Part shown: piece by piece, positions 1 through 64,000 of the stretch
How the letters are laid out: each line of letters begins with the position of its first letter
Numbering within the stretch: the first letter of the stretch is position 1
Assembly (NCBI GenBank): GCA_037447605.1
Contig: CM074815.1
Span: forward strand, 1,984,001 to 2,048,000
Reading direction: 5' to 3'
Source of the DNA: Zygnema circumcarinatum SAG 698-1b
Taxonomy: Eukaryota; Plantae; Zygnematophyceae
DNA length: 64,000 nucleotides
The notes under the pieces: model-generated
Seen by the model: only the letters and a program-made list of their open reading frames with translations
What the model was told of the DNA's origin: nothing
Database searches by the model: none
Position numbers and translations under genes: made by a program

Positions 1-516
1 CAGCACGTGGAAAATTATACGAAGGATTCAAATGATCAGTCTGCGTTTGGAGTGCAGACAAGGAACCAAAATGGGTTTTTAAGTTATGATAAGAGTACTG
101 AGGAGGAGAACGACAATTTGGTGAGGGGGGGAGGCGGGAATTGGAATGATAGCAACATACGGGGAAGTCAGCGAAGTACGACCAGTGGTAGTAGAAAGGC
201 AGAGGATGAATGGGACAATTGGGGCTCCGGTAATAGGAGCAGCGCAGGCCCTCGAAGTACTGGTTGGGGTGGATGGGAGGATGAGAATGGAGGGTCTGAG
301 AGGAAGACACAGACGGGTGGATCAGGGAGAGACTTTCAGCAGGCAGAAACAGCTACTAACAGAGTGAGTGGTTCAACTGCAACAGGTGGAAAGAGTGGTG
401 GGGATACATGGGCTGGATGGGATGATGCGGAGGACAAGGAGGAGGATGTGCGGGGAGGGGGAGGAGGTAGCAAGAATAATGTGTCGGACTGGGACGACTG
501 GGGAGACTCGAAGTGA
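1..516 (+). CDS. 3' end (last exon) of a probable ArfGAP1/AGD6-7-like protein, partial
   Basis: Open frame to TGA at 516 with repeated W-D/G-W motifs (DEWDNWG, GWGGWED, DTWAGWDD, SDWDDWG) in a Gly/Ser-rich tail, as recalled for plant ArfGAP1-type C-termini. The GAP domain is outside the window. Confidence 0.4.
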   Translation, partial: QHVENYTKDSNDQSAFGVQTRNQNGFLSYDKSTEEENDNLVRGGGGNWNDSNIRGSQRSTTSGSRKAEDEWDNWGSGNRSSAGPRSTGWGGWEDENGGSERKTQTGGSGRDFQQAETATNRVSGSTATGGKSGGDTWAGWDDAEDKEEDVRGGGGGSKNNVSDWDDWGDSK

Positions 517-2096
517 ACAGGTGGAGGGTTGAAGTGAGGCCCTTTCCTGAGATCGATTCGATTTTGACGTCTTTCACACCACTTAGCATGTTTTGAGGAG
601 GGGGGAGAAGGAGGGGAGAGAGAGGGGAGAGAGAGAAGAGAGATTCGCAGTCAGGGATGTGGGCGAGAGGCTGGAAATTGACTCCCACTCAACTTATTCC
701 CCACAAGTGAATGGCAGCATAAGTATTCATAAGTGGCCGTCATGCTATCAACTGCATGATCGTCCCTGTGAGCATCTCATTGCTTTTGACGTACTAGGTG
801 AAATTGTTGGAAAATGCAGAACTGGACAGGAAACTGTGATCGAATAGAGAACAGAGATAACCCCGATTGCTGCAGCTATACAGGCGCTGCATCTTGGTTG
901 CTTAAGCAGAGTCCTAATGATAAGCTTAGTTCATTTAGTTAGACCAGGCAGGAGTTGGAATTAAAGGGCCGCCTTTGACATCGAAAGGATGTAGCTGTTT
1001 TCCTCATTAAAATATTGACTTTTGGGAGGTGCCCATATTCAGTAAATTGTAATTTTTTCCACCGAATTTTCGGTGGGCTCTCCCTTGGCTTTGGGCCGTT
1101 GTGACTGGCGGAGACGTGCATCCATCCTCAACTCCGAGGGAGGCAGCGAGGATGCCATTCCTTTCCAAGGAGTGCTGAAGGCAAAAGCCGTTCCCTTAAC
1201 CACAGTCATAACAGCTTTGTTCTATTTATTTGAGTGCCCCCCGAATGATACGTCGGGTTTCCATGTTCCCCTATAACGTAAATCCGTGACAAACGATTAT
1301 TTTCATGAGCTTGTGTTGCGAATTCTATGAGGAATATGCGCAACTGGATGTGCACATATGTTCGAGTCGGCATTTCAGTGGTCTGCAACATTACGGGATG
1401 ATATTCAACAACAGCTGTAACATCACATCATCTCTCACATTGTCTCACATTGACCTGGTGTCATTACATGTTATCTTATGTATTTGAATATCAGGGGTTA
1501 TGGCAGTGACTCCATGACACATACATGCATTGTCATGTCAAAATGGCAGGGCATGGGGCAGCATGAATGCCAGATTCAAACCAACCAACAAAACAAAGCT
1601 CGCTCGCCGTGAAAGGAAAGTAGAAAAAACAGTTTGAACCATATACATTACCAGGAAGTGCTCCTCCTTCAGACGTGATTCGTACGCATGGCAATGCAGT
1701 GTTGGCTGACACTGAACTGTACAGTCAACACGATGCGACATATGAAAGCATATACAATACAAGAACCAAAAGACAAGTAGAAAAGGAGAGCAAAACAAGT
1801 ATCAGAGGAAACCGAACCATTGCTTTTGCCACAAACATGAGGTAATCAGGTGTATGAGAAGGCCGAGATGTTGCTCGGCTCTTAACGTACATCTACACAG
1901 CGTTCAGCACAGCAAGGTGATCGCAATAAGGAGTTGAGGAAGCTTCTGCTCTCCGATGTTTCCTTCACACCGAGGAGATGCTCTCCCCTTTTGCACACTT
2001 TCTCACTCTTTCTCTCTCTTTCTGACAGGCCATTCTAAAATTCTACTTGCAATAGCTCCTCGTATATACCGGCCCGTATGCTTGTGTTGAATCTAT

Positions 2097-3107
2097 TCAC
2101 TCAGCCTTCCTGTAATTTCCCCGAGAGATAGGATTCAAAACAATGGGAGGGCCTGCTTCACGCGGCCAAGAATCCATTCGCTTGTCTGTTGCTTCAGCCC
2201 ATTCCTTTGTCAATGTGGGTGGCACCGTTCCTGCAAAGGAAAAAGAAGGGAGGGGGATAGAAACTAAGAATCCGCACGAGGAATGCAAAGAACTTCTTAT
2301 CTGAAGGCCAGACAAATTCTGATAGAAAGGATCATCAATGTATGGAGAGAACATGAAGAAAGGCGCTAAGATGCCCATCTCCGCCAGGGCTCTTTTGTAA
2401 TACGGCGCTGGATGCATAAAAGGCCTCTGATATTCTAGCATTCCGCTCTCCACTAGCTTTAGTCAAACAAACTAATGATGGCTGAAACCGAATCGATCAG
2501 ACGTGCTTTCCTTTGACTATCTTTTCTCTGTTCCGGCTACTAATATGATTAAAACAACAAAAAAAAAGTACACCACGAAGTCCTCGTCACATTCATCTTC
2601 TTCCGCTCCTCCTCCTCCTTCTCCAAACGCCTCTCTGGCTTCCTCTACGTCTGGCCTCCTCATCGTCGTCTCCTCTCACTCTACCTACCTCTCTCCCTCC
2701 GCCCTTCCCTCTCCGCCAATCCTCCCTTCTCATCCCCCACTGAGCCTCCTCAGCCTCTCCCCCTTCCAATCCTCCCACGCCTCACGTGCACTCCACATAT
2801 TTTCCATAAGCTCTCATTGTACAGCTGATCAACCCTAAAACCAGAACACCCTTACTACATATGGCGTGGAAAGACTCAGCTTGTGCAACGATAAAAAATA
2901 ACCTAAAACGGCGTTCAACATTCATCCTGAGTGCCAAACAGCTGATCAAACTCAAACATTCAGAAGTCACCACTCTCTTCAAGGACCGGCAACCCTTATC
3001 TCACCTCCAAAGACCTTCCGGTTCCGCACGAGATCATAGACGATGTAGGCGACTACGAAGGAGCCTCCCACTCCCGCGCCTACGTGGCTCCATGGAGCGA
3101 GACCCAT
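2097..3107 (-). CDS. Small single-TM mitochondrial protein, cytochrome c oxidase subunit 4 (COX4)-like, 78 aa, 2 exons (3107-3005, 2230-2097)
   Basis: Splicing G|GTGAG to GCAG|GA gives MGLAPWSHVGAGVGGSFVVAYIVYDLVRNRKVFGGTVPPTLTKEWAEATDKRMDSWPREAGPPIVLNPISRGNYRKAE. A TM helix followed by PxTxxKEW...NPI is the COX4/Cox5a-type signature; WPRxAGPPxVxNPISR is a conserved plant motif. Confidence 0.7.
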
Positions 3108-3282
3108 GGCTTCGGGAGAGGCTCTCTGTTGGAGAAAGAGAAGGCTATAGAGGGAGAGGGCGGGAGGGAGGCGGAGAAATGAGGGCAAATGAAGGGTGGG
3201 AGAGGTGGGGGAGGCGCAGGACAGCTGTGCAAGGGGCAGCCGCTTGGGCGATTTGCTATGTTCGTGTACAAATGGGGTACAG

Positions 3283-3450
3283 TAAACCACAAACTGCAAC
3301 CGAAAACCACAAACCATAAACCACAAACTAAAACCCACAAACCAGAAACCGGAAGTTAAAAGCCGGAAGCAAGAAACCAGAAACCAGGAACTGAAAACCG
3401 CAAACCGGAAACCAGAAACGTGAAAACCAGAACCAGAAACCGCAAATTCG
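3283..3450. repeat. Degenerate ~7-nt AAACC(A/G)(C/G) minisatellite upstream of the COX4-like gene
   Basis: Directly visible aaaccac/aaaccag/aaaccgg/aaaccgc array. Confidence 0.8.
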
Positions 3451-3972
3451 CAATTCCGCATGTCAGCCGACTAGGCGACTCGGTCGTTGTTTTCGGGCAT
3501 TGCCGACGGCGAGGTCAGCCAGTGCACATGGCAGCAAGAATGGCCATGAAAGGCAAATGTCTCGAGGGCATGGGGCATTTGGGGCGCAGTTCATTCTTTA
3601 CAAGTAGTTTCTAGAAAGGTCCTGCCAAACTCCAATTTGTCTGGAGGTAAACTACCATTATTTCAGCCTCCTCCAGTGCTGCAGCTTTCTGATAACGTTA
3701 ATACTAGAAGTCAAATGTCCCGGCTGCTAAAACAGCCCTAAGTCTTACGTTTAACGGCTAGGTCCCTGTAGAGTCTCATTCATACATGCTCCATCAATAT
3801 GCGCTTCCCCTAAGCCCAGAACGCCTATGGGCGGCCCTAAAGTTTGGCCCTAATGTACCCTGCAGGCATCCAGTAGTCGGAGTGCTTTGCTGTTTCTAAA
3901 GTCGGTCGACTTGGTCAGCATTTTAGAGAGGCTCTGCTCCGGTTACTGAAAGAAAGCCCTCGATGATGACCT

Positions 3973-9677
<5,705 letters not shown>

Positions 9678-10414
9678 GGCTGCGCAACAAGGCAATTCCT
9701 ACTACTGTATGCGCCTCCCTCCCTCTGTTTCTCCAAAGGCTCATCAAATTTCTGCTCCTCGCCGACCAAGGCCGGGACTCCATTGCGCGCCCTCGTGCTG
9801 GATCCCAGCCAATCAAAGACTGCCACGTCAGAAATTTACAATCGTGGCGCACCCTGATTGGCTTACGGCCAACAAGGTGCCCCGCCCCAAGTCAATTACT
9901 TTTCAGCGAAGCTCGAGCGCCTGCAGGAGAGCTCGGACTCCCTGTCCGAATATGTGTACGGTATCCGTACAGTAAAATACGCCACTACAACGCAGAACTG
10001 TTACAGTACTGCAGTTAAGAGGAGTTGTTACCGTACAGCGCTAGCGATGTAAAACTCTCTCGCCCGTACGTTCGTACACTTCTGCCGTACATCCTATCCG
10101 TTTTGTGCAGCGTTCGTACACTTGTACCGTACGTTCCTCACCACACGCTTCATCCGTACTGATTGCCTCGATCCAATGGTGGTGGGTCATCCACGTGGCG
10201 CTCTCTCCACCGCACGATTTCCTCCCGTCAGCCTGCCCTCCGCCCCCTCTCGAGCCCCCCCCGCCCGCCATCCCTCCCTGCCCTCCCCCCAGGGCGCCTC
10301 CCTGCGCCTGCCACGTGTCCCTTCCTCCTCGTGCCACGTGTGCGCCAGCCTCCTTCTCCCCCGCTCATCCCCTGCTGCCACGTGTCGCCTGAAGGCAGAC
10401 CCTCTCCGGCCGCC
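9678..10414. promoter_or_regulatory. Bidirectional promoter between PYD2 and plastid RPS1, with a dense CGTAC cluster (9955-10160) and G-box/ABRE-like CACGTG motifs
   Basis: Head-to-head ATGs ~740 bp apart; repeated (C/T)CGTAC; CACGTG at about 10192, 10312, 10335 and 10379; CCAAT boxes at about 9809 and 9858. Confidence 0.6.
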
Positions 10415-13400
10415 ATGGCTGCTCTCTCGCACCCCCTCCACAGCGCCGTTGTCGCGGGAGCTTCGGCCACGTGGCAGACGCAGAGCCGCCGCACGGGTGG
10501 CAGCGCAGCAGGTGGCGCCCCCGGGTGCAAGACGGCGCTGTACGGCGCGCAGGTGGTGCTGCCAGCTGGCGCCCAATGCGGCAGCAGGGTGACCTGCAAG
10601 GCCGTGTATTTGCCGCCGGCGACTGCGCGGACGGAGCTTTTGGAGATGGCGGAGAGGCTGTGGCTGAAGGCGCACGAAGATTTTGAGAAGGAGAGTCCGT
10701 TTCTGGATGAGGAATTGGTGAAAATGATGGAGAAGTATCAGTATGACTTCCAAGTGGGCCAGAAGGTGGGGAGAATTGTGCATATCTTGGTTGTTCAGGG
10801 GAGGCGGTAGGACTCGGTGACTCGTCATTGAGTTTTTGGCAGAGTTTGGAAGGAGGTTTGAAAGGTTTTCGAAAGGCTTTGAAATGGTTTTGGGGGTTTG
10901 AATGGCGGGGTAAATGGGGAGGCTGGGTGTGGTCTGAGGGAAGGGCTAGGAATCTCAGAGACTTTGTGTTTGGTGTTTAATGCAAAACGTGCAGGGTGCC
11001 TGTTTGAAGAGGCGGGGTTTTAGGGTTGAGGATCTGGTTTTAGGGTTCAGGCGGGCTTGGAGGTGAAGGACTGACGAGGTTTGTTTGCTGGAAGGAGGCT
11101 CTCAGAAGGCCTCTCTTGATTCGCGCATGGCTTCATTTGTCTACCTTTAGGGTTTCATGAATTCCATTTTGACCTCCCCATCAACGTTTTTGGGAGCGTC
11201 ACATGCGAGGCAGTTTAGGGCTCACTCTGAGTTGTCTTTCTTTTCTGCTTGCATTATGGTTTTGTGCTGTTGTGTTCAGTCCGTGAATGTGATGGATAGG
11301 TATGTATTATTGGAGATCGTTGCTGTCGGTCGTGGAATTCAGTAGGTAGTCATGAATTCGAGGAAATTGAGTTTATTTGAGGTTAATTCTTGAAATCTTC
11401 TCCATGTACTATCTGTCGATGTAGAGGTCGTCGTGGCTCTTTTATGTTCACCTCACATTCATAGGCACAGGCACTGTTTGCGACGTCCCCACTTTGGCTT
11501 TTAGCTTCTAGAGAATTATGCAGTTAGTCTTTTGAAGACGTGGTTGTCTGATTACTTCTGTCTTTGTAGTCTGCGAAGGGAAGGAACAGAGAGAGAGGAG
11601 CTAATTGATTGAGCTGTGCTTTCTCACCGTCATGGGTGACCCAATGTCCGGATCCTTATTGCCTGCTAGCTTCCATCTGTGCCTTCATGCTATTGGTTGT
11701 TTGGATGACAAGATTGAGACGAATGGTAATGTAACGATGGTTTGGGAGCCGTGTATGTTAGTGATTGTAATTATGGCCTTGCAGTGCCAACTAGTGTCAA
11801 CTCGCATATGCATGAGGAAGCACATAGAGGTTGTGGTGAAATACTTGTCTCCTCCTCCAGCCCTTCCTCTCCTTGTGTTGTCCCATCTGACCCTTTCTCT
11901 TCCTCTTTTATGGACATTTTGCTACCCCTTCTTCTCCTTTGCGTTCTCTACTTAATTCGCCTTCCTAATTCGTTTCCTTTCCGTTGTCTATTCTCTCGTC
12001 TCACTCCCGTTCCCTTTCGTCATTCCTCGTCCTTGTCTTTCTCGCATACTCTCTCGCTCGGCATTTCTCTCTCCATCTCCCCTTATCGCCCTTTCTTGTT
12101 TACCTCTTTATCTTTTTTTTATTCCGCTTCTCTTCTCATCCTTCTCCCTTCTTCTTTTTCCTTCTTTTGCCTTCCCTTCCTCCGTTCCCCTTTTCGAATT
12201 TCCTTCTCTCTGTATCTCTCCCGTTTGCCCTTCCTCTTCAACATCAATATTAGATTGGTCTGATTCCAATTTTTTCATTCCTTTTCTTTTCCATTTTAGG
12301 TGAGAGGCATTGTGTGTGAAGTGAACAATGCGGGCGTACTTGTTGAGATAGGCTCAAAGTGCCCTGCTTTCCTCCCATTGGCGGAGTCAAGCATGTACAA
12401 GTTGAAGCATCCAAGCCAGCTTGGACTACACGAGGGAATGGAGGGCGAGTTTGAAATTATTGATGAGGAGGATTATGATGGGCAGATGTTGCTCAGCCTT
12501 CGCAAACAAGAGTATGGGTTTGCATGGGAGAGAGCTCGCCAGCTCCTTGCAGATGATGTTACAGTGGTCGGTAAAGTAAGTGTTCCCTCGAATGCTACCT
12601 GAAATGTTGGAAGAGGATTATTTTGTTGAAAGACTTGAACCTTGTGACCAATCAATGACAGTAGCATCAAGCTTTTAAGCTAACGAAGGAGCTTTGTTCC
12701 TACAATCAAATTCTAAGTGCATGCAGCAGGTCTGCCTCCCTTTGGTCAAAGTAGAAAACAACGACTCCTTGCTTACTTGCGGCTGTGTCAAACCTCTCTC
12801 TGAGTAACAGTTAATGTTCGAGTTAACTGTGCGGAGGAATGGAGGGCAGGACAGGGATTAGGAGATTAATTTTAGGGAATCCAAGTTGTGAAGGTGTGGG
12901 ATGAGTATTGGAGTACTTATATTGAAGTACTCTGTTATCAGGTTTTAAGTACCAACCGAGGAGGGCTCATGGTGGCTGTGGAAGGTCTTGGAGGATTTGT
13001 GCCAATGTCTATGGTGGCACTGGTGAGTTCATGTTCGATACTCCTTCAATTTTTCTTTTGCATTTTTTTCCATCATTTTCATCTTGCTTTTGTGGAGATG
13101 TGGAAACCCTTTTTAATTTTGATGCTCCCTCGAGCTGATTGACATGGATAAGCGTCTGGGAATGCAGCGAACTCCGAAAGAGGAACTTATAGGAAAGGAT
13201 ATTCCCCTGAAGCTTCTGGAAGTGGAGGAGGAGAGAGGCCGATTGGTGCTAAGCAACCGCAAAGCGATGTCTTCCAGTCAAGCACAGGCGTTCGCTGTTG
13301 GCTCCGTTGTTCTTGGAACTGTACAAGCTGTGAAACCCTACGGAGCATTCATTGATCTGGGAGGGGTGAATGGTCTGCTTCACATCAGTCAAATCAGTCA

Positions 13401-14476
13401 CGATCGCATCACAAAGGTCGAGACAGTGCTGAATGAAGGAGATAGTATCAAGGTAAGCATGATTGTTCCTACTGCTGAAACGAACACGTTACATGAAGGC
13501 GACCCTTTGTTGTTTATCTACGTATGCAGGCTTACTGTAAATGTACATGTCCTTGTAGAAGTGTGTATGGCATTCAGATCTTGATATCCGAGTAAATGCG
13601 CACATCGCCATGCTTATGCATATTCTTACCCAGATGCGTTCATGATGACTCCAATCCATCTGATTATGTATGTCATTCGCCACTTGGGTCATTTCAATTT
13701 CTTTGTTTGAGGACAGGTGCTTATCCTCAGCCACGACCGGGAGAAGGGTCGGTTGAGCCTGTCAACAAAGAAGCTTGAGCCAACACCTGGCGATATGTTG
13801 CGCAACCCTGCACTTGTCTTTGAGAAGGTCAGTCTTCCCACATGGAACTATTATCTTCACATGACTGGGTTGCAATGTGTAGTACCTATTGTAGGCTCAA
13901 AAATTGCACTTCAGCAATAGCGATATGTTGAGGGTTACTGCTACTTTAGTTGTATTGAATGTGAAATTGTGGAGTTGCAGGCGGAGGAGATGGCAAACAC
14001 TTTCAGAGAGCGTGTGGCGGCCGCTGAAGCTGCTGCTCGAGCAGAGGAGCTTCGGCTTCAACAGGAGGTCTGTTGTCCTTTCGGCATCTCTCTCCTGTTT
14101 TCATTGCTCAATATGGGAAGGAAACAACAACAAATGCTTTCTCATCATCATTTCTTTCCAAGACAAAATAATGCCCCACCGTTCTCCAAGAACCCCAAAT
14201 TTTGAAGAAGTACTTGTGACTAAGGAGGCCCTTCCTCGTCCTCTCCCTCACCCTCGCCCTCCCTCTCCCCCGTTCTCTCTCTCACTTTCTCTCTCTCGAT
14301 CTTTTTCGGCCAAGCCCCACTCCTCTCACTTTCACGCTGACTCCTCCTTGTGGGCTGCATTCGAACATGGGTTGCAGGGATATGGTGGATTCTCCGGCTT
14401 GATTGGAGGAGGAGCTTTATGGACTGGTCCTGGTGGTCAGAGCGAAGGCTTTGGCCTCGACTTGTCGGGATTGTGA
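10415..14476 (+). CDS. PRPS1: Plastid 30S ribosomal protein S1 with transit peptide, multi-exon
   Basis: Ala/Ser-rich transit peptide, then [12 protein letters not shown]|VRGIV...[105 protein letters not shown]|AEEMA (three S1 domains). Confidence 0.95.
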
Positions 14477-15918
14477 TATGGCAACGGTTTTGAGGCATGT
14501 AAAAGCCCAGTACTGCTCCGTGAACGTTCTGAAAATAGTTTCAGAATTATGCCGGGTTTGAAATGTAATTTGTGGAGAAGACGATTGTCAGACCCACCTT
14601 CCAGTCAGGAACCTCTAGGGCGAATATTTGTGTGCAGACAAAAGAAGGGTTTTAGGGGAGTGGGGCGTCCACACAAAGAGCGATGATGGTTCAGAAGGTA
14701 AAAGTTTTAACTAGAGATTGGAATGACTTTTGCCTTATTTTTTCCTTTTCTTTCCCCCTAATTTCTTTTTCGTGTAGGGTTGCCCGCTTAGTAGCAGTGT
14801 CGGTACAGTGTCGATCGCCAGTTGAAACCACGCGTTGTTAGCCCTATTTCATGTCAACCGGTTCGGTTTAAATCAACAGTTCCTACTGTTCAGGGTGACT
14901 TTGTTTGACTTGTTTCATTGGATGGTATTGTGGAAGTGTTGATATGAATAAACCATTGTTGATCAGTCATTGACTGTCGTCCTAATCATCATCATCATCG
15001 TTGCTTTAGGCACAGCCCAAAGGGGCGCCAACCCCCACCGAACACACCATCGCCGTTTGGCAATCTTCATCGTCATCGTTATTGGCTGTCAGTTATCATC
15101 ATTGGCTCGCGATTGATCGTTGAGCCATTATGACTGACCATACTCATCGTCATCAATTGACTGTCAATCATCATTGTCATGACCATGGTCAATTGATGAT
15201 GATGGTGATGATTAACGATGATGCTTTCTGAAAATTTGAGGGACACGTTCAAGAGCAAACTCCAAATAACAAACATTATTTAGAAAAAAAATGAGAGCAT
15301 TACTTAAAGGTCGTTTCATTTCGGCCAAAAGTAGAGTTGAGCTCAGCTCGTTTCTTTCGTCTGTATATTCTTTCCTCGTGGTTCTCTATGTTGCTGTGTT
15401 GATGTTGCCCATGTACATTTGATGGCCTCGCCATCATGGGTTCAAAGCCAATTCACGTTTTTTTCAAAGACGGGATTAAAATTGCACAGGTCTCACGATG
15501 ACCGCGAACAATTTCCATTCAATGCATGTTTTTCAAATGGAATGGTCAGACAAAAGAACTGCCAGGACTAGATTTTTGACTCTCGAATTTCATTGGTTCA
15601 TTATTTCTTCCCTTATTTTGACAAAGAGTATCACAGCCAGAAGCACTGAATAAAGGTCTCCTAGCGAATCCCTGCTCCATTTTATCCTCCTGATCCAAGG
15701 CACCACTTCCTCCTCCTCCACTTTATGACGAAAGAGGGTGCCAAGTGCCCTCCTGTGACTGTTGTCTGGGAGATCAGCAATAGGGGAGGGTAGGGAACGA
15801 ACCTCTTCATAATCTTCAGAGCTTCAAAGTTGACAAGATACAAAGCTCCAAAGCTTCCTATACACAATTCGCTCCACACTGTGATTCTGAAGATTCCCAA
15901 GGATAAGGAGTGCAAATC

Positions 15919-18900
15919 TCAAATCGCGCCCTCGTCTCCATCAACATCAACATCAACATCTTCGTCCTCATCCTCCCTCTTCACCACCTGCTTTCACCGC
16001 ACTTGGGGTTATCAGGCTTCGAGAGAGTAGTCCCTTACTCTACAAGCAACACATAGCTTCGTACTTCGTGGAGCAATACTAGCTTCGTACACAAAGTAAC
16101 GTCTTTCTGAGGTATGCTTAAGCATTTATAGGGAAGTAAAACAGCAAATACAGACAGCCACATATGACAGTCACAACCACAGCAGCCATTCCAGCACACT
16201 AGTAAGACACAGATGGAAATAAAACCAGCGCGAGGATGGCAAGAAAAGGGATGGAGGTGAGGAGGAAAAGGGAGACCAAGAGCTGAGAGGAGAGGGGACT
16301 GGTGGGATAAAGTTAGAGGGAGAGAGAAAGTTTGGAAGGAGGGCACAGAAGGACGAGAGGAGGAATGGGAATAGGTTCAAGGAGCGTACAGAGAGTGTAT
16401 CCTTTCTTTCTTCTTTATCCCGAGGAGCATTCTGTTGTGAGGCCATTCCTCCGTCTGCCACTGACTTAGCCTCGTCTTCCGCTGATTTTAAGCCTCCCAT
16501 ATCCAAAGCCATGGGCTCTGAAGCCTCAACTTCGCCTGCTGATAACATCGTCTCAGTTTTCCTCCTCAAAAGAAGCTGATTATGATCCAACCCCTCTGCC
16601 TGCAGGGGACAGAAAGTGCGTCTATAAGGAACGAAAGCTGCTTCAATGCACATAAACTAGAAGAGATGTATCAGGAACTCTTTCCAATGCTCTTTGACGT
16701 CCTCCCTCCTGTAAGCACAGTACTTAAAAAGAAAGAAAAAAAAAAGAAACCGCAAATGCTTTCACTCACTTCGTACATGTGCACGCTCACATCCCTTTCG
16801 GTTGCTCCATAGTCAATTTCCACATCCTTCATGCCCGGCATTTTTGCGTGCCTACTTATGCGGCCCTCATCTACTTCTTCGTCTTTCCTTCTCTGCCTTT
16901 GTCTGCTGTTATCACCATCCTCCCTCCCATCTTCAGATTTTTTTCTTCTTTGAAAATGTGCGTCATTAGATGGATGGCCATGAGAGGGATCGAACCCATC
17001 CGTCTCCGTTCCTGCAGCAGAGACCAAGAGGCAAGAAAAGATGTGCAGATTTGAATCCTCTGCAAAAACACACTGTCTCAGATGCAATCAAGGAAGCATT
17101 ATTGCTCAAGTCACGCCTGTTTTGGTCACTCGAGGTAATCATCTAAAAGGGACGAAGGCTGGAAGCAGAGGAATATCAGAACGACTCTTCACACTGCGCA
17201 TACCCCTTGCAGATGGCTCTTTGTTCAGATTCATGGAAAACTCATCTTCCCGTTTCCATTTTCCCACATCTGCATGTCTCTCTGTGACTTCACCTTGAGG
17301 GCCACTTCCAGCAGATCCATGAGCTGCAGATGTCCCTCTATCGGTAGCTGCATTGTTGATCAGATTTTGCTCCTGCTGCTCCTCCTCAGGCTGCATTTCC
17401 TCCACCAGCTTATGTAACTTGCTTTGAAATCTGCAACCAGAAAATCAAACAACGGAAGTACGTTAAGTCACTTGAGTATCCCCGCCTTTTTCAACCTGCT
17501 CTTTCTTTCCCGTCTTAACTCCCTTTGGCATGACCACAACTATGTGGAAATGCATGAATGGGAGGGAAATATGATGAGGAAGGGCGAGCAGTGGAAGACA
17601 CCGTCGATAGGAAGTAAGTGATGAGTAGAGAGAGAGGAGGCGAGAGAAATGGACGAGGAGGGAATGACAACTAATGAAAGCACATAACTACCACTTGCAG
17701 TAATGCCGATCATTACAGGCACATGTTCCATGTCTCCATACCAATGCCCCACCTCCGGACATTAGGGCTTCTAGAATGAAGAAAGTAGCTGTAACAAGTA
17801 CTATGCTTGAAATGAAAGACTTACTTCTTAACATCATCTTGCGCCCGCACAACACGCTGATGTGCTTTAATGAGCTTCTTTAACTTTCCCATCATTCTGA
17901 AACCCCATGCCTCCACCACCATATGGCGGAAACATCAGACGTCGCCTCTTACCCCTTCTTGTTAGATTCACTCCAAAAACTAAAAAAACCACAGCTAGTA
18001 CCCTCTTCCTCATGCTAGACACACAGTCCAAATTAAATGTGGTGAGAATGAAGAAATTTATGGAGATTGCTTCCACCAGATGAACCATGTACATCCCTTC
18101 GCCCAGGTAGGAATGACCAAAATGTAATGAGTCAAATGCCTCTTTCGATTACGCAGAGCTCGAAAAAATGGTGAGTATTGCGTACATATTCATCATATCC
18201 AACCATGTCAAGATCGTAAGACGTATCGAGGGATATTGCTTAACTCCAAGCCCGACACAACCTCGAAACCATTGTCATACGAGCAATCAGAGGCAAACAA
18301 CTTCACACCATCTCTGAACAAAAAGTTCAAACGTGATTCCACATGGTTGACGAAAACTGGATGTGAAAGGCCATCAAGCTCTCCTTGAAACGAACATTGC
18401 ATTTTGAACTGGTAAGCCTACCGAAAAAGACATTTCTACGCATACTTATTACTATTACTTATTAATATTGAGCAAGTTACGAAGTAGTAGTCTTACGCCT
18501 GTGCACCCTCTTCCGCTTCTTGCAGATTCGACTCCAAAGCTGCCACTTGAGCAGTCAGCTCCTTCGACCCTCTGCGCTTTTCGTCTGATTTTTCCTGAAA
18601 TCCCAAAACATTACGACAAACGATTCTGAATTCATATAAAGAGTTAAGTAGAGGTTAGACCAGACTTAGAACCCATTGTCCGAAACATGACTGCACTTGA
18701 TGATTCATCGAGAATTGAGCCGAGTGATGGCGTGAGTAGAGAATCCTGGCGAGCAACATACCTCGAGAATCTTCCGTGCATCATTCAGACTTTGAATCTC
18801 CGTTTGCAGCAATTTCTTCTGCAAGGTATAAAGATTAAATAGTTAAAACGGCACCCATAACGCATCCAAGTACTCTGTCTGTCTCTCTCTGACTTACTTA

Positions 18901-21076
18901 GAAAATATCTCACCTCCTTTTTCAGATCTTCCACGTCAACTGACGATCTTCCATAGCCCTTGGCAGCACTTCTTTCCCACAAGTCCTGCCGCTCATGTGA
19001 TTCTTGGACTCTATTTCCATCTGGCAATTCCTCACTCCGAGGATCACTTCGGTCTCCATGTGGCCTCCTTACATCTTTGCTGTTCAGACAAATAGTTCAG
19101 AACTCCAACTTAATCAAAAGGAGCAAGCAGCTTTTTGTTCAAGTACTTCGCTGTTAACAGATTGACTGACCAAAAGGTCAGCTATCCATGAAACTTGCTC
19201 TGTCACTACCGAAAAGAAGGGGGGGGGGGGGCGCAGGCCATTCACCGCCTTTCCCTCAAACAATCCAATTTTCACTTTACGTTCTTCTCAGCTGTAAGGG
19301 CATACTCCTTATTCAGAAGCACGTAATATAAATAGCAAGACGAACACACCTGCTCCGAGGAGGAGAACGGCGAGGAGATCGTGAACGACTTTGACGCCTA
19401 GGTGGTGAAAGGGACAAAGATCGACCTGCCAACTTATTTCATCAGACAAATTTTTAGAAAAGAGATCCAAAAGCAAAAAAAAAAGGGCAAAACCCAGCTT
19501 AGCATAAAGCAGCACACAAGCCCATCCGCAGCTGTCAAGCCAACAGATATATAAATAGAGGTGCTCTGACATGTGGCTCACTATGATTCGAGCCAGTCGT
19601 AACGTCCTACTTAACCACGAGCAGTAGATGTTAGACGACAAGACAGAAAGGCAGTATTAGATTCAAGATAAGCTGTCCATACTGTCAGCTTACCACCTGT
19701 TCGCGGAGGAGATCTGCGAGAGTCATATCTTCGGCGTCCTTCAGGTGATCGTCGAGAATAACGGTCTAAACGTTCCCGGAGATCTCCACCTCGATGGCCG
19801 GAATACCTCTCTGTAAAACGAGCAGCACAGTTAGAAAGACAAAAAAATGATCGAAAGCTTATTGTTGCGAAAGAAAACAAAAGACGTAGAAATTTCAGCT
19901 ACAGCCTTGAGGGGCAGCGAGTAATCAATGACTGAGATTATGATCCATCACTAACGCCGCATAGGAATGGTGGGGAACATGTGAAAATCCTTCCAGCAGG
20001 GCCGGGGAAGGACAGAGGGAGGAAGTTTGGGAGGGGGAGGAAAAAAGTGGAAGAGTAGAGAGGGAAACAGAGTTATATAGCGGGGTTGCAGAGGTGATAG
20101 AAAGAAAGACGGAGAGGAACTAAGAGATTCAGGGAAGGGACTGAGCGGGAAAAAGAAAGAGAAAAGGAACAGTGAGAATAAGAAAATAGAACAAATGCTA
20201 ACAGTTTGTACTCCTGCAGTTCTGTCCTAGACGGTTCATGCAGTTTGATGATGCCTCCGTTTGAGCAAGCACCACAGAACGAGCATTCCAGAAGAGTACT
20301 CACTGGCTGAGGAAAGGAACCCTCAGTAACATCTGATGCAGATAATAGTTGAACTTCCATAACTTACAAATACCAGTAACAAAACAACAGGTTCGTAGAT
20401 TTGCTGCCAGAAGCTGAAGGATAAAGCCAAAAATAATGAGGCATAGAAATTTCACGACAAACGCAAAATATTATCAACCAGGCACGACGAGAAATAAAGT
20501 AAACCCTGCAAACACCCGAATACCACCGATGACATGCTGGAAAGCCGCATCGGTCTGTTGGCCGTCATAATAATCATCTTTCTTCCATGCCTTTAATGCC
20601 TCTCAACCAATCCCTTCACCTTCGGCCACAACCATCCCTTAGTCGCTTCACAGCTCACGCTCAGCTAACAACGATTCAAACCTATCCTGACGCAACAAAT
20701 GGCCAATAAGCAAAAACGAGCTCAGCTCCATGGGACGTAACTCATTCAGACACCACCTCTTCGGCATTACGTAATGACTACAGACTGGCCAACCATTACA
20801 TTCAAGTCAGTTAGCTGGCTTTCTTTTCCTCGCAATGTACTGGTTTTGCAGCTCCTAGCGCACCGGCTGGCTAACTATTTCCCCCTTGGGTGCATCATGC
20901 AAGTCATGCTGTGTAGAAGTTCCAGCAATGATAAAGCAATTTCACTTACCGCCTCCAAAAGGTGGCGCTTTTCGCAACTCGTCCTCTCCATGGGCGAATG
21001 TACAACTGGCGCGTGGACAGCTACCTCGAGCAAAGAGAGAGCAGAGCTTCGTCTTATACAGATCTCTGTACGCCAT
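15919..21076 (-). CDS. CCCH zinc-finger, RS-rich/coiled-coil nuclear protein (plant C3H40/OsC3H13-like family), multi-exon; internal exon model approximate
   Basis: First exon (21076 to ~20950) reads MAYRDLYKTKLCSLFARGSCPRASCTFAHGEDELRK; the next exon GDLRERLDRYSRRSP; then coiled-coil exons; the last exon VVKREDEDEDVDVDVDGDEGAI* ends at 15919. Confidence 0.75.
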
Positions 21077-21299
21077 TTCCCTCCGCTTCGACGCTACTGT
21101 CCAATACGCGCTCAAAGTAGCTCACAGCCAAATACGGCAAACTCTGAACTCACAAATATTGCATTCCCTCCGTCTCATCAATAGAACTCTGCTCCGAGAA
21201 GATGCAGGAGGACAAATATTAATGCCCGCAAACGCTCGTTTCCTTTAGCGCGGAGGAATAGCTCTCCTCCCTGCAGCATAGCAGAGCCCTGTCACAGTT

Positions 21300-21950
21300 T
21301 TAGGGATAAGGGCCGCCAACTGGGAGTACTGTCCTGCAGACGACTGCCCACCGTTCCGCTGTCACAGTTCCGTTTCTCCTTACAGTTCAACAATCAAGCT
21401 GTAACGCGATGACACGTGTCGTTTCCATGCAATAATCTTGGCAACGCTCCATTTTTAAAACTGCTACAGTCAACGGTCATAGAGCTGTGTAGTCAAATCA
21501 CGCGACACGTGGCGTGTTCTCGAGCAAAGTCCGAAAAACTCGCCGGTGGAAATCCAACGGTCAAATTTCCTGTGAGTCGACACGTGGCATATCCACGACG
21601 AAGGTCAACGGTCAAACGGCTGCCCGATTGGTGACACATGGCGATACCGAGATTAATAAAATACCACAAATACGATAGTTTCGATATCAATATATCCATC
21701 ATTGATATGAATATCGACATGGATAGTATTTCGATACGATAGTATTTGATAAACTGTTTGGAGATATCTTACGATATGTCGCGCAAAATTTCTTCACGGA
21801 AGTTCAGTTTGGCGCCCTGCACCCCTCGGAACTTTGCGAGTCGCGTATAAACCAATCAAAAGTTTGCCACGTGTACAAATTTGACACGTGGTAAATCGCC
21901 ATTGGAAGAAGCTTCTTAAAGTTCACAGCGGAGGGCCTTGGTAAGCCCTT
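21300..21950. promoter_or_regulatory. Bidirectional promoter between the C3H gene and TFIIS, with G-boxes and MSA-like AACGG elements
   Basis: CACGTG at about 21413, 21507, 21580, 21868 and 21885; TCCAACGGTCA (~21553) matches the MSA consensus YCYAACGGYYA, with TCAACGGTCA at ~21470 and ~21605. Confidence 0.5.
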
Positions 21951-22173
21951 GGCCCTTACTCCGCATGCTTCCCTTCGCGCCTTCCCTCGGACAGGGAGAG
22001 GGAGAGGGAGGGAGGCAGGGAGGCAGGGCACCTCGCCCGTCCAGCATCCTCCATCCAACCTCCATTAAATTGTAAGGACCCTTCTCTTCGCTAACCTGCT
22101 ACCCCTTCTCTTTCGCCTCCTTTAGTCTAAAAACTTTTTTTTCTTGCTTTTCAATGTCTTTGTTCTTTGTTCC

Positions 22174-22380
22174 ATGAGCCGTAGCCGGAAACAGAGAATT
22201 GAAAGAGATGTTGAATATGAAGTCGAAGCTATCCTTACTCACCGCGATTATTTCAAAGATGGGCTTTCCAGACGACAATATCTCGTAGAATGGATGATGG
22301 GCCTCAATCTAACTCGTGGGAACTCGAGAGAAATCTCTCTAATTGCAGGGGTATTCTCCGAGACTACCTGGAAGTCGTAG
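22174..22380 (+). pseudogene. Frameshifted chromodomain relic (chromovirus-integrase type) abutting the TFIIS start
   Basis: EYEVEAILTHR...RRQYLVEW, then in the -1 frame GPQSNSWELERNLSNCRGILRDY; aligns by eye with the chromodomain at 51700-51890. Confidence 0.75.
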
Positions 22381-22382
22381 CC

Positions 22383-25192
22383 ATGGCGGCTCCTGACTTG
22401 GCCGCAGACATTACGCGGATGTATGAGAAGCTGCAGCAGGCGGCGGAGAGAGCAGGCGAAGGAGACGCGGTGGTTCTGGCAGAGGAGGATCGAGCAGTGG
22501 ATATTCTCAAGCAGCTGAAGAAATGCAGAATCACAACGGAAGTTTTAGTCGCTACGCAGGTTGTGCTTTGGTTCTGTACATGAATTGTGGCTGGTGAAGC
22601 AGTGTGCAGAATGGGCTTGTATGGAGATAATTGCGATTAGGCCGGGGGTTTGATGGGTTAGGCCTGGAAACCCTCTTTTTACAAAACTCTGATTTATTAA
22701 ACCCTTAGGATCTCTACGACGCTAACCCTCCCTCCCTCCCTCCCTCCCTCCCACCCAGCCTCCCTCCCACCCAGCCTTCCTCCCTTCCTCCCTCCAGGAG
22801 GGGCTTCTTGGGGGGTGAAAAGATGAAACTAGGGTTATTGAAAGCAGCGGCTGCGTTAAAGCGCTCCTCTTCTTGGCTTTTAATTTGGCGATGGAGCTAT
22901 TGATAGTTACTGATAGTTTCCAAAGCTTTCTGGAACATCTAGGGTTTAAGAAAGTCTCGAATTTCTTAGATTTAGAAAAAGGATTTTGTTATTTGCACAC
23001 TTTCTTTGGCCAGATACACACCTTTTAAAAGACCAAAAACCCTAAAAAGCCTAAAATAAAATCTGACCAGCGAAAAGGTGTGTATCTAGCCAAAAGGTGT
23101 GTAAATAGACCCTAAGTAGAAAATTATCTTTTCTAAAAAAATGTCGCAATTTTCTCAACGCTTCGGAAGTGTCTCAGTGCGCCCGTATCCCAACAAAGGC
23201 ATTGAGAGATTATAGGGGAATGTTTCAGTCCATCTTTCAATCATAGAGCGTTCTCCCTGATTTCAAATCGTGACGAGGGAAGAAATCTTTGCTGGCGTCT
23301 TCATTTGACTCTTTAATGTAGCTCGTAACGTTTCAGGCTTTCTAGAATCTCGGGATGTCAGGCGAAGGTGAACTAGGAACAACAGCAAGCTTCTTATAGA
23401 CTGTAATTCAGGTTACTATAGTCATATAGGCAATGTTTTTTGTATTTGGATTGTATACTGAGCTAACAGGTATATTCTGCTGAAGTGGTTTGGCCTCAGA
23501 CGGCAGGATATCGCTGAAGGGTTAGGAATTCCTTTCGAGCTCTTTTGTTTTTTATATGAAATTTGATGCCAAACTTGGAAACTGAGCCGTAAATTGATTT
23601 GATTGAAATATTTATCCTTCTGGAGAGTATTGCGCACTGGACCTGCGGTTCTGTAGCTATTTCATCGTCTTTCCCTGAACGAATGCAGAAACGTCTATTC
23701 CTTTCTCGGCCGTGGAGATCACATGCAGATCCTCTCTGCTGATCTCACTAGCTTTATGTTTTACAAGCTGTAAAATCAGGCTTTCTTCAGTACTGAATTT
23801 GATTGACACTGAGCATGTTCACATACATCCTTAGCAATAAACTACTACTATCGCTGCTACCATTGCTAAGTGCCCATTCGTTTTTAGTGGGTATATTATT
23901 CTATCTAACGTATCATTTGATGATTGAATGACTCTCTCCTACAGGTTGGCAAGAAGCTTCGGAAGCTGACAAAACATCGGAGCTCAAAGATAGCGGCTGC
24001 AGCGTCTCTGCTTGTGGAGGCATGGAAGCAAGTTGTCGCAGCAGAGGCAAGTTGTAAAGCATCTCCTGCAGGGGAACAGGCGGGCAGCAGCAACTCCATC
24101 AAAACATCAAATGGGGGCAATAATGGGAATAAGTCGATGCCGGAGTCTCCAAAACCGCATAGCTTAACTGGATTGGTGAGTCCTCCAAGTAGTGGAAAGT
24201 GGGAGATGAAAGGGGCTCCGACGTCAGATGATTCACTGGTGAGAAATGGAGCTACAAATGGGACTGTGAAGACGGAGCCTACAAAAACAGTGTCTATGAA
24301 GACGGAGTTAGTGAAGACAGAGCCGGTGAAGATAGAACCCTTCGATGTGAAGAAGCTTCCTAAGGTTGGAGATGTTTCACGGGATAAGTTCAGGGAGTTG
24401 GTAGCCACGGGATTGGGAATGGTGGCGGGAGAGTTGGCGGAGGAGCATAAAGATAAGGCAACACCTTCTCACGTGATTAAAGTGACAGTGGCTGTGGAGT
24501 CTGAAATGTGGAAGATGTATGGTGGACCAAAGAAAGACAAGGTAAGCCAAAAAAACCCTGTACCTGTAAATGTGAAGTCGCTGTTTCCCTTTCCTTCTCC
24601 CTCTCCCTCTCCCTCGCCCAGTCCCTCTCCCTCTCCCTCTCCCTCTCCCTCTCCCTCTCCCNNNNNNNNNNCCTCTCTCCCTCTCCTCTGCCTCTCCCTC
24701 TCCCTCACCCCCCTCCCTCTCCCTCTCCCTCTCCCTCTCCCTCACCCCCCTCCCTCTCCCTCTCCCTCACCCCCCTCCCTCTCCCTCTCCCTCGCCTACT
24801 CCCTCTCCCTCCCACTTTCTGTTGTGGTGCCATCTATGCAGGAATACAAGGCAAAGTATCGGGCGATCTCTTTCAACATCAAAGACGCCAACAATCCGGA
24901 CCTTAGGAGACGGGTCCTCTTGGGGGAGGTGACGGCAGCGCAGCTTCTGACGATGAATGCGGACGAGATGGCGAGCGATGCGCGGAGGAGGGAGAAGGAC
25001 AAGATCGAAAAAAAGATGCTCTTTGAGTCCACTCGGGGAATGACCATGACTGCGAGTACGGACCAGTTCAAGTGTGGGAAATGCGGGCAGCGCAAAACCA
25101 CTTACTATCAGATGCAGACAAGGAGTGCGGACGAGCCCATGACCACCTATGTCACGTGTCTGAACTGCACCAACAGGTGGAAGTTCTGCTGA
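22383..25192 (+). CDS. TFIIS: Transcription elongation factor TFIIS, 3 coding exons (about 22383-22559, 23945-24541, 24842-25192)
   Basis: N-terminal domain TEVLVATQ|VGKKLRKLTKH; central domain YKAKYRAISFNIKDANNPDLRRRVL; zinc ribbon CGKC...YYQMQTRSADEPMTTYVTCLNC with the intact ADEP acidic loop. Confidence 0.97.
22990..23115. mobile_element. MITE (PIF/Harbinger Tourist-like) in TFIIS intron 1
   Basis: ~35-bp inverted arms tatttgcacactttctttggccagatacacacctttt and aaaaggtgtgtatctagccaaaaggtgtgtaaata; the right end AAATAGACCC+TAA resembles a Tourist TIR and TSD; the left tip is decayed. Confidence 0.6.
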
Positions 25193-25679
25193 GGGGGGGG
25201 AGCAGTGTCTGCAGCTGATGGTGGAGTGAGAGGGAGAGAGAGACGGGGATAGGGGTGTGGGAGAAGGGGAGACCGGGGGGGGGGGGAGGGGGTGAGGGGG
25301 GAGTGGGAGCAACTGCACGACCATGTCTATATTGTAGACCTATATGGGGGAGAGCATGGGAATTAGGACCAGTTAGGATTTCGAAGGGGACGGGCCTCTG
25401 GTTTGAATGCCGACTTGGGCGAAAGGAGAACATTCGAGACCACAAAGCATGAAGTCGAGAAAGGCACATATTCAGGCAATTGTTGATGGGAAATGAATGC
25501 ATAGGATATGCCTTATTTTAAAGCCCTGTTTTAAGGCAAGGGACTGTAGGGTTGGCACGTCGGCAGTGGAAGTAAGTAGAGCTGTGAGTAGAACTGTTGT
25601 GTAGTGGCTCCATGACGGGCACCCGTCACGTCGCGCTGAAGCGGCTTCAGGAGGGGGCTTCGAAGGGGGTGGATGAATA

Positions 25680-25827
25680 TGTCAAGAATCGATAGGTGAG
25701 AGTTGGGAATGGGCTCTTGTGCAGGGAGTGGTTGATTGTCAATAATCGAGAGGTGGCAATTGTAGGGCTCTTTTAAATGGAGGAGATAAGTGTCAAGAAT
25801 CGAGAGGTGAGAGTCGGTGCTTGAGTC
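25680..25827. repeat. Degenerate ~55-bp tandem repeat, three units
   Basis: TGTCAA(G/T)AATCGA(T/G)AGGTG at 25680, 25737 and 25791. Confidence 0.7.
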
Positions 25828-27544
25828 CCTACGTGAAAAATAAAGTTCCCCCGCCTTCATTTCGAAGTGCCATTTCATTTCCCTGGAGACCATCCATCTC
25901 ATTTGAGAACGAGAGGATGGACACTGCCATGCGAAGAGGTGCAGAGTTCAACACTTTCCCACCGTGAGCTAAGAACGAGCAGAGGGAATATGAAGTAGAG
26001 AGGGGAAGAGAAGTGGGAGTGAGGGAGGGGTGGGGGGGGGGAAGGGGGAGCGGGGGCAGAGAGTGGTGGGCGGGAGAGAATGGGGCAGAGAGTGGTGGGG
26101 GGGAGAGAGAGAGGGGGGGTGAGAGAGAGGCAGAGTGTGTTGGGGGGGAGAGAGACGAGGCAGAGAGTGGTGGGGGGGAGAGAGAGGGGCAGAGTGGGGA
26201 AGGATGGGAAGAGGAGGAGGGGAGGGGAGGAGGGGAGGTTGGAGACCAGCCAAAGACGATTTTATTCACATGTCTACACAGGAGTGTTCCTGGTTTTGGC
26301 TTACAGGAAGATTATGAAGGCTGTTACGACTACGCTGCAGGCAACAACAAGTTGACCAATGTCTGTATCACGTCTCTAGACGGACCCATTGTCTTAACAG
26401 TTCAGAAGATGAGATTCCGATCAATGAGTTATCCCTCTCCTCGATCAATGCAAACTTCTTCTTTTCTTCTTAGAAACTTACTTTACAGGATATCCTTCAA
26501 CTTAAGAACCCTGATCTGAAACCCTTTTTGGCTTTTACGTCTCGTGAGGAGTCAAGCTTTCGAGCACACCTTTGTCCACGTGACGATTCCCTATTCGTTT
26601 ATATTAATATATAGTCCATGTGGCGCGTCGCCATTAGTAGACTTTTACATTGTTTTTTATCTCACGCGGCGAATTTCTATGGCAGATGCTTAATTCTGGT
26701 TTCACAGTAGTGGGCGACCCTCGAGAGTTCCGTGGACACGTGTCAGGGATGTGTGACTAGCGTCAAGCGGCTTCCGTTCCGCGCACCCCCCTGGAGTTCC
26801 AAAGTGGTACAATGCCATGTTGCAAGCTGCCATGTTTGCCAGTACTTTCTCCATACTGTGTGTGGCAGCAGCCGCAGCACTGAGCAGGGAGAAGCTTACG
26901 CTGGTCTCACGATGACCCAACAAAGCATACAGTACTCAAAATGCCCATTTCAACTCTGATGTCGAAGTTGTTGTTTGTTTGTTTTGTTTTGTTTCGTGCT
27001 TAGGTCCATTGTGACCAGTTAAGTTTCTCGTGGTTCCCCATGATGATTTTGTCCATGTACATTTGATGGCATCATCGCCATCGTGAGATCAATGCCGCAT
27101 CCTTCTTCTTATTTCGAATGTCCACTATTCGAAGGACACTCCAATCAACAGATCTCCCTCTGCTTTACCCAAATTCATGCGAAATTAACAAACAAAGAGT
27201 TCTGTTAACTCAAAGACAAGAGGAGCCAAAGTACAAACTCGAGAATTGGGTGGTTAGTGTCCAACCTCTATAAAAAACGAATGAGGGTCGCTAAGTCCGT
27301 ACACTTGCTTTGCCCCATGAACCCAACACCTTTCATCAAATAAAAACGATGGGTCCCACCGAGACTCTTGATCCTTTAGCCACGAGTCTTTTAGTTATTA
27401 TGCTAAATCAAGCAACCATGAAAGAATTTATCCGCCCCTCCACTTACCAGAGCTCCTCCACTCAATGAGCGCATACAGTGGCCTCAGGTGCTGACTAGAA
27501 TGGAAAGTTATTTCGGTCCAGATGGAAAAATAGAGGACTGCATT

Positions 27545-30500
27545 TCACAAAAATAGAGGGAAAAGTTTGCTGCCCAGACCGGTGATGCTGCAGGCTAAGC
27601 CCAGAATCACCATCAGCCATGCCAAACTCCGTTCCGTTGACCCTGGCACCCTTGTAGTTAAACTGCCCCAACTCAACATAAAACGTCAGATCCCGCAGTT
27701 CATTCCTAGAAGCGATCTCCAAAACAGAAGACTTTGCAGGGTCAGGGAGAGGGAATCAGGGAGATCAAGCGAGATTGAAAGTGTGGTGTGTGGGAGGAAG
27801 TGGGAGAGAGAAAATGAGCAGAGGAAGTGAAGGACACACACAGAGGGAGTGGAGGGAGGTTTGGAGAGACGGAGGGAGCGACAATAGGAGACATTGCAGG
27901 GCGAGAGAGGGAGAGGGATGCAGGAGGGCAGGAAGGCGTGAAAGAGGTTTGAGAGAGGAAGAGGAGAGGGAGAGAGATTGAGTAGGGAGGACGAGAGAGG
28001 ATACACACCGAGGGGGCGGAGGAGTGAGGGAGGGAGAGCGGGAGGGAGCGAGCGGGCGGAGAGAGTGAGGGAGGGAGCGAGAGGGGGGAGAGAGAGAGGG
28101 AGGGAACGAGAGGGGGGGGAGAGAGAGAGAGGGAGGGAGCGAGAGGGGGGAGAGAGAGAGAGGAGGGAGCGAGAGGGGGGAGAGAGAGAGGCAGGGAGCG
28201 AGAGGGGGGAGAGAGAGAGGGAGGGAGAGTGCACCTGAGAGCTGCGAGTCCTGGACATGTGAATGCGAGCGATACAGCTGCCACTGAGCCGGTAAAGTGG
28301 AATGCGAGGTCAATGTTGGGCACGAGCAGGGCCCCCGCGAGCACTCCCCCCATCAGCCCTCCCGTAACAAGGACAAAGCGAAGCCGATCTTCTAAAAGGG
28401 GGGCAGCATGGGGGAAAAGAACGGAGTCCAAATTGCCGCGAAGGGGAAAGTGGATTACAGGAAACACGAGCACAAGGTGGAGAGCGTAGCTCATTCGGAT
28501 GATGCTGTTAAGGATCTGCAGCGGTAGTAAGGAGGAGTGTATGTTAGGGTTGAATATCGGAAGGAAAAGGGGACGAGAAATGATGGGAGAAGGCATGGGG
28601 GGGGGGGTCTGTTTGAGGTGGGGTTTGTTTGGTAGGGAGAGGAGAGGCTCACTTGACTTCCTGGGACTCCAAGGTCAACATCATAGTTGGCTAACACATC
28701 GCCGTGAGTGGCTTCTCCGAATAGGAGGTAGCCGAAAATAGCGGTCACTACATAGACTGAAGAGCAGAGAATTAACGATGTTCTTGCCACTATTCTCATG
28801 TTTTCGTTCCTGGGAGGCTTGAGCTCCACATAGATTGGATGTACTGGAGAACAAAAAAACCCCACACAAATTTAAAAACAATTCCAGACAATGCTTCTCT
28901 TCTCTGCCCTCCCTTTACTGCAATTCCGAACAAAACATGCAAACTTTCAGAACATTTTTTAGGGCTTGTTTCTAGGAAGAGGTCGGTTTACCATTGTAGT
29001 GGCATACATATGCCGTAGCCATAGTCGGAATGACGGTAAATAGGTCCATTATGTCCTCCCACGTTTCGAAACGTGGGGCCCACCTCACCCCTCCGAAGTC
29101 AATATTTCCACTAATCAGCTTCACTACGGTCACAGCGACCGTTATTACCACAAAGACAACCGCCAGGAGAATGGAAAAAGCGGAGCTCCAATGGAGAGAG
29201 TCTGCAAAAGGGAGCAACAGAGTTCAGGGGAGGGAGAAAGGGAGAGATGGAGAGAGAGAGTAAGGGAGGGAGGGCCAGGGAGGGTGAGGGAAGAGGGAGA
29301 GGGCGACGGAGGAGAGGGAGGGAACGGGGAAGGGAAGGCAGAAGGAAGGGAGGAAGTGAGGGAGGGGCAGGAGAGGGAAAGAGAGACGAAAGGGGAGGGA
29401 AAGGGATGCTGACCAACATGCTCCATCGCCACTAGAGGGACCAACAGAAGCAGAGTTGCTCCCAAAACTGCCGGCCGAGAATTCCACCATGAGGGGCCCC
29501 CTCCCCACTCCTCCAATAGCCCGGAATGGTGACCCGCTCCGCTGCTGCTTGTGCCGGACAACACGTCTCCTACACAGGGGCAGAACACAGAAGAAAAAAA
29601 AAAAAAAAAAAAAGGTTAGGAGTGGATGTTCATGGGTTTCTTCCTTCTTTATCAGGTCTGCTGTTTATCAATAAGTAACTTCTTTCATGGTTTACTTAGG
29701 CAGGTCCTGTACCAATGATGATCAAGTATATGATCAAGATTCCGATGTTGTTTATTATGACAAAGAAGCGCGTCAAGGAGCGGCCCAGCTTTCCGTATGC
29801 TTCCGTCATAAGGTCCGCATAGGACCAAACTTTGGCTGCGGCGGAGCAGCGCAGCATGAGCTGAATGGAGTACTCAGAGAGGGCGCCCATGGCCAGGAGG
29901 GTGGCGAGGCCAAGGGGCAGGCCCAGCACCTGGGAGAGGGAGAGAGAGAGGGAGGGAGAGAGGGAGGGAGTGAGGGAGAGAGGGAGGGAGGGAGTGAGAG
30001 AGTGCGAGGGGATTGGGTCGGAGGAAGAGAGGGCAGGAAGAAGGGTGGAACGAGTGAGAGGAGGGTGACAGGCGAAGGTAGAGGGGATGAGAGGGGTGGG
30101 GGTGGAGGGGAGGGGGGAAAGTGGCGCGGAGAGGGAGGAAGAGGGATAGGAAGGGAGAAAGAGTGGGAGAGTGAGAGCTGGCAGCAAACAGGGTGGTAGA
30201 GCGGGAGGGAAGCGGGAACTGATGGGAGAACGAGTGGGGCAAGGGACGGGGGGGGGAGGGGTTTGAAGCAGGGACTGTGAGGCAGGGGAGGAGGGTAGGG
30301 GAAAGAGAGAGAGGGAGTAGGGAGTGAAAGAGAAAGCAAGGTCAGGAGAGAGGATGAGAGGAAGTGAGGTGCAGCGAACGAACGGTGGAAAGGTCAGTAG
30401 AGAAAGAGGATGGCGAGAAGGGGAGTGGGAGGTGTAAGTGGGAGAAGACAAGAGTGAAAGACAGAGCTCCGCAAAGATATGGGCAGAAGAAACTGGAAAA

Positions 30501-31059
30501 ACGTCCCCCAATTTCTACTCTCCATCAAGTATCCACACCTTAAACAGAGAACATCCATATGAGCACCTACCAGTTCCGTGTGAGAGGCCTACTACTACAC
30601 GCTGCCGCTAATCTCTCCCGCCACGGAGAGATGAAACGACAGAAAAAAAGCCTACTAGTTTCTTCCGTATTCCCACCTTCATCTTGGAAGGAAGCCCCAT
30701 GATGCCCGCCCCGATAATGGTCGTTGACAAATTGTATATTGAGCTTGAAATGGACGCATTCTCGTTCCCATGGCCCAAGACCATGGAGTCGATTTCTTCC
30801 GATTTCGTGGGAAGGAGGGGAGTTCTCTCATCAGGTAGCGACGCCTCCCTGCAGCAACATAGCCAGAGAGCAATGGAAATCTTGGAGGCAGACGCACTCT
30901 CCCGCTCTCTCGCCCCCTCCCCATCCCTCGTCCAATTCCTCCCTCCCTCTCCCTCTCCCTCTCCCTCTCCCTCTTATCCTCACTCTCTACCATACACGTC
31001 AAATCAACTCACTTTGCTGGCGCGGCGGGCAAGCACCCTGAGCTGGGCGCAGCAGCCAT
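27545..31059 (-). CDS. Amino-acid transporter, AVT6/SNAT-like (Aa_trans family), multi-exon, probably vacuolar
   Basis: Reconstructed exons: DERTPLL dileucine motif, ASISSSIYNLSTTIIGAGIMGLP, VLGLPLG...NNIGILIIYLIIIG|DVLSG, AYVCHYN|VHPIYVEL, FGYLLFG...DVLANYD, YALHLVLVFPVIHFPLRGNLD, and final exon LAWLMVILG...*. Confidence 0.92.
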
Positions 31060-33098
31060 GGCGCCTCGTTCTCTCTCCACTTCCCCTTCTCCCTTCCCCA
31101 ACTTGCAACACCCCCAACCCTATTCCTAAACCTAACCCTAACGCTCCTTCCCTCTCCTGACCAAGACTCCCAACCACTCTCACGCCGCCCCCCTCAAGCA
31201 GGCGCCGCGAACCCTAACCATATCCGTAGCCCTAGCCCTACCCTAGCTCAGACCCTTAAACCCTAACCCCTAACCCTGCCTCCACGAAAGCCCCCCTACC
31301 CCCTGCGCCCTCCTCCCGCCACGTCAGCGCGCTGCCCCTCCCCGCCGTCCACGTGGTGCCGCGCTGGCCAAAAGCCCTCTCGAGCCAAAGGCGCTGCCGG
31401 GCGTGACGTGACGATGTCACGCTACCATAGCGTGGCGGTGGGTGTACGGACAGGCTGGGTGATGACGTGGCATGATGATACTGGCTGAGCTCCATAGGCG
31501 TGGTAGGGAATGGCGAGCTCGGATTCGTCGAAACGTCACGTGGGATCCCACGTGCTGGCACAAGCCGACAAAGCAAATTGTACGGATTGGATACCGTACA
31601 GTACGACTGCTTCCTGGTAGCTTTGTCTATGAGGAAAAATGCGCCGAATGTTGGAACAAAACAGCATATAAAGGCGTCAAATAACGGTAACGACGTTTTC
31701 ATGTCCCAAAAACTACTGCCCGTTCACAAATGGGAGCTTACGTGGTACAATTCTATTGGCGATTTCGCTGACTAAATGTATCCACATAGATCTGATCATA
31801 CCGTTCACAGTGCAATTTTCTGAATTTGTGACAGCGACGTGAACAAACCCCAATGATCTTTTGGAACTATTTCAGTGTCATTCTGTAATATGGACCAAAG
31901 CCTCTAGGTATTCCTCATTCTCAACCAGAGACTACAACGTCGTGAGTTGAATGCATAACGTCCCTGTCCATATCATTGTTTTGCTCGCTCTGGTTCATTA
32001 AGCTTGGAATCCAGCACGCATATGTGTGTTAAGAGTTTCCCCCCCTCCAAACGAACGTCAAGCACATTCAATCCAGCAAGGGGGGTCATTCAAGGTCAAA
32101 CCCTTTCATTCTCTGGAGGCTGGAGAGCTCCTAGGCTTGCAGCCGTTCAAAATCTCACCGTTTTCAATTTTAATTTATTTCTCTATCTTATCCATTTTCA
32201 TTTCTATTTCCATTCCCTGTGCAATGCGAGTCTCACCTAGCCGGTCGTTCTGTATTCTCCTGCGTGTCAGTAGGCTGTCCCTCTCCCTCAGCACTCTCTG
32301 CTTTCTCTGTCTTTGCCTGCTGTGCGTTTGACTGCTCGTTGCACGCATGCATGCACGCGTTTGCTTTTGCCCTCTGCCCGAGGCGGGCCTAGCCAGCAGC
32401 AAACCACCCTAAAAATCCTAACCGGAACAAATTTAGTGTTTCAAATTCAGCATCCATGCCTTCCTCCACACCCCCCGTCTCTCTCCCTTCTTCCCCCGGC
32501 TCCCGAGTTTCCACCATTTTGACAACAGTTGAAACCTCTATTGCTCCAACTCACTCTCTCAATCTGTACATGTACATGTACTCTGTACTCTGTACTCTGT
32601 AGGAGCATTAGTCCCCTCTCACACACACACTGTCACTCCCTCACTTTGTACTTCTTGCTGACTTCGTTCATTTGCTGACTGCTGACATTCAATGACCCTA
32701 AATTGTGCCTTGTTCACTTCTTGATGATTTCTGAATCAACACCTTGATTCACATTTTCAACCCTTCAGCTGCACGTCTTGCAAAAACTCAACTTTAAACC
32801 CTGCTCATTCTCTCCTTCGCCCCTAAAAGTCACTGCTTTCGTGTACGAATTCCGGGTGGGGATCCGCGGCTCCGCCGTACACAGCCGTACCGAAATGCGT
32901 ACCTAATTCGCCCGACAGGCTTACGAAATTGATTTGGCGATGGTCAAGGTCTGACTCCCCCTATTTGCGCCATGGTTTCGGCAAATATTGGGCGAAAATC
33001 TTGGAATTTGAAAGTATAATTTCTCAAACAATAATCACAACGCCAAAATGTAAAGTCTCTCGGCAAATTGAAATCACATTGTAGTAGACTCGCAATCA

Positions 33099-49195
<16,097 letters not shown>

Positions 49196-50017
49196 GGCTT
49201 TTCCCTCCGTCGTCCGCCCTCCGCTCTCTTCCTTCCTCCTCCCTCTGCCTCTTCCCTGCGCCCTCCCTCCACCCTCCACCCCTCCCCTCCACCCTCCACC
49301 CCTCCACCCTCCGCTCTTTTCCTCCCTCCTCCCTCTGCCTCCCTCCTGCGCCCTCCCTCCTCCCTCTTCCCTCCTTCCCCCCTCCTCCCTCCGCTCTCTT
49401 CCCTCTGCCCTTTATTTCTCCCTCCGCCCTCCACTCTCCTCCCACCACCCCTCCGCCCTCCTCCCTCCTCCCTCCGCTCCCCTCCCTCTCGCCCTCCCGC
49501 GCCGGCGAGCGCCCGCGAGCACCGAACCGCGTTGACATGGCAGAAAGTGACTTTGGTGCCTTGCGAAGTTCCGCGGCGCTGCCGTAAAACTGCCAAGGGC
49601 CAAAGTTCCAGCCGTACGAATTGTGTACGGTCGTTGACTGAGGGTCAATATTTCGTCCGTACGAACAATGTACAAATAGTCGTCACGTGACTGCCAGGTT
49701 CCTGCCACGTCACGCGGCTGCACAAGGCCGGGGCAGGAAAGTGCCCGTTAGTACATTTTTGTACATTGATCCTCGTAGTTTCCAGGATCCGTACTGTTCC
49801 GGGCGGCCCCGCGTTGGTGGGCGAGGACTGTGTTTTGTCGTGTTGCGCGTCACACCCGATTCCGGCCGAACGGCGGCGGGTTGCCGTCCAGAAGCCATGG
49901 CCGGGCCTGCGGGCGGCTCACGCACCCGCGGGGCCACGAACCTTCCTAAGAAGCAGCAAGGCCGTCCGTACGTCACGACGTGGCGACTATAGCTCCGTAT
50001 TATACACTTTGAGGTTC

Positions 50018-50156
50018 CTAGGCGTAGTTTTCCGCTCCTAGCTTCGTTTTATTGTGTTTCGGTCCTTTGTGACCAGTCCTTCGTGGTTCCACATTTTGCC
50101 TTTATCCATGTAAATTTGATGGCCTCGCCATCGCGAGTTCAATGAAAGTTTGCGTT
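50018..50156 (+). mobile_element. Short interspersed retro-insertion (SINE-like or 5'-truncated LINE end) with a 12-bp TSD; related copies at about 15375-15450 and 27003-27096
   Basis: ACTTTGAGGTTC at 50006-50017 and 50157-50168; shared core TCGTGGTT...CCATGTA(C/A)ATTTGATGGC(CTC)GCCATC. Confidence 0.7.
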
Positions 50157-50469
50157 ACTTTGAGGTTCGATACAATATATAATACAGTATTAATACTGTA
50201 TAATACACTGTATAATACCTTAACGCAACTGTTTACAACCGTACAATCTGAACATAGATACGTACGGAAATTATGTACGGAAGGGGTGTACCAGCATGTA
50301 CGGACCCAGTCACACGTGTTGAGTGTTTGGCAAGTGACGTGACTTGGCAAGTGCTGGAATTTCAATATTATAATCAATCTTTGTTCAACTAAGCACGAAA
50401 ATAAAAAAAATACGTTAAATACATTAAAAATACACTGTATTTTTAAATGTTGTATAATACGCATGTATT

Positions 50470-51002
50470 ATGTGCTCGATTGGCAGCCTTGCAGCTCACC
50501 GTTAATTTGTCCAAGTGTTTTGCTTGGTCTCCGGTTGGTCTCCCCTCTTCCCTTTCGCTTTCGTCTGGTATACAGACTTGCTCGGACGCGCTTGGTATTC
50601 GCGTCCTTGTTTGCCCTTTTGGGGTTGCCTCGTATGTTGATCGTTTTGTGGATGATGCTTTGGCTGAAGATGTGTCTCAGGTTGATGAGTTGCCTCATCT
50701 TTCTGATCCCCAGGTGGCCTTTTCCCTGCTTACTCGTTGTTTTGCTTTACGTCCCTCCTATTTTTTACGAACCCCACCTCCTACCCTTGCTTTTCTTGCG
50801 TCCTTGCATACTTTTGATGAGCGCCTTTTCTCTGTGTGTCATCGTCTTTTGGGTCCGGGTATTTTTGACCGGCTGGAAGGTCCGCTTGCTCGTCTGTAGG
50901 CCTCACTTCCTATTTCTGCAGGTGGTTTGGGGCTTGTCCCCAGTGAGCGTGTTGCATCCCCTGCTTTTTTGGGTAGTTGGGCCCTTGTTGCTCCAGTTTT
51001 AG
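50470..51002 (+). mobile_element. Non-LTR retrotransposon fragment (RT C-terminal/thumb region, CRE-clade-like), degenerate
   Basis: LQLTVNLSKC...GIRVLVCPFG...DPQVAFSLLTRC...RPSYFLRT...RL*ASLPISAGGLGL...AFLGSW; truncated at 51002 by an LTR. Confidence 0.65.
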
Positions 51003-51505
51003 TGTAACAAGCCTTGAGCACAACACCCAAAGCCTGCTAGAGACTAAGTCACTTAAACGTAATGCTGGTTTCTGGAACGATTGCAAGTGCCCCTTTCCTA
51101 GGACCCCCTCTTGCATTCATCCCACGCCCCTTATACGCTCCCCCCGTCGAACCCTTTACCAGCGTAAGGGACCGGGAGCAGGGCTAGCCAATAGCGCTAT
51201 GCCACGTGGCCTATCGGCTGGTCCAATGCCAGTTGTATGAGAGGCACGGTCACGGTCACCAGCATTCCCAATGTGTGACCGTGACACGTCACTCCGTATA
51301 GCGACCGGCGGTCGTGGTCGCGTTCCGATCTCGAACGCGACGCGCGACGCCGCAGAATCGCCGTCAGTCCGTACCGTCCGTACGGGTGGTACGGATCCGT
51401 ATGGCTACACCGTACGACTGTACGGACGGCTTGTACGGCCGAACCGTACGGAGATCCTCAGGATGCCGGCGGCACCGTGGTGTCTGTAGCGTTCAGTTCG
51501 CTACA
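51003..51505 (-). mobile_element. 3' LTR of the Ty3/gypsy chromovirus (~503 bp)
   Basis: Minus strand TGTAGC...GTTACA, preceded by a polypurine tract (reverse complement of ttactcccccccccaa, 51506-51521). Confidence 0.75.
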
Positions 51506-51636
51506 TTACTCCCCCCCCCAATGCGAAGTGTGAACGTCCTCGTTCACGAGGGTAAATCAAGTCAAAGCAGCTCGCAGTTTCGACGACACGCGTCGAACTC
51601 TGCGTGATGTACGGGAGGGCTCAGCGATAATCCCGG

Positions 51637-54600
51637 TCAAGTCCCCGTCCGAGTTGCGCGAAGACTGCCCAGGAACCCCCGTTCAGCCCTCGCCCGCGCT
51701 CCGGCGGCCCGCGCCTCCCAATACAAATCAAGGAGCTCCTGGCAATTGGTCAAGTTGCCTTCTTTCTCCCAAGTACTATGTTCAACCCCATAGCCCAACC
51801 ACTTCACGAGATACTCGTGATGGGATCTGCGACCCTTTCGCACTGTTCGGTGGGTTTGAATGGCTTCAACCTCATACTCAAGGTCGCCTTCAATCTCCAC
51901 TGGTGTAGGAGGTGGTTGGATCCTCCCGTCGTGTCGGTAAGCCTTTAGCAGACTCACATGAAAGACCGGATGCACTTTCATATGGGCTGGTAAATCCAAC
52001 CTGTAAGCCACTTCTCCAATGCGCTTCACGACTTTAAAAGGCCCCACATAACGTGGCCACAGCTTACGGGTGCCGCCATAAGCTTTGAGTTTAAGATGAG
52101 CGGTACTCAACAAAACTTCATNNNNNNNNNNTTCGGTGGACACCCATGTGCCACTCAGAAGGGGATTGATCCTTCGGCTGCAGGGGATTTAGAGGATGCT
52201 GACCAAAATTCAAAAAGAATGGAGTAGTACCGATAGATTCCTGGTACGCATTATTAATGGCATATTCAGCCACCGGGAGCAACTGATCCCACACATCCGG
52301 TGTAGGTCCCACATAATGCCGAAGATAATCTTCCAGGATTCGGTTCACCCGCTCCGTCTGGCCGTCAGTTTGCGGGTGGAAGGCTGTACTCATAGCCTGC
52401 TTGGTACCCACGATTCGTAGCACTTCTTTCCAGAAATGTCCAGTGAATCTGGGATCTCGATCAGAAATAATCTCTGATTGAAGCCCATGCAAACTCCATA
52501 CTTTGTCAACATAGATCCGTGCCATCTCATCGGCCCCAGCTGTCTTAGTAGTTGGTGCAAAATGCACCATCTTGCTGAGCCTATCGACGAACACTAAGAT
52601 GGAGTCAAAACCCCGTGGTGTGGCAGGAAGATCAGTGATCAAATCCATGCCAACACTCTCCCATTTCCGAAAAGGAGGTGTCAAGGGTTGCAGCTGGCCA
52701 GGAATCCTGCCAGTGCGTGCCTTATCACGTTGACAAGTGGGACAGGCGAGTACATACGCCTTCACATCCCTCGTGAGCCCCGGCCACCAGAACTCACGGA
52801 GCAGTGCCTCACGAGTCTTGGCAATTCCCATATGACCTCTGTACGGCGGATCATGCAACTCACTCAGAATGAGTTGCCGTACAACCCCGGTCTTGGGCAC
52901 GACCAATTGCGTCCCGTGATACCAAAACCCATCTGTTGAGAGCACCACTTTGTCCTTATAGCCACTACCCTGGCCATCCAAGAACAAGGGATCACCAGTA
53001 TAGCCCTCTTGAATCATCCGTCTGAGATCAGTGAGAGCAGGAGGGTCGACTGTCTGACTGGTGGGGTGGTTTATGGCTAGACATACCGGAAAGGGAAAAT
53101 CAGGGTTGGCCGGCCCTTCATCTCGACCGCTTTGTTCCTCCATCACCCGAGTCGACGAATGCACCATCCAGGCTAGATGTCGCGACTGCCTGCTCAATGG
53201 ATCCGCCACATTCAACCTCCCCGTCGACAGACCTAATCGATACCAAATCGTTGAAGGAACTCGACCAGCCAGGCTCAGCCAGTCAATGTCCGTTGAGAGG
53301 AGAGAATAACGTCGATGATCCAGGATAAGCGTGAATCATTTAAATAACACGCTTAAGGTTCTCATATGCGGATTACTGCAAGGAGCTCCTGCTCAGTTGC
53401 AGAATAATTGCGTTCGGCTGGGTTCATCTTACGACTTTCGTACGCAAGAGGTCGACCATCCTGAAACAGGACAGCTCCCAGAGCAAATCCGGACGCATCA
53501 CAAACCACCTCATATGGTTTGGTAGGGTCTGCCAACACCAATGTAGGTGCGGTGACTAAGGCATGTTTAACACCCTCAAAGGCCCGCTGGCATTCAGGCG
53601 TCCAAGTGTAAGTGACACCGGCACGTGTCAAATCTGTCAAGGGAGTAACAAGTTTGCTAAACCCTTGAATAAATTTACGAAAATAATTCGCAAATCCGAG
53701 GAAAGACCGCAACTGATGTAAATCAGCCGGTACTTCCCATGTCTCAACCGCAACCACCTTAGCCGGGTCCGGTCGAATGCCCTGATCATTCAGGATATGC
53801 CCAAGGTAAAGCAGCTCACGCTGCATGAAGTGACACTTCTTCCACTTGGCATAAAAATGATGCTTCCTCAGAACTTCAAACACCCTTCTCACGTGTTGAA
53901 GATGGTCCTCAACTGTCTTACTAAAGACGAGGATATCATCGAGGTACACCAAAACAAAGTCATCCATGCCAATGAACATTTCGTTCATGACGGCCTGGAA
54001 AGTTGCTGGAGCATTAGTCAATCCAAAAGGTAAAACTTTATACTGGAAGTGACCAATAGGCGTACGAAACGCCGTCTTAGGTACATCAGCATCCGTCACA
54101 CGAATCTGATGATAACCTTGTGCAAGATCGAGTGATGTGAATACTCGAGCACCTTGCAATCTGTCCAGCAAGTCATCAATACGCGGTAACGCATACCGAT
54201 TCTTGACAGTTATCTTGTTAAGTGCCCGATAGTCAATGCACATTCGCAAAGAACCATCTTTCTTCCCCACAAAGAGGATTGGAGCACCGAAAGGACTCTG
54301 GCTGGGTTCAATCCAACCTTTGTCTCTCAAGTTTGAGAGTTGCTTACGCATCTCTTCGGTCTCCTTGGGACTTAACCGATAAATCGGCCGCCACGGCGGC
54401 TTATGTCCAGGTTCCAAGGGAATAGTATGCCCGACACCTCGTGACGGAGGCAATCCCCGAGGTAAGTCATCAGGAAAAATATCCCTGAATTCATCCAACA
54501 ACGGTTGGATCCGAGATGGAACAGGTGACAACACATCCGTAGGTGTGACATGCCACTCTTGTTCCTCGTCATGAACATCTTCCGTGGTATCCATGACTTG

Positions 54601-57600
54601 TACCAAAAACAAGGTACATCCTGCCTTAACAGCTTTAGCCAACTGCATGGCTGAACACTGAAAAGGTGTATCAGACTGCTCAGCAGCATCTGGAATCGTA
54701 ATGCCTGGGCGCAGAGTTATTTGTCGTACGCCACAACGCAAAACACAAGTAGGTATGGAAAAATCCATCTGAGCCTTGACCATAGATAACCACTGACTTC
54801 CCAGAATAATATCTAGGCCAGGCGCCAGATTAGTGACCAAACACCGAATCTGCCCTGAGTAAGTCTGAATCTTCAGACGTGTGGTTATGGTTCCAAGGAT
54901 TTGACCCTGTCTACCATCACCAAAAGTCACGACTTCGGTGAGAGGGGAGACAGACAAGTCAACAAGCTTAACAAGTACAGCACTAATGAAATTAGAATCA
55001 GCACCTGAATCAAGTAAAACTACTACAGATCTGCCGCCAATGAATCCCTGAAAGGTCATTGCACGGTGTGCAAGGTGGAAGAGTGACCGCAATACATACG
55101 ATGATGGAGAACATGAAGTCCGCCAGATCAAAGGGTACGGCGATCCAACCAGCAAACTGGTAGAAGTATCCACCCAATGTAGCATGGGATGGCCTTTTCG
55201 CCACATCTTGACCAACTTCCAGTTAGTATGGCTAAAAGTCCCAATAGAAGCATGCAAAGGCATCAATACATGCAAACTTGAAACATGATTAGTGGTGCGC
55301 TGTAAACGTAAAGCAACAAATAGGCAATCAATAAGAGACACATTACCTGAAGGATTCAAAATCCAAACAGTCAATTGTTCTCCATGTTGGTGCAAGGGGC
55401 CAGAGGGCAGACTTCAAGGAAGGGATAAAGACATGCCCGGATGAAGCTCAAAACTTTCTTCATCTTCCACTTGGGCCACATACCGCTTCCTCCACGATCT
55501 GCCTTCCACCCACCCCTTGCCGGGTGCGCACAGCGGAAACTAAAAGCGCCACCTACAAGAACACTTCAACTCCTCCATGGTCTCGGCTCCTCAAGTCCAC
55601 GCTCCTCCAATGATCTCCTCGTGTGGAGCAACACACCGCCCATACAATGGTCGCCTCCACTCATCCACCACGCTTATCCAACACGAGGACTCACATGACA
55701 AATGATGCAGTAGTAAGGAGAAAGCCCACGGCCCCAAAACTCCTTAAACTTCATGAGTGTAATACAAGCTCTTCTAAGAAATCTACATAATCCCTTATGC
55801 TAGATTCTCCTCCTCACATGAGCGCTATCCTATCCTCTGATAGAAAGCCTACACCCCAACTGCAGTAGCCAAGCACTAACTGCCTCCATGAACTCCTCCT
55901 CTACCTCAACACAAGAGGGACACATCATCTAACTTCTTCACTAAAGCTTAGCATGATGAGAGCTAGTTCCTTCACGACCTTCATACACAAGGCCGGACTC
56001 CTCTAGGCCTCAGCCTCTGCCTACTCTTCCTAACACGAAGGTTGAGCAGTATAACATTCAGAGAGAGTGAGTCGAGCGAGTGAGTTTGCTCCCTTTTGAA
56101 CAACAATGGCGATGTGACGTGACACAAGTTGTCACGTCACGGCCGGCCCTTGCATCCGGCAAAGCGGCGCACCCAATTAGCGACCTACGATAGTGGTCCC
56201 GTAAACCTATAGTGGCACCGACCTACGCTTTGCCCAGCCGTACAGATTCACCAAGCGGCGGGTCCCCTTTTTGGTCCCTTCTCACTTTTCCGGCAGCCGA
56301 CCTTTCTTCCGTACGCTCAGACCCGCCGACCCACTACCGAGTGGTCCACGTGGCGTGGCGTGATTCGTCACTGACTTCCTGAAGCGCCTCCACTGACGCT
56401 TCACTCCGCCGCTTCGCGCACCGCCTCAAAAGTCTTCTAGTTGTGCCATGTGTCGCGCGCTCCGTACTCCGCACTCGCGCCGCGACCAATCAGCGCACTC
56501 CGTCATCTCACATATTCTCCACCGACATTGCCGAACCATGCGTCACGTCACGCATAGAGACGCGCCGCGATTCGCGTGCTGTCGCGACCAATCATGTCGC
56601 TTCACGCAAATCCGCCTCTCGCGCTTCCAAATCTCCGCGTCCGTCAACTTCCGCGTCGTCCGTACAATTCGCGCGCCGTCCGTACGGCCGCGCTCCAAAT
56701 CCGTCCAGGCGCACTCCGCGCGCCCCCTTTGGTTCGATCTAAGTCAAGGCCGCAAACCTATGACCCTAGACTATTCCTAGACCTGCCGTACCGTGCCCTA
56801 ACGATACGGGCACCACCCATGTTCGGTCCATTACCGAATCGCTCATGCATGACATTGTCCCTACACCAAAACATTGATGTCCCCGACAACATTCATGCTA
56901 GGAACTAAGTACCAACAACTTGATGTACCTCATACATCAACACTCCATTCATCACAACATTCATGAAAGAGTCAGGAGTCACGATTAAGGAAATCGAGAA
57001 TGGAATCACATTCAGATGCTCAGGACACAAAGTCACAAATACATCATGGTCATCCGGCTGTCTGCCCATCACTTTCAAAATGTCAAGAGGTTGTGGTACA
57101 AGCAAGCCTCTAGAACTGATAGCAGCAGCTGCAATCCTTAATCCATCTTCTCCACCCCGCAGCGACTCCTACACTGCTGGTGGTGTGCCGTTTTCCGGCC
57201 CTTTTCCCTTCTTGTCCTTGATGCTTTGCGGACAGTCCTTCGCCATATGGCCAGACTGCCGGCATCGGAAACATCGTCCTTCCTTCTTCATCTTCTCCAA
57301 TTCCTGTGGAGTAAGCTTTTGCACCTTTGCAGAAGGCTGTGGGGCAGAGGTGGCACTCGGCTTTCTCTTTTGCGGATTCGCCTCCTTAAGCTTTGGAAAT
57401 AAAGGGAAGAGCTTCCGGTCTGCCTCTGGAGGTGGTGGACGTGAAGGCCCGGCGCTGCCGCCAGGAAAGGAATCAGCTTGCAAAGCCGCCGCATAGNNNN
57501 NNNNNNAATTCCTTCTTCAAATGCGGCTTCAGGCCCATCCAGAAGTGATAAAACACTGCTTCATCAGTAGGACGATGTGTCTTAATGAGTGACACCGTCA

Positions 57601-57910
57601 TACGCAGATCTCGCAAGAACTTCTTGGCACTACCAGTTTGTACCATATTGTGGTACCTTTGACGCGCTTCCATTCCAGGATCCAAAACCCCAAAATGACG
57701 CTCAAGTTCCTTGCGGAATTTCTCCCAATCACTCCCAATCTTAGTGGCTAAGCTCTCGTATACACGATAGGCATCGCCGCGAAGTGATGGATAGGAAAAA
57801 TTCACCCACTCCTTCTGTGGGCAATTCGTGGCGTGAAGGTAACCCTTCACTTGGCCCAACCACTGTTCAATAGAACAGTCGGTTGCAGGGTGTTCTCCCC
57901 AAGGAGAAAT
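51637..57910 (-). mobile_element. Ty3/gypsy chromovirus internal region: gag (CCHC knuckle), unknown domain, protease, RT, RNase H, integrase, chromodomain; interrupted by a solo LTR, N gaps and frameshifts near RNase H
   Basis: CFRCRQSGHMAKDC; LLDSGA; YLDDIL; CDASG; HxxxxxxH...CxxC plus D,D35E integrase; GPF motif; EYEVEAI...YLVKWLGY...STWE chromodomain. Confidence 0.95.
55385..56942 (-). mobile_element. Solo LTR (1558 bp), related to the Copia LTRs at 61373 and 63126, inserted in the gypsy pol frame
   Basis: TGTTG...CAACA ends; TSD CTCCA at 55380-55384 and 56943-56947; shares CTTAGTTCCTAG, AAGGAGTTTT...GCTTTCTCCT and CCCTCTG(G)CCCCT blocks with the Copia LTR. Confidence 0.85.
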
Positions 57911-57920
57911 NNNNNNNNNN

Positions 57921-60900
57921 TGTGCAGACTGGGGGTTGTTCTACGAGATGAGATCGCTCCAGGCCCCTCGTTCAGTTCAGTCAGCGACTGGTGAGGAAGT
58001 GAAGGTGACCAGCGGAGGCGACGTGAGGATCGTCTTAGGAGGAGAGAGTGAAGGGGCAGCTACCATGATTGGTAACGTGCTTTATACCCCTGGGTTGCAG
58101 CACAACTTTGTGTCTGTGGGACAAGTGTGCGACAGGGGTTACTCAGTCACCTTTGATAAGCAGAATTGCGTGGCTAGACATAAGAAAACTGGGAATGTCT
58201 TATTTCAGGGGCACCGGAGAGAGGGCCTGTACGTCTTACAGTGGAGTAAGCCTGAAGAAGAAGGAGAGTCAGTTTTGCTTATGACCCAAGATGAGGTGCA
58301 GAAGTGGCATAGGAGGCTTGGGCATGTGAGTTTTCGAGCCATGCGAGAGTTAGCTCAGAAGGGGTTGGTCCGAGGCTTGGACTTGGAGGGTGCGGTTGAT
58401 CCACAGAGGATTTGCGAAGACTGCATTAAAGGGAAGATCCATCGTGGGCCATTCGTGCGAAGAGGAGATGGAGAGGGGCGCGCCAAGGAGCCGTTGGCGC
58501 TTGTGCACACAGACTTGTGTGGCCCCATCACCCCAGCGAGCTTGGGAGGAAGTCGATATTTCATCACTTTCCTTGATGACTACTCACGAAAGATTTGGGT
58601 GGTGCTCTTGACACAGAAGTCTGACGCTTATCCAGCCTTCAGAGCTTGGAAGATGCGTGCAGAGCGGGAGAGCGGCCATCTACTCAAGAACCTCCGTTCA
58701 GACAATGGAGGAGAATTCAAGAACAAGGTGTTCAGTGAGTATTTGAGAGGCTTGGGAATCAAGCAGGAGTTCTCTGCTCCATACTCACCGCAGAGTAATG
58801 GAGCTGCAGAGAGAGTGAACAGGACTCTTGGAGACATGGCAAGGACGATGTTGCATGACTCACCATTTCCTGTGACATTTTGGGGAGAAGCAGTGATGAC
58901 TGCCGCTTATGTGAGGAACTGGTGTCCGTCATCGGTCTTGGAGGATCGAGTGCCTGATGAGGTGTGGAGTGGGACGAAGCCCACTGTGGGACACTTGAAA
59001 GCATTTGGATCAAAGTGTTGGTATGCGATACCGAATGTCGCGCGTGGAGGGAAGTTTTTCCCAAGGGGCAAGGAGGGCTTCTTTCTTGGATACGCCAGTG
59101 ATTGCAGGGCTTACAGGGTGTATAGCCTTGAGACCAAGAAGGTAAAGATCAGCAGGGACGTGAGGGTGGATGAGGATGCTGCACACGTCCCCTTTACCCA
59201 CTCATGGAGGCGTGCTGATGAGTCGTGTCCACTCGGATTCACCTATGAAGGTGAAGTGATTGTGAGTCACCCTGAGCAGGAGAAGGTGCCAGTGGCCACT
59301 CAAGCTCAGACGGAGGAGAGTGCCACGCCCATTCATTCACGACGGCCTGTAGAGTCAGAGAGTGAAGATGAGACGAAACCGGTGACCTTTACTCCCTTGG
59401 GTTCTCCACATTGGGGAGACATGCAGGAGTCTGTGGGACCATCGGTGGAGGCATCAGCTGCGAAGTCTCAAGAGGAGACCTCCAGTTCACGAGAGGAGAC
59501 AGCCAGCATGCCGCATAAGTTGGTGGCTTCAGAACCACGTGCAGCGGCGAATGGAGAGTTGCTGGAGGAGATGGCTGATGAGCCAGAGGAGGAAGTGTCA
59601 GCTCCAATGCGAGCTGTGGAGCAGCCTGAAGAGCATCCCTCTGTGATGGAGAAGACAAGTGGGAGGACCAGGCGGCCTCCAAATCGTTTCAGTCCGGCTG
59701 TGCCTACGAAGCGCATGCGGAAGAAAGCACGAAAGAATGCCCAGGATCATTCTGCATCATTCTCAGGTGACATGGACATGATTGCCCATTGTTACATGGC
59801 CCATGCTGTTGAGCCTCAGACTTACGGGGAAGCTGTTGAGGGGCCAGATCAGATCAAGTGGCAGCAGGCCACCCAGGAGTGAAGGCATCCTCACTGAGAT
59901 TCAGCTGGTGCTTGAGAAGCTCCTACCCCTGGAGGTGTGCCATCGGCTGCAGCTGGGTCTTCAAGGTTAAGAGGAAGGCGGACGGCAGCATTGATAGGTA
60001 CAAGGCGCGACTCGTGGCCAAGGGCTACAGTCAGAAGGAAGGAGTTGACTACACAGAGACCTTCGCTCCTGTGGTGAAGTTCAACTCCCTCCGCTCCCTC
60101 ATTTCTATTGCCAGCCGCAGAGGGGATGCATGTCCACCAGTTGGACATCAAGACTGCTTTCTTGTATGGAGATCTTGATGAAGAGATATACATGGAGCAG
60201 CCAGAGGGATTGCTAGAGGAAGGAGAACCTCGCGTGGCTAGTACTTGCTGAAGAGCTCTGTATGGCTGTGAAGCAGGCCCCCCGTGTGGATGAGAGGATC
60301 GATGAACCCCTACAGATACTATGATTGACTCGTTTTGAGACTGATACTTGTGTGTACTCAGTTGGCGAAGATGATGATAAGTTGTTTGTTGGGGTCTATG
60401 TGGATGACCTGATCATGATCAGCAAGTCTCTTCGCAGCATTGCAGAGTTGAAGGAGCTCTTGCAGGAGAATTTCCAGATGACTGACCTTGGAGAGGCCCA
60501 ATATCTCTTGGGGATCCAGCTGAAGAGGGGGCCAGATGGTTCGCTATTCCTTTGTCAAAGGAAGTATGCAGAAGATGTGTTGCGGAAGTTCAACATGTGG
60601 GAGTGCAGGCCATGCACAAGTCCCATGGAGGCTGGAGTTCGCTTCACGAAGGAGATGTCCCCGTCTACAGAGGAGGAGGTAAAGGCAATGGCAGGAGTGC
60701 CATATCGATCTGCTGATTTGCAAGCCTCATGTACTTTGATGAGAGCACCAGGCCTGACCTTATGAGCCGTTAGCACGGCAACAGACATTCATGAAGAACC
60801 CTGGAACAGCATCTGGGAAGGAGCTCATATTTTGGTTTCTGAAGGGGAACTGTGGATTATGGCCTCAGGTTTGAGAGGGGGACTCGCAGCCGAGTCTATG

Positions 60901-62273
60901 GCTATACAGACGCTGACTGGGGAGGGGATTTGGATTCATCCCGCTCCACATCTGGATACGTTTTCTTGAATGCAGGTGGGGCCATCACATGGAATTCCAC
61001 CTTGCAGTCTTCAGTGGCCCCTCCAGCAGGCCCAGAGTACATGGGGGCCTCATGGGACCGAGAGAGTGTGTGTGGGCTGCCTGTTCTTTGGGGAGCTGCG
61101 AGCTGCCCTCACCTCCCTTACTACCTTCACCAGCAATCAGCCCTCTCATTGCTCTAATGGGGAATCCGGTGTTCCACAAGCGGAGCAAGCATTTCCGGAT
61201 CCAGACCATTACGTGAGACAGAGGTGAGAGAGGGGCCGCCAGATCAGCTTCATCGTAACCGAGGAGGCACTGGAGACTGACCCCGAAGGGCAGCCAGTGT
61301 GAGACCTTGAGGATTAATTCGGATCTCATTGGGCTGGGGCCTCTCAGGAACTAAAGTGCCAAAGAGGGGGAATGTTAGTGTACATAGTTAGTTCAGATTA
61401 GCATGTTTGTGTTGGCGCTTAGTTCCTAGGGGTGTGCTTCTAGGTGTGACATGTATGGGGCTGTATTATTCAGCGTGCGCGCCCGCAGGCTTGGACGCGG
61501 CAATGGTACGGAATAGTATGGACTGCTGTACGTATGTACGGACACATGTGCAGTCCTACATTTGGTACTGTGCTTGAGGAATCGGTCCTGGAGTACGGAA
61601 TCGAGGAATGACGCGGCGCGGAAGGCGGCGGAGTCGGTGGAGTCGGCGGAGCCTACTTTGCGTACGGAGGATAGTCCTTATGAAGGACGGCGGGGTGTTC
61701 AGCCCGGCGGTAGAGTACATGGCCATCTGGGTCAGAACGCGTGGTGTTGGTACGTTGCCAGGCACGCATAACTATGCATAGCAAGACACGAAGTAGTTAC
61801 ATCTAGGTTGTTTGAATAAGGTTGTTGCATGTATGGTTTGCGTGTGTGACGCTGATAGGTCACGCCACAGCCCCATACTATATAGTGAGAGTGGGTGTGT
61901 AAGTTATAAACCTTCTTGATATGCATTGCAAGGCTATGGCAGATTGAAGGCATGGCTTTGGCAACAGGAGGTGGACCTTTGTGAGGAGTCTCCGTGTGTG
62001 GAGAGCTGCCTCACGTGAAGGTGAAGTGATCATGTGGTGAAAGCTTGATTAGGCTTATGGGGGCTTGAGTTGGAAAGCTTGTCATCATAAAGGAGTTTTA
62101 GGCTGGGAGCTTTCTCCTACGTTTTTCTATTCCGCCTCTCGTGTGTTGTGTATGCACGTGAGTGAAAAATGAGTGAGAGTGCTGCGGGCACCAGGAGGGA
62201 AGTTTCCATGGACAGTGAAGAGGGAGAAAGGGTGGAAGGTGAATTTGCTTCTCATCCCTCTGCCCCTCTCACA
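57921..62273 (+). mobile_element. Ty1/copia element, 5' truncated by a gap: GAG-pre-integrase, integrase, indel-rich RT/RNase H, PPT, LTR 61373-62273
   Basis: WHRRLGH...CEDC, VHTDLCGP, LRSDNGGEF, NGAAERVN, YKARLVAKGYSQ, YVDDL, YTDADWGG; AAGAGGGGGAA PPT then TGTTAG. Confidence 0.93.
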
Positions 62274-64000
62274 GATGGTTCGCTATTCCTTTGTCAAAGG
62301 AAGTATGCAGAAGATGTGTTGCGGAAGTTCAACATGTGGGAGTGCAGGCCATGCACAAGTCCCATGGAGGCTGGAGTTCGCTTCACGAAGGAGATGTCCC
62401 CGTCTACAGAGGAGGAGGCAAAGGCAATGGCAGGAGTGCCATATCGATCTGCGATTGGGAGCCTCATGTATTTGATGACAGGCACGAGGCCTGACCTTGC
62501 GAAAGCCGTGAGCACGGCAAGCAGATTCATGGAGAACCCCGGCGAGGAGCATTGGGAAGGAGTCAAGCGTATATTTCGGTTTCTGAAGGGAACCGTGGAT
62601 TATGGCCTCAGGTTTGAGAGGGGGACTCGCAGCCGAGTCTATGGCTATACAGACGCTGACTGGGGAGGGGATTTGGATTCATCCCGCTCCACATCTGGAT
62701 ACGTTTTCTTGAATGCAGGTGGGGCCATCACATGGAATTCCACCTTGCAGTCTTCAGTGGCTCTCTCCAGCACTGAAGCAGAGTATATGGCAGCTTGCCA
62801 TGCAGCCAGAGAGTGTGTGTGGCTGCGGAACTTCTTTGGGGAGTGTGAGCGGCCTCAGCTCCCCTTACCACTCTTCACGGACAATCAGTCCTCTATTGCT
62901 CTAATGGGGAATCCGGTGTTCCACAAGCGGAGCAAGCATTTCCGGATCCAATACCATTACGTGAGACAGGAGGTGAGAGAGGGACTTGTCAGTATCAAGT
63001 TCATTGGAACCAGGGAGCAGGCAGCCGATATGCTGACGAAGGCAGTCAGTGGTGAGACCTTGAGGATTAATTCGGATCTCATTGGGCTGGGGCCTCTCAG
63101 GAACTAAAGTGCCAAAGAGGGGGAATGTTAGTGTACATAGTTAGTTCAGATTAGCATGTTTGTGTTGGCGCTTAGTTCCTAGGGGTGTGCTTCTAGGTGT
63201 GACATGTATGGGGACGGACTTACTTCAGCGTGCGCGCGGCGGCGAGACCGACCGCGCAACCGTACGGATAGTATGGACCGTACGGACCGTACGGTCGGTA
63301 CGGACAGTACGGCCGGGAGTCCGACATTTGGTACCGCGCCGAGGAATCGGTCCTGGAGTACGGAATCGAGGAATGATGCGGCGGCGGAAGACGGCGGAGT
63401 CGGTGGAGGCGGCGGAGCGTACTTTGCGTACGGAGGATAGTCCTTATGAAGGACGGCGGGGTGTTCAGCCCGGCGGTAGAGTACATGGCCATCTGGGTTA
63501 GGGCGGTGGTGTTGGTACGTTGCCAGGCTGGGTGTACTATGCATAGCAAGACACGAAGTAGTTTATTTAGGTTGTTTGAATAAGGTTGTTGCACGCTGAC
63601 GTGACATGGTCACGTCACAGCCCCATACTATATAGTGAGAGTGGGTGTGTAAGTTAAAAAAACCTTCTTGATATGCATTGCAAGGCTATGGCAGTTTGAA
63701 GGCATGGCTTTGGCAACAGGAGGTGGACCTTTGTGAGGAGTCTCCGTGTGTGGAGAGCTGCCTCACGTGAAGGTGAAGTGATCATGTGGTGAAAGCTTGA
63801 CTAGGCTTATGGGGGCTTGAGTTGGAAAGCTTGTCATCATAAAGGAGTTTTAGGCTGGGAGCTTTCTCCTACGTTTTTCTATTCCGCCTCTCGTGTGTTG
63901 TGTATGCACGTGAGTGAAAAATGAGTGAGAGTGCTGCGGGCACCAGGAGGGAAGTTTCCATGGACAGTGAAGAGGGAGAAAGGGTGGAAGGTGAATTTGC
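62274..64000 (+). mobile_element. Second, intact-frame Ty1/copia RT/RNase H 3' part (stop at 63107) with PPT and LTR from 63126 past the window end
   Basis: YRSAIGSLMYLMTGTRPDLA, SSTEAEY, KRSKHF, QAADMLTK; near-identical to 60535-62240. Confidence 0.93.

What the first reader, a model, noticed from the sequence alone, without database searches (positions are those of the whole stretch)
55060..57168. Hidden ~190-aa domain between Gag and protease in a chromovirus, resembling a degenerate N6-adenine DNA methyltransferase
Seen: deleting the solo LTR 55385-56942 plus one CTCCA TSD joins the 57168-56943 frame to the 55379-53362 pol frame with no stop. The joined frame reads ...DHDVF...TPDSFMNVVMNGEQLTVWILNPSG...SSLHVLMP...WKLVKMWRKGHPML...GSPYPL...MTFQGFIGGRSVVVLLDSGA. 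The ORF track hides this domain. Known: canonical Ty3/gypsy elements go almost directly from Gag to protease; DIRS elements carry Dam-like methyltransferase domains, and some algal retroelements have captured DNA methyltransferases. Inference: the order DSF - G - VWxxNP - hydrophobic strand+P - xxKG - PxP recalls phage-Dam/DIRS-type N6-adenine MTases with motif IV NPP(Y/F), here degenerated to NPSG. It may be a catalytically dead fold kept for DNA binding or anti-silencing, in an element that also has a chromodomain.
Basis: partly seen in the sequence, partly recalled or inferred. Interest (0 to 1): 0.8.

Follow-up and report, generated by a model that had tools for sequence, protein, structure and literature searches.

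The report
Eroded Dam-like domain in algal chromovirus
A broken copy of an abundant Gypsy-type jumping gene has a real protein-coding segment just before its protease, likely a worn-down, probably inactive relative of phage DNA adenine methylases; this design was described in 2026, but not in the plant lineage this host likely belongs to.

Summary
Observation confirmed. A 1,558-bp solo-LTR-like insert (55385-56942, CTCCA duplication) splits an open frame; 4 of 4 DNA runs hold siblings without the insert, and an unrelated-sample protein, P0002, matches both halves colinearly. One correction: the in-frame link to Gag is peculiar to this copy; siblings lack one base at 57155, which puts the domain and pol in the -1 frame. 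The Dam reading is likely but indirect (about 0.7). No Pfam hit, and no direct score against 45 prokaryotic Dams. The link runs through relative P0003, whose same-position domain group matches phage Dams (hhalign 96%) and aligns to this family at z 2.2-3.9, with the motif 117-119 residues before the protease aspartate. Folds were low-confidence and inconclusive. The NPP(Y/F) motif is absent in the family (NPSG; NAQG in P0002), so catalysis is probably lost. DAM-bearing chromoviruses are published (bioRxiv 10.64898/2026.05.21.726589), and this scan found them before on other DNA. What is new: a high-copy, below-detection degenerate form in a probable streptophyte alga, where that preprint reports them absent.

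The parts
57473..57940 (-). Gag capsid-region ORF (bounded by N gaps; 5' end replaced by a copia element)
   Evidence: Pfam Retrotrans_gag E 6e-7
57169..57516 (-). Gag C-terminus with zinc knuckle; ends in TAG at 57171-57169
   Evidence: Pfam zf-CCHC E 7e-7
57202..57208 (-). Candidate -1 slippery heptamer G GGA AAA in the Gag frame; -1 frame open 57385-57113 in this copy
   Evidence: downstream hairpin only weakly supported, z -1.74, 12 of 200 shuffles as stable; frameshifting inferred
57155..57155 (-). One base present in this copy and absent from the main sibling contig
   Evidence: table 4, 4 of 4 runs
56943..57153 (-). Linker and first half of the pre-protease domain (similar to P0002 from about 57111)
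   Evidence: stop-free; 39% over 49 aa to P0002 22-70, E 5e-6
56943..56947 (+). Target-site duplication CTCCA, right copy
55385..56942 (.). Solo-LTR-like insert of a more abundant repeat, TG...CA ends; no second copy in the window
   Evidence: much higher summed depth than the flanks over most bins
55380..55384 (+). Target-site duplication CTCCA, left copy
55060..55379 (-). Second half of the pre-protease domain plus linker to protease
   Evidence: 31% over 104 aa to P0002 72-175, E 9e-13
55345..55356 (-). NPSG, at the position of Dam motif IV (NPPY/F)
   Evidence: 118 residues before the protease aspartate versus 117 in P0003; unchanged in the main sibling contig of run X6
53362..55059 (-). 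Protease, reverse transcriptase and RNase H start; ends in a premature stop
   Evidence: Pfam RVP_2, RVT_1 E 4e-40, RT_RNaseH_2
52118..53335 (-). Integrase (H2C2, rve), in a separate frame in this copy
51637..52188 (-). Integrase tail: SH3_Tf2-1 and chromodomain
   Evidence: Pfam Chromo E 1e-16

Best explanation
The segment is the coding N-terminal part of the pol frame of a high-copy Ty3/gypsy chromovirus family, and is likely a degenerate descendant of the phage-type Dam (PF05869) domain of chlorophyte DAM-chromoviruses, probably no longer able to methylate adenine. Shown: it is coding, uninterrupted in siblings, lies in the -1 frame to Gag there, and lacks NPP(Y/F). Inferred: ribosomes would reach it by a -1 shift near G GGA AAA at the end of Gag, making Gag-[Dam-like]-PR-RT-RH-IN-chromodomain; the protease would release it inside the particle, where the retained C-terminal half of the fold (strand-helix-strand after motif IV) would act as a non-catalytic nucleic-acid-binding or spacing module. 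This window's copy is dead (solo LTR, extra base, stop in RNase H).
For: Coding and conserved; long sibling contigs over part of the domain have 0 gaps at about 16% divergence (X2 record 9: 123 differences in 760 nt; X6 record 24: 128 in 830); 6 synonymous versus 4 amino-acid-changing codons among the 10 listed domain/linker codons (p 0.029 against an assumed 0.27; one search listed only 40 of 398 differences); a diverged sibling's 30-letter loose end reads W-I-F-N-P by eye. Dam link: P0003/L002/P0005 pre-protease domains versus 10 phage Dams, hhalign 96%, E 3e-9, z 12.9 versus 45 Dams; all 16 phage records hit by the P0003 domain at E<=1 fall on one Dam gene family, 13 annotated as methyltransferases. 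Family versus the 3-sequence LTR-DAM HMM: P0002 7.7 bits, 1 of 1000 shuffles; window 2.3 bits, 17 of 1000. Profile-profile z 2.5, 1 of 150 shuffles, 0 of 81 real decoys. Segments cut only by distance to the protease: window-P0003 z 2.2-3.0, P0002-P0003 z 2.9-3.9, 2 of 205 real decoys as good. Motif-to-aspartate distance 118, 119, 117. RT 65% identical to P0003. Family-only model: strand 71-76 ending at the Asn, helix 83-97, strand 102-108; 21 of 46 listed Foldseek rows are SAM methyltransferases by my reading of names, T4 Dam at ranks 5, 8, 24, all E>0.4. NPP[YFS] is in 43 of 45 prokaryotic Dams but not here.
Confidence: 0.6

Rival explanations
1. Dam-derived relic kept only as a read-through linker: it must stay free of stops because pol is translated through it, but its fold has no job.
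For: It diverges faster than the neighbours (31-36% to P0002 versus 45% protease and 71% chromodomain region); motif IV differs in every relative seen (NPSG, NAQG, NAPI, IHCP, LGVP); low fold confidence.
Against: Length is held almost exactly (117-119 residues to the protease aspartate in three elements); hydrophobic strand positions are kept; synonymous excess among listed differences, though on 10 codons only.
Confidence: 0.17
2. A real coding domain unrelated to Dam (for example an IF3-C/Alba/Smr-like nucleic-acid-binding fold), resembling Dam only in a strand-helix-strand pattern and position.
For: No direct significant match to any Dam profile; top structural rows are IF3-C, SirA, Smr, Alba or GNAT.
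Against: Same position and spacing as the confirmed Dam-like domain of a 65% RT-identical relative, nearly gap-free P0002-P0003 alignment (z 4.1 motif-anchored; 2.9-3.9 distance-cut). Independent capture at the same site with the same length is less parsimonious.
Confidence: 0.15
3. An active methyltransferase with an altered motif IV, acting on DNA, RNA-DNA hybrid or RNA during reverse transcription.
For: The Asn and first Pro are kept in this family and a diverged sibling; the family is high-copy; the 2026 preprint links DAM-LTRs to 6mA.
Against: The second Pro and the aromatic residue are missing, P0002 keeps only the Asn, the SAM-binding half is unrecognisable; even intact eukaryotic DAMs showed no activity in E. 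coli; Iyer et al. judge DIRS MTases likely inactive (PMC4738411).
Confidence: 0.08

Closest known systems
Chlorophyta DAM-chromovirus-like clade of DAM-LTR retrotransposons (bioRxiv 10.64898/2026.05.21.726589)
   Same: Ty3/gypsy element with chromodomain and a likely Dam-derived domain in pol; green-lineage host.
   Different: Below Pfam Dam detection (the preprint screened at E 1e-5); NPP triplet not kept; host is probably a streptophyte, where the preprint says DAM-LTRs are absent. The preprint's main text does not mention protease or frameshift (0 occurrences each); its figures and supplements were not seen.
DIRS-encoded N6-adenine MTase-like domains (PMC4738411; PMC5890265 passages)
   Same: Retroelement polyprotein domain of Dam type, judged likely inactive, proposed to bind element transcripts.
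   Different: Here in an integrase-type LTR element; no DIRS sequence was available to compare.
Phage/prophage Dam, Pfam PF05869
   Same: Reached through P0003-group domains; order of strand-NP, helix, hydrophobic strand, G-x-hydrophobic strand.
   Different: No direct significant match; NPPY absent; N-terminal W-x-T-P and L-D-x-A motifs not recognisable.
Chlamyvir / Tcn1 chromoviruses with group I chromodomain (PMC3350952 passages)
   Same: Domain order PR-RT-RH-IN-chromodomain with a classical-looking chromodomain.
   Different: Clade not tested with a tree; extra pre-protease domain.

Membership tests
Ty3/gypsy chromovirus | gag, then PR-RT-RH-IN order with C-terminal chromodomain | tested here: met
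Ty3/gypsy chromovirus | paired LTRs, PBS, PPT | not tested
   5' end lost at a copia element and N gap; no own LTR identified
DAM-LTR retrotransposon | Pfam Dam match at the preprint's threshold (E 1e-5) | tested here: not met
   no hit for either half or P0002 domain; even P0003 reaches only E 0.046
DAM-LTR retrotransposon | homology to LTR-borne DAM domains | tested here: inconclusive
   z 2.2-4.1 in anchored tests, 1 and 17 of 1000 in HMM test, hhalign E 0.26; leans positive
DAM-LTR retrotransposon | domain lies in the pol frame of an LTR element | tested here: met
DAM-LTR retrotransposon | host encodes AMT1; copies enriched in 6mA | not testable with these tools
   no host genome held; no modification data
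Phage-type Dam N6-adenine methyltransferase (PF05869) | catalytic NPP(Y/F) motif IV | tested here: not met
   NPSG in window and main sibling contig, NAQG in P0002; present in 43 of 45 prokaryotic Dams
Phage-type Dam N6-adenine methyltransferase (PF05869) | SAM-binding acidic motif in the N-terminal half | tested here: inconclusive
   first half not significantly alignable, z 0.9-1.3
Phage-type Dam N6-adenine methyltransferase (PF05869) | Rossmann-type SAM methyltransferase fold | tested here: inconclusive
Phage-type Dam N6-adenine methyltransferase (PF05869) | methyl transfer to adenine | not testable with these tools
   needs assay

The most novel reading that the evidence does not exclude
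Dam-derived domains survive in streptophyte-algal chromoviruses as conserved pseudo-enzymes, invisible to Pfam screens: after the host lineage lost AMT1/6mA the catalytic motif eroded but the fold was kept by selection for a methylation-independent job in the particle (nucleic-acid binding or control of protease activation). That would overturn the reported absence of DAM-LTRs from Streptophyta and separate the domain's core function from 6mA.
Probability: 0.3. Interest if true: 0.6.

Novelty: new variant of a known kind. Interest (0 to 1): 0.38.

Why it matters
The only paper found on DAM-LTRs argues they exploit host 6mA, citing their absence from streptophytes, yet could show no enzyme activity. 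A high-copy family that keeps the domain without its catalytic motif, in a probable streptophyte, would give a natural test of whether the domain needs catalysis or host 6mA at all, and warns that Pfam-threshold screens miss the degenerate tail. It is an extension of a published class, not a new system.

Tried and rejected
No host genome held. Word-indexed protein searches with the second half and with the P0002 domain found nothing among longer proteins (weak evidence). The full HMMER search returned 2 proteins: P0002 and P0001; P0001 was dropped as a repeat artefact (MBG repeats, 25-aa stretch). ESM Atlas: no usable hit. PDB sequence search with the P0003 domain: only alpha-glucosidase at E>0.2. 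Viral-contig scans for the P0003 domain, alignment A3 and the pol found no relatives; one search returned 80 near-identical Dams, not used in profiles. Three frameshifted Dam loci (L118-L120) were in the HMMs and dropped. P0004's N-terminus could not be placed (114 of 1000; z 0.8-2.4). An hhalign shuffle run timed out. Fold searches: none significant in PDB or BFVD; the wide VIA search of the second model did not run. A fold from a wider alignment of same-position domains was not made, so the fold question stays open. No RNA holder listed; not used as evidence. Rejected: TAG read-through into the domain (siblings differ in frame); non-coding spacer; the insert as the element's own LTR (no match at the 3' side). 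No RT tree was built.

Full report
Observation. On the minus strand, 57940-51637 is a decayed Ty3/gypsy chromovirus: Gag with zinc knuckle, protease, RT, RNase H, integrase, SH3 and chromodomain. Between Gag and protease sits a 1,558-nt insert (55385-56942, TGTTG...CAACA) flanked by CTCCA on both sides. Each side of it is stop-free in one frame only and the phases match (1 + 2 bases), giving 182 codons from 57168 to 55060; chance from composition is about 1e-4. Contigs from 4 of 4 DNA runs bridge 55379 to 56943 directly, at the depth of the element's internal region (for example 1109.6 in X6, 486.6 in X2), so most family copies lack the insert. One of these runs may be the window's own source; they come from 3 studies.

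It is coding. HMMER over 1.84 billion representatives with the second half returned 2 proteins. One, P0002 (358 aa; protease plus chromodomain), matches the second half (31% over 104 aa, E 9e-13) and, although not used as query, also the first half (39% over 49 aa, E 5e-6); the two matches abut at P0002 residues 70/71, exactly at the insert. Sibling contigs about 16% diverged have no gaps over 760-830 nt that include the last 190 nt of the interval. Of the 10 domain/linker codons with listed differences, 6 are synonymous and 4 not, none a stop (p 0.029 on an assumed 0.27 synonymous share; the list is partial, 40 of 398).

Correction on frame. The main contig in all 4 runs has one base fewer at 57155. 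By arithmetic the -1 frame, which is open from 57385 to 57113 in this copy, then runs into the domain frame. So the apparent Gag-TAG-domain read-through is peculiar to this copy. A canonical slippery heptamer G GGA AAA lies in the Gag frame at 57208-57202 (one of 2 found in 57516-57169); the hairpin after it is only weakly supported (z -1.74, 12 of 200). A -1 frameshift is my inference; internal initiation or splicing is not excluded. The pol proteins P0003-P0005 were likewise called without Gag domains.

What the domain is. Neither half nor P0002's domain hits Pfam or PHROGs. A search with the domain end, protease and linker gave three full pol proteins, and a metagenome scan gave L002 (1 of 17 loci with this region). 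The pre-protease domains of P0003, L002 and P0005 are Dam-like as a group: hhalign 96%, E 3e-9 against 10 phage Dams, z 12.9 against 45 prokaryotic Dams; P0003's top Pfam row is Dam at E 0.046 and its 16 phage hits at E<=1 are one Dam gene family. The window's family links to this group modestly: HMM 1 of 1000 (P0002) and 17 of 1000 (window) shuffles; profile-profile z 2.5, 1 of 150 shuffles, 0 of 81 real decoys; global alignment of segments cut only by distance to the protease, z 2.2-3.0 (window) and 2.9-3.9 (P0002), 2 of 205 real decoys. The NP-type motif lies 118, 119 and 117 residues before the protease aspartate in window, P0002 and P0003 (114, 102, 140 in P0004, P0005, L002; motifs picked by eye). 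Against this: hhalign E 0.26 and 0.51, no direct signal against prokaryotic Dams for the window (150 of 1000; 51 of 150), and no significant link for the first half. These tests share the same few sequences.

Catalysis. NPP[YFS] is in 43 of 45 prokaryotic Dams. Here it reads NPSG, and the main X6 contig shows its 4 differences in 55218-55379 all outside those codons, so it is the family state. A diverged sibling keeps W-I-F-N-P but the next codon begins AT, not a proline (read by eye); P0002 has NAQG. From established knowledge of amino-methyltransferases (recalled), motif IV's second proline and aromatic residue hold the flipped adenine, so activity is unlikely. Iyer et al. judged DIRS MTase domains likely inactive and possibly transcript-binding (PMC4738411, passages).

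Host. The window has a plastid ribosomal S1 exon scoring 126.9 bits to a chloroplast S1 chain (5x8p; spinach, recalled) against 103.1 for the next plastid-type chain, and a receptor-like gene with an LRRNT_2 cap and plant-type repeats matching FLS2 at E 1e-118; the best chlorophyte example in PMC12757656 was only 21% similar to its plant counterpart, though plant-type motifs do occur there (passages). With the classical chromodomain (PMC3350952, passages) this points to a streptophyte alga or non-seed plant, perhaps 0.75; it is not proven.

Prior knowledge. bioRxiv 10.64898/2026.05.21.726589 (parts 1-4 of 5 read; term search; figures and supplements not seen) describes DAM-LTRs, including a chlorophyte DAM-chromovirus clade, reports a conserved NPP triplet, no activity in E. 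coli, and absence from Streptophyta, from an hmmsearch screen at E 1e-5 that would miss this domain. PMC5890265 (passages) covers cytosine methyltransferases in charophyte gypsy elements. Searches (listings only) showed no paper on a Dam-like domain in a streptophyte LTR element; subscription papers are largely outside that library. Four earlier notes of this scan report the same class on other genomes, two in the same Gag-protease position and two with eroded motifs; none matched by sequence. They are unchecked and were not used as evidence.

Verdict. A real hidden coding domain, probably a catalytically dead Dam descendant in a known class of element. New variant of a known kind; interest 0.38, rising to about 0.6 if host lineage, Dam ancestry and purifying selection are all confirmed.

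Noticed in passing
window 57921-64000 (+): Ty1/copia element (Pol_BBD, GAG-pre-integrase, rve, SH3) abutting the chromovirus 5' end at an N gap, with a 1.75-kb segment present twice at 90% identity (60533-62248 and 62272-64000).
   Followed up: partly
P0002: Encodes the pre-protease domain, protease and then directly the integrase tail and chromodomain, with RT, RNase H and integrase core missing: an internally deleted derivative that kept the domain.
   Followed up: no
L002:52-5004; P0003; P0005: Other chromoviruses with Dam-like pre-protease domains whose motif IV is also altered (IHCP, NAPI, LGVP), suggesting erosion is common in this group.
   Followed up: partly
window 47606-49411 (-): Plant-type LRR receptor-like gene with LRRNT_2 cap and 144-nt internal repeats, next to a 3-kb GA/GGGA simple-repeat tract at 44.5-47.4 kb.
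   Followed up: partly
window 37300-44400: Tandem segmental repeats (for example 2,141-nt spacing, near-identical ORFs at 41499 and 43640) with no Pfam match.
   Followed up: no
window 50343-51002 (+): Short ORFs after the chromodomain that look by eye like a non-LTR RT C-terminal fragment; no Pfam hit.
   Followed up: no
window 7685-30514: Host genes with introns: amidohydrolase (dihydropyrimidinase-like), plastid ribosomal S1, TFIIS, amino-acid transporter.
   Followed up: partly
L134, L136-L139, L145-L148: Bacterial ORFs of 330-500 aa with a C-terminal Dam domain, some in several copies per genome; L147 scored best of 20 against the LTR-DAM profile (E 3e-6).
   Followed up: no
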